Assembly: GCA_051294905.1 (NCBI GenBank)
Contig: CM119371.1
Span: forward strand, 33,792,001-33,856,000
DNA length: 64,000 nucleotides
Origin: Botryllus schlosseri
Lineage: Eukaryota
Direction: 5' to 3'
The number at the start of each line of letters is the position of its first letter. Position 1 is the first letter of the stretch. Positions 1-64,000 of the stretch are shown here, in pieces. Made by a program: the position numbers and the translations under genes. The notes beneath the pieces were generated by a model. It was not told the DNA's origin and searched no databases. It saw nothing but the letters and a program-made list of their open reading frames with translations.

Positions 1-1733
1 TACCCCAAATTTACTAATACTTCAATTCATTAAGGTAGCGTACATGGTAAATGCCGGTAATGCAAGCCTTCTCGCTACGACAAACTTACGCGTAAGCTCT
101 ACTCTCTCACGCTGCGCACACACGTATATAATAACATACTGTCACTAAAATCTGACGTTTAAGCAAGTAGTGGGGAATCTCGGCAGACTGGGGCGGCAGG
201 CTACATTATCATGTAAGGCGGAAGACTGTCCGCGAGCCGCCCAGAATCCCGTCGCGGGCTGGATCAACTGGGAGAGTATGAAAATATAAAAGCATAGTGG
301 AGGAATGTTGCTATGGTTCAGTTCACCTGGATCAATACAGCTCAAGAATGCGTTTCAATGAAAAGATAGGAAGGTGTCGAAACTTCTTGGAGTAGTCTGT
401 GAAATCGGACACTCCCCTGGGCCTAGGTCACGTTAAGAGGAGGCATGCACACTGAATGAAAAGTAAAAGAAGATAATATAAACGTATATAGAAATTTCGC
501 GTTCCATGCATGCCATGCTCTGGCTGTGAGTGACACCAAGTCATTCAACAATTGTGTGGCCTGGTTTTACTCCGCCTCCATTGTTATGACAAAAACAAAT
601 TGCACACGAAAAAAGTTTTGCTTCGAGATCCCGTTGTTATCTCAGAGGTAGTATCTTGTTCTGTGGGCTGCACATGCTCACTGCTCTCCATAGCGAACCC
701 CTGGTATGGTTAAATTGAAAGGATATGCTATTTACGCTTAGATTACTCATCGACAATTGGCGTAGGCGTATGTTTAATCATATAGATGTGTAGGTAGGTT
801 GTGTATTGCAACATATCTATTTGTCTCAACTTACTGAGGTTTCGTATTATATCGTGTAGCCTATGTGGTACAGGGTTCGGGAACGTATGTCTCGCGAGCC
901 ATATATGGTTCTTTTGCGGATATGATATGGCTCTGTGATAAGTTGTCAATTTAGCAATTTTTAATCAACATTGCTGCAACTGATTTGTAATTTTTCATAA
1001 CGGCTCGAAATATTATTCCGGTGGTAGCTGAGTCTATATACCTATCTGAGGTCAAGATAGTGGGGTATTCATTTAGGGGCTCGGACCCCCTTTTTAAATT
1101 ATAAAATATATGTCAAATTTTACCTGGCGATAACTGTTCATTTATTATTCAATATAATAGTGCTTATATTTGCCGGCAACCCATATAGCCTACCTCGCAA
1201 ATTCGCTGTACCATACATTGCACGTCTTGGGATCTTGAATTGCACGATACGTTGATTGATCAGAGAGAAAATCGACAGCATCGAGAAGCCTGTGCTTGTG
1301 TATATCAGAATTGAGTAGTACAGTTAAGCAAATGTTATCAGTTTACAATAGTCTCCATCGCTGAAATTATTATCCTCGTTTGGAGGGACTGATTAAACCG
1401 TGCGTAACTGCTGGTAGAACAATTCAGGTACGGCTATCCTCGTGCCTGACTGCCCGGTGCAGCAATTCCTTGGAAAGCTGCTTGCTTTGCAAATAGCGTG
1501 TTACAGATGATTAGGCAGTAAATTGTTAACACATTTACTGTTGTGTGCGATTGCTGGTTTTGCAGCAAAATGTACATGTTATTATAAGTATAGTTACTAA
1601 GGCGGGGCGAGATCGAGTAGGCCTACCCGCGTGATTCGATTTTGAATTTTTGAATCGAATATTAAGCTTCGAATCGAGTTGAGTATTACTCATTATGATG
1701 TTATAGCAGCATTAATGACGTGGAGAGTTCAAC

Positions 1734-2359
1734 CATAGTGTCCTATATGGTGTCGACACAGGCAAATCTCACGCCTCAGTGAAATTGATTCACGTCACAA
1801 TTTCCATTTGGCTACAGGCAATTTGACGGTCATTTTTGACCGGCTTGCCGAGCATTCAATTGGGTAAAACGGGTATCAATCGAAAGATGACACTGCATTG
1901 ATTGCGAAAATATAAATTTTATTCCGCTCGTGGCCCTGGAACTCCCACAATCAGTCTCGAATTTTTCATTGTTATGGAGATTGGCATTGGGACGTAACAA
2001 TGCTGTCTGGCTCCTTTTCTCTTGAGCTACTCTCTCGTTTCGCAAGACAGCATTGTTGCGTCCTGAGCTACTCTTTCGTTTCGCCAGACAGCATTGTTGC
2101 GTCCCAATACCAATCTCCATAACAATGAAAAGTTCGAGGCTGATTGTGGGAGTTCCAGGGCCACGAGCAGAATAAAATTCATATTTTCGTAATCAGTGCA
2201 GAGTCATCTTTCGATTGATACCCGTTTTACCAAATTGAATGCTCGGCAAGCCGGTCAAAAATGACCGTCAAATTGCCTGTAGCCAAATGGAATTTGTGAC
2301 GTGAATCAATTTCACTGAGACGTGAGATTTCCTGTGTCGACACCATATAGGACACTATG
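1734..2359. mobile_element. Foldback MITE, possibly P superfamily
   Basis: ~260-bp inverted arms beginning CATAGTGTCC; 7-bp TSD GTTCAAC (1727-1733, 2360-2366). Confidence 0.8.
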
Positions 2360-2375
2360 GTTCAACTATGTGGGC

Positions 2376-4159
2376 CAGTGGTCGGGAACCTTTTTCGTCC
2401 GAAGAGCCATATTGACCCTATATTTTCCATTTGAACTCCAAACGAGCCATACATGTCAATCAACTATTACGTCACAATTTTCAGTTTTACAGTTAATACG
2501 TCTTCTGGTGTTGCATGACATTCCTGATGACTTCGTAGTCTGGTTGATAATAGTTGAGGGCTTCATACAAAATTTGAGACTTTCCTCGGTCATACGAGAT
2601 CGTAGGTTCTTGTGCTTATCTTAAATGCGAGAACCCATGATTCGTAGGTGGAGCCAAACACGGAGCCTATACCCACTGTAATGTGTGATGTGTCAGTGAC
2701 GTGGGGTCAGGGTAGGCAGGTGACACAGTGCCTCACCTATCTACTAGATTTTGAACATCTTTACTACCAAAATTACGCAACTTGCCTATTTATTGTTCGA
2801 AAATAAAGTGTGAATGAAGACTAGAGGTAAGGTATAGGTGAGGAACGGCCGGGCGATGCCTTACCACTTACCAGTGATAGCGCAATTCATCGTAAATATC
2901 ATAACATTTATAATAACTGGTATTAATCGAATGTTATTGTCGCACTGATTCTGATTTGACTTCTCAATTCTCAAAGTATTCGCGGGTAGCATAACGTTGC
3001 GCCACATGCCTGCATTTAAACAGCGACTACAAAGCTGCGTTATCAATCAAGAACGTGGATAGTAGGGCGGTTCAAAAATAACATTTTTTCCTTGATCTTG
3101 CGGGCTACATGATTAAATCGTCAGGTTACCTTAAAAAACGACGCACACCAAATTTGAATTCATTCCAACCAATATTCGCGGTTTACGTAGAGTTTGAAAA
3201 TTTTGAATTTGCCCAGAAACGCAAAAAATTTTTTTTTTCAAATTTTCCTGCTAACCCCATGAAATTGTTGGGCTGTCTTCAAAGACTATACAAAACAAAT
3301 TTGACTCAATTCTAAGCAGTAGAAGTGGAGTTATATCAGTTTTTCTTTGATAATTCTGGGATTATCCTTGATCGGTGGATAATCCAAGAATTTTCATCGA
3401 AAAACTGGAATAACTCCACTTCTACTGCTTAGAATTGAGTCAAATTTGTTTTGCATAGTCTTTGAAGACAGCCCAACAATTTCATGGGGTTAGCAGGAAA
3501 ATTTGAAAAAAAAAATTTTTTGCGTTTCTGGGCAAATTCAAAATTTTCAAACTCTACGTAAACCGCGAATATTGGTTGGAATGAATTCAAATTTGGTGTG
3601 CGTCGTTTTTTAAGGTAACCTGACGATTTAATCATGTAGCCCGCAAGATCAAGGAAAAAATGTTATTTTTGAACCGCCCTAGTGGATAGCTATGGCGTTG
3701 TTTGTGATTTGAGTTTGTAATTGTGAATGTCACTTCCGCGGTAGTTCATTTTGCGCCGCAGATCAGGAAGACAATGTGTATTTGAAAACTGCATTGTGAT
3801 ACAGGTGCTGCTACGTATCCTACTCTCGTTGATCAATCAACGTATCGCGCAATCCAAGATTTCGTGGCGGGTACATCAAATTCGCTAGTGATATTGGTCG
3901 CCTGCGCGACGGCAACTTAAATTTGAGCATTTTGAAAAGGGGGTCCGAGGTCTTAACCCCGAAAACGCCACTGTATTAACCTCTCAAAGACATGTTTATA
4001 TTGCCACAAGGAATGATTATGCTGGTCGTGCTGAAAATTCAATAACAAGTTGCTGCAATATAGATAAATTATGCACAAAAATAAAAATTTCGCAAAGAGT
4101 CATATTTTGTCCCCAAAAGAGCCATACATGGCTCCCGAGCCATAGGTTTCCGACCACTG
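2376..4159. mobile_element. hAT (Charlie/Buster-like) deletion derivative with nested inserts
   Basis: TIR CAGTGGTCGG; TSD ATGTGGGC/ATGTAGGC; frameshifted transposase C-terminus SVFGSTY..KNLRSRMTEESLKFCMK on - at ~2561-2670. Confidence 0.8.
3063..3681. mobile_element. Palindromic hAT-type MITE
   Basis: Near-perfect ~280-bp inverted arms starting TAGGGCGGTTCAAAAA; perfect TSD GTGGATAG. Confidence 0.92.
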
Positions 4160-4443
4160 ATGTAGGCCTACCTTTTACTCTTCAACAAAGAATGCAAAGC
4201 CAGTTTTACTTCACGTAACATATAATGTGGTGTATTTTGACAATGCCTATTCCATCGCACTTTGTGACAATGCGGCGGATTGATCATGACTTCGCGGAAA
4301 TGTCATTTGCACTGTCATGCGTAGCTTTGTGCTACATGATTCGCATGCAGACACACAACAAAACGAGGTTTGATCCCTACCACGGTGGAAAAGAGTATAT
4401 TGAAACTATAACGCGCGATGATAAATTAATGCATACTGGTAAA

Positions 4444-4965
4444 TAGGGTTGCGTTTAAATCAAAAATCAATTTAGAACAAACATATTTAAAACAAGGCCC
4501 TTGTCTGTAAAAATTGTTCACAAAGTCACACTTTTTTGCCACCTACATTTTGTTTGTATTGTAAATGTTTGCACTGTCGGCAAACTTATTATTTGACATT
4601 TACCGATTGTAGCCTACTATTTAGACCTACCGTTGGAGACATCCCATTGCCTGCTCATTGTGAATCATAAACGGATAGATAAAGGATAAAGGAAATAAAT
4701 AGTTGACATGGTGTTGCGCCCAACGCACCGCAATATCCGAACTGAAGCGAGACTGCGTAGGCATTGGTTCTTATATCAGGAAGCACCATGATGAAAAATT
4801 GTGATGTAGACAACATTGTCAGAATGAAGCAACACCGCAGCAGTGTACGCAACTTCAGTGTTGCCAGCCAACAACTGCTGCTGTTGAACGTTCTTTCTCC
4901 ATTCTTGACAAGCTATTAGTAAGGACAGATACTTGCTACCCGAGAATGTAGGAAAGTATGTTTCA
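4444..4965 (+). mobile_element. Truncated DNA transposon with hAT-like transposase C-terminal relic
   Basis: Left end TAGGGTTGC.TTTAAA shared with 38568-38963; LQCCQPTTAAVERSFSILDKLL at ~4853-4918. Confidence 0.6.
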
Positions 4966-5256
4966 TCGTACCAGAATTAATTTTAATTATTTTAACCATA
5001 ATGCGTGATGTAACTACTGGAATTTTTCATAGCATTTTCAGGCCAAACTACTTCGTAAGGACAGACAGTTTCAACCAGAAATGAAGATAAGTAGTACAGT
5101 TACAACTTTATGTGCAAAAACACCTAATTAACATACATGAGGTAGAAATTGTATCAAGATTAGGTTTTCTAAGGTCGAAATCCTCCGTTTTTTAGGTAAA
5201 TAAAATTCAATAACTGTATTTCTATCTTCCCAGGTTTTAGTTACGTAGAAATTGTC

Positions 5257-5420
5257 ATGTTTGAACCGTTCACCAGGACCCGTTATAGGCAATTTTCAAT
5301 CGCCAGTATTCTGACCGCTTTGATATTCTATTTACGGGCCACGCGGTTAACGAAAGACAACAAGGAAGATTTACGTATTGAAGCGGATGGAGGACATTTC
5401 GAAGTCCAAACTATATCGAG
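5257..5420 (+). CDS. GT32 gene coding exon 1 (cytoplasmic tail and signal anchor)
   Basis: Acceptor ttcccag ends at 5233, ATG at 5257, MFEPFTRTRYRQFSIASILTALIFYLRATR...; donor AG|gtaggt is phase 2, matching the next exon. Confidence 0.7.
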
Positions 5421-8400
5421 GTAGGTTGACGTCTATAGATTAGGTATACGGTCGTTGTTTCAATCGCCTAACAGCGACACTGCCTCCGATGGGAACTGCA
5501 ATGTGATTGCGCCATTTGGATGGTAATCTGACGCTCATGTAAAAGTTCGACACAGAAAGAGTAACGGCGTCTAGGCGCTACTTTTCTGCAGTACAAGGTG
5601 TCGTCCTAATTCTTGATTTGGATTTGAGGAGGGTTACCATATTTTGGGAATCTGAAGAGAAGACACTTTTCAAAATTTTCAGACACACAATGCTAAAATA
5701 GCTGGTTCGTGGTACAGAACTTGAATATAGCTTTCAATACAACATCCATTGAAACAGAATATTTAATAAACTCGAATGAGAGCTCTGGTGATTGCTACTT
5801 GGTAGAATCTAATACAGATTTCTCCACGGGCCGAATAAAATCGTCTGGCGGGCCTTGTCTGGTTCGCCGGGATTGTGTTTGACAGCCCTGCTATGCTGTT
5901 GGGTCGGTGCGGCTATGTGATTATCTGATTATGTGTTTTAATCTGGTCCGAAACAACATTTTTCTGCTCCCTTCCGCCCTAAAAAAGGACTGATATTGGG
6001 CCCACCATAGGGTAGTCGATTTAACTTCTTGGGCACTTACTATATGTATTTCGCTGTTACATTTTATGAATAAATTCTGTCAATAATATTGATTCTTCCA
6101 TATATTAGGCTACTATAAAATGCACCAGAAGGTTACACATCCGATGAATTCCAACCTTTAATGGTTGCGACCTCATTTCCATTTTGAAAACGTTCCGTGG
6201 CCCAGCTCAAAACTTGATAAGCTGATTACTAATAAATTTCAGCTTTCTCAAACTTACTCTGCTTACTGCTGATTATGTCCATCATCGTCGCGATCCCCAG
6301 ATAAAGGCAAACGACCCCAGGATTCGGAGCCACTGTCTGTGACTGAAGCATCTAATCGGCCTTATTCAACTATAGCAGAGGTCTCAAACTCAAATGTGCT
6401 CGCGGGCCAATTTCCTATTTTTCATGGTGCCGCGGGCCGCACCACCAATAATAGGAGAATTCAATGTATTTCAAAGTAGGCGTTATTTCCGGGTTTCGAG
6501 CATAGGTCTACTCCTGATAACTAGGCTATATTGACATGTCATTACGGAAGTCAAATAGAATCAGCGTTTCATTTGACCTTCGAATGTTGGAACAGTTCAA
6601 TAACAACTTGAACATAATGGATCTGTGCAATAACAATAGAAATGTGCAATCGCCGAAGTATCCGTTCGTTACAGCTAAAAGCGTAGGCTACGACTAGTTA
6701 ACACTCGCCACATTAAGGCGAAAAATTTTGATTTGAATAAAATAGTATTTACGGTGACCGATTCTTTGTTTATTTATTCTAGTTGTGCTCACCGTAAATA
6801 CTATTTTATTCAAATCAAAATTTTTCGACGGCAATAACTCCGCTTCCACTAGTTGGAATTGAACAAAATTTGGTGAGCATCGTTTCTATAGACAGCCTAA
6901 CACTTCCATGAGGTGAACAGAAAAGTTCAAAATTTTTTATTATTTATTTTTATATAATAAATAGAAACTTTCTTCTCCTGTAGCAAATCGGTTACTGGCT
7001 GGAATTGAACCAAATTTGGTGTGTAGGCTTAAATTAGGTAACCTAACAATTTTATCAAGTAGCCAGTACGATTTGAGAAAAAAAGTCATTTTTGAAGAGC
7101 CCTAATGCACAGATCACGTACTCATGCTATGCATATGCGCATATCATGCACGCATGTTATGCTTAAGAACAAATCGTGTGTATGTTGTGTATCAGTCGGT
7201 ATATATACCGCAAAACATCAATGACAGAAGAATACAGCGTCCTAAAACCATTTCCACTAGGGTTACCATACGTTTTTAGTCAACCAACGGAGAATGTGAA
7301 TGAAAAACTGTATTTGGGGAATTGATCCGGAAAGTTGTCCATTTATAGTCAACCAACCACAAAGTCGGCAAAAATTTGCCATTTTTTCCGAATTTTGCTC
7401 AATAATTCTAAGTCTGAAATCTTTAGTATTTTGCGATATCACAATATGGTGGGGGCCAACTTTTTCACTACCAAAAAAAAGAGGGGGGGGGGCGTGTCTA
7501 AAAAACTTTGAGAACCATTGGTCCAGGTCAGTGGTTCTTAGCCTTGGCTCCAGCGCCCCCAGGGGGAGATTTGGATTTTGAAGGGGACGGAAACGCTCAG
7601 GGGGCGAAACTGGGGTCGTTGGACTAAGAAAATATGATTAAATAGTAGAACAATAGCTCCATATATCATGAGTTCTCATTGCAAACTAACATTCGACAAA
7701 ATCTGTCAAATCACAACGTTTTTCGTTGCGCTCATCGCGAAATAACCACTGACCATGTTTCCATGATTGCAGTTGTCAAATTTAATTCATGCAAAATGAA
7801 TTTGGCGTAGTTTTGAAATGCCAATTCCCAGTTATAAAACTCCCGTCACGCTAGCTACTCCAAGTCGTTTCGACACCTTCCTATCCTTTCATTGTATCGC
7901 AGTTTTGTGCTGTTTTGAAATGATGAAAATATTAATAAAATGAGGCTTGTACTGATAGCTCGGGTTAGTTTCGACAAAATGTTTTGAAATAGGTCTTTTA
8001 TCCTGCAGCGCACTGTGTCGAAATCGAAAAGGCACTGTAGGCTATTGTACAACTTCTGAGAGTGATGCCCTTCGTACATTACAGAAGTTTTGAAACTTTT
8101 AGGCCGAAATAACTAAATATACTTGTATTTGAAAGTTCCCAAATTAAATCGTCATAATATTTCTTTATTGTATCTTAAAGGATGATAATGCTTAGTGTTG
8201 TTACCTCCATTCGTGGTAAAGTTAAGAGCTTGGTGGGGGACTAAATTTAATACGAGCAAATCTCTACCACATTCTCAGTTGATTTAGTAGTCACACCAAG
8301 CAATAAAACAAAACCCAATACAATTACCCTTCGCGTATTGCCAATCGCAAAGCAGAATTCGGGATGTGTATATTGATCTCAAACCAAATGCGATGAGCCC

Positions 8401-11400
8401 ATAAGCCTTAATCGATGGTTGTTACTACAACAACCTGGATTTGATAGCGCAACTTCAATTTTCTGGCACGGCGACAATTATCTGCAACGGCTATTTCAAC
8501 GTTTGTGTGACATTCGAGAAATAGTTTAGGATCACCAAATGCATCGTGAACCAAGGTTTAAATGAAAAGCATCGTTTAGGGCCGTGGTTCTAATCCTTTT
8601 ATTCCTGCGGCGCCCTTTTTCGAAAATTGCCTAGGTGACGCCCCCCCCCATATTTTATGGACGATAGAAAAAACAAGGGGTAAGAGTCCGGTCGCTCTTT
8701 TCCGGTTGGGACTTCACTATTGGAAACAGCTTGAATCGGAGGACCACTCGCCTATAATACAGTGGTTCTCAACCTGGGGTCCGCAAAGCATTTTCAGGGG
8801 GTTCGCGAAACCTCCAAATTTGCTAAATGGCTGATAACCTAATTTGTATGTTTTTTAATCATAGAAATCACGAGGCAGTTTCGTTTCATAATTGCTAAAA
8901 CTTCGGGACTCACATAAACAGAATTACGGTCCGAGACGCAATATCCCATTGCACGTGCAAACTAATTTAATTGCCAAATTGCCAATAGCCTACCGATATA
9001 AACACATTGCTGTTCAGAGATGTTTTGCTTGGTATGTGGAAAAGACTTGTTTGCAAAAATCTATTTTCTCCTGTGATATACTAAACCGCTATTCCCGAAT
9101 AATTTCAAAATGAGCTGCTAGATAAAAATAACTAGACTGGGCGTTATATGGCCGTTAAAAAACATGTTTCTCAATTGTGGTGCCATGTTTGTTGCGATCA
9201 TATCCCGGGGTTTCGTCGGAAGCGTCACTATCGGTACAATCGCCACCACCTATGTTTGTGGAAATGGATTTTCGGCATTCGTTCGAATTTGATCGACGGC
9301 CCGGATTTAAGACACGACCGTGCATTTCAAGAACTTTAGCTACAAAATTGACTTTGAAATAATAAAATCCTTAGCAAGTTCTACATAAATTGTATGCTGA
9401 TATTTCCAAGAAAACTCATTTTGTTGCTGTTTCTCACTACGACACAGTTAATAGTTGCAGAAGACAGATGCCTGCTGCACGAGAATAGAGCTGGATTTGA
9501 ACTAAATCTTGGGAGGATCCGTGGGGATACGTGACGGTCCAAAGGGGGCTGGCGAAGACATTAAGGTTGAGAAACACTGCTATAATAATTGTGTAGTAAT
9601 GTGACTGACGGTCCTAATATACGAGACGTGTAGTCCTCAAGCAGCCATGTATTCAGTGACGACCAAGCACCGAAGCACCTGCGATGTCGTCACACCCTAG
9701 TGGCGCCATAGAGCTACCATTACATCTCCCTTCTCAGGACAAGCACAAAAGCTTATAAGCAGCACAAACATATACAACGCACGCACAGAATGAAGACAAT
9801 AAACAATCCGAATTGAGGCAGTTAGCGGTACAAAGGTATGAAGGAATTGGCAGGCAAGGGTGATTGAAGAACACAACATATTTACACACACTACTCCTGT
9901 AACTACATCAGTACTCCTCGATGTATCTGCGAGGTGCGGTTCTGTTCCGATCCGACCGTCGGACTATCGCCGCCTCATGATGGTCATCGCGATCGACACT
10001 AGAAGCGCTCGAACTGCCATCTCCTCCCTGATCGGGAAATTTGAAGAATTCAGCTGCCTCACTGGCGGTAATGTCGACGCCTTATTGCGGGGCATTCTCC
10101 GTCTGGTATCTTCTCACCGTTCGGCGATTTCTTCTGAAGGTGCCACGCCCAGTTCTGATAACCAAGGATCTGGGTTGAGTGTCAGTGTCAAGTTTTCCAC
10201 AACACCCTGCGATTTGCAGTCCGGAATCCAGACGCGATCTCCCACCTTGAACTCATCTCCAGGTACTACTCTGTGTCTTTTGTTGTAATCACGAGTAACT
10301 CAGCGTCGGTAATCTGCTTCGGCTTTCTTCACGGCGGTTCGGTCGACAGACTTGGGCAGAAGATCGTCTGGATGACACGGAACTCTTGTTCTCAGTTTGC
10401 GGCCCATGCTCAATTCTGCCGGCGAGTAGCCTATAGCCAATGGCGTGTTGCGGTATGTGAGTAGCGCCAGATGTTCGTCGTCACATTTTCGCAGAAGGTT
10501 TTTGATGGTCTGAACGGCACGCTCAGCCTCCGAGTTACCCTGTGGATATCTAGGTGAGGACATGATATGTTCAATTTTCCAGCTTTCGCAAAATGACGCA
10601 AAGTCACGGGAAGAGAACATAGGTGCTCTATCTGTGACCAAAGTCTCGCAGATGCCGTGCCTACTGAAAATCTTCTTGAATTTCAGAACCGTTTCTGCTG
10701 CGTTCACTGTTTTGGAGACAATGCAAATCTCAATGTCCCTGGAGTAGTAGTCAACGGCTAGCAGGTACATGGAATTCTGGTATTGAAAGAAGTCGGCACC
10801 AACACGGGACCAGGGTCTCTCTGGGAAGGATGCTGACAGCATCGGTTCCACCTTTTCTCGCTGATGCTCCGTGCACTTTTCGCAATTTCTGACGGTTTCT
10901 TCAATGTCCTTAGAAATTCCAGGTCACCAGCATGACTGTGATGCATTGAGTCGGGACTTTGTCAACCCTTGGTGAGCATCATGAAGGTATTTTAGAACGT
11001 CTTGTCTCAGCGTACAGGGGATCACCAAGCGATTTCCTTTAAGCAGGAGTCCGTCATAAGCAGGCCGTGTTATTTTTGGCATATGCCAAAACTGCCAAAA
11101 ATAGCTTATTTTTGGCATTTTTCAATTTTTATTTTTGGCAGTTTTGGCATCGACCTCTAAATAGATATTTTCAGACTCGAATTAGTCATGAAAACGCTTT
11201 ATTTGGGTCAGTTTATCAAAAGAGACCAAAAAATGTTCAGCATCCACTAATAATCAGTACCAACAAACAATAATAAGAAGGAAAAACCTAGTGATTACAT
11301 AGGTTCATAATATCAAACGAAACCACAAAATGTGCAGTATCCATTCGGAATCGGTGCCAATAGGCAAAAAGAATGAGAAGCCTAACATACACGATAAACA

Positions 11401-14400
11401 CCTGATTGTTACCGCTTCTGAATAGACTCAAATTGTTTGCACTGTAACAGTGCTTCCAAACTCAGGTCAGCTAAGTTTCTCCTGAATTAATTTTTCACCC
11501 AACGAAATTTGGGGGTTCCAGATTCATGAGCAGAATACAATTTATATTCTAGTAATCAGATACAGCGGAAGCTTTCCATTGATACCCGTTTTATCAAATT
11601 TAGCGCTCGGCAAGCTGGTCAAAAATGGCCGTAAAATTGCCTTTGGACGAATGGAAAGTATGACGTAAACCAAGTGCAGTCAGCCGTTCAATCTCGCTGT
11701 GCCCACACCATTTAGGACACCATGCTTTCTCCCTAATGGGTGGGCTGGACCCATATAGTAAGATACCTGCCCTTCACACACGCTCTTCTCGCTTGTAATT
11801 CGGTCTTGTTAACACAACACCATGAACGAAACACACTATTTGGCAAGCCGTGTTATTTTTGGCATATGCCAAAAATTGGTTATTTTTGGCATTTTCAAAT
11901 TTTTATTTTTGGCAGTTTTGGCATCTGGCTCCTGAAATGCCAAAATTAACACGGCCTGGTCATAAGTAGAAAAACAGGCTCTATCATTCCAGTATGGCCT
12001 AAGTGGGCCATGCAACGTCTCTTTGCATTTCAGACACCCTGAGGATACATATTGCATCACTGTGCGCAATACGTCATCTTTCTGGAGCTCAGAGCGAATT
12101 TCATCCAACCGTTGGCAAGACGCAGGAAGGCTGGATGTGACGGCATTGACATAGGCTTCTGTCTCATTATGAAGGCCATCAACGTACTCGAAAGTTGGCA
12201 ACGGACAACGAGACAATGCGTCCGCAGTATATAGCAGTTTCCCCGGAACATGAGATATGGGGAAGTTGAACTTCATGAGGCGCATTCGGAAACGTGGCAC
12301 TCTGAGCGGAAGCTCGTCAAGAGTCTTTGTTGACAGAAGTGGAACTAATGGTTGGTGATCAGTCTCCACGCGAAGTTGATGCAAGCCGATCAGGAGTTCC
12401 TTCCATCTCTCCATAGACCCCGTTATAGCAAGGGCCTCCTTCTCGATTTGAGCGTATCGTCTCTCTGTCTCAGTCAGCGATCTGCTAGCATACGCGACAG
12501 GGCGGAGAGAGTTGCCTACCTGGCGTTGCATCAGCACAGCTCCAAGTTTTAGGCACCAGTCATTTCGATGGCATGGGTTCGAATCCCACCGCCGCCACCA
12601 TGTAGTAACGTGACTGACGGTCTGTCTAATATACGAGACGTGTAGTCCTCAAGCAGCCATATATTCAGTGACGACCAAGCACCGAAGCACCTGCGATGTC
12701 GTCACACCCTAGTGGCGCCATAGAGCTACCACTACAAATTGTATGTGCGATATTTGGAATCAAATCAAGGTTGTTATAACAACTATCGGGTACCGGCTCA
12801 TACCATTTGGCTCGAGCCCGGTGTATACACTTCCCGAATTCACCTCTCCGACTGGCAATACGGGGACGCTAATAGTATATTGGGTTTTGTTTTATTGCAT
12901 TCTATGACTAGTAAATCAACTGAGATAGTGTAAGAGATCTTTGCTCACATTGAATTCAGTACTGCACCCTGTTAATAGCATTAACATAAGTGTATTGCAA
13001 AGAAAGCAAATCGTACTATATAACGTTCATTTTATGTTGTGGTTTTGCGGGTCACAACACTAAACAGTATCACCCTTTATGATGCGATGAAGAAATATTC
13101 TGAAGATTTAATTTTGTAGCCCTCAAATACAAATATATTTAGGTACTCATTTTGACCAAAAAGGTTCAAAAGCATCTTTAATGTACCAAGGGCTCTCACT
13201 CTTAAAATAGGTACAGTGCCTCTTCCTTCGATTTCGAGACGCTGTTCGCTGCGGGATGAAATACCTAGTTCGAAATATTTTGCGCAAAAATAGCTCGAGC
13301 TGGAATTGGCGATCTAAAACTACGCGTAATTAATTTTACATGAATTATAATAAACCACTGCATACATGGAAATATGTTGCAAACATCGTCGGCATGTATT
13401 TCGCGTCGGGCGCGACGGAAAATTTCGAGATTTGACAGATTTTGTCGAACGTTAATTTGCAATTAGAACTCAGGGTTATATGGAACTGTTGTTTTACTAT
13501 ATAGTCATATGTCTCTACTGCACCCCCCATATCGCCCCCTGAGCATTTCCCCCTTCAAAATCCAAATTTTCCCTTTGGGGGAACTTGAGACCAGGTTAAG
13601 AAACACTATGGTTTAGGGCAGTGGTTTCCAACCTTTTTCGACTCATCGCCCCCTTTTCAAACTCGACACCGATGATCGCCCCCCAAATATTGGGAACCGA
13701 AAAATGGGCATACAGACTGAAATCACCGGCGAATTGACTAAGAAAAAAGGTCAACTTTTCGGCTCGACCTCGAAATTACACTTTTCCAGCTAAATTTTGG
13801 TGAGTTGACTAACAAAAAAGGTGATTTCTCCGACTTGATTCCAAAAGGACCGTAACAGCACTTCGTCAGCCCCCCTCAATACGTTGGTCTTGACCCTCTC
13901 CTCCATAGGGTGATAAAGCAAACTTCTGCACCCCTCAGACTCAACTCCCACGATACCTCTTTACCGCTACTTCTCAGCACAAATTGTTGGACTCTTTAGT
14001 TAGTGGGCCTAATTCGCGTGATGCGCGAAAAATTTCTATCATTCATGATTGAATCGGTCAATATGATCGGGAATTGCATATATATTGCTGTCAATTTTTA
14101 TCCTCTCTCTGCTCATATGTATTCAGATTAACCGGTAAAGCTGAGTGAGGTGTCTTGGAAAATGTAGGGCCCGTAAATGATAATTGAACATATTCGGGCG
14201 GACCCGTGGGTATAATGACTTCGTTACGTAATGACATTTCGTGGCCTGTCTGCTATGTCAAAAGATATTCAAATCGCCCATACGTGCTAACCTAAAAGAC
14301 GCACACGATTTTAAATTGGTATTTCTGCACTGGCAATTAATTTTTCTCTGCGAGATGGCATTTTTTTGTGGGGTTCTGATTGCCAGAACAGTAACATTTG

Positions 14401-17400
14401 GCGCCAGCCATTTAGGCGCCTATGGGCAATTAAATATATATGTATATATATCGTATATATATATCGAAGTCGGTCAGCATAAGGGCAGTCCTTTTCCGTC
14501 AAGGTTTTCTCGTTCTGGCACACTTCTCGGAGTCGCATGTTACATGGCCTGAAACTTCATATGTCTTGGTGCGTCATGGTGTGGTAATGGCTGACGCCGA
14601 GATGCCCATTTCTATAACTCATGCGTATTATTTCTTGGAGGAATGGTATCCCATAAGCAAGAAACATCTGACCACGAAATGGCGCGCAGCGCGAAAATTT
14701 TTTGAAAAAGTTGCCCAAATTTCCAAAATAATACTCTATAATTAATGTTAATTCACTAAAAAATAGTGGCCCCCCTACGAGCTCTGGCCGCCTATCCCAA
14801 TTGGGGGTTTGGGTGTGGCAGTTACTGTCATGGACGCCAATATAGCCATTTCAACGCGCCATCGCCCCCTTCGTCCATTTTCGCCCCCCTATCGCCTCCT
14901 TGGCTATTTTCGCCCCCCTGGACCGACAAATCGCCCCCTGGGGGGCGATATCGCGCACGTTCGGAACCACTGGTTTAGGGTTAAATCACTATCCCTTTAC
15001 GTTGTCGTATAATGTTACTGGACTCAGCTACATCTGCGGTAGTGAAGTACTGTTTCTGTATACTGCCGCGGTGACGAGAGTTACTACGAATCCTACTGCA
15101 GATCTCGGATAACTTTCACCAGAAAGCGTGTAATTTGATTATTATGAAGGCTACTTGATTAACGCTATTGCAATCGTCAATGTTTTGCCAATGTACACTG
15201 TAGCCGCAACCCGCAGATCGCGCCACAGGATGGATTGAAATATCTGGCTGCTTAATCCCTGTCGGCACAGAGAAAAAGACTCGCTTTGTTGGTGCGTGTT
15301 TTCTAATGAAAATGAAATACAATAAGCATTGGCAAATACGTCCTAAGCTAGTCAAATACAAAGCATCTTACTTGACAAAGAATCTTCCGGGTTTTTTGGT
15401 TTAATATATTTCTAGATTTACTTTGACTGTAACAAGATACCAAAACAGTGAGATGAATGAATTAACCTAAACTAGCCCTATTCTAGTAATGCAATACACC
15501 TAACTATTCCTATTCTATTACCTCAACTAATGCCAACACGATCGTACAACTAACGCATGTTCACTAAACAGTGAATTGCATCACGATCTAGTTACCGCTG
15601 TGAGGTAACAATGACACTGAGTCCACTTCTTTGCTCGGCGGGAGTGTGAAGGAGCCACAGCGACACCTTAGGGCCGTACGGCGGCTACATACACTGTGTA
15701 CTGTGATAATGTGGTTATAGTTTACGGGACTGGTATGGCAAAGTTGCATACAGCAGGTTAAAAATGTAGAATGTCTTCCGCTCCTCCCAGTTTTAGCCCA
15801 ACTGTCAGTTCAAAATACGGTGTATCATATGCAACTATGACACGTCATTGTTATGTAGGGATACGATATGCCCTCTTTTAAGAGGATCTGTCCTCTTTTT
15901 TCAATAATACAAAATGGCCCTCCGAGGACGCCCAAATATCCTCTTTTTTCGGCGGCCGTCCTCTCTTTTTGTTTTGAGTGTTAGGCGACTATATTCCTGC
16001 AGAGGCTATACAGAGAAAGAAAAAAAATATCCTCCAAATTAGTTTCCTAAAACAATAGAAAAGGGCAACCCAACGGAAACTGTCCGGATATAAGTTCCCT
16101 ATGCGGTAATTTAACTTTTATAAAAGTCAACTTACCGGACGATCAATGTATATCTCTTATTGTTACTTGAAAAAAAGTGTCCCTCTTTCCAGACCTCAAA
16201 ATGTTGTAACCCTATTGTTAAGGGATATCGAGGATATCTGCAAGAAGCACGCTTCCGAGGAGCCCGAGGAGGAAGAAGGTTTAGTGCACATGAGCGCTAA
16301 AGAATTCGATGATTTACGTGAAGCACATCGAGGGGACGCTTCGACGCGTCCTGACCTTGACTTGAGGAAAGTCCGCGTTAATCTTGCGAATACCAGCGGG
16401 CTGACTGCGGAGCAGTATTTGAAGTGTAAAGCGGAGGAATTTATCGAGAAACACGCGAATCCCTGGCCGAAAAGTCGCGTGAAGCCGACTCTGACTCCGT
16501 TCAAGGTAATCTCTCCTATGCTGTTGTTTATCACGGGTAAAGTTCGTAAAATTGGTCATCATTGCTACTCAAGTAGGCGTACCTATGCTGTAGTTTGTTA
16601 CTAGCATAGGTGTTCAAAGTAATCTGTGTTGGTATCCTCGTAAGGAGAAGTAACGACGTTATTAAGAGTCGGAAGTAGGGTAGGCGTCTTCGAAATTTCC
16701 GGAGTCGGAGTCTTAGCTCAGCCTTAGTCTGAAAGCGGTGCGCATACTCACTGATCGGTGGTATACTAGGGTTACCATATTTTGGAAATCTGAAAAGAGG
16801 ACACTTTTTCAGAATTTTCAGACTTGCAAAACCGGAGGAAAATCCTACAAAAATGGTAAATTATTCTCACTTCGTAGTCGGTTGGCTAAAAAAGGGTCAA
16901 ATCTCTCGCTCAGTGCCCAAAATACAGTTTTTTCTTCACATTATCAGGTGGTTGACTAAAAAAATACAAGACGCCGAAGCGTTACTTCGGAGCTGATTTA
17001 TGGCATCTGAGTCGAATTTGGCCGTAAATTGGACCAAAATTCTCAAAAAGGAGGACAACATCTCAAACAAGAGGACATTTGGGCGTCCTCCGAGGACACT
17101 CTAAAAAAAGTCAAAAAGTTGACAAATCCCCTTAAAAGAGGACGCATGGTAACTATGGCTGGGCAAAATCGAGTACCCGAGTGATTCGATTCTGAATCAC
17201 GTATAACGCTTCGAGTCGAGTCGAGTAATCGAGTATCGCTCGTTATGGCGTCACAACAGAATGTACTATGTCAAAGTTCAAATATGTACCTTTTATACTA
17301 CCACAAGGAACATAATGCCTGTTATCCGTCACAGTAAAGATACTTTGGTATTTTTTGACCATACCGATTTGATTGCACTTCTTGACAATGTTGTGAGGTG

Positions 17401-20400
17401 ATCATGACTTCGGAAATATGTTATTTCCCGCAACGTTCGTTGCTTTGTACTATGTCTGGTACGCTGCGACACGGTAAATCAAGGTTCCAAGGCTTCCACA
17501 GAGGAAAATAGAATCAAAACCAGAGTTGGTCAGTAACGAAGTACTTCTACTTTTTCGAAGTACTTAAGTAGTTCCCCTCTACTTCTGGTACTTACTCAAG
17601 TAGATCTTTTTTTCGCTACTTCTACTTCTACTTCGTAATATTTTGTGATCAACTTATTTACTTTTCGCTATTTTCAGTTTGTCAAGTAGAAGTAGTTTAA
17701 TCACCCAATAAGAAAGATAGCTTAGGCTATTTCGGGGCTCTTTTCACATAGTACCAACATTTAATTTTCATAAAAGTCATGTAATATCCAGAATTGTCGT
17801 TGCGCTTCGCGCACAGCAGATATAGAGGGCCAACTATATTTAACTGAAAGCATATCGCTGAATATAATTTAGATACTGGGTTGCGTGGTTCCGTTCACAT
17901 CGCATTGTCGCCTATGTCAAATATTTTATCACAGTAAGTATGGCCCTCCATAACGTTTGAAACTACCGTTTCGCAATCTAGCAATTACCTATTAAACCTA
18001 TGGCAGCCCATGACGTGTCCTAATTTGGAAAAGTGGACTTTGACTTTTTATAACGTTAGACCTGTATTAGCAGACCATCGTTGAAACTTTCTGGAGAAAA
18101 GATATGAAATATATTTTCCGCTTTTTAGAAGTGATATTTGTATTTTTCTTTCAATTACGAGTATGATACGTTGAGTTCTAATCATAGTTTCAGTTCTTTT
18201 GTCTGGAGAACATACATGTTGAAGTATAAGAGCAAGTGTAGTAATGCCTTATATTTCCGAAAATAAAGCTGTACACTACATGGCATTTTAACGATCTGCC
18301 CTATTTTCAATTACCGTATACTAATCGCGCAAAGTGTTAAAGCCGTATCCGACACAACTCTCCGTATTGCTCTTCGACTGAACTAGGGGCCTTATAATAT
18401 GGGGGAGGACGTCATGTCATGATATATTCTCTAAAACCGGGTGTTCGAGTAAACAAAGGATTAGTATCGCATTTCCATATCAATACTATCATTTACATCC
18501 CATGATGTGGACGACTGCTTATTTCGTCAAGCATTGACACCTCCTGTGATACATCAATATGAATCGAGCTCTCTTCACCTTCAGCATAGCGCCATTTGCA
18601 GCTTTTGACAATCCCCATGCGAACGAATTACGATCTTTTTCACAACTACTTACTTACTTGAGTAGATTTAAACTCAGTAAAGTCTACTTATACTTCAAGT
18701 AGTTTTAGGTTGCTTATGAAAGAAGTCCTTCTACTCGTACTTGAGTAGATTTTCTCGTTGCTACTTCTACGTCTACTTGAGTAGCTTTCTTGACTACTTT
18801 GACTACCTCTGATCAAAACTATAATTATCGTTGGTAAATTAACTTTCAGTTATGATGAGCGTATATAATTTCAGTACTCGAAAAAATCGTATTTTACTAC
18901 TCGACTCGAATCATTAAAATTAATACTCGATTCAGATTCGAGTACTCGAATCATTGTGCCCAATGGTAACCCTATGTTATACGATCAGTTATTCCAGTTC
19001 AGTGGTTCTTTCCTTGGGTCTGTGACCTGGGACCTCTTGAAGGGGCGGAAACGCTCAGGGGTGATATCGGGGGCGCTGAAGAAAAAAGGCGTCGCAGTAG
19101 ATGATGGATACGGACATGATTATATAGCAGTTCTCATTGCAAATTAATAACCTGTCAAGTCTCGGAATTTTTCCTGGCGATGTTTTAATGAATGCAGTGG
19201 TTTATTATAGTTCATGTAAACGAATTGCGCGTACTTTAAGATCGGCAATTGCGCGGTAATATTTTCTGTCACGCTAGACCAGGTTATTTTCCACAGAATG
19301 TTTCGAACTAGGAATTGTATCCGGCAGCGCACATCGTGTCGTAGTCGAAGTGTACTTTACCTCTTTTAAGAGTGGCAGCCCTTTGTACATTAAAGATGCT
19401 CTTGAGCTTTTTGTTCAAAATGATTAATACGTGTATTTAAGAGCTACAAAATTAAATCGTCAGAATATTTCTTCTTCGTATCATAAGGGATGATACTGTT
19501 TTTGTTGTGACCAACAACCTCACATGAACGTTATATAATATTGGTTGCTTTGTACGAACCCGCACCCCATACCCCAGGGGAGGGCAATTATTTTCCTCCG
19601 CGGGCCAAATGAGAAAAATAAATACGTTAGCGGGCCGAGTGAAATAAATTAGCTATGTCCTCCAGCGTTTTTAAATTCTATTTCTAAATTACATTGTTAA
19701 TAAATGCTGCTCAGTGAAAGTGTTGATATTGGGTAATGAGAAAGTGACTATTAATTAAAAAATTTCGATTAGCTTTCATGACTCGAAACAATGTTAAACA
19801 TGATATATTTTAGCTCTCTTTAACCCCTATCCACGTTCTTGACTCTAAAACAGTGGTTCTCAAACTTTTTTAGGCACGCCTCGCTTAACGATAGTGAACA
19901 ATTTCGCGCCCACTTATCATGATATCACAAAATAATAAAAAGACCAACCAGAATGCTAGCATTCCCAACGTATAGTTTGATGGCATGGAAGATTATGGCT
20001 GTTGATGAGAGAATTGTGAAGTATCAAAATCGGATAATACACAGAGCAATAACTATAAGCTGGGAGCATATCGCTCGGAACGCGAAACATTTTTTCAATA
20101 AACTTCGGCTTCGCGCCACCCTTCTGTTGCTTTCACGTCTCCCAGTTCGAGAACCACTGCACTGAAATGCATATGCAATAGTACAAAGCTTATTTTCCTG
20201 GTTGCTACCTTCCGAGCAGTGTGCAGGTTTAATAGCCGTTATGTTGAGCGAATCTTGCAGTTTTTCTGAACTTCGCCCTCCCTTGACCGAGTGTTTCGTG
20301 CTTTTGTCATGAGACCGACTTTAATTAAAATCCTTAATCTCGGCGACATGATCCGCAAAAACCGGAAGGATGGGTTTACCCCTGACTCCAGTATGCGAAT

Positions 20401-23400
20401 ATTTAGTGCTCTAAATTCTAAACCTTCATTGAATTTCAGTTTTCGGCTATCTTCTTTTTTGGCATGCCCGTTAATCCTTCATGGGTGATGATGAGTCATA
20501 TATAGCAGTGTTGGGATGACTCGAGTCATGACTTGACTCGAGTTAGACTCGAGTCACATTTTTGCATGACTTGACTTGACTCGAGTCACTTCGCTAAAAT
20601 GACTTGACTTGACTTGACTCGGCGTATCAGAAATGTGGATTGACTCGTGACTCGGAGCAAAATTCACGGGTCAATTTCAAGTCATCAAGTAATTGATGTC
20701 GATAAAAATCACTGTATCTTGCATATGTTTGGATTGTTCGCGAAACGCTGGTGTAACCCGTGCGAGCGACCAATCATTCAATGATCATGTGTTTCACTGA
20801 ATCTCAAATAAATTGACCGCAAACGAAGTGAACGAAGCTTACAGCTTACGTTGTCGTAACTCTAGTAGTAAAGTAATAACATAGCCAAATGTTTATTTCT
20901 GTTCTCTGTTCTTACCTTAACTAAACCTAATGTTTTTTTGAAATTGAATTCGAATATAGTTTATATAATTCTCAAGCTCAACCATTGGCGCAGGCTCGAA
21001 TTGTATCATATATTTTTCTACTAGTTGCTGACGATTACCCCTGACGAGTGTCAGCCGAAAATATTCGGGTTCATTTCAATATGAATATACTATTTAATTG
21101 TATATTGAAGTTCTGTACCTCCAAGAAGCTCTTCATATATTTTTGTAAATGGGTAATGTATTGCAACGTATCAATTAGTTTCTCTATTCTCTATTTTGGC
21201 TGGTAACTATATAAACTGAAGCTATGCAATTACGCAGTTCAACAGTTCTACGTATATGTGAGCGATGCAGCGCCTTCTTGCGTTTATATTTAACTCTATA
21301 TTCGTTCATCGGTTCGAAATCAATTACCACTCAATCTGTAGTTCAGACAGCTAGCAAATTGCAATGACGTAATCATGTCTCATACTTCGAAAAGCCAACT
21401 TGACTTGAAATGTGACTTGACTCGTGACTTGACTTGACTTGACTCGAGTCACTTCCAAAAATCGAGTGACTTGACTTGACTCGAGTCACCTTTAAAAATA
21501 GTTTGACTTGACTTGACTCGAGTCAAAATGTGCAATGACTCGAAATGACTCGTGACTCGAAGGTAGTGACTTGATCCCAACACTGATATATAGTAATCGC
21601 GAGCACTGACTGACTTACGAATTAGGGATTTGGAAACATATCACGTCACCAATTGAAACACATACCGTATATAATGCGTAATGTGAGAATGTCAAAAAGG
21701 AAGGTTTGAACTAAACTATACGGAAAGAGTGATTTCTTGTGACTTCAATTGCTACTCATACTTTGCAACATTGCCTTTATTTTGAATCTGGATTACGCTT
21801 GCCAGGTACGCATAAAAAGTGTAGTCGTGGCATATTAATGAACAGGTTTCAAAGTAAACGAATTTCCCGTTCATTTGATACAGCCTATGGGTTTGAGCCA
21901 TTCAAAAAGCAAGTTTTATGTTTTGAATTCCAAGCAACCTTTCGCGGACCACACAGAATAGCTTCGCGGGCCGCACTTTGCCCAGGTTTGCCGTAACCGA
22001 TGGTAGTTATACCAATCTTAAGTCGTTCCCGAATATAGCACTTACAATAAATATATCGTTAATTAGTCGAGTGATCCTCGCGAGCAATTCAAGCGCAACA
22101 TATTTCCAATAGCAAAGTCCAAAGCCAAAAAGACCGACCAGACTTCGTCCTCTATGGACTTGACTCGAGTCACTTCCAAAAATCGAGTGACTTGACTTGA
22201 CTCGAGTCACCTTTAAAAATAGTTTGACTTGACTTGACTCGAGTCAAAATGTGCAATGACTCGAAATGACTCGTGACTCGAAGGTAGTGACTTGATCCCA
22301 ACACTGATATATAGTAATCGCGAGCACTGACTGACTTACGAATTAGGGATTTGGAAACATATCACGTCACCAATTGAAACACATACCGTATATAATGCGT
22401 AATGTGAGAATGTCAAAAAGGAAGGTTTGAACTAAACTATACGGAAAGAGTGATTTCTTGTGACTTCAATTGCTACTCATACTTTGCAACATTGCCTTTA
22501 TTTTGAATCTGGATTACGCTTGCCAGGTACGCATAAAAAGTGTAGTCGTGGCATATTAATGAACAGGTTTCAAAGTAAACGAATTTCCCGTTCATTTGAT
22601 ACAGCCTATGGGTTTGAGCCATTCAAAAAGCAAGTTTTATGTTTTGAATTCCAAGCAACCTTTCGCGGACCACACAGAATAGCTTCGCGGGCCGCACTTT
22701 GCCCAGGTTTGCCGTAACCGATGGTAGTTATACCAATCTTAAGTCGTTCCCGAATATAGCACTTACAATAAATATATCGTTAATTAGTCGAGTGATCCTC
22801 GCGAGCAATTCAAGCGCAACATATTTCCAATAGCAAAGTCCAAAGCCAAAAAGACCGACCAGACTTCGTCCTCTTACCAATTGCTTTTTGCTACAGTCTT
22901 TAAAATATGTGGGGGGAGGGGGGAGGGCGCCTGACCTAGGCAGTTCTTGAAAGGGAGCTGGATGGGAACAGGTTAAAAACCACTGCTTCAATAAATTGAC
23001 GTCATCACCGATCTTGTATAACGTCTGGCATATCGCAGAGCCCTCCCGTCCAGACAAGTGAGATTAAATCTCTTATCCACGACATTGATATGAAGCTGCA
23101 GCCGGAAGAGATTGAGAAAAATCTTATAGAAGAGAATACGAGGAGACAGGGGCTTGGGGATGATGACATCATGGGGGTTAGTAGTGGTAAATTTTTAACT
23201 TATGACTGTTTCCATGTGAGTTGTCTCGTTGCAACAACTCAACGGCAGAGGTTCTGAAAGTTTTCTTACTCATCCAACCATTATCAAGCTCGACATATGT
23301 CTATCGCCCTCTGCAATTTTCATCAGTATCGAAATTATTGAACAATAGACCATAACTGAACAAATTATTTCAATATAATAGTATTTTCTAACATTATTGC

Positions 23401-26400
23401 ATCCCCCCCAATCATACCTATGTATTTTCTGTCCCCTGTATCATTGAAAGTATCATTAAAGCGAGGCGTTCAAAAATAACGAGTAAGTGTTAGGGTTAGC
23501 TTAGGTCAGTGGTTCTCAACCGGATGGGGGGGGGGGGAGGCTCTCGGGCGGTGCGCGAGAAATTGACAAAGTCTGTATGAATTCTGACTAAACGTGTGTT
23601 TCACAACCATTCTGAGAAGACGATTGTTGAAGATGAAACTTATTTCGTATTCAAGAAAGCTCGCCAAATTCAAACTCCAGCAGTCGCGCTCAATCGAGGA
23701 TAGGCTTATTACAACTTCATTTAAGCAAATTTTTGATATTCTTTGAAGATTTAGAGCAATTCCCACGTGTAAGTCATTCATTAATTCATAGCTTTGGCAG
23801 TAGCTGTTGTTAATAGCTGGCGAGCTGCACTGCCTAAGACAGACTTAGATGAATATAGGTTGCCCGGTTCGCCCTCAATTAGGCTACCCTAAATCAACAC
23901 AATGTAAATCAATTCCAAAACTGATCAAATTTAACATGGCAGTGCAGAGCGACACCGTGCTCTCTGTAGTCACCACCAGCATTAGGATGAGTCTCACTGC
24001 AACCTACCTTGAACTAAATTGATGTCCTGTTCAATGTTTTTTTTGCTATTTTCAAACAAGTTTGTGGAAATTTGTCAGAAATGATCAAGACTCAACAAAT
24101 CGAATGCGGATATAAACTTGCGTAAGACATACCCTATGTATGCTATTAGATCAGGAATGGGCAACATGTGGCCGTTGAAGGGAATTTGTGCGGCCGTCCA
24201 CACCTAATTGAATTAGTATTTGCTGGCGGCCGTCGACGTGCAAATGGAAATTACGAATTCACTCCCAAATTTATTAAGAGATTTTAACTAACCTTGGGTG
24301 GCGCGCAATTTTTTGACCATCGTTAAGGAGGGCGCATGTCCAAAAAGAGAACCGCTGGCATTCGGTCATTCTGAATGAATCGCTATCGTGACATTCGCTA
24401 TTTCAAATGCTGGCTATTATGACAATAGTTGCTAATATCACTCCACGTATGAGTGCTGTGGTGATGAACCTCGTCACGAAAAGGTTTTCTTTGTTCTGGA
24501 GCACTCCAAAAATTGTGCTATTAGCCCCGGTTGCATCTAAGTTGGTTTACTATGAATATTGACTATACAATGCGCCTTCCGTTTCCCCACACTAAATAAT
24601 TGGAAATAGCTGAAATAGAGCATAGCCTACTACGTTTGGTGATCCACATACCCAGACAAATCTACAGTAATGCGTATGAGCGAGGCTAGTGACAAACACA
24701 GTGTGGATTGATAATGTTATTAATATTCAAGATACCAGAAGTGCGTCAGGAATTGTCGAAGAATACCACCTTGGTACCAAATATTGTTCACTACATATGG
24801 TTCAATTGTCGCAAATTCAAATTCCACCATTTCCTCAGGCAAGTTTAAATATATAATATTCATTTTTAGTTCGTGTGATGATGATATTTTGTAGTGCTGG
24901 CCAATAGGTAATTAATGCGACATTATCGCTGTCCTGCCGGCTCCCGGATTTGGTAATGTTGGTGTTCTCGATTCGGACACAACTATGTTACTAGTCATAA
25001 CCTCTCTGGGTTCAATGGGCCGAGAGAACTTGCATCTCAAATAGCTTCCACCGCGGTCACGATGGGGCCAACCATCATAGTTTTTCGGAGTCGATGTCAA
25101 ACTGGAACTTCGTTACATTGATACGCAGGATGTTTAAAGCCCTTCATTCAGGCAGTCTATTGTAAAGTGTGGTATCGGTTGTGTACGTTAGAATAATTAG
25201 ATAATGAATATCGCCAGCATACAATGTGGCAATGAACTCTGTGATTTCCATGTTGTCATTTGCATTACCCATAATATGAAAAGGATCGGACTGCGCCTCG
25301 AGAGTACACCGCTAGTTAGCTGTTAGGATTAGGATAAAGCTTTAGCATCGGCTGACGACGAGATTCATTCCGAACTCTGTGCCCACCATTGCAATAAAAT
25401 GGATGTTATTTTCGGAATATTTATGCATTTCATTGTTTTCTTTAGCTTCAAGAGTGTGCTTGACATCCATAAACCCAGATTGATACTAATACACGCTGAC
25501 TGCCCGCCCGATGGGCCGCATTTCGAGAAGTTGGTGCAGCTCGCCGGACCTAAGCTGAAAATAATAAAACGATCACAGCCGACGGACGTTTGGGGTATCA
25601 AGGTTCAGGTATAAGGTAACTTTCCATTCTGCAGCGTACCTCTACCATAGTCACTACGGTCTCCATTAGGCGGCAAATTTGAGACTCGTAATATCGATAT
25701 CGATATATGATTATGTATATAGCCCATCATATCAATGTATCCGGGCCTGTTTATACAAGCCGATAGCTTTTATATAATATTGACATCTGTCAAATCTTCG
25801 AAAGACTGGTCCATCTTACGAATTATCCGCCCATTGGTGCTGAATTTCTATGGACCCGTCTTCAGAGAAAATATTATATTCGATTAAATTAGATTTATCA
25901 TCGAATATTGTTTATTTAGGCTCAGATCCGCGCCAATTTCTCCTGGCGTGGATTTTTCAAACAGCTGAATCTCTTGACCCATATTTAAGTTTCATTTCAT
26001 CATCATCATAACAGCACGTGAATCATTTCACTGCCTCTTTTTTCAGGGAATCGAACACAGAGCGGACGTTGCTCGCATGCAAATCTTGCTCCACGTCGGC
26101 GGGATATACCTTGACACTGACATAGTAGTCTTGAAGTCACTGGAACCGTTGATGAACTACCCACTCGTGCTAGGATCAGAGATACCTGAAGCGTTGGGTA
26201 GGTTAACTTGCCGACCGAGGAAATAATTCTTTTTGACTCCTAATGATCATAATTTTCATTCATTCGTCTATTTAGAATATCCAAAACTACATATGATTAC
26301 GATAAAATGAAAATATAGGAAGGGGTGGAAAGTTGATTATAGTCTTTCAATCAGACACCTACCTTGACCTAATTAAATGTAATTAAGATGCACGCACACC

Positions 26401-28093
26401 GAATGAAAGGAAACAGGAGTTAACATAAAAATGGGCCTCCATGTGTTATACTATCAAACTTTATACGTATTAGTAGATAGCAAAAATAAATTCCAGTAGG
26501 TTGCCACGTATGATTTATCATATCTTTATTCACTCTAATGCCATTCCTGTCGACTACGGATTGTCTCTCCGTGTGCGGTTTTGAATCGATGGAATTGATG
26601 AATGAATTTACCTTATTGTACATGTGCAGACATACTTCGGCAGATCATTATGTGCATTACAGACAGTCACGAACGAGTCATTACCGCGTACTTCGTACAG
26701 GAAACAACATTCGAATCAATATTCTCTCTTTTTTCTTATTCCAGCGAACGGCGTTATTCTTGTATCAAAGCACTCTTGGTTCTTGAAGCGTTGGTATCAA
26801 GAATATAAATTCTTCGACGATCAGAAGTAAGTTAGTTGACTTCGTTCAGAGACTTGAAAAATATAGTGCAAATACATACCGCCAAAATGCAATAACAAAG
26901 GTCTCGTTGTGACCAAAAGAATCCACAAATAAGACTTCAAATCATGTAGGTTATATAGATTGCCATCCACAAACTTTAGCAGTGGAGCCAGGTGAGATTG
27001 TTCCTAAGCTCGACCGAACACAACAAGTCGCCTGGAATCCCCGTATTTTTTCCAGATTTTCATGACCAATAGTATTAGTTGTGGTCGGGATAGCTGTCAA
27101 AGCTATTCAGCGACCCAATTCTAGAATCCACTCCCTCAACTGTAATTACCCGACAGTCCATCAGGGTGGTAACCAAGTCTCAAGGTCCGAGTCACAGGTC
27201 AATATTACTTCTGGTCGAGTCACTTTGAATTCACCACCGAGTCAAATAAGAGTCCAGGTCAGGGAACTAAGGGTCGAGTCCTCAGTCATAGTATTGAGAC
27301 TCGAGTCTATATCGAGTTCAAATCAGGTTCGACGCACTTTTGAAAAGCTATTAGTTGATATTGAAAGCCCCGCATTCATAATATACTCATTTTTCACATA
27401 TACTCACCCTTAATATGCATATTCAAACAGATAAAAGACAGTTCCTGGGCATGTTTTTAAAGTATAGGTCCAGATACACGTAACTTGGATCAGGTCATGT
27501 AGAATTTCTCCAGTCATGTGACAATGAACAATAACTCGAGTACGAGTCGAGTATACGAATACTCTCGAGTCATTTTAACCACTCGCAGTTCCCCTTAATT
27601 GTGATAAGCTACGACTCCAATCACTCTGACTTCTTAACGGACGCTTTCATAAAATAAAAAACAGATGGAGCGTTCATTCTTGTTACGTTCCTTGGGCATT
27701 GTCGAAGTTATTTCCCGACCTCATCCACATTGAGTGGGACACCTTCATTCGTCCTAACGTACAGGAGCTCGCGCTGCTTTATCACGAAGTTTGGGATTGG
27801 ACCAGCAACTTCGTCATCCATCTTTATTCGAGGTCTGGTGATATACGATCTTCTTTCCGTAAATGATAGACGGTATGATGTATGAGTTATGTCGTTGATG
27901 AAGGGAGAAATCATAACTATGGCTAGTGCTGAATTCTCCCGTCTATTCAATGGTCAGGTACATGAAAAGCTGGGACGGGCAGGAAGAACGTCCGCTTCGA
28001 GAGTTCGCCGTACTCAATACGACTTACGGGGAGATCGTACGTCTGGTGTTATGGGGAGACCCTAAACCCCGCGATGTCACGGAATGGCTCTAA
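5257..28093 (+). CDS. Spliced gene: DxD-motif GT32 / alpha-1,4-glycosyltransferase-like type II membrane protein, ~427 aa; exons 5257-5420, 16193-16505, 24732-24838, 25446-25608, 26047-26197, 26745-26826, 27665-27832, 27958-28093
   Basis: Joined exons total 1284 nt (428 codons) with consistent phases and no internal stop. Motifs VPNIVHYIWF, HRADVARMQILLHVGGIYLDTD, ANGVIL..SWFLKRWYQEY and W..HS are typical of GT32. Confidence 0.88.
6830..7104. mobile_element. Partial relative of the 3063-3681 palindromic family
   Basis: Similar arm sequence ending TTTTTGAAGAGCCCTA. Confidence 0.6.
7529..8560 (+). mobile_element. Old CAGTGGTTCT-type hAT family copy
   Basis: Similar to 19000-19510 (same orientation) and 12742-13609 (inverted). 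Confidence 0.6.
8760..9579. mobile_element. Non-autonomous hAT (Buster/Charlie-type)
   Basis: TIR CAGTGGTTCTCAACC; TSD CTATAATA; same family as 36101-37467. Confidence 0.9.
9592..9724 (-). repeat. 3' LTR (133 bp)
   Basis: Direct repeat of 12601-12736 with 3 substitutions and one 3-bp indel; preceded by the PPT on the - strand. Confidence 0.93.
9908..12546 (-). pseudogene. pol: Disrupted pol remnant (RNase H, integrase zinc finger and core, C-terminus)
   Basis: LGAVLMQ..PVAYASRSLTETERRYAQIEKEALA..VETDHQPL; LHDAHQG..CEKC; PWSRVGADFF..VDYYS..SPRYPQGNSEAER. Stops at 10924 and 10300 and a hAT insertion break the frame. Confidence 0.92.
11061..11958. mobile_element. Non-autonomous hAT element inserted in pol
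   Basis: TIR CAGGCCGTGTTA/TAACACGGCCTG; perfect 8-bp TSD GTCATAAG; removal restores ...FSTYD|GLLLKGNRLVIP. Confidence 0.93.
12546..12600 (+). other. 55-nt 3' fragment of mature tRNA-Leu(TAG), including CCA, at the PBS position
   Basis: GTTTTAGGCACCAG TCATTTCGATGGC ATGGGTTCGAATCCCAC CGCCGCCA CCA gives anticodon loop, long variable arm, T arm, acceptor strand and CCA. Confidence 0.85.
12601..12736 (-). repeat. 5' LTR (136 bp)
   Basis: TGTAGT..ACTACA termini; followed on the - strand by a TGG-initiated PBS. Confidence 0.93.
12742..13609 (-). mobile_element. Old hAT family copy, inverted relative of 7529-8560
   Basis: Collinear reverse-complement similarity; ends GGTTAAGAAACACT. Confidence 0.55.
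13619..14972. mobile_element. Non-autonomous hAT with TCGCCCCC subterminal repeats
   Basis: TIR CAGTGGTT; perfect TSD GTTTAGGG; shorter relative at ~30530-30872. Confidence 0.88.
15199..15689. mobile_element. Solo LTR (491 bp)
   Basis: Termini TGTAGCCGC/GCGGCTACA; perfect 5-bp TSD TACAC (15194-15198, 15690-15694); no coding content. Confidence 0.75.
16193..16505 (+). CDS. GT32 gene coding exon 2 (stem region)
   Basis: ctctttccag acceptor, open frame PQNVVTLLL...PTLTPFK, donor AAG|gtaat. Confidence 0.8.
17154..18962. mobile_element. hAT MITE with TCGAGTA repeats, middle element of the nest
   Basis: Flanked by a duplicated ATGGTAAC (17146-17153, 18963-18970) taken from the host TIR; relatives at ~1599-4440 and 34470-34850. 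Confidence 0.8.
17521..18811. mobile_element. hAT element with TACT/AGTA subterminal repeats, inner element of the nest
   Basis: TIR CAGAG(G/T)TGGTCA; perfect TSD ATCAAAAC; inverted full-length relative at 44130-45319. Confidence 0.9.
19851..20159. mobile_element. ~300-bp CAGTGGTTCTCAAAC MITE
   Basis: Both TIRs present; same family as 33386-33687. Confidence 0.75.
20506..21585. mobile_element. hAT element with GACTT/GACTC subterminal arrays
   Basis: TIR CAGTGTTGGGAT; perfect TSD ATATATAG; partial relative at ~58620-59061. Confidence 0.92.
21436..22874. repeat. Tandem duplication, 2 x 718 bp with a 3-nt junction
   Basis: 21436-22153 and 22157-22874 appear identical (offset 721). Confidence 0.93.
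23507..24357. mobile_element. CAGTGGTTCTCAACC hAT family copy
   Basis: Both TIRs present; collinear with 53903-55200. Confidence 0.78.
24732..24838 (+). CDS. GT32 gene coding exon 3
   Basis: IPEVRQELSKNTTLVPNIVHYIWFNCRKFKFHHFLS; ends at a GC donor, AG|gcaagt. Confidence 0.85.
25446..25608 (+). CDS. GT32 gene coding exon 4
   Basis: ttctttag acceptor; FKSVLDIHKPRLILIHADCPPDGPHF...WGIKVQ; donor CAG|gtataa. Confidence 0.88.
26047..26197 (+). CDS. GT32 gene coding exon 5 (DxD motif)
   Basis: GIEHRADVARMQILLHVGGIYLDTDIVVLKSLEPL; DTD at 26113-26121; canonical splice sites. Confidence 0.92.
26745..26826 (+). CDS. GT32 gene coding exon 6
   Basis: NGVILVSKHSWFLKRWYQEYKFFDDQ; ttccag acceptor, gtaagt donor. 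Confidence 0.9.
27162..27590. mobile_element. GAGTC-repeat MITE (CAGGGT.GTAA ends)
   Basis: Shared ends and repeats with ~29125-29265, 46508-46700, 51978-52482 and 63460-63583. Confidence 0.65.
27665..27832 (+). CDS. GT32 gene coding exon 7
   Basis: WSVHSCYVPWALSKLFPDLIHIE...WDWTSNFVIHLYS; phase 2 at both ends. Confidence 0.87.
27958..28093 (+). CDS. GT32 gene last coding exon
   Basis: YMKSWDGQEERPLREFAVLNTTYGEIVRLVLWGDPKPRDVTEWL*; TAA at 28091-28093. Confidence 0.85.
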
Positions 28094-28678
28094 AGGACGA
28101 CTCGCGGGTGATCGAGGTATAGTAATTTTCAGAGGTGGTCGCAAAACATTTATCGTTGCTACTCATGTACAAGTACAAGTAGGATTACTGATTCCCAAGA
28201 TAAGCCAAGTGGAAGTCCAGAATTAAAGTCTGTCTGAAAAGTACTCAAGATAAAAGTTTCGTAAAATAGATTCGTTCGAGTGTCGCATACTTTAAGCAGT
28301 TAATCGGAGCTCACTAAATCACACTCCATCTTTGCGCCTAACCCAAAATGAATAATATAACCATGAATAGGCGCAACTTGTGAAGATAAAGTTAATAATT
28401 GTGCTGCATGGGCACTTTTCCCAAATACTCTGACAGTTTCACTCATAAAGCTAATGCAGACATGTCTCCAAGCTACTTTCTACTTCACAGATTCCACAAC
28501 ATAGAAAGTAAATAGATTTCTTAAATAATAGTTGAGTAAAAGTTGAAGTAGTCTGTCATAACCTCGCGATTGGGCAATTTAAGTTGGTAAACCCTAGTTG
28601 ATTGCCGTTATCTGAAAATGTTGGTGTACTTCATTACTGACCAAGGCCACTCTTGGGTATATGTTAGTCGATTCTATG

Positions 28679-28688
28679 AATAAATAAA
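28679..28688 (+). terminator. Candidate polyadenylation signal of the GT32 gene
   Basis: Overlapping AATAAATAAA about 590 nt after the stop, followed by a T-rich tract. Confidence 0.45.
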
Positions 28689-29631
28689 TGTTTCTTTTGC
28701 TATATACAGCATGAAAACCATGTATGCTTGCACGGTTGTGTACTTTTGAGGAGCAGAGGGCAGGCGGCAATTCTCGGCGGTATCAATGGTTCATTTGTGG
28801 GTTCACGCCACATATAAAGCGACTTCGAGTGCGTCAATGTCACAAGTACTGTTCATTAACGTTACACGATGGCAAACGTGTTCGTTGGGTGGTTTTATAT
28901 AGTTTTACATACGTGTGTTGAACTTTCTTATCAATTTAATTGTCAATTCAATATCAATAACGAATTCCTGTGTATTCTTGAAAACTCGTTCTGTCCGTGT
29001 CTTCATTATATCTCCCTCGTATTTTCAGTTGAAATTTAACTCAGTGTGACGACATAATTAGATATACAGATTGCGGTTGGACAATTCGTGTTATAGCACA
29101 GCGTCAGGTCGAAAAGCTTCTGGAAGGGTTGTAACCAAGTCACAAGGTTCCGAGTCACAAATTCACTCGAGTCTAGTCATTTTACGCATTTGAAAAAATG
29201 GCTCGAGTCAAGTCGACTCATAAAAAAATCCTGACATGAATCGGATTCGAGTCAGTGCAACCCTGGCTTCTGGTAATGAATATCAATATATATTAGTCAG
29301 CTGTATCAGTAAGTTCTGTACTCCTCTACGCGTATCTTAATGCTGGTCTATACATGTTTGAAATGCTGCCATGACATTTAGGATGTCGAACATGTATACT
29401 GATGATTCTTATTCCTGCAATAATATAACGAATGGATAACAAAATACAGGAACTATCAACAACGTGAGTAATCAGTTTCAGTACAAAGACGCCTCGCTTC
29501 TCTGGTGAGATTTGAAAATCTCGTTTCGTAAACGCCCTCGGGCGACTGAGTCTCCAAGATTTCGAATAAAGCTCAGATATCGACTAGTAGTCGGCAACTG
29601 TCACTGTCACCAATGTCGGGTTTAATTGGCA

Positions 29632-30522
29632 TTAGGGATGGTGTGAACCTCTAAAAGGTTCAGGTTCGTGTGAACGCCAACATTTTTGAAAGGTTCTGTG
29701 TGAACGCGAACGTGAACCTCGTGACGTCACGTGACGTCATATTGCTAATTCCAACTCTACATTTCAGTGAAGTGATAGCCTATATTAATGTACACGACCC
29801 TAGCGACGACTGGGGCTACATAATTTCGCAATGCTGAAGTACATATTGACGTTTTAAATCTCGCCAAATGTATCAACGAGGGCAATCAAATGATATAATA
29901 TTCCCATGAAATCAATATCTTCCGTGACTTTGCCAACAATTTTGACGAGGATTTGCAAGGGAATATAAGCTTACGCCTTAACAGTCTACGTCAGACCGGA
30001 CAATCTATTCAGCGCCTGAGTATTGCTATGTTGATATTTAGCAGAGTGTAAAACGGGTTTCTGTACTTGCTACCAATTACCCCTTTAACAAGTTATAGAC
30101 CTACAGCAGTAGCCAATACCCCAATCGCACGGGTTTGTTTTTTATGATATGATAAACATACTAAATCAAGATTGACCCCGTACGCATTTGCTAGACATTT
30201 TACATCAGACAACGATATCAATTTCATTGATTGGTTGAACATTGAATCGCTCTTGATGTTGTGTGATTGCTGGTCAAGCTCACAGCAGAGAGTCACTAAA
30301 TATATTTACAAACGGAAAAATGGATATTCCGAGCAAACTTTTGTAACAAAGCAAGTAAAATGTTTGAGATTGTCAAGGTGCATGCTCGTTTAGTGTATAT
30401 TTTTTATGCTGCCAGCGCCATGCATAGAGTGGCCCGCAGTTGAAATGCGATAAATCTCCACTAAAGATGTTATAATGAAGCGAAAATTGCAATATATGAA
30501 AAAGGTTCACAGTGCACAACCT
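29632..30522. mobile_element. Degenerate TAGGGATG-type MITE
   Basis: TAGGGATGGTGTGAACC left end, GTGAAC repeats, complementary GGTTCAC..CAACCT right end. Confidence 0.5.
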
Positions 30523-31344
30523 ACCCTTTTCAAGCTCAACGCCGATCATCGCCCCCCAAATTTTGTGAATCGAAAAATCGGTATACAAACTGTAATCACC
30601 GGCGGGTTGACTAAAAAAAAAAAAAAATAAAGGACAACTTTTCCGTTCGATTTCGAATTTTACACTTTTGCAACTGAATTTTCGTGGGTCGACTAAAAAA
30701 AAAGGTCATTTCTCCGACTTGACTCCAGTATAGCCGTTCATCGCCCCCGCTATCGCCCCCTTCGCTATTTTCGCCCCCTGTCGCCCCCTTTGTCCATTTT
30801 CGCCCCCCCTGTGACCCCCTTCGTCATTTTCGCCCCCCTAGACCGCCAAATCGCCCACGTTGGGAACCACTGGTACAGACTGTTCAAGTGTTCAGTGTTC
30901 GTTCAGTGCCCACCTTAACGAACCATTGGTATGACTTGAATCGGACGGATTATGGCGCGCGGGTTCGGCTGTCTACTCCGAGTTAACACGCTCCCTCTTG
31001 CTAGGATCCGCAACAGAGAGTCAACATTAAGTCGACCTGAACTTTTGTTCTTCAACAAAACACATCGACAGGGCAATTGCAGTCATGAATAACACAGCAG
31101 CATCAGCTGATCTGTGGTAAAATATCATGCTGGTCCAGCGCCGCTGAATCGCCGGCTACAATATAAAGGCGAGCCCGCATCAGACGACGGTTTCCCATGA
31201 GACTCGGATTTCCGCACGACCGACGCCAATGATTATTAAGCAATCGAATTCGGAAATAGCGGAGCAGCATCAGTCGTTCCTTGGTATAAGATCGCGCAGG
31301 TGCGGCGCCGCTGAATCGCCTGCTACAAAGGCGGCTACAAAGTT

Positions 31345-31690
31345 ATTTCAGTTTTTATTCGATAATTATGGGATTATCCGTGATCGGTGGATAATTCAAG
31401 AATTATCATCGTAAAACTGGCATAACTCCGCTTCTACGGCTTGGAATTGAGTCAAATTTGTTTTGCATAGTTTTGAAGACAGACCAACAATTTCATGGGG
31501 TTGGCGGAAGAATTTAAAAATTTTTTTTTGCGTTTTCGGGCAAATTCAAAATTTTCAAACTCTACGTAACCCGCGAATAGTGGTTGGAATGAATTCAAAT
31601 TTGGTGTACGTCGTTTTTTAAGGCAACCCAACAATTTAATTACGTAGGCAACAAGATTCAGGAAAAAAAGGTTATTTTTGAGCAGCCCTG
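31345..31690. mobile_element. Single-arm copy of the 3063-3681 palindromic family
   Basis: High similarity to 3335-3681. Confidence 0.8.
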
Positions 31691-32019
31691 TACATTTTAC
31701 ATTTTGTGACCTGGGTCATGGTCATGCCTGGATGCAATGGGGTTTACATGCCGTCAATAATATTATTCGGTGTTAGGCGAGTAACGGAGCTGAATATTGT
31801 GTCCCGAACGAATATCTCGCAAGTTATTGTTAGTTGTGGTGTTGATGGTGTTTGTCGACTACTATGCTCATTTACACAAGGCCAATTTTCATCATTATAT
31901 TCCGTAGCTGCCGACTTGTTGCACGGCCCAGTTCTAGGCTTTTATAAGACACCGCTTACACGGATGAGATGGCGAGAACGAACCGAGATAAACCACCAAC
32001 AGGTAGAAATTCTGGAATC

Positions 32020-32093
32020 GACATCGGTCGGACTCAAACCCGCAATCCATATTGGTGTTGCAGCTGTGGATTATACCACTACGCTATCCCGCC
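32020..32093 (-). repeat. Degenerate tRNA-like head, probable SINE
   Basis: A-box-like TAGCGTAGTGGT and B-box-like GGTTTGAGTCC at tRNA spacing; no clean cloverleaf. Confidence 0.4.
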
Positions 32094-33385
32094 ACACATC
32101 TTGCAAGTCTCTCAATCCGACTTCCTATCGAGGCATGGTTTACGAAGTTCATAGTCTTTCCTTGCTTTGGTGGTATCAAATTGAGTCAACCCCGTGGTAT
32201 ATGGGAAGTGCATAACACCTTCGTACAGCATAAACACGCTTATTTATTGAATTGTTGGATCTTTGCAAGGATTCGGAGAATTATCGAGAAACTGTCCAGT
32301 GTCCATTGATGGTCAAATGTGAACAGAATATATTCCCATCCTGATATTGAATTCAGAACTGGAAATGGGATCCGGTGAGGATCTGTAACGGATTTGATGG
32401 ATACGTATTGAACTTTGATCCCTAAAACCGTGAGCCATACGTTTGTGATATGTGTAGGGATTGCGATAATACGACATTGAGAATGCTTGCATTTGTGTTC
32501 GTTCAGAAGTTTTCCTTTTTAATGTAAAATAATAATTTATGGGCAACCACATTGATATCGATTATCGCGTCGGTGATCCGGCGTGTTTGGATGTCACCAT
32601 TATCAACTCCGAAGGTAGAAAATAGCATAAGAAGATGGGTCCCGCCACGTTTTCATTCGAACCTGCTGTGTATTTGCTAGACTGTTTGCTACGTCAAAGT
32701 GCCTATCATATTGAAAAAATTTAGCTCCCCTGAAATTTCTGTGAGTTTCATCAGTAGTATAGACGCGTCGTAGTGATGTGCTATTATAATAAATGAACAA
32801 AGACACCGGAAATTCAAAAAAGCAGCATTTTGAGGTGCGTCGTGCGCAAAAAGCGGAATGTATCGTTTCGTGAAATTTAATAAATAAACCAAACACCGGA
32901 ACTTCAGAAAAGCGTGCTGTGTTGCTTCGTGGTACGCGAGCTGTGTAATTTCGTCGAACTAATGATCCAGTGTATGGCGTTGTTTCGGCCACAATAAATC
33001 TTAACTGGTGTGAATATCCGTGCATATGGCTGATTTGTCACGTGCGGATTTTGAAACAGGTGTTCGAAGCGCGAAGTGACCTACATATTCTGTGCAACAA
33101 ATGACTCCGGCATACTGTCGAGTTACAAATACAACTATACCTCAATTCTACGCATACAGAGAACGAATCTACAGAAGACACGCGCGAATCGTTTTTTATA
33201 AGCACGCCACTGAAATAATTAAAACTTGAGTGGCCAATCTGAAATCACAGTGAAACGAGTTATGTCTAACTCGTTTAGAATTTCTGTGATGTTTAGCAGT
33301 TGAGAGCTGTCAAATTGCGTGGGCCTTGGGATCGGGCTGTTGCACCAGAAATTAAAAATATTATAGGTAAGTATTTACCTTAGAA

Positions 33386-33687
33386 CAGTGGTTTTCAAAC
33401 TTTTTAAGACACGCCCCCCCCCCTTATGGTGGTGAAAGATTTCGCGTCCCCTTATCGTCATATCACAAAACGCATCTAGGATGCTAGCAAAAGTAAAGGA
33501 TAGTTTGATGGCATGGAAGGTTACGACTGTAGATGAGAGATTTTTAAATACGAAATTCAGACTAAATACAGAGCAATAATAATGAAATGGACGTAAATCG
33601 CGCCGTGCGCGAAAAAAAATTCAGTTGAGCTCAGCTTCGCGCCCCTTCAGATGTTTTCACGCCCCCTACCCAGTTTGAGAACCACCG
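33386..33687. mobile_element. ~300-bp hAT MITE
   Basis: TIR CAGTGGTT; perfect TSD CCTTAGAA. Confidence 0.87.
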
Positions 33688-34899
33688 CCTTAGAATTCTC
33701 ATGGTGAAATATACTAAGAAAAATTTTAATCTAGTACCTACATTAATTCGATCGTTAGTATGCATGTTATCAATGTTTTTGATAAGTTTCTTTAGACTCT
33801 CGCGGGCCACACAGAACGGTGTTGCGGGCCGCATGCGACCCGCTGTCCGTAGTTTGCCCACCCCTGGTATAAGGAGACATTGTCGCAGACTTGGACAACT
33901 AGGTAATTCCAGTTCTCCAATTGGACTAATTAGAGAACTGTAATTACTAACACTGTAAAAAGTAACCTCGATTTACCGCGAAATGTTTGGAAGCACGGTA
34001 GCCAAACATTTCGCGGCAATGTAACATTACCGTCAGTCAATGTAAATTCAACTTACACTCGTCCGGAAATCTCACTTAACACGCCAGAGTGTAATGTTAC
34101 AGTCACCTCCGGTATATCCAATCTACATGTACTCCTGTACATTTGCAATGAACTTAAAAATACAACCAGTTTTTATCACTCAGGTCAAGTTTTTTCTTCA
34201 TCACATATCCAATTATGCTATAGCTTTGGTCATCATTGAGCACAAAGATACTAATTTCTTGGTAGCTTAGTTGGTCATGCATGTTGTCAATTTTTGCAAT
34301 ATGGTATTTTTATTTGAATTCGAGGTTTTTGCAATGACATCCGTTTTAAATACTATAAAAACATAACAACAGAGTTGAAATATAGGCACTCACAACTAAA
34401 CAAGAAAGCATAATTTTGTTTAATGGCGCTCAACCTAATAGATAACGGTAGAAGTTGATATGTTGCACTTAGGGCTGGCCACAATGATTCGAGTACTTGA
34501 ATCTGAATCGAGTATTAATTTTCATGATTTGAGTCGAGTAGAAAAAGACGATTTTCGGGTACTGAGATTACACGCTCCTCGCCACTAAAAGTGACTTTTT
34601 CAACGAGAATTATAGTTTCGATACTACTTCCCCTGTGAAAGCCTTGAAACCTTGATTAGCCATATCTCAGCAGGCGCAACATATAATACAGAGCTACTAA
34701 CATTACTCGAAATACCACATTTCCGAAGTCGCGATCATTCCACAACATTGTCAGAAAGTGCAATGAAATCGAAAATACCAAAACATCTTCAATGTATGGA
34801 TAACACGCATTATATTCTTTGTAGAGGCCGAAAAGGTACATATTTGATGTGACATATTACATTATGTTATGACGTTGGTTAAACGTGCATGATCCAAAA

Positions 34900-35043
34900 C
34901 TATGTGCCGGCGGCAGGGATTCTTTCTGACGACATGTCCCGATATCGCCACAGTTGCGATTTGGAATCATCGCACGGTAGGAGTTGAACTGTATTGGAAA
35001 CCGCCTGCAAGCATTTCCCTGATGAATGTCGGATGTTTCCCGT
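34900..35043 (-). CDS. GALNT: GALNT last coding exon (lectin gamma repeat)
   Basis: TGNIRHSSGKCLQ...LLPCDDSKSQLWRY...*. Confidence 0.88.
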   Translation of the reverse strand, partial: TGNIRHSSGKCLQAVSNTVQLLPCDDSKSQLWRYRDMSSERIPAAGT

Positions 35044-38000
35044 CTGGAAGATCCAAAAATAAAGAGTCATATTCTCTTTGCATAGCAAGGTAGAAATATT
35101 TTTCATAGGGACCTTGATTCCCACTTGCATATGCTACGTGAGGTATGTAGATTGTAGGCCTACGTATGGTGCCGTATTCTTGGTAGTTCCATCAGGCATC
35201 TATATAACCGAAATTTGCGCCATTCCCCATTTATGTAACCTGTCGGGATATTGACACCTTCACCTAGTCCTTTTTAATTGGTATATTTCTTGATTCGGTA
35301 ATATGTATTACTTTATAATTCTGTAAATGCTAATACATCAATCTATTAACCCCATCACTTTCATTTTCATTTTCATCCATCCCTTTAAAGCAGATAAACA
35401 ATGAAAGATATATTTTGTCATCGCCTAAAATGAATATTTGCCTCTCACCTCGCCCGTTATTTTAACCCCGTTATCCAGTGTTCTCGGCTTTCGATGTTTC
35501 TTAACAATGACAATATGTAACTTACCACGCGTTTCGTAATAACCAAATTCGGCGTTTTACCTTATCAAAAAACCAACGCTGGTCCGGAGTACCATCAGAA
35601 GCACATTGCCTTAAAATTACGGCGGAGTCACGGGGTTGAAGACAATTGCGGTCGTTCCGGAATTCCCTCCGAATAGTTAGGGAAAATTTCTGAATCAACG
35701 AAATAGCCAGTTTGCGACAATTCCACCACAAAAGCTTTAACAAATTGATATGTTTATTTACACATGCGCTTACCTGTTTCTCATTAATTCCGTGGCATTC
35801 CAAGAGTATCAACGGTTGGTCTATCGCACCAGCGGTGTCCAGACAAAGTGTTGCATTTGCGTCCTCGCTGGCCCACTAGTGGAACGAAAAAAAGTATGAA
35901 ATTCTAACATTAGACGTCGCATTAACTCTGCTTGTTCGTCGAAGGATTTTGCAGGACAGGAACAGCATCTCAGAAAACCTAGATTCGTATAATTACGGGC
36001 ATGAGAAGCGGTGTTAGAATGACTCGAGTCAAACGCAAATCCCTCTCTTGAACTTGACTAGTCGACCGATACTCTATGGTCCATAGTGCAACCCTTAGAA
36101 CAGTGGTTCTCAACCGGGATTCCGCGGACCCCTAGGGGACGCGAAGCAATTTCAGGGTGTCCGCGATACCACTAAATTTTCAAAATGATTGGTATCCTAA
36201 TTTTAATTTTTAATTTTATTTTAAAACACATAAGGCAGGTTCGGACCACAACTGCTAAGACCTCATGACTTACATCATTATACTAATCGTCTGATATGAA
36301 ATACAACATGAAACCCTAACCCTAACCCTAACCCTACTCTGCAAATTCGTTTTAATTGCCGAATTACCAATAACCTGCTAATACAAACATATTGCTGTTC
36401 AGAGACGTTTTGTTGGTGCTTGTGGAAAAAATAAAAATATTGACTTTGTAATGTTTGCAGAACCTTTTCGGTTTGAAGTCGTCAGTCTCATCAAGTTAGT
36501 GAACAGTGGTTTGAAATAAAAAGTTCTGAAGTATTTTCCCTCATTTATCCCAATGAAGAGATTGATACCTCGCCACGAAATCCATTTTATCCCGTGATAT
36601 ATTTACATAACCACTCTCCTAGAATAACTTCAAGATGAGATGCTTGAGAAAAATGACTAGGCTGGACGAGATATGTTCATTAGAAATATGTTTCGTCTTC
36701 TTTGATGCCATAAATGTTGCGATCACATCAAAAGTATCGTCGGAAGCGTTAAGCGTTAGTTAGGGTTACCATATTTTAGAATAGGGAATTGAGGACACTT
36801 ATACCAATTCAGAAAAGTTAGTCGATGAAAACTGAAATCAGCCGATTTCGTTATATTTGATGAAAAAATTGATTGGTTGAATACAAAAAAGTCATTTCTT
36901 TCGTTCTAATACAGATTTACATACTTTTTCTCAACATTTGACTAAAAAAACGTCGTCGCCTGCTATCGGACCACAAATTCCTTATTTGGTGTCAATATGC
37001 CCATCCTCACTCGAATATATCTTTAATCTTAGATGTAAAAGCTGTAAAGGATGATGAATTGCCAAAAATGAGGACATTTAGGCGTCCTCGGAGGACATTT
37101 TCAAAAACTAGAAAAAGAAGGACGTATATGGTAACCCTAGCGTTAATATTGCATTAGCCTCCATATATCTTTATGGAAATAGATTTTCGGCCCCCATCGT
37201 TCATATCATATCGAAGTCGCGGATTTTCAACGCACGACCACGTACTTCAAGAAATACAGCTGGAAATTAAGATTTGAAATGATAGAAGTCTACCTAAGTT
37301 TTATATAAATAGTAAGATGTTATTTTCAATAAAGTCATTCTGTTGCTGTTTATCACAAGCCCGCAGTTCATATTTCCACAAGACAGATGACAGTTGCACC
37401 TCAATGGAGCCAAATTTGAACTAAAGCTTGAGGGTGTCCGCGAAGCCAAAAAGATTGAGAACCACTGCCTTAGAACATGGGTGGCACCATACTATGAAAC
37501 CCTCCGAAAACGGCGCTGGAGGAGAAAAGGTCAAGAACCACTGGTCTAAACCGTTTCGCATGGGTGGCCTGAATTTTCGAAGACGCCACTTTCTTCAACT
37601 TTAGGCTTACCATATTTTGGAAATCAAAAAAGAGGACACTTTTTCAGAAATTTGCAACATGCAAAACCGGAGTGAAATTCTCAAAAACGGTTAATTTTTC
37701 CCACTTTGTGATCGGTTGACTAAAAAAAAAAAAAAAAAGTTCATCACTTCTGCTCAGAGCTCAAAATAACGTTTTTTACTCCACATTGCCAGGTTGATGA
37801 CTAAAAAAAAAAAAAAGGTCTTCACATCTGCACAGAGCTGAAATCACCGTTTTTCACTCCGAAATACCCGCCGGAGCTTCACTTCTGTGCTAATATGCGG
37901 CATTTCACTCGCAATTTGCTATAAATATGCCTCAATTTTCAAAAAAGAGGACAAAATCTCAAAAAAGAGGACAAAAGGGCGTCCTCCGAGGACACTTTCA

Positions 38001-41000
38001 TAAAAGTCAAAAAAGAGGACAAATCCTCTTAAAAGAGGACGTATGGTAAGCCTATTCAACTTTACCAATATATCTGACCACGTATGTGCGATATATGCGC
38101 TACCAAATCCATTCATTCAAAATTTTCGCGAATTAAAATTTTAGTGCTTCTCTTGACTAAAAAATAAATGCATAATGTTTATTCACAACATTGTATTAGC
38201 GATTTTGGTGTGCAGTAAGCCGATACCTGAACCGGCTCGCATGAATCGCATGAAACATCAGACAATTTTTGCGATGCGAGCAACTCAATGTCAAAGTCAG
38301 AACCCATTGTGTTGGCGTACGATACGAATTACTGAATTGATGCGTACTTCCCCCAATAGCACTTGCAATCACAAGTTCCGTATTAATTAAATTGTCTGCT
38401 TGATACCCAACGATACGCACCACTTATCAGTTAACTCATCCACTTTTACGCATACTCGAATGCAGAATGCATCAATGCAGTTCAAAACCCGTTATAATCC
38501 TCTAATAATGGTCTCAATGCGAGCAACTCAATGAGCCCATTATGTTGGTGTCGGCGTATCATATACGTAGGGTTGCATTTAAAACGAAAATAGACTTCAA
38601 ATAAACATGTTTAAAACAAGGCTTGTTTAAAAACATGTTTTTATTGTTTTTTTAGAGTCACGACATCACGAATATTCAATTAAAAACAAAGGATAAATGT
38701 AGCTCCTTTGACGAAAAATCTCAGTACTATAGCTGTTGAACCGACTATTTTATAAGTTCTAACCATCCCATAACGTATACGTCGGCTATGTTGGGTGGTA
38801 ATCGTCCGTGGGCTCATACAATATGTTTTTTGGGAGTATTTACACAAATATTGCATGATTATACAACTTAAATAAACACTAATTTGTTTTTCTAATAAGG
38901 CTTTTGAATAAAAGACTGTTTAAAACATGTTTTAAACAATCATTTGTTTTAAATGCACCCCTAATGATACGAATTACAGAATAGGCGTAGGGGTGCTTCC
39001 TCCAATACCGCTTGCAATCGTCTGTTTCGTATTAATTATTGTCTTCTAGATACACAAGCACTCATAAGTGTTGTGCACCTCATTGGAATTAGTCAAACAT
39101 TGATGCAACACCAGATTCCCAGTGATACCAATCATGAATTAACTTTCTATATTGCAATAAACCTGAATTCTGCTGGACGGACTGGTACCCACCGCAAAAA
39201 TATCGAAGTTCAAAGCACCGCATGAATATTTGATCGCGATATGCGCTCATATTACTCTACCCTTTTCTGAATGGAAATCCATTCTCAGGGTTGTCATGAT
39301 GGTAAATTTGTTCATTTCTTGTCTGCGGATCGGTAGCGTATTTTCAAGGCTTTAGCATGATCAATGTGCACCCGGTACAGTCAGTTAGAAAGTGTTTTTT
39401 TTTTATCAGAGGTGGATGTCTTTTAATTGGTGGTGCACCACTAATAGACATAGGCCTATTATAGATCTTGTATGCTGAAAAGGTTCTAGCGGCCTGATGC
39501 CTGATATTTTATGCCTCAAACTAGGTCGATACTTGAAAGGTTCGAAAGGCTATCATTGAGAAAGTTGTACAGAAAAAGATGCCCAAAATGTGACCACACA
39601 ATTTAGCTATGGAATCAATTTCAGCAGGGCAGAGGTAAGAATTGAATGATCACAGGGCAAGTTTTTGCAACTTTTTTTAACAGCTTGCGGCAGCTTCCTA
39701 AATACTCAGACGTTATGTAGTATGGCGTTTTAAGCTGTTTGGAAGATTCTTATATTGCTACTTTTCTTCATTTTTCAAGCAGCTTTTTGCAGGTTTTCGA
39801 ATTTTCATGCAACCAACTTTTTACTGAAAATATCTTGCACTATATGTAGATACATCGCTTGATTTTTTTCACTGTCGTTTTAATTTGAGGTGCTTTCTGA
39901 TTTGACGCCCATTCAGGCTAGACCGCTAAAAATTATATTACCACTGGGTCAATTTTTTCAGGCTATTGATTTTTTTGAAGTCGCCAACACCGAGTTTTGC
40001 TACAGTGCCCTGGATATGGGTCGATTCAATATCTCATACCTTAATAATTTCAAGGAACTTATCCACAAATGTACGTTTTAGTGCATTTTTAGTGAAAAAT
40101 AAATGCAACTTTTTACTGCAACTTTTACGAAAAATAATTGCAGCTCTCCACGGATTTGACTGCAACCAAAACTTGCCCTAAGATCAGATGTTGCAAAAGA
40201 CAATTTTGACCATTACATTTTTGAAATGGGCTACCAGTTCAATATAAAGATGAGTCCATAAACAACATATTTAGTAAGGCACACTCGTCAGTTGACAACC
40301 GTAGCCTACATTTCATTAGCTACGGTAAGTTTGGGATTACTCATTTATATGTTATGTTGTAATTGGTAGCATCAGTATCTCCTAATTACTGTAGTCAAGT
40401 ATCTGCTACAATGGCGCGAGTACATGCTAAATGTAAGTCAGGATCTCAGAGAAGAAAGTTTGTTTAGATTCAGAAAGAAATTGACAATGCAAATTTTGGA
40501 CTGCTGCACAAATATTTCAAGCCATCAATGTCAGCTCAGGAATATTCTGCACATATTGAGGATGATGCTGTTTTCCCACCAATGATATTGCCTTATTGAG
40601 TTGAATAATGTAACAGTGCTGTCAAATACGTACATGATATTTGGTTGTAGTGGACTTTTTTCTATGCTATTTGTGGCTTTTTAGGTTTAATCTAACCAGG
40701 CAATTTCTTACATATCGTGGAACTACCTCTTCACAGGTGATACCAGTACTGGTGTGTTCCTTTGGTATTTCTGGTGTTGTACCACATTGCCGCACATTTT
40801 GCTTTTATGCCAAATCATGCAACAAAATCTTCATTGTAGAAAAAAAAGATATGCCTAATCCAGCACCTGGCTGAAACCTTGACGTGGTGTGCTGGCTTAT
40901 TACTAATGTCAGCCGACAGTTTTCTGGATTTATGTGGTCTATTTGGCTTGCAGTTGTCTTGGTATAGGCTACTATTATGTCATGCTACATCCCCTAATTC

Positions 41001-44000
41001 TTCTAAATAGGTGAGTCTCGACACGCGCTAAATGTCACTTGATTCACTTGTTTTCAAATATGACAAGTTGTTTATTGTACTTTGGCATGGCAATATAATT
41101 ATTTTATATGCTGAAAGTTGGATCTTTCTAAAGGAGCACTGAACAGTCACATCATGATGTACACATGTAATACCGAAACAGTCTATACCAGGTGTACAAC
41201 AATTAAAGTTTCGTTCTCCGTTAATAGCGGGGGTCTGGGGGTCGAAGCGCCCCAGAAGTTGTAATTATATAGATAAGGAGGTCATGTAAGTTTCGCCTAT
41301 CCCCCCCCCCCCGCCCAACCGCAGGGCAACCACTGATCATGATCTTCAGTTAATACTAATTTGCTCATTTCAGAACATCGCAAGTCTGCGATACAATAAA
41401 AAGACAAGAAGGTATCGAAACGACAATGTCAGGAAACTTCGCACATAGTCGCATAGAATGAAGGATCGGCACCTGCATGTCGGGTGCTGGAATTCAAATT
41501 TCAAGAATTGCTTACTCGTCATCACAAAACTGTGACGTACAAGTGGGTGTAGGCTAGTCTAAAAACATAACAGCTTGAGTATTGCAATCAGGTAAAGCCA
41601 ACCTTGAGTACTCCGTGAAGTAGGCTATATGTATTTCGTTATAGCGATTACATCTGGTCAAGACTAAGAGGATAATTGGAAAGTCAAGATGCCTCACCTC
41701 TCCGTAAAAAAGTTTCGCGTCATTTGCGTATCCGTAAAGTTCCGGGTGAACGTTGTCCAGGTACCAGTCGAAAGGTTTGCAATGAAGTCTTTCCCGCAGC
41801 TTGATTCGATCAGAGAAGTTTCCGGCATCGAGCTGAGAAGCAAAATGCAGAGATTAGATTGATGAAGTAATTAGCCCAATGGATTTGTTTGATTATTTTC
41901 TGGGGTCGCGGAGACGAAAACTAAATACCAATGACAATTACAAGAAAGTCAATTACCCGATGCTATGGGCAGCTAATTTCCGAAAATTTTAGTTGATTCT
42001 CTAATATAAAAAAAAAACCTTTGAAGAATGCGAACACGGTCAACAAGGTATCAGATTAGTCAAGGCGTGATTTCGAAATGCCACCTATTACAACATAAGA
42101 TAGGTGTCTGGCAACTATCAAGATTGAAGCGCCTTATCGCAATCAATAAAACGGAAATTACCCCTTCCAAGAAACTACCAGTGAGCCAGTAGTGCTGTAT
42201 GTTAACAGTATACATCAGGGGTCGGCAACCTGCGGCACGCTTGCCATTTATGGCAAAAGATATGATTTTTCGTGGCAGCCCCAATGATTTGACGTGTATG
42301 ATATACTTTAGTCACGTTTGTTGCAACTTGCAAAACATGTAACATAAGTTTTCCAAATGAAAAAAGCTCGTAGACGACCAAAAATTACTTCGTAAATCAA
42401 CATGAAACATAATCTTTTGTGGCAGATTTTATTTTTCTTGAAATAATTTTCCGCGCATTGCGCAATTTTCCGTGACCTGATTTCTCATTTTAATGTGGGA
42501 AACCCAGAAATGTATACACGGCAACCTATAATAACCGTTTGAATGCTTTAGTCTAGTTATGTGCATTGTGCATTGCAGCCTGTGGGAGCGTGACTATTTT
42601 ATCATCCAGCATTTCGGCGCTGGGCATTTCACGCTAGAGGCTAGACGACACACATTTCGTGCAACATGCAACTCTGTGCGCTGCCTAAATGGCTGACGGC
42701 GATAAAACCTTAGGTATATTAACCGCCGCATTTTGGCCAGAATGTGCGATATTTGGTAAGACCACAGTCCAGGCGCTGAAATGACCGGTGCCAAATAGTC
42801 CAACGCCCGCAGCCTGAGCCCAACTAAGTACCCTTCAACCTTTTTCGTCGTGGTACACCCTTAAAACGTTTACTCGAAACTCGTACACCCCTGACCACAT
42901 AACACGTTGATTCTGTGGTAAGCCCAATACAGGGGTGTTCAACCTTTTCGCTATTCATAGCCGAATTTCGATTGCAAATATAGCATACATACAACTGCAT
43001 TCCGGCGGAGAATCGTCATTGCGCATCTCGACGCATATACTCACGATAAATTGTGTATTGGAAAATTGGCACCGCGGATAGCCCTTGTGGGGTTCTGTGA
43101 CGTCACTGATTCCTTGAGATATGCCTTGCGTATAAAAGTTTTTAGATGTGCCGGAAGCTTACTATATCTATGCACCAAAATCGTGAGTATAAAAGCTAGG
43201 AAATGTTGTCTGGACTCCTTTTCTATACCTGGAAAAATAATTTCGTCGATACTTTTGGTTGTTTCGTATATTACTGTCAAATATTTATCAATTGTTAGCC
43301 CACGTGATCAGATTAACCGATCGGGCTGATGGAAGGATGTGCGAGATAGTGTAATGGTGATGCTTCCGGCTCGTTGATCGGTAGGTCGTGGGTTCGATTC
43401 CCGGCCGGGCCAGACCGAAAACTCGAAAACTGATATCCGCCGAGCACTCATTATCCACGGATAGAATAGAGGAGAATAAACGGGGTTGCGGACTAGGTGA
43501 CTAGGTCGTGTGGCATCTTCGTCGTTTAAGCATCTCGATGGTGCAGGCGAAGACCAATACCCCCATCCCTCTCTCTCTCGCTCTCTCCCTCGCTCTTCGA
43601 ATGTTTTGGGTACAAAGTTAATGATGTTTCATCTTCCGATTTGTATAAATGATTTTGTTCCATGTTGTTATTATTTGACCTCCCATCCGGATTGTAGACA
43701 TAGTCGAACCATATATTGGAAAAACCTTCATTCTTAAGACGCACACGATGCGGAATTGATATTTCTTTATGATGTGCATCATTCTGTTCTGCGTATCGCA
43801 TTTGTAAGGTGGGTCTCAGATTACACTATTGTATTAAAGCGAAGAATCCAACTCACCTGAATCGGGTCAAGCGTAAATAAAATTTTCAAGTTTATAATCT
43901 CTCAAAGATTGGAGCAAGGGAACCAATTCGATAATTCAAATTGCATATTGACGCTACAAACAACACACGCTAATTTATAACGTGTTGAGGACCACATAAT

Positions 44001-47000
44001 TATTGTTTATTGGCTGCATGCAACGTCTGCAGGTTGGCCACCGCTGGCCTGTTAAAATAATGGTGAACGTATTTGTAATGCCTAATACTAATCAGGGCTC
44101 GAGATTTCCGGACCATCATGTAGCACAATCAGAGGTGGTCAAAGTAGTCAAGAAAGCTACTCAAGTACAAGTAGCGATTGGAAAATCTACTCAAGTACGA
44201 GTAGAAGTAGTACTTTCATAAGCAAGCTAAAACTTCTTGAAGTAGAAGTAGAATTGACTGACTTCAAATCTACTCAAGTAAGTAAGTAGTTGTGAAAACG
44301 ATCGTAATTCGTTGACATTGATTGTCAAAAGCTGTAAATTGAGCTATGCGAAAAGTGCAGAGCTTGACTCATATTGATGCAAAGCAGGAGGTATCCAATT
44401 TTTAACAGCATAACCGTTCGTCTGCATGATGGGATTAAAATGATAGTACTGATATGGAAATGCGATACTGATCCTCTGTTTAACTAGAACAGCACGTTTC
44501 AGAAAATATCATGGTATGGCACCCTCCCCCATATTATAGTTTAGTCGAAGAGCAATAAGGAGAAGTTGTCTCGCATATGGTGTAAACACTTTGCGCGAAT
44601 AGTAAACGTTAATAAAAATATGGCGGATCGTAAAAATGCCATATTGTGTAGCTTTATTTTTGGTAATTAAAGGCATTACTACATTTCCTTTTTTACGTAA
44701 ACATGTATGCTCTCCAGACAAAGGAACTGATACTAATTAGAACTCGCAGTATGATACTGTTAATTGGAAGTGAAATATAAATCCTATTTCTAAAAGCGGA
44801 AAATGTATTGCATGTCTTTAGTCCAGATTAGGACACGTCATAGACTGCTAGACTACGATATGATAAGATAATGCTAGATTGCGAAACAACGGTTACAAAC
44901 GTTATGATGGGTCATATATACTGTGATTAAATATTTCATATGGGCGACAATGCAGTGTGAATGAACCTGCTACCTAAATTATATTCACCGATACTTTCGT
45001 GAAATCATATTAGTCACTCTAAATCCACTGTGCGCGAAGCGCGACGAATATTCTGGGCTTTACTCAACTTTTCTGAAAATTATATGTTGATATTCCGTGA
45101 AGACAGCCCCCGAAATTCCTCAGGCTATCTTCCTGATTAGAGGATTAAACTACTTCTACTTGACAAACTGAAAATAGCGAAAAGTAAGTAAGTAGATCAC
45201 AAAATATTATGAAATAGAAGTAGCAAAAATTATTTCTACTTGAGGAAGTACTAGAAGTAGAGGAAAAAGACTTGAGTACTTCAAAAAAAGTAGAAGTACT
45301 TCGTTACTGACCACCTCTGAGCACAATGGTTCTCAAACTCAACGCCGCCGAGATACCCTGCCAACTCCCCTTCAATTATGTACACTGCGTTATTCATGAC
45401 CATCTCCCAGTAAGTACTAATTCAATATTTCTGAGCTCTCGCGATGGTTTACTCGAGAATTATTATAAACAGATATCGCAAGCAGAACATATGTCAACTC
45501 CATCCTGAGCTACTCCAATCCTAATCCGACTGGAAATTCAGAAAAAATGGTAATTTATGCAAGGTAGGGATTTGAAATTTTTCTTTCACAGCCAACGATT
45601 CCCTCGATTCAAGATAACTTAGTAACCATAATTACATTAATAGCTGATCTGAATAAAGTTTGTCACCATTCGCCAAACGACATATCAATCTCGCAGAAAA
45701 TCGGTAAATCCAATCCAAATCCCAATCCGTTCAGAAAAAAATCTCTAATCCAAATCCAATCCAAATCCGACAAAATTTTACAAAACCTGTTTTTTTCAAA
45801 GCCTAATCCTAATCCATGCTCATCTCTGCTAAAGTGACGCATGCGTAAGTGTCCCATGCTCAACTGTCGTTTTTCATTGTGTCACATGCTCATATGTCGG
45901 ACAACCGGTTAAGGTACCGTACAATTGGGGTTAGGGTATTGCATAGCATTAGGTTTTGGATCCAGATAGGGTTAGGCTACGGTTAGGGTATATTGAACTT
46001 AGTCCCAAGGGTAATAAATGCTCGTACGATACCGTAACCAGGAATCAATGATAACATGGGGAACGCTGGTTTGCGATGGTGATGTTGTGGATAAGAAAGT
46101 ATACACTAGACCCCAGCTGGGCTCTCTTGACCCCCTTTGGTCATGGTGTCTAATAAATTGAGTGTGGACTATATGATATCATACTACCAAACTAGATTGT
46201 TTGACCAAAACATATCATAAAGTGCCCCGACTGATATTTAAAAGTATGCAAAATGTTTTGTTAATTTTAGTTAAAATCGATGACGACATAACGGTATTCA
46301 CTATTCAGAAGGAAATGACAGGTGTGTTGAATGATTGAAATATCGATATGGCGGCAGCAAAACAACACTATCAGCAAAAAAGTAATGCGACGACTGTTCG
46401 ACACTGGCAATCATAACTATGCGACTTATTTCTAATTATATTGAAAAAATAATTTGCATTCCTCGATGATATGCCACCAGCCAAAACTATAATACATGAC
46501 CAATTTTCAGGGTTGTAATGACTCGAGTCACGACTATCTGGTGACTCGACTTTACTCGAATCATTTTCTCAAAATTCGGAAATGACTCGACTCGACTTGA
46601 GTCAATCTGTGTATTGACTCGACTTGGACTCGAGTCATTGCCCATGACTCGGACCAAGTCATATGACTTGAGACTTAGATTGTCAGGGCCGACATTACAT
46701 TCGAATTTCGAAGAATAGTAAAGTAACCACAGTATTTGGATTTCATGTATTTATACTGGTACTTGAAAATGCGACCAGAAACTGCTAAAAGTTAGAAACA
46801 TTATAAATGTGAACCATTCGATATCACAGAACAGAGTCACAAAAAAACGGATTTAACAAGACTACCGCTCTTAATGCCGATGAAAAGAGTCTGGTTTTAT
46901 TAAAGTAGAACAAAAAACTACGTCGAGGACCATCATCGACTGGCCTGGGTTCTAGATCCCGGATTTAGAGGTCTTGGCTTGAACATGACTGGCAAAAGGC

Positions 47001-50000
47001 TTGTTCGGGATCTGGTCAAAAAATAATTTCAAAAACATACCCAAACTTCAATGACGAGTCTGCTAGTAACCTCATCAAATACTGGTTCGACTATATGATC
47101 GTAAAGAGGGTGTGACTACGTTTACCTGGGTGCACCTAACATTACGTGTCTCTGATGTTACCCTGATATTTTTTTAGGAATTTTTGATGCAGAGTCCAGT
47201 ATCTGGGTGCCGTATCTAACATCACAGCCGGCCATATTCTGGATGGATATAGCTGTTGTTTCTCCAGAACTTCCGAAACTCGACAGGACTGTTCATTCAT
47301 GCGTTTTACATGCATCGTCCTGTGAGAGACTTTGTTCATATGCGGCAATAACTACGGCCAAGAGGCGTAATCGCGTAACACACACAATCTAGAGGTGACG
47401 CTGCGAGTAAAAGATCACTTCATGGATATTGACTGACTCTGGTACTGGCAAATCAGATACGGCGATGAGAAAGATCAACGCTGTGCTTTCAGAGACCTCT
47501 CCAAACATCAACAGCTATGCTCGCGATGAAGAAGCTACTGTTACGATTGCTTTTGATTTACCGCAACAAGTCGGCTTGGCATTCGAATAGATACCAGACG
47601 ATTCTAGCCACAAACATCTCCTTTCGGAGTAGATCATTTTCCAGTATGCGGATGAAGATACAGAGCCTCGAATTATTCAGTTGATGAGATTTAGGCCAGC
47701 ACCTTGATTGGTATGATTTTCAATCGTCCTACGTTCATTGTTGTGGTTGTTTCAGTTGTTGGTATTAGTAATAAAAAAAGTAATAGAAACCAGCAATTTT
47801 ATTATTGGATCGATATAATCGATTCGAATCAGAGGCAAATTGTTTTTTTTAACGGTACCCTATTTCGCGACGAATACTGTGAGAATCATTGGCGTAACCG
47901 ATTGCAGCTGCAGATAAGTGGCTGGTGCTTGCTTTCAACACTAGAGAAATACAAATTTTGGCACGCCAGTTGGTAATATTGGACGTTTTTTGAGATTTTG
48001 GCGCACTACACACCAAAAGTTGCCAAGACCTGGCATACAAATACATAGGCCTACAATACAAACACACACGCTCGGCACGGCCGAATATCGTTGTTATCGT
48101 TATCTGTAATTCGCGTGAAGAAGGATTTCACGCAGCATTGCTTTATTAATTCCATTGTATAAGGATAGGAATATTTTCAAGAGCAATACGCTGCTTGGTT
48201 TACGAGTGCTATTCATTAAAGCCGGCAGCAGGTGCATGTCATTATTTCAACGTTGAAAATATGTCGCTAGGTGATCGCTAGGTATTCGTCTGGATTCTCA
48301 ACAATGTTGGAAATAAAGAACAAAGGCAGGGATCAATTATCAGTAGAGCCAGATCTAAGGTGTGCTCTGGTAACAACAGCACCGCACCACGCATAGACAT
48401 TAGACAAGCTGATCGCCAAGATGTGACACCACCCATCTGCTTGAATTGTATAAATGAGTATTTGTTGCCACCGAGTGGTAGCATAATTTCGATTACTGTG
48501 CATATAGTCGTCTGCTACCCACATATAGGACGCAAGTAGGTTTGGGCGACGGTACTGACCATCATCAAATTTAGAGGTGGGGTAGTGGAGCATTTGCAAA
48601 TCGAAATATGGGGTCGCGACCATAAAAAGGTTCCGAACCTGCAGTCTAGATAATGTCATGTAATGTAATATTGTAAACTTTAGACTAGACAAGAATCGCT
48701 TACATGACAGAGGTGCTTTAAGTAGTCAGCGTGGTCGCTCATGTATCACTAGAAGTAAAGTCGCAAATTTCTGCTGAACTATAAGCAGAAGTAGCCATTA
48801 CCAGGACATGATAAATGTACTTTAAAGAGAAACAGAAAAAAAGTCTGAAAAGAACTTAGGTAAGAAGTTAGTCAGAAATTAGATTTGGTGAAGGGCCGCA
48901 TACTGTTGGCAGTTAATTGGGAGTGGATACTTTCAAAATTGGGAGATTCGTCGTCGAGACTAACGCATCACTTTCTAGATTTCACAATGAAAACTGTAAA
49001 AATCAAATAGTTTTGCCTGAAACCTGCTCAAGTCGAAGTTGAAGTAGTCTAAAGCATAATTATTTAAGTAAGAATCTACTTGGATACTCCGAAAAAGTAG
49101 AAGTACTTCGTTACTGACCACTTCCGCCTGTATATCTGACTGGCACCGCCAGACATCACTATATGTAGCCTAAGAATCGTAATTATGAGGCGGACATAAA
49201 GCCGCCGAGGTAAGCACCTTACGCGCGCTTGGCACTTTATCATAAAATACTTTCTTGTAGTCATCCATCCAGACTTCCGCTACCCGAACGCTGTTGCGGT
49301 TCCAGTTATTCATTCGATATTGAAAGCCGTGTCGGTGCATGTGACCGACGTGAGAACAGGGATGAATCTCCATCGACCCATTGCACAGCCATATCTGCAA
49401 ATAGGTACATTGAAACAGCGATAGTCCGTGAATGACGAATGCTGCACATTTTTGTACATAGAATTACACAATTTGAACATTTATCGGAGAGATGAGAGGA
49501 GAGATTAGACGCCAGTCAAGTCTCGTCTTTGATAGCGTAAATAGTTATAAACAGCTCAGAACTCATAATTGAATGCTATTGGGTCACTGATTCCGAAAAT
49601 TCAAATATTAATAATGTCAGGCCACTAGCACCGCGAAAAGCTCAAAGGATAGTGAAATTAGGCGTTGCTACCTACAATGACAGGACAATGAAAGAATACA
49701 AGGTGAGGTACACATTAATAATGGCGGACCGATGTATCGGTTTGCAGATAATATCGATTCGATATCACACTTCAATACAATATCGGTATCGGCCATTAGA
49801 GTAAAAACATTGGCAATTTTGTGACGTCACAACATGGTAGTAAGGAGTCGAAACTATAATAATCTGCGGCTTTCACACTGGGAATATTGATGGATTTATT
49901 ATAGCTAACAGATGTCCAGATGCAGCCTTTCTAGCAGGGCTTTTGAGCTGGCACAAATTTTCATCTGCTCCAGCTCGGGCGAGAGCTATCGTCCGTCCCC

Positions 50001-53000
50001 ACCCGGTGGGTCCAATGACACACGACCCGGGGACCTATGACACATATACCCTAAAAAACTCAAATGTGACTACTTTCCTTGCTCAGTATTATAATCTAAG
50101 CTACAGCAAGCCAAAGAAGAATGTTAGGTCGCAACTGTCAAAAAATAGAATAAATATTAACTCAAATGTTGTCATAAAATCACGTTTCGATTTAGGCTCG
50201 GACTTATAAATTTGAGGGTACATACATATTGTCCGAAAATCGACAGTGTGACTTCCAAATACCTCGTTATAGCGATAAAACATCATATGCAAATATTACA
50301 TAAAGATTTTCTGTACGTAGACATGTTTCATTTGTTTCATGATTAGTATGCTTGATTATTTTGCTTGATTTGGCTATTGTATCATCGGTCCCCACCCTAC
50401 GAATTTTATACATGAATCGAAAAAAATTCCACTCGAGGAAAGTACTGAAAAAATAATAGGTGCCATTATATAGCCTGATACAAGTCCTACACTTCACACA
50501 AAAAATGATTGCTGGTTTGTTCGTGTTGAAGGTTACAAAGAAAAATGTATATGTCGATCTAAATCTAGTTTACACCCCCTAAAACAAAAATCATCGGTGA
50601 GAGACCCCATTGCTCGCGCACGTCGAATTTTTCTGTATGTGAGGAAAGATTTTGCCAGCATGCAATTGTAAACAAGTTCACGGAGTGTTATCATGGAATT
50701 ATCATAGAGAATTTTCAAAGTATTTTCGGTCCCAGTGATCCATCGGTACCACATCTCCCCTAATTGCAACTGCTTCTTATACAGAGGCTCGCCAATCGTA
50801 GGTAGGACATTACTCACAACACTCTTCGAAAATACCATCTAAGAAGCTTTAGCGTATTACTGTGGTATGCGTAGGCCTACCATATTTTGAGAAGCACTGT
50901 CTAATAACTAGTTAGACAATTTGCTCAGCTTACATAGGCACCAGTCCCATTTTGTGAAATACATAATGATCAATATTTCTCGAACCGCTCTATTCGCCAT
51001 CAGTGTTGTGCGGAGGACAAAATTCCGGATATGACGAACAACCACGTCCCAGAATATAGTAATTCATGGCATATCTCGCATACCCAGGTTTAGCGGGTTA
51101 TGTATGAACAATTTGAACATACTTAGCTTTAAACAAAAAGTTGGCGCTACTTCTCAAACAACCGGCTTCAGCTCCGGCTCCACCAGAATTTTATTTGGAA
51201 CTCCGGCTCCGTTGAAAATACACGGCTCCGGTTCCGGCGCCTTGCCTACTAGTTTATTTCATGTTCAAGTATATATATAGTATATAATATACATTATATA
51301 CCAATAACGGTAAAGCTATTCATATTACAGCAGTGAAGTTTTGTAGATTTTGACTATCGGGGTTATCGGTGAAGGTGCTGGCGACCTCGGTGTTTTTCTA
51401 ATGGCACGGAATGTCAGACATCCGAAGCTAAAAACTCACCCGAAATGACATTTCCACATTTTCCGCTCCATAATCCTCCATTCCTTCGTCGAAAGTGCCG
51501 AGCGAATGAAAATATGAGGTTTTAATGGAAAACATACCTCCCACCATAAGGGGCGTAGGAATCGGATTGTCATTTGACGTTTGGGCGCTACGTGGGCGTT
51601 GACTTCCCCAAAAAGAAGTCAGGTCCCATCGGAGTGTGTAGATCGGTATGTCCCTTAGTATATTAAATAAAATAAACAGCATGATTGATGGATATAGTTA
51701 GGGCTAACCGCAATATAATTCAAGTATTAGGAGTTTTATTTTCACCGAGAAAAATAGTTTTGATGTTTTATCGTGACGTGGGAGCCGCAAAACCTCCATT
51801 GGTCGAATCACAGCATCCACAAATACATGTAGCACAAAGCTATGAGCACGTTAGCGGAATGATATTTCTGAGAAGCCGTTACGAGCCTGCAGCATTGCCA
51901 CGAAGCTCAATCAAGTGGGTATGGTCGAAAACATCAAATTATCTTTACGCAACATCCGTTTCGCGTATTTTGCCACACTTGCAACCAAGTCACGATGCAC
52001 CGAGTCACAAGTCAATTATACTTTTATAGTTGTGAATCGAGTCATTTCGAGTCATTTTTCGATCACCGCCGAGTCAAGTCCGTGTTCAAGTCAGGATTCA
52101 TGGGTCTGGGTCCTAGTCACAGTATTGAAGTTCGAGTCCGAGTCAAAGTCATTTTGTTCGCCGTTCAATATCGAGTTCAATTCCTGTTAAATTCTCATTT
52201 CACAACTCTGTTTCGGTGATATCGAATGCCGTGCATTAATTATACAGCAATTTCCTCACATTACACAGTTTCTGGACCTATGTTACAAATACCGGTACTG
52301 ATAGACGGAATACCTATGTGGTAGTTTATTGTAGGCTACTTCGAAGTTACAACGATATGCCTGTTTTGGCCGTTCGAATTTCTAGTCATGTGCGATGACT
52401 CGAGTACAAGTCGAGTCAATACGCAAATTGCTTCAAGTCGAGTTGAGTCACCGAATATCTCGACTCGAGTCATTACTATCCCAGGTTACAGTGACCTGAC
52501 CTGACCAGACTTTAAATCAGTACGAGAGCAGCTTTATATTAGAACCAGTTTGGAGTCTCGCATCGAACCTTAGACTCATATTTGGGTCGCGACCCATACT
52601 TTAAGATCCCATGTTTTACGAGGATCACGGGAAGAGAACTGAATGCTGATTTCCAACAACAATCATGTCATAACCGGGTATAATATTTGCTTCTACACAA
52701 TACAATAACTTCACACCGGTAATTTATCCGCTATAAGTCTTTTGACTGACTCTCATCTGTAGCGAATGTCAGTGATGTTGAGAATCGAAGTCGAAATGTA
52801 GGAAATAGTTGGTCACTTGAGGTAACGGAAATCAACAACTAGTAAACAGTGTGATAAGATTACAGAGAACGTTGAAGTCAGTACCACACGATCACAACAT
52901 AGCATACGGTGGCAAGTGCATATTTGATTATTGATATATTCACATGATTTCGAATTCGATTCTTCGCATTACTGACCTTGGCTACTGTTGAGAGTCAGTC

Positions 53001-56000
53001 GAAAAGCTTTTAGCGAATAAATTACGATATGAAGTAACTGTTTTGTCTTATTCTGTAGCTTCTGCTGAGCTTTATCTCACTTAGTTTTTCTGAAGCCAAA
53101 ACTGAACGTATCCGGAGGCATGTCTTCCACGACAGGGTTTACAACTACTGTCGGATCTTCAGCGATTCGCTCCAAAAGAGGTTCGAGCCATCCTTTGGTG
53201 CATTCACCTGCATGGTTAGATCGAACAACTTCATCAGAACAATGCCAAAAAATACACCCAGAATGAATGTCCTACAATGTAACGGAAAAATACTGACAGG
53301 AATGATTATATCGAAGGGAATTAATTTCGAAGTAGGCGGCTGCGGGTTAATGCATATATAGTCGCCGATTCAGCGCCAGTCCTTGGTATATGGACGGTCA
53401 TTGGACATATGGTAGTGAAAAACATCTCTACATCACCACGAACACCGTGCTGGATCAGGAACAGCCTATCCAATGTAAAATCACTTTATTGAAAAGTAGA
53501 TCGATGAGCTTGTTGAAACAAAATCTGAATAGTCACTCACAGTGGGCGTCTAAGAAGGTGATGACTTCAGCGGTGACCTTTGTGACTCCGGCCATGCGTG
53601 CAGGAACTATCCCTTTCTTTTCCTTCAACCGAACCAACTTGACGATTTTCAAACTCGGTAGGAAATCATCCAGCTTACCCTTGAGATGTTCTATGAGAAA
53701 TGAGTAATGCAGTGATTATTTTTTCTGCGCAAGTCGATGGATTATTATTATCAATACTGTGAAAAATCTATAAGATTCAGACAGAATGCGAGTTGGTGAT
53801 ACGGAATTAGTAACAACGCCTTGTCTTATTGTGCTCTTCTCTGCATCAACACATCAGATTTGATCATTGACACGAGAATACAAAATTATTGTTCATGTAC
53901 AGCAGTGGTTCTCAACCGGGAGGGGGGCGTAAGTCTCTCAGGGGCGCGAGAAATTGACAAAATCTGTATAAATAGTGACGAAACATGCTTTCCACAGCCA
54001 TTGTAAGACGATTGTTGAACATGAAACTTCTTTCCTATTCAACAAAGCTTGCCAAATTCAAACTCCAGCAGTCGCGCTCAACGGTACATACGCCGATTTC
54101 AACTTCATTTGAACAGATTTTGATATTCTTTTAAGATTTAGAGCAATTCCCACGTGTAAGTCATTCATTTCTTCATAGCTTTGGTAGTAGCCCAAAGCTC
54201 GGTGCGCTGGGTAGCTGATGTTAATAGCTGGCGAACTGCAATGCCTAAACAGGGACGGGCAACTTACGTGCGGCCCGCGGACGGTTTCCCGCCTTACATC
54301 ATAATGTGACCCATTGCCTCAGTCTACCGAAATTCCCCATACTTTATCAAACCTCAAATTTTAGTGACTGTTTGTTATTATATACGGGGGTAGAGCTTAC
54401 GCACAAGTTCGTCGGGGCGTGAAGACTTGCATTGTTGGCATTTGCCATATATTATTCCTAATGAATTGATATCTTGGTAAATTTGGAATACCGGACTTAT
54501 AGAACGCCTTTTAATTCTAATTAGGTATTGCACCGTGTGTTTTGATCCAGAGAGAAGCAGACATGGTGGCGCCTGTATGACAATGATGTTCTCAAATCCA
54601 CATTGTGTTAGTCATTATCGGCGAGAAGTGGCTTTGAAGTGACATTGCTGCTGCTGAAATACATTCAATAAATACGATTTATTCCTTGTATTTGTGGATA
54701 AATAGGCGAATAAGATATCGATTTAGCAATCCAGCCCGCCGACTGGAGAAGTTGCCCGTCCGTGGCCAAAGACAATATAGGTTGCATGGTTTCGCCCTCA
54801 ATTAGGCAACTCTAAATCAACACAATTTAATTCAATCGCAAAACTGATAAAATTTAGCATGACAGTACAGAACGACGCGGTGCTCTCTGTAGTCACTACC
54901 AGCATTAGGATTATTCTCAGTGCAACCTACCTTGAAATGAGTTGATGTCATGTTCAATGTTTTTTTTTGTTATTTTCAAACAGAGTTTTGGGGAAATATA
55001 TATGTCAGAAATGTAAAAGACTCACCAACTGGAATGATGATTCAAACTTTTGCGCAAGATATACCATATGTATACTATGTTACTACACTACTTAACTATT
55101 TGCTCTTTTTGACATGACGATAAGTGCAAGGGAGTCAGGTGGTGCAATTTTTTTGACCATCGCCAAGGGGGCGCATTTCAAAAAAGGTTGAGAACCGCTG
55201 ATGTATGGGGTCGTTCAAAAATAACTTTTTGTGATCCGGATTTCGACCATTCACTGATTAAATTGTAGGTTTACGCTTAGATACGCTGCACATCAATATT
55301 GGTTCAATTCTAGCTAGTATAAACCGCTGCAGAGCCAATTTGAATTTGTAATTAAATTACGAAAAATTGAAAACATGTTTTTTAATTTTTCTCTCGACGC
55401 CCTGAAATTGTTGAGTTGTCTTTAAAAACGACGAAAAACAAATTTGACTTAATTCCAACCAGTAAAAGCTGAGGTATTTGAGTTTTTCATTTATATTTCT
55501 TGAATTATTCAGCGGTAATGCTATTTTTGAAATTCCAGAACTTTCAACTGCAATGACTCCGCTTGTAAGGGTTGGAACTGAGTCAAATTTGTTTCGCATC
55601 GTTTTTGAAGACAACTCGACAATTTCATAAGGTTGACAGAAAATACTCACCATTTTTATTAATCTTTCATAATAACCCCGGCTTGTACTGGTTAGAATTG
55701 AACCAAATTTGATGTGCTGAGTTATTAAGGGTAACCTGACAATTTAATCAGTGAATGGCTGGAATCCGGATATAAAAGTCATTTTTGAACAGCCCTAAGC
55801 ACACAAATCGCAAATCTTGACTAGGTCAGACGTGCGATGAGCGAGACGAGAAGCAAACGAATGACGTGACGATCTTATTCTAGATTTCAAGTGCCACCAC
55901 AACGCTATGTTAAAATATCGTTTAAGAGCCTATTATTTCACGATGAAACATACCCAACGTGCTTGCGTCGTCAACAAGGATAATTTCTTTCAGAAGGATC

Positions 56001-59000
56001 TTGGGTGTCGTCTCCAGAATGCTGAATATCGTCCTCATCAGAGTGCACCAGGCCTCATTGTAAAAAGTGACGATGATCGAAGTTTGCGGCAATGGTCTTT
56101 TCCAACGTCTCACCTTACATCTTCAATGATACGGAATATGGATCCGTCTCAGATAATACTGTAAACCAGTGACTCTCGACCGGGGTACCGATTAGACTGA
56201 TCATGGGCATCGAGAGAAGATGAGGTAGACGTGGATTGCCGTCGACAATAATATTGAAATTCCGAGTCGCATTTGTGAAGCTGATGACCAGGGCAAGTTT
56301 TACAAACTTTTGCAAATTTTTTTACAGCTACCTGCAGCTTCCTAAATACTCAGAAGTTATGCAGTATGGTATTTTTCATGAAACATTTTGCAAATTTTTG
56401 CGATTTTTTACGCAACATTTTGAAGTATTTTTCGGGTTTCCATGCAACTAGCTTTTTACTGAAAATATTTGGCACTATATTAGGGTTACCATATTTTTGT
56501 CGAGCAAATTCCGGACACTCTTTAGCGCCCACTAGCGGATTTCGAAATGAGCTAAGACACATTGTCTGTCAATATGACGTCACACTAGCAAATATTTGCA
56601 AATCGAGAGAGATGGTCACTATCCGGATCAGTAGCCGCTATAATGTTTGGTCGGTGCATTTATGTGCTTGTATGTTGTAACCAGGACGGAAATAACATTT
56701 TTAAAGCCCCCTCCCGTCCAAGTAAACACTGATCTTGAGCCAACCATAGGGTAATCTATGCAACTGCTGGGGGCTTACTATATACATCTGGTTTCCATAT
56801 TCATCTGGTCGTTAACTTTTGTGAATGAAATCTGTCCATAATATTGCTTTTTCCATACATTACTATAAAATGTGATCCTCTCTCCACCCGCATGATCATA
56901 GATAGGGGTAAAGCTGGTACGGATTATGACTTCGAAAATGCAGGGAACGTAATTATACATCGTAAAATCATGTCATGTCACACGGATATGCCTATTTATG
57001 AGCCTAAATGCCATTCCGCACCACCAGGTTGCACATCCGATGGTTTCCAAACTTTTATAGTCGCGACTCCATTTCCAATTTTAAAATGTTCTGTGGGCCA
57101 GCTTAAAGTTTTATAAGCTGATTACTACGGTCAGCACCTTTTCCCAGACTTACTCACTCTTCGCGAATGAAGGCACACGACCCCCAGGTTCAGAGCCACT
57201 ATCTTTGAATAAAGCATCTAAATGGCCTTAACCGAATCTAGGAATATAACGTTCTCCTATAGTTGCGATTACAATTAAACTAATTATTTTAGGAAACGAT
57301 GGAGATTTATATTTATTTTTGATTGCATGTATTGCGAGAGCGGTGGCACACATATTCAAACCAATGAATGGGACACTAAATCGCGAACAACGCGAAGAAA
57401 AATTTCAAGTGGCATAAATCTGCCCAAAATAATATATATCGTTTATGTTAATTTACGAAATAAAATTGATCATATTTCAAGCCTTCTAAATTCCGAACAT
57501 TTGTGCATATTTTAGAATTTTCTCCCGGACGCAGTTTAAACGGTGAAATTCCGGACATGTCCGGGAAATTCCGGACGTATGGCAACCCTATGATATATTC
57601 AATCAAGACTGATTTTCTCAGCATTCTATGTTATAATAGCTTCCATATGAGTGCCGTACACAAAAAAGCTAAATTGTAACTTGAATGATATGTTAGATCA
57701 ACTTCTACAAGATAGCTCATGTACAGACCTACACAACATTCTATCAATTTTACGATTGAATGAGCCAGAAAAGCTTGTTATTTATCATGCGCAAACTTGA
57801 AAAGCTGGAAATTGAATTTAAAATCTTGAAATTGTGATGTAGGCTACTCGGATATATGCCAAAATCACTTGATGCAAATTTCTGTCATATCTAAAAACTG
57901 AAATAAACCATTAATTTGTTTAAGGGCTACTGACATGGAGTTGGCCTATTACTGAAAATGAATAGAGTACGGTACTTTGAAACAAAGGATGCACTTCTTA
58001 TCGATGCAAACATTTGATCATCTACCCCTCTTTACGATACAATATTTCACATGGATGCATGGATATCCATGGTTATTCGCAATATGATAACTGAAAATCG
58101 CGTAAATGTAGGACCCATCCTTAATCAAATCAAAGTCAGCATTTTTACCGGGTGCAGAAATTTAATGATCGACAACCTTTTACGGTATCATATTTTACAT
58201 GGGTACAGATATTCTCACGGTTATTCGCAAAATGATAACCATAAATTGCGGTAATGTAGGAGGGCCCCCTCAGTAAAATTAAAGTCAGCTTTTCTAACGG
58301 CTGCAGAAATTTAATGATCGATCACTGTTTACGGTACCATATTCTACATGGGTGCATGGATTTTCACGAATATTCAAAAAATGATAACTAAGAAATGAGA
58401 ATTGATGATTAAGCACTTTTTACGGTACCATACCATATTCTTTATGGATACAAGAATTTCCACGGTTATTAAAAAATGGTAATAGTTGACAAAAAGTGCG
58501 TAAACCGAGTGGGGGTCGAAAGTGCGTAAATCAACCAGGGTAGCCTTGGGCGACTGCCCACATCGCCCCCTCCAAAAGTCACCACTGTGTAGATAGGTAT
58601 ACATCACATAAATTTGATCAACTTGTCAAGGCTTCGTATTCGATCCTCTATATTGGCTGATAATAACTGATATTGTATACAGTTACTCACGTATTTTATT
58701 AGCAGTTCTTCGTGTGTATGAGCGATACAACACCGTGTTGCATGTATATTTAACTTTGTATTATATTTGTGTTATTTCATTCCAGATAAATGGCCAATTA
58801 TTCGGTCCTTCACACAGTCAGCAAAATGTAATGACTTTGCATCATCACTCATACCTCGAAAATTCAATTGACTTGAATCGTGACTTGATATGATTTGATT
58901 TGACTCGACTTGACTCGAAACACCTCCGAAAAGTGTGTGACTTGACTTGACTCGAGTCAACTTTGAAAATCAATTGAATTGACTTGATTTGACTCGACTC

Positions 59001-60846
59001 AAAATGTGTGATGACTCGAGATGACTCGTGACTCGAACGTAGTGACTTGATCCCAACACTGCTGTAGACTGACATAGAAATCTCGACTTACTCATCCGGC
59101 CTGCCGTCGGTGAGGGTTCTGTGCAAAGATATTTTCGAGCAGACGAATTCATTGAATCTGTACGTGTCGTATCCCTGCTTTATACGAAGTGCATCTTCCT
59201 GGCTTGGGTTAGGTACTGTGTAGCCCGCCCCGTTCTTCCCCGGATAATCGAAATCAAATATTGGCCTTTTAATCCACGGGAGTAACTCTTCTTCGGTGTA
59301 GAAGTCTTGATTCTAATATAAAGTGACATGCGCTGGAAGTGATAGGTTTTACGTAATTTTGGATTAATGCGGCGTATTTCCTGTCACGTGGAATATACAG
59401 TCATAATTCCCATTCAAGTTTGGGCAGCGCGTATAGCTCGCGTATTGTATAGGAGCTAAGTCAAACCTGAATTGAGTATCATTTTTTTTATTCGAGTCTA
59501 GTATGGTCACGGGCGATATTTTCTAGTGCCGAATTTTGCTACTACGAGAAATTGATCAACGATAGTCATAGTTTTGGATCTCTTTACCGTCGTGGAAGCG
59601 TTGAAATCCCGCGATAGTCCATTAAAGCATGTAGCACGAACGTGCAATTGTTCATGGGGAATGGACACGATCAAAGTGTAAAGCATAGGGATCGAACTGC
59701 AGTATTGTCTCATTAGAGAGACATCCAGATATGTCACAGTTGTGTATTCGAGATGAAAATAATTTTTGAATGAGTTCAACCAGCATTGTTTCCTTTTTGG
59801 TGTCAAACACATGTGTGTCGTATATTTGTTTCGTCATGAATGGCATTCAAATAGGAATAAAATTATGCAGTACTCGATTTCGACCACCTCACAAAAAAAG
59901 AGAAAATCGACCATACTGATACTGTTATTTGGAACCCCATACCAACATGCATTCGGAACCTTCCCTAACCCTAATTAAATAAAGGAATTAATCCACCTCC
60001 TTCTCGGCTTTTGTTCGCCCCTTATGGGCCTTATTCCACCCCAAATTTGCAGTTTCTGTAAAATTAAATTATTTATCCCAGTCAACCACAGCCAAATTTC
60101 AGAATAACATATGTATTTGTTGAATGCCGCTTGTGATCGGATCAGTTGACCCTATCCAGAGTCATATCGACCACACCTTTCTTTGTTTTCATTTTCATGC
60201 CCCAACGGGATTTTATTTTCGGTTGGACGAACCAATAAATCTTTCGTTATCTCTCCCTCTCTCTCTTAGTATTTGCGAAGCCCTAATTTCGTGTCACAAC
60301 GAATGACTCTGCCCTGCTTGAAGACTGCACTATGCGGACTGAATGGAAAACCAGTAACCCTCCTTATCGAGATAATTTGGTGTCATTTATGCTTAGCTCC
60401 AAAGAAAACATCCTCCAGCCGTATCCGTAGGGATTATTTTCCTCAGTTAAACATGCTATTTGGGCGCTCTGGTTACATTAGTAGATACTAAACTATACCT
60501 ATCGTTACTCGTATCTTACGGAATTCTCCTCGGCGGTTACGACATTCTTTTGGGTATTCCATTCCCATCTTCTATTCATTTCTTCAACATCGTTACTGTT
60601 TTGTAAAGCTTCGGCGACATCTTTATTGTTTATGAACGACGTTGTGTTGTGTTTCGCTTGGTCCGACATGACAGTGCTCATCAGGCGAGGTTCAGCGACA
60701 TCTTCATTGTTTACGAACGATGTTGTGTCCCCTTTCGCATGGTCCACAATAACAGGGGCCATCAGGTCAGCATTCAACACAGATACAGCTATATAGGCGA
60801 TCCATGTCAATGTCAGTATAACAAGCACCCTCAAAATCTTTCTCAT
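34900..60846 (-). CDS. GALNT: Spliced gene: polypeptide N-acetylgalactosaminyltransferase (GT27), ~630 aa; exons 60846-60520, 59312-59092, 56120-55954, 53690-53541, 53207-53081, 51653-51440, 49394-49218, 41832-41698, 35875-35774, 35689-35561, 35043-34900
   Basis: Joined exons total 1893 nt (631 codons) with consistent phases. N-terminal TM, [82 protein letters not shown] and a three-repeat ricin-type lectin domain. The symbol is family-level; I did not assign a paralog. Confidence 0.93.
35561..35689 (-). CDS. GALNT: GALNT coding exon 10 (lectin beta repeat)
   Basis: EFRNDRNCLQP...VILRQC...DQRW. Confidence 0.85.
35774..35875 (-). CDS. GALNT: GALNT coding exon 9 (lectin alpha repeat)
   Basis: LCLDTAG...LLECHGINEKQ; donor gtaag. 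Confidence 0.88.
36101..37467. mobile_element. hAT element with nested MITE at 36761-37139
   Basis: TIR CAGTGGTTCTCAA; TSD CCTTAGAA; nested TAGGGTTACCATA MITE with TSD GCGTTAGT/GCGTTAAT. Confidence 0.88.
37602..38054. mobile_element. TAGGCTTACCATA MITE
   Basis: Perfect 13-bp TIR; perfect TSD TTCAACTT. Confidence 0.9.
38568..38963. mobile_element. TAGGGTTGCATTTAAAAC MITE
   Basis: 18-bp TIR with one mismatch; AAACA repeats. Confidence 0.8.
39653..40180. mobile_element. AGGGCAAGTTTT MITE
   Basis: Inverted termini; related left part at 56289-56480. Confidence 0.7.
41698..41832 (-). CDS. GALNT: GALNT coding exon 8
   Basis: [29 protein letters not shown]; cag acceptor, gtgagg donor. Confidence 0.92.
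43344..43450 (+). mobile_element. tRNA-derived SINE (degenerate)
   Basis: A/B boxes (GGTTCGATTCCC); matches the head of 62600-62878. Confidence 0.7.
44130..45319. mobile_element. hAT element, relative of 17521-18811
   Basis: TIR CAGAGGTGGTCA; perfect TSD AGCACAAT. Confidence 0.92.
49218..49394 (-). CDS. GALNT: GALNT coding exon 7
   Basis: IWLCNGSMEIHPCSHVGHMHR...RNSVRVAEVWMDDYK. Confidence 0.92.
51440..51653 (-). CDS. GALNT: GALNT coding exon 6 (Gal/GalNAc-T motif)
   Basis: [42 protein letters not shown]; donor gtgagt. Confidence 0.92.
53081..53207 (-). CDS. GALNT: GALNT coding exon 5
   Basis: [35 protein letters not shown]. Confidence 0.92.
53541..53690 (-). CDS. GALNT: GALNT coding exon 4 (DxH motif)
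   Basis: HLKGKLDDFL...GIVPARMAG...VITFLDAH; donor gtgagt. Confidence 0.92.
53903..55200. mobile_element. hAT element with nested MITE at 54249-54765
   Basis: TIR CAG(T/C)GGTTCTCAACC; nested CAGGGACGGGCAACT/AGTTGCCCGTCCGTG element is absent from the paralog at 23507-24357. Confidence 0.82.
55206..55797. mobile_element. Diverged palindromic MITE of the 3063-3681 superfamily
   Basis: Long imperfect inverted arms ending TTTTTGAACAGCCCTA. Confidence 0.75.
55954..56120 (-). CDS. GALNT: GALNT coding exon 3
   Basis: [53 protein letters not shown]; donor gtatgt. Confidence 0.92.
56481..57590. mobile_element. TAGGGTT(A/G)CCATA hAT element with TCCGGAC repeats
   Basis: Both TIRs present; inserted into an AGGGCAAGTTTT-family element. 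Confidence 0.75.
58031..58470. repeat. Diverged ~149-bp tandem repeat (2 full and 2 partial units)
   Basis: TTTACG(A/G)TA..ATA unit starts at ~58031, 58179, 58328 and 58418. Confidence 0.75.
59092..59312 (-). CDS. GALNT: GALNT coding exon 2
   Basis: PGKNGAGY...GYDTYRFNEFVCSKISLHRTLTDGRP matches the family pattern PGE.G...FN...SD.ISL.R.LPD.R. Confidence 0.92.
60520..60846 (-). CDS. GALNT: GALNT coding exon 1 (signal anchor and stem)
   Basis: MRKILRVLVILTLTWIAYIAVSVL...; upstream acceptor ctacag; donor TCC|gtaag. Confidence 0.85.
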
Positions 60847-61802
60847 GATATAGTAGGCCTATCTGTAGCCACATTAGATAAATGCATCGATGTAGTAAAG
60901 CACTACGACCACAATTAGAATGGTACATTGGAACCGCCAATGCTTATGAAGAGTACATACATACTCTTCGTGGGTTCGAAGTATCGGTGTGATTGTCATG
61001 AGTTCGCGAATACTAATATCGACGCGTGTTCTGACTAAGCCTGGAACGATACACTCGCACGATTCTTGGTCTGTTTACGCTGCAAATTTTGTCTGCGTCC
61101 CTAAAATGAATGTTTTGACTCCGGGTGAAAGTTGCCATCCCAAGTGACAAGCTGATTCTCTCTTCTACAGCGTAGACTGGGGATTTTCTCAAACTTTCAT
61201 ACCTGCATGCCTTTTTTATAACTTTACCGACATAATTTTGAGAACCATTTTAGTGCCAATAAAATATTAGACTCCAGAGAAGAATATGCTAGAACGGGCT
61301 AACATGGGAACATTGAATCAATAAATGAACTCTGGGTACAATGTTAACTAAACGGATGAGTGGTTCACTGGATCTAATTAATGCATCTTAGAAAGACATA
61401 GATAAAAAGAAGGAGGAAAAGAAGACAAAATAGGGATATTTAACGGCGCACGAAATGATTCATATTAGTCGTTGAGTTAAAAAAAGGTAAGGGGTCGGAC
61501 AAGGGGTGATACCTGCATAAATGTAATCGATGGCGATAACCATTGCTTCTGAATCGCGTGAATACGATTACGGCAAAATCTGGAAGTAGTCGATTACGAT
61601 TCGATTTGAAAAGTAATCATTGGTACAGCACGATTACATTTTTTCTGCTTATATGAACTGAAGCCTTGAACACATATTCGTGGACGACATAACGATTGCG
61701 ATGAAACTGCCTCATGAGAGAACAAAATTTTCTGGAAAATGTGACGTCATTTGCTTATTACATCACGATCACGATATATCGATTGTCCAATTTTATGTAT
61801 GA

Positions 61803-62151
61803 TACGGTCACCATACGTCCTCTTTTAAGAGGATTTGTCATCTTTTTTCAATTTTTTGAAAGTGTCCTTGAAGGACGCCCAAATGTCCTCGTTTTTAAGA
61901 TTTTGTCTTCTTTTTTGAGAATATTGATTAAATATAGGACAAAATTCGACTGAAATACAGGAAATCAGCATTGAAAAAACACCCCGGTGGCTATTTCGGG
62001 AGCTGAACCGGAAATAAGACTTTTTATTTCAGTCAACCGAACACGAAGTGGACAAAATTTATCATACTTTCGGAATTTTCCTCCGGTATTGCAATTCTGA
62101 AAATTTTGGAAAAGTGTCCTCTTTTCAGATTTCCAAAATATGGTAACCCTC
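61803..62151. mobile_element. TAGGGTTACCATA-family MITE (reverse orientation)
   Basis: Reverse complement of the 16767-17153 and 37602-38054 family. Confidence 0.8.
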
Positions 62152-62599
62152 ATCTATGACGATTTCTCGCCCCAACGATTTTCAGTGTAGCTACAACCCA
62201 CGGCGTGGGGTCCACGCTAATATTGTGTATAAGCGGATCGTAAACGGCAAATTCAAATTTGCCAATTGCTAAATAACAGTTTGTGCTCGTTTCAATTAGG
62301 CTACTAGGGCCTTGGGAGAATAAAAAAAATATGCATGAAATTCTGCCATAACGAATACCGCTCCTCGTAGTTGAACGAGGACACGTATAGCCCACCTACA
62401 ATCAACCGAATACGGCTATTGCGAGCCACCGTTACTAGCAACGGCAAAGAACAGCTCCGTTATGATTTACATCGGGTATCGTTGAGTTTTACTGATTTTA
62501 TGAGAAGATGGTCAGGTTTCAAATTACATATACTCCACTCATATAGGAAAGGAAAGGACGTAGTTTATTTTTGTCCTTGCTGTTTTTGCGGCATATACA

Positions 62600-62878
62600 C
62601 ACACACGATCTGCGCATATGCATATCATGAGTGCATGACGTGCATATCATGAGTGCATGACGTGCATATGCCGCTGGACAAGGAAGGTGCAGATATAGCC
62701 TTGTACGCGAATTTCTAAGTCTTGCACCACGCCTCCATGCTATCCCAGTAATGCATGAGCGCCAAGCAGGGAAGCTATGGATACCAGTGTTACAAATCAG
62801 GTCTTTGGTCTGACCCGGCCGGGGATCGAACCCACGACCTACCGATCAAGAAGCCGGGCGCTTAACCATTACGCTATC
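62600..62878 (-). mobile_element. tRNA-derived SINE with a Meta-domain-like body and tandem tail
   Basis: TAGCGTAATGGTTAAG A box, GGTTCGATCCCC B box, then GGTCAGACCAAAGAC..CTGGTATCCATAGCTTCCCTGCTT; 22-nt repeated tail. Confidence 0.75.
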
Positions 62879-64000
62879 TTGTCGATCAGAAACAACATTC
62901 AAACTCCTGCTATCCAACCAACAATTCAACAGTTTCGATATTATTTGATCTAACCAGAGTGGTGATTATTGAATACTATCATTATTTTACGAGGATTAGT
63001 GGTAGGCCTATCCGTTGTGAACCAGAGATAACGGCGGTTCTCCCAATCACAATACTACGCCAATAGGCCAAAAGAACACATACAACACGTCTGTCAAATC
63101 ATATATCTCGAAATCGCAGCATAACAATCCGCTTGTTCTAGAACAGAGGTCTCAAACACGCGGCCCGCGGGCCGCATGCGGCCCGCGAACGCATTTTGTG
63201 CGGCCCGCGACGGCATTTTGTATTTTCAAGTGTTCAACAATATATTCAAGTGCCATATATCTTTTTTAGATATATGAACCTAAAGTTCACGCTAAAACTA
63301 CTATAAAAATCGCTGAAATCTCAACAAACTTCACTATCACTTTTCAAAGCTACCTTGCGGTAAAAGATCAGCTATTACGTCACATTTCTAGTTCATGATG
63401 GCGAAACTTGACCCGTTGATGATTCGTGACGGAAAATTGTGATTTGGTTAGGTGTGAACTTCTCGTAAAATGACTCGATTTCGGATTGACTGGGTGATTA
63501 AATAAATATGACTCGAGTTGAGTCGGGTCAAACGTAAAATCAGAGATGGACTTGTGACTGGGAACGGTGACTTGGTAATCCTACGGACGCAACAATCCAT
63601 GAAACTGTCATGGGCAATAATAATACATTAAAAGGTTGTAGCTTGCGTTGCGTAGGGTATATAGCTATCTAATCAGGTAAGTATGGCAACCATTGGTATT
63701 ATGTGACCCCCCGTGACGTATAGTTGGTTATATGCTGGGTGTTGTGTGCTCTCTTTATTCATGCTATTATCGGGGACGAGTAAGGTAGCAGTACGCTCTA
63801 CAGCTGTAACACCAATGAATTCTTCGCCAATTGGATATTTCTATTCCAGGGGTTCTTAACCAGGGTCCGCAGGCCCCATCGGGGTACAAAGCACCACATC
63901 AGGGTGTACGAGATTCATTGTGGAATCGGGCCTATATTCTGTGGAATATTTTCTTGGTCAATTTATTCAACTATAAAATAATCTTCACTCTAGGCGTGAT

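Follow-up and report, generated by a model that had tools for sequence, protein, structure and literature searches.

A defective LTR retrotransposon copy in Botryllus schlosseri with a 55-nt tRNA-Leu complement between its 5′ LTR and pol, probably from overshoot into the primer

Organization of the element

The window, i.e. the whole stretch of 64,000 nucleotides of Botryllus schlosseri DNA that was analysed (assembly GCA_051294905.1, contig CM119371.1, forward-strand positions 33,792,001 to 33,856,000), contains an element of 3.1 kb on the minus strand, on which all its coordinates are read. The element is very probably a dead-on-arrival, defective copy of a Ty3/gypsy-type LTR retrotransposon primed by tRNA-Leu, and it presents the following features:

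12737..12741, minus strand: upstream copy of the TSD, 5 bp CAATT, identical to 9587–9591
12601..12736, minus strand: 5′ LTR, 136 bp, TG...CA, direct repeat of 9592–9724
12546..12600, minus strand: 55-nt complement of mature tRNA-Leu(UAG), tRNA positions 76 to about 30
12546..12547, minus strand: microhomology AC, 2 nt, common to the tRNA complement and the pol target, with the junction inside or beside it
11959..12545, minus strand: pol remnant, with a truncated RNase H-like domain and the linker to integrase, corresponding to reference 2582–3169
11061..11958, no strand assigned: hAT-like non-autonomous DNA transposon, a later insertion of 898 bp outside the original event
10300..11060, minus strand: integrase region (zinc-binding and core domains) with in-frame stops
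9736..10299, minus strand: 3′ part of the pol frame and untranslated stretch before the PPT
9725..9735, minus strand: PPT GAGAAGGGAGA, directly 5′ of the 3′ LTR
9592..9724, minus strand: 3′ LTR, 133 bp, direct repeat of the 5′ LTR
9587..9591, minus strand: downstream copy of the TSD, 5 bp CAATT

Both LTRs (12736–12601 and 9724–9592), the PPT (9735–9725), and the perfect 5-bp TSD (CAATT) are intact, as the initial annotation had described. The LTRs differ by three substitutions and one 3-bp indel, a divergence of about 2%. Since the pair is bounded by one perfect TSD, the deleted form was integrated as such. The LTR of the window copy was present at many loci (41 matches, with 40 of 388 candidates scored), and the PPT stands unchanged before the LTR in copies L005, L074, and L083.

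The frame that starts at 12545 reads LGAVLMQ and matches the Pfam domain RT_RNaseH (profile 17–105 of 105, E 2.6e-22), which bears out the direct join of the tRNA copy to RNase H codons described earlier; this junction of LTR, tRNA complement, and RNase H is read from the assembly sequence. Downstream follow Integrase_H2C2 (E 2.5e-4, below the Pfam cut-off) and rve (E 3.9e-11), and the RT domain obtained no Pfam match in the window copy. The integrase frame is interrupted by stop codons. Over 588 bp, the pol remnant is 96.1% identical to a natural full-length copy of 4635 bp, in which RVT_1, RT_RNaseH, Integrase_H2C2, and rve occur in this order. Compared with that reference, the window copy lacks positions 149–2581 (2.4 kb), and with them the leader, RT, and the coding sequence that precedes RT. 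The reported absence of leader, gag, protease, and RT is thus upheld, with gag and protease assigned by position, because the 540 residues upstream of RT in the full-length relative have no Pfam match at E 0.001. Four full-length relatives of 4.3–4.6 kb are each flanked by a 5-bp TSD and have their pol domains in the order RT–RNase H–IN. Among the features expected of a Ty3/gypsy element, the window copy presents TG...CA LTRs, TSD, PBS, and PPT, and has lost gag and protease upstream of RT through the deletion.

The hAT-like insertion belongs to family D4 and contains subterminal repeats and terminal inverted repeats that start CAGGCCGTG. Its 8-bp TSD, CTTATGAC, is located at 11959–11966 and 11053–11060. 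The alignment with the reference breaks at this insertion and then resumes with overlap.

The tRNA complement and its recurrence in the genome

Read from 12600 to 12546, the segment beside the 5′ LTR starts with TGG and is identical at 53 of 55 positions to the complement of the host tRNA-Leu(UAG) gene plus CCA, with mismatches at copied nucleotides 8 and 28. The match includes the CCA and runs well beyond 18 nt, in agreement with the mature tRNA-Leu copy first noticed there. It covers CCA, the discriminator base, the 3′ strand of the acceptor stem, the T arm, the long variable arm, and the 3′ strand of the anticodon stem, and beyond the anticodon loop it ends 2 nt into the 5′ strand of that stem. 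The CCA complement follows the final LTR base without a gap. The plus strand across 12546..12600 reads in the tRNA sense, antisense to the element.

None of the 23 host tRNA-Leu genes called by ARAGORN encodes CCA, as the initial annotation had assumed. The same program called no tRNA gene in the window, and Rfam (E up to 1) gave there no tRNA match and two weak chance matches. A gene call at 12546..12600 is missing because only the 3′ two-thirds of the tRNA are present. The piece carries the B box that had been attributed to it, and the half with the A box is absent; the anti-tRNA-fragment RNA envisaged for it, and any Pol III transcription, would be hypothetical. A tRNA gene or pseudogene, or a tRNA-derived SINE, was considered and rejected, given the missing 5′ half with the A box, the antisense orientation, and the lack of a called cloverleaf.

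The full-length and normal-PBS relatives that were read have 8–14 nt of tRNA complement followed by the leader, versus 55 nt contiguous with U5 in the window copy. A PBS this short in the relatives indicates that the long tRNA match is not ancestral; the comparison of PBS lengths proposed earlier thus went against the objection of an ancestral long PBS. The 16-mer across the boundary between LTR and PBS has 37 exact occurrences, and classification by coordinates gave 21 extended and 16 normal copies, three of the latter being assigned solely from a pol match about 2.44 kb downstream. The proportion of 21/37 is a count of survivors in one assembly, with copies that have mismatches in the 16-mer left out, and is not a rate. 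In the 21 extended copies of the window family, the tRNA copies measure 16–59 nt and the junction is different in each. The window junction itself is single-copy, being spanned by one of 30 candidates, all scored, which is the window's own locus. Pol-only matches of other copies start at position 28–29 of the junction query, and the corresponding 3′ ends of other copies align with the reference as far as position 4500. The idea that the window copy belongs to a mobile non-autonomous family is therefore abandoned.

Thirteen sense-oriented junctions of the family enter 13 target positions, located at reference 1395–4255, with tRNA lengths of 16–58 nt. Microhomology at these junctions ranges from 0 to 5 nt, with a mean of 1.85 nt versus 0.68 nt in the null (P = 0.0003). 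Perfect 5-bp TSDs flank six of the seven copies that have both LTRs in view. In L008–L011 and L013, the tRNA tail is followed by non-element DNA and no TSD is seen, and L019 lacks a TSD; all of these copies are left unexplained by the simple model. There are also jumps back into U5 (L076, L077, and L090), a copy that is first antisense and then sense (L006), a snap-back palindrome (L085), and a three-fold stutter (L080).

The same architecture of LTR and tRNA occurs at dozens of loci on many contigs. In total, 48 distinct junctions were read, each from a family primed by tRNA-Leu. They represent at least six LTR families, the window family and five or more other LTR-like ones with the overshoot pattern; both LTRs are in view for the window family alone. 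A generic pattern for any tRNA (CA-TGG-N12-G-NN-TYGAACC) gave 73 matches versus 10 in a reversed control. The above-chance matches that were checked are tRNA-Leu types, except for the repeat L096–L099, which has constant flanks and no tRNA-like T arm; it was rejected as an overshoot product and treated as a chance match. Overshoot in this genome may be specific to tRNA-Leu.

An abundant repeat also contains a tRNA complement. The GCGATGGG repeat is about 1.8 kb long and carries internally the complement of a diverged tRNA-Leu(I34) plus CCA, and the GCGATGGG variant accounts for 52 of 100 among the matches listed. It has terminal inverted repeats of 17–33 nt, an 8-bp TSD, and no LTRs, which indicates that it spreads as a hAT-like DNA transposon; on the same features, it was rejected as a mobile LTR family with a tRNA-extended PBS. 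Sequencing runs contained at most 0.38 of the sampled words, with small shares in marine or seawater metagenomes, and no conclusion is based on them.

Template and origin of the junction

CCA, the base at position 34, and the end points of the copies point to a mature, modified tRNA, and not a gene, as the probable template, because CCA is unencoded, G stands at position 34, no AAG/UAG-type copy goes beyond G26, and copies accumulate just before G37. All six AAG-type copies that reach position 34 have G there, six other copies are of the U type, and A occurs in none. The 31 genomic anticodon arms comprise 21 AAG and 10 UAG, and none of them matches a GAG arm within one mismatch. As G occupies a position where the AAG genes have A, and a GAG gene was not found among these arms, G34 is read as the footprint of inosine. 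The window copy is of the UAG type, for which CCA is the one sign of a mature template.

Regarding the end points, none of the 38 AAG/UAG-type events passes beyond G26, and five of the 38 end right before G37. In the Leu(CAA) type, three of nine events end right before G37 and none of the nine passes it. In none of the 47 events with a copy longer than 18 nt was synthesis halted at A58. G26, which is m2,2G in other eukaryotes, would then be an absolute stop, and the copied tRNA would have been free of m1A58 and m1G37 (hypomodified), or these bases would have been bypassed by the reverse transcriptase. According to the mim-tRNAseq report, I34 yields G in cDNA, I34 and m2,2G26 are near-stoichiometric, and the levels of m1G37 and m1A58 vary among tRNAs (PMC8062790). 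In two retroviral studies, plus-strand synthesis continues when m1A58 is missing, with later stops at 55, 54, and 37 (PMC8599865, PMC13191261).

We propose, with a probability of about 0.87, that plus-strand strong-stop DNA overshot into the tRNA-Leu primer and was transferred aberrantly into pol, and that the product was then integrated. Plus-strand strong-stop DNA would have been primed at the PPT, copied U3-R-U5, and entered the primer tRNA while this was still attached to the minus strand. Synthesis would not have stopped after the ~13 nt that match the PBS of the element, but would have copied 53–55 nt of mature tRNA-Leu(UAG), passing A58 and G37 and going into the 5′ strand of the anticodon stem. 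The overshot 3′ end would find no pairing partner in the minus-strand PBS copy. It may have annealed via the 2-nt microhomology (AC) in the part of pol that encodes RNase H, whether inside the minus strand or, had this strand been left incomplete, at its tip, and been extended from there. The product, in the order LTR, 55-nt tRNA copy, RNase H/IN, PPT, LTR, would have been inserted by integrase with a 5-bp TSD and would later have decayed through divergence of the LTRs (about 2%), stop codons, and the hAT-like insertion. This order of the strand-transfer events is what we infer from the arrangement, and the enzyme that made the join between tRNA and pol was presumably the reverse transcriptase. 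A tRNA complement that follows U5 and starts with TGG points to plus-strand copying of a covalently attached primer, the sole route that gives this arrangement. Read-through followed by aberrant transfer and integration, as the initial annotation had suggested, finds support in the short PBS of the relatives, the varied junctions, the TSDs, and the microhomology.

The same overshoot may have occurred with a different final step, the pol join being made by host microhomology-mediated end joining of broken or incomplete cDNA. Microhomologies of 0–5 nt fit end joining as well, and the tails of L008–L011 and L013, on non-element DNA without a TSD, resemble break capture. However, the clean 5-bp TSDs in six of the seven two-LTR copies indicate that both ends were integrase substrates, and the U5 jump-backs, the inversion, the palindrome, and the stutter are typical of a template-switching polymerase; we consider host end joining unlikely. 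A chromosomal origin, in which the element inserted next to a tRNA-Leu gene or a retro-copied tRNA, or recombined with one, with an additional deletion, draws on the fact that some retroelements target tRNA genes. An origin of this kind, or an assembly chimaera, would have to account for a CCA that abuts the LTR end exactly, a tRNA piece that is antisense and devoid of its 5′ third, one TSD common to both LTRs, an architecture that recurs at dozens of loci, and a G34 that no gene encodes, and is very improbable. Lower still we place the possibility that the long complement is the ancestral, functional extended PBS of a non-autonomous subfamily, with the deletion arising later or by design. A similar tRNA-Leu complement, of 56 nt, does occur in a repeat with more than 50 copies, but that repeat is the hAT-like DNA transposon without LTRs; moreover, the window junction was found in one of 30 candidates, the normal relatives have 8–14 nt, and length and junction vary from one extended copy to the next.

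Known systems and implications

The overshoot proposed here concerns a known step of reverse transcription. In HIV-1, primed by tRNA-Lys3, plus-strand synthesis continues into the 3′ end of the primer, and the copy made there serves as the PBS for the second transfer (PMC13191261, PMC8599865). The step is the same as in the window family, but HIV-1 stops at m1A58; canonical strong-stop synthesis copies 18 nt, against 55 nt in the window copy, whose family has a PBS of ~13 nt. With primer tRNA from TRMT6-mutant cells, deficient in m1A58, or with unmodified primer tRNA, position 58 is read through and later stops include 37, as seen here, and overshoot products in vitro end at 55, 54, 37, or the tRNA 5′ end (PMC8599865, PMC13191261). 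These studies regard overshoot as a dead end, with products that ‘cannot be integrated’ (PMC8599865, PMC13191261). Unlike in those m1A58-deficient systems, the overshoot in B. schlosseri would have been rescued by aberrant transfer, integrated with TSDs, and fixed in the genome. The signatures also parallel those of mim-tRNAseq, in which I34 is read as G and stops occur at m1G37 and m2,2G26 (PMC8062790), with the difference that here they were probably written by the retrotransposon's own reverse transcriptase and kept in chromosomal DNA.

Other kinds of defective elements can be compared. LARD and TRIM elements, like the window copy, keep LTRs, PBS, and PPT and lose coding capacity, but they amplify in trans as families, whereas the window junction is single-copy and the related copies are separate accidents. 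LINEs that are 5′-truncated and dead on arrival are likewise defective through a failure of reverse transcription and inserted as such, and the frequency of their truncation, as here, reports on the enzyme and not on selection; in that element class the failure is incomplete target-primed reverse transcription, and in the present one it would be a failed plus-strand transfer. A further precedent is reportedly that of Olsen and Swanstrom (1985, J Virol), who are said to have described defective avian retrovirus DNAs with extra tRNA nucleotides beside U5 and a genome deletion, and to have proposed that strong-stop DNA enters the primer and then pairs at partial homology. Their material reportedly came from infected cells and comprised a small number of unintegrated molecules, in which the extensions were short. 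The pathway they reportedly proposed is the same, but the present copies are integrated in the germline, reach up to 59 nt, and come from many families. No description of a comparable genomic record of overshoot was found in the full-text literature searched, which takes in only a minority of subscription journals.

The role of primer-tRNA modification in ending strong-stop synthesis has so far been studied mostly in vitro and in HIV-1. The natural, integrated products described here are abundant, varied, and readable base by base, and they would show which tRNA positions stopped the reverse transcriptase of a retrotransposon in vivo. They also suggest that a stranded 3′ end can escape by jumping to a microhomology, with deleted, inverted, palindromic, or tRNA-bearing copies as the outcome. 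The signature, an LTR end followed by TGG and a tRNA complement longer than 18 nt, is simple enough to look for in any genome. The integrated products also offer a direct and testable connection between tRNA modification in a species and the quality of the copies that its retrotransposons make.

A broader reading, held tentatively and at slightly less than even odds, is that overshoot may be the main source of defective copies in several gypsy-type families of this genome, given the 21/37 junctions in one family, and that its products form a fossil record of primer modification, in which I34 is essentially complete and the barrier is absolute at G26, partial at G37, and absent at A58. If this is true, the tRNA-Leu of this lineage would be devoid of an effective m1A58 stop, or its reverse transcriptases would bypass m1A58, and tRNA modification would set the error rate, and hence the burden, of a group of retrotransposons.

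The tRNA segment of the window copy

The copy in the window is a deleted Ty3/gypsy-type LTR element on the minus strand, with the following features (L-numbers below denote loci of the same genome, and C-numbers its contigs).

Features of the window copy
12736-12601, minus strand: 5′ LTR, 136 bp, TG...CA, by direct repeat and alignment
9724-9592, minus strand: 3′ LTR, 133 bp, TG...CA, by direct repeat and alignment
12741-12737 and 9591-9587, minus strand: target-site duplication (TSD) CAATT, 5 bp, one copy per element end
9735-9725, minus strand: polypurine tract (PPT) GAGAAGGGAGA, adjoining the 3′ LTR
12600-12546, minus strand: class-II tRNA complement, 55 nt, starting TGG and abutting the last 5′ LTR base
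11061-11958: non-autonomous DNA transposon, hAT-like in look, 898 bp, inside the zinc-finger region of the LTR element's integrase

The frame is open from 12545 (LGAVLMQ...) and enters the RT_RNaseH profile at position 17 of 105 (Pfam, E 2.6e-22); Integrase_H2C2 (E 2.5e-4, under the Pfam cut-off) and rve (E 3.9e-11) follow downstream, and the Pfam search found no reverse-transcriptase domain in this copy. On the coordinates of a natural full-length family copy (4635 bp), which served only as a ruler, positions 149-2581 are missing, a loss that takes in the leader, RT and the coding sequence ahead of RT. The window copy picks up again at ruler position 2582 with 96.1% identity, and the junction has a microhomology of 2 nt (AC). 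The initial annotation had described the LTRs, PPT, 5-bp TSD, tRNA match, RNase H junction and missing RT, and all these checkable points are correct.

Between the two LTRs there are 3 substitutions and one 3-bp indel, about 2% divergence; with its stop codons and the hAT-like insertion at 11061-11958, the window copy is one old, decayed example. The terminal inverted repeats of this transposon start CAGGCCGTG, its 8-bp TSD CTTATGAC lies at 11959-11966 and 11053-11060, and its palindromic subterminal units of ~120 bp are rich in GCCAAAAATA. Another hAT-like element of ~1.35 kb occupies 13619-14972, with ends CAGTGGTTTCC.../...GGAACCACTG and an 8-bp TSD GTTTAGGG at 13611-18 and 14973-80; a resembling end, CAGTGTTTCTCAACC, lies near 9565-9580, just past the LTR element's 3′ TSD.

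A 62-nt tRNA-sense stretch, used as a query against the assembly that contains the window (495 Mb in 219 contigs), recovered element copies and tRNA genes. ARAGORN called 23 tRNA-Leu genes (13 AAG, 9 TAG, 1 TAA) in 17 of 25 loci submitted; outside the anticodon the AAG and TAG genes are almost identical, and none of the 23 called genes is followed by CCA. Aligned with a TAG gene plus CCA, the window segment is identical at 53 of 55 positions, CCA included, in agreement with its first description as a mature tRNA-Leu copy; the mismatches are copied nt 8 and 28. The copied span runs from tRNA position 76 down to ~30. It comprises the CCA, discriminator, acceptor 3′ strand, T arm through A58 and 13-nt variable arm, and, in the anticodon arm, the 3′ strand of the stem, the loop with G37 and anticodon included, and two 5′-strand bases. 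As expected for a tRNA lacking its 5′ third, neither ARAGORN nor Rfam calls a tRNA gene at the segment, and its reading as a tRNA gene or SINE was ruled out. The B box proposed earlier is found on the plus strand, with the A-box half absent.

AAG and TAG genes are interleaved in clusters at 13.52-13.63 Mb of contig C4, and the AAG gene L041:1173-1255 carries a variant acceptor pair equal to the primer-binding site (PBS) variant of many element copies.

Normal relatives and recurrent extended copies

With LTR plus junction as query there were 388 candidates, of which 40 were scored and yielded 41 matches; post-LTR bases were read at 30 loci. In nine loci (L022-L030) the tRNA complement is only 8-14 nt; the common leader continues after the PBS in eight of them, and in L022 a rearrangement cuts it short. 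Four of five regions around short-PBS copies present two LTRs 4.3-4.6 kb apart, 5-bp TSDs and a single long frame, and the ruler copy encodes RVT_1, RNase H, Integrase_H2C2 and rve in gypsy order. With a short PBS and leader in the normal relatives, the long tRNA match is therefore not ancestral in the family.

At the remaining loci from the LTR search the tRNA copy measures 16-59 nt, and the join differs each time. Thirteen loci have sense joins, no two of them at one ruler position (range 1395-4255), and continue toward the 3′ LTR. Microhomology between tRNA complement and target at these junctions is 0-5 nt, with a mean of 1.85 vs 0.68 for random pairings (20,000 resamplings, P = 0.0003). 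Perfect 5-bp TSDs flank 6 of the 7 copies with both LTRs visible (the exception is L019), and since TSDs are present, insertion is attributed to the element's own integrase. In the assembly, 37 sites have the exact 16-mer of LTR end and PBS start (reversed control, 0), a count that leaves out mismatched copies, for example L003 and L018. By coordinates, 21 of the 37 sites are extended, as read, and 16 are normal, 13 from sequence or match extent and 3 inferred from a pol match ~2.44 kb downstream.

Among 30 candidates for a query across the window junction, all of which were scored, the window's locus alone spans the junction, and 29 match on the pol side only. The mobile non-autonomous family with this junction, raised conditionally in the initial annotation, is thus ruled out; what recurs is extended copies with differing joins.

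The phenomenon extends to other families. Matches to a 31-nt pattern made of TGG and 28 nt of tRNA complement (≤2 mismatches) numbered 119, with none in the control; among the 100 matches listed, a by-eye tally separated 9 tRNA genes from 39 copies of the AAG/UAG type (by anticodon of the tRNA-Leu copied) with CCA and 52 copies of a third variant. TGG also abuts at least four other LTR-like ends (...ACA, ...GCA), and where flanks were read each locus has a length and junction of its own. A generic motif search (73 matches vs 10 in the control) revealed a family whose primer is a tRNA-Leu(CAA)-like species and whose eight loci have eight different junctions. Genes for this tRNA species, recognised by eye in pieces lacking the 5′ end and none called by ARAGORN, have an intron adjoining the anticodon; a cluster with introns of ~30-40 nt lies at 19.77-19.79 Mb of contig C4. 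Of 48 distinct junctions read, the window's family supplies 22, a second family 12 (one of these having a variant LTR end), three more families 2 + 2 + 1 and the CAA-type family 8; the last junction has unclassified sequence upstream. Each family beyond the window's is assigned by its LTR-like end.

The 52 matches of the third variant, among the 100 listed, belong to an abundant repeat of ~1.8 kb (L086:633-2453 on contig C2; also L066-L073 and L079), with full-length matches at dozens of sites. It has terminal inverted repeats CAGTGGTCGGGAACC, starting CAGTGG, an 8-bp TSD and no LTRs, which rules it out as a mobile LTR family; on sequence it is classed as a hAT-like DNA transposon. It holds a diverged 56-nt tRNA-Leu complement with CCA and G at position 34 (I34). 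This piece looks like a fossil of overshoot, the copying of primer tRNA by plus-strand strong-stop DNA beyond the normal PBS length, captured and amplified by cut-and-paste.

Probable footprints of tRNA modification

Twelve AAG/UAG-type events reach position 34, with U34 in six, G in six and A in none. Anticodon arms in the assembly number 21 of the AAG and 10 of the TAG type, and a search for a GAG version of the 21-nt arm, with one mismatch allowed, found none (control, 0); for this reason, G at 34 most plausibly represents inosine 34 of tRNA-Leu(IAG), read as G during copying. G26 is not passed in any of the 38 AAG/UAG-type events, four of which stop at positions 27-26; five stop exactly after position 38, right before G37, and 18 in the variable arm and anticodon stem 3′ strand. 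In the CAA type, three of nine stop exactly before G37 and none passes it. Just 1 of 48 events ends before A58.

As stated in excerpts of PMC8062790, I34 is copied as G in cDNA at near 100%, m2,2G26 is complete in almost all cases, m1G37 lies between 14 and 80%, m1A58 differs between tRNAs, and AMV RT is blocked by m1G. The end points and G34 in the Botryllus schlosseri copies parallel these signatures. The CCA, the G at 34 and the end points indicate that the template was a mature, modified tRNA; by analogy, positions 34, 37, 26 and 58 may be modified likewise in this species.

Origin of the joins and variant products

The plus strand has the tRNA complement contiguous with U5, and this polarity establishes that plus-strand strong-stop DNA copied the primer tRNA while the tRNA was still attached to minus-strand DNA, a known pathway in excerpts of PMC13191261. 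For HIV-1, the portions of PMC8599865 and PMC13191261 seen describe m1A58 as the stop, without which synthesis goes on to later stops at 55, 54 and 37, and the overshoot product as non-complementary after transfer and held not integrable. The PBS of the window's family is only ~13 nt, so any longer tRNA copy has an unpaired 3′ end; the data show such ends rescued by few-base pairing elsewhere and then extended. The acceptor could be an internal site on a complete minus strand, giving a heteroduplex resolved later, or the advancing end of an unfinished one, giving a clean duplex at once.

Host end joining may also have made the joins, but several variant products speak against it and favour a template-switching polymerase. 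At L076, L077 and L090 a 35-48 nt tRNA copy is followed by a jump back into U5, giving LTR, tRNA piece and partial LTR end, with the tRNA piece upstream of the LTR end. Downstream of the piece, L076 and L077 have a normal PBS and leader, and may be otherwise full-length elements with a tRNA insert in the leader region; L090 has other sequence instead. L006 continues in antisense, then in sense. L080 carries the 7-nt variable-arm motif AATGACT three times at the tRNA copy end, a stutter at the stalling site. L085 (contig C12, 10613700-10614220) is an inserted palindrome in which LTR and 46-nt tRNA complement turn back into tRNA sense and inverted LTR, the expected product of snap-back self-priming by overshot strong-stop DNA.

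In addition, L016 and L037 are joined to final LTR bases. At L008-L011 and L013, an LTR with a 40-45-nt tRNA copy gives way to non-element DNA, and no TSD was found within 1.5 kb; these could be strong-stop DNA captured at a break, or later rearrangements. Two tandems, L004/L005 (contig C9) and L074/L083 (contig C5), present the deleted copy's 3′ LTR followed by the same tRNA copy and junction again, a layout suggestive of unequal exchange between LTRs or of an integrated concatemer.

The biochemical step is already known, as is the way it depends on tRNA modification, and a 1985 study reportedly described a few unintegrated avian retroviral DNAs with such structure. Full-text searches of a library with few subscription journals found no description of integrated germline overshoot products at such frequency, in several families and with inosine and G37/G26 footprints. 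The variants of the overshoot accident (back-jump, antisense, palindrome, stutter) are informative.
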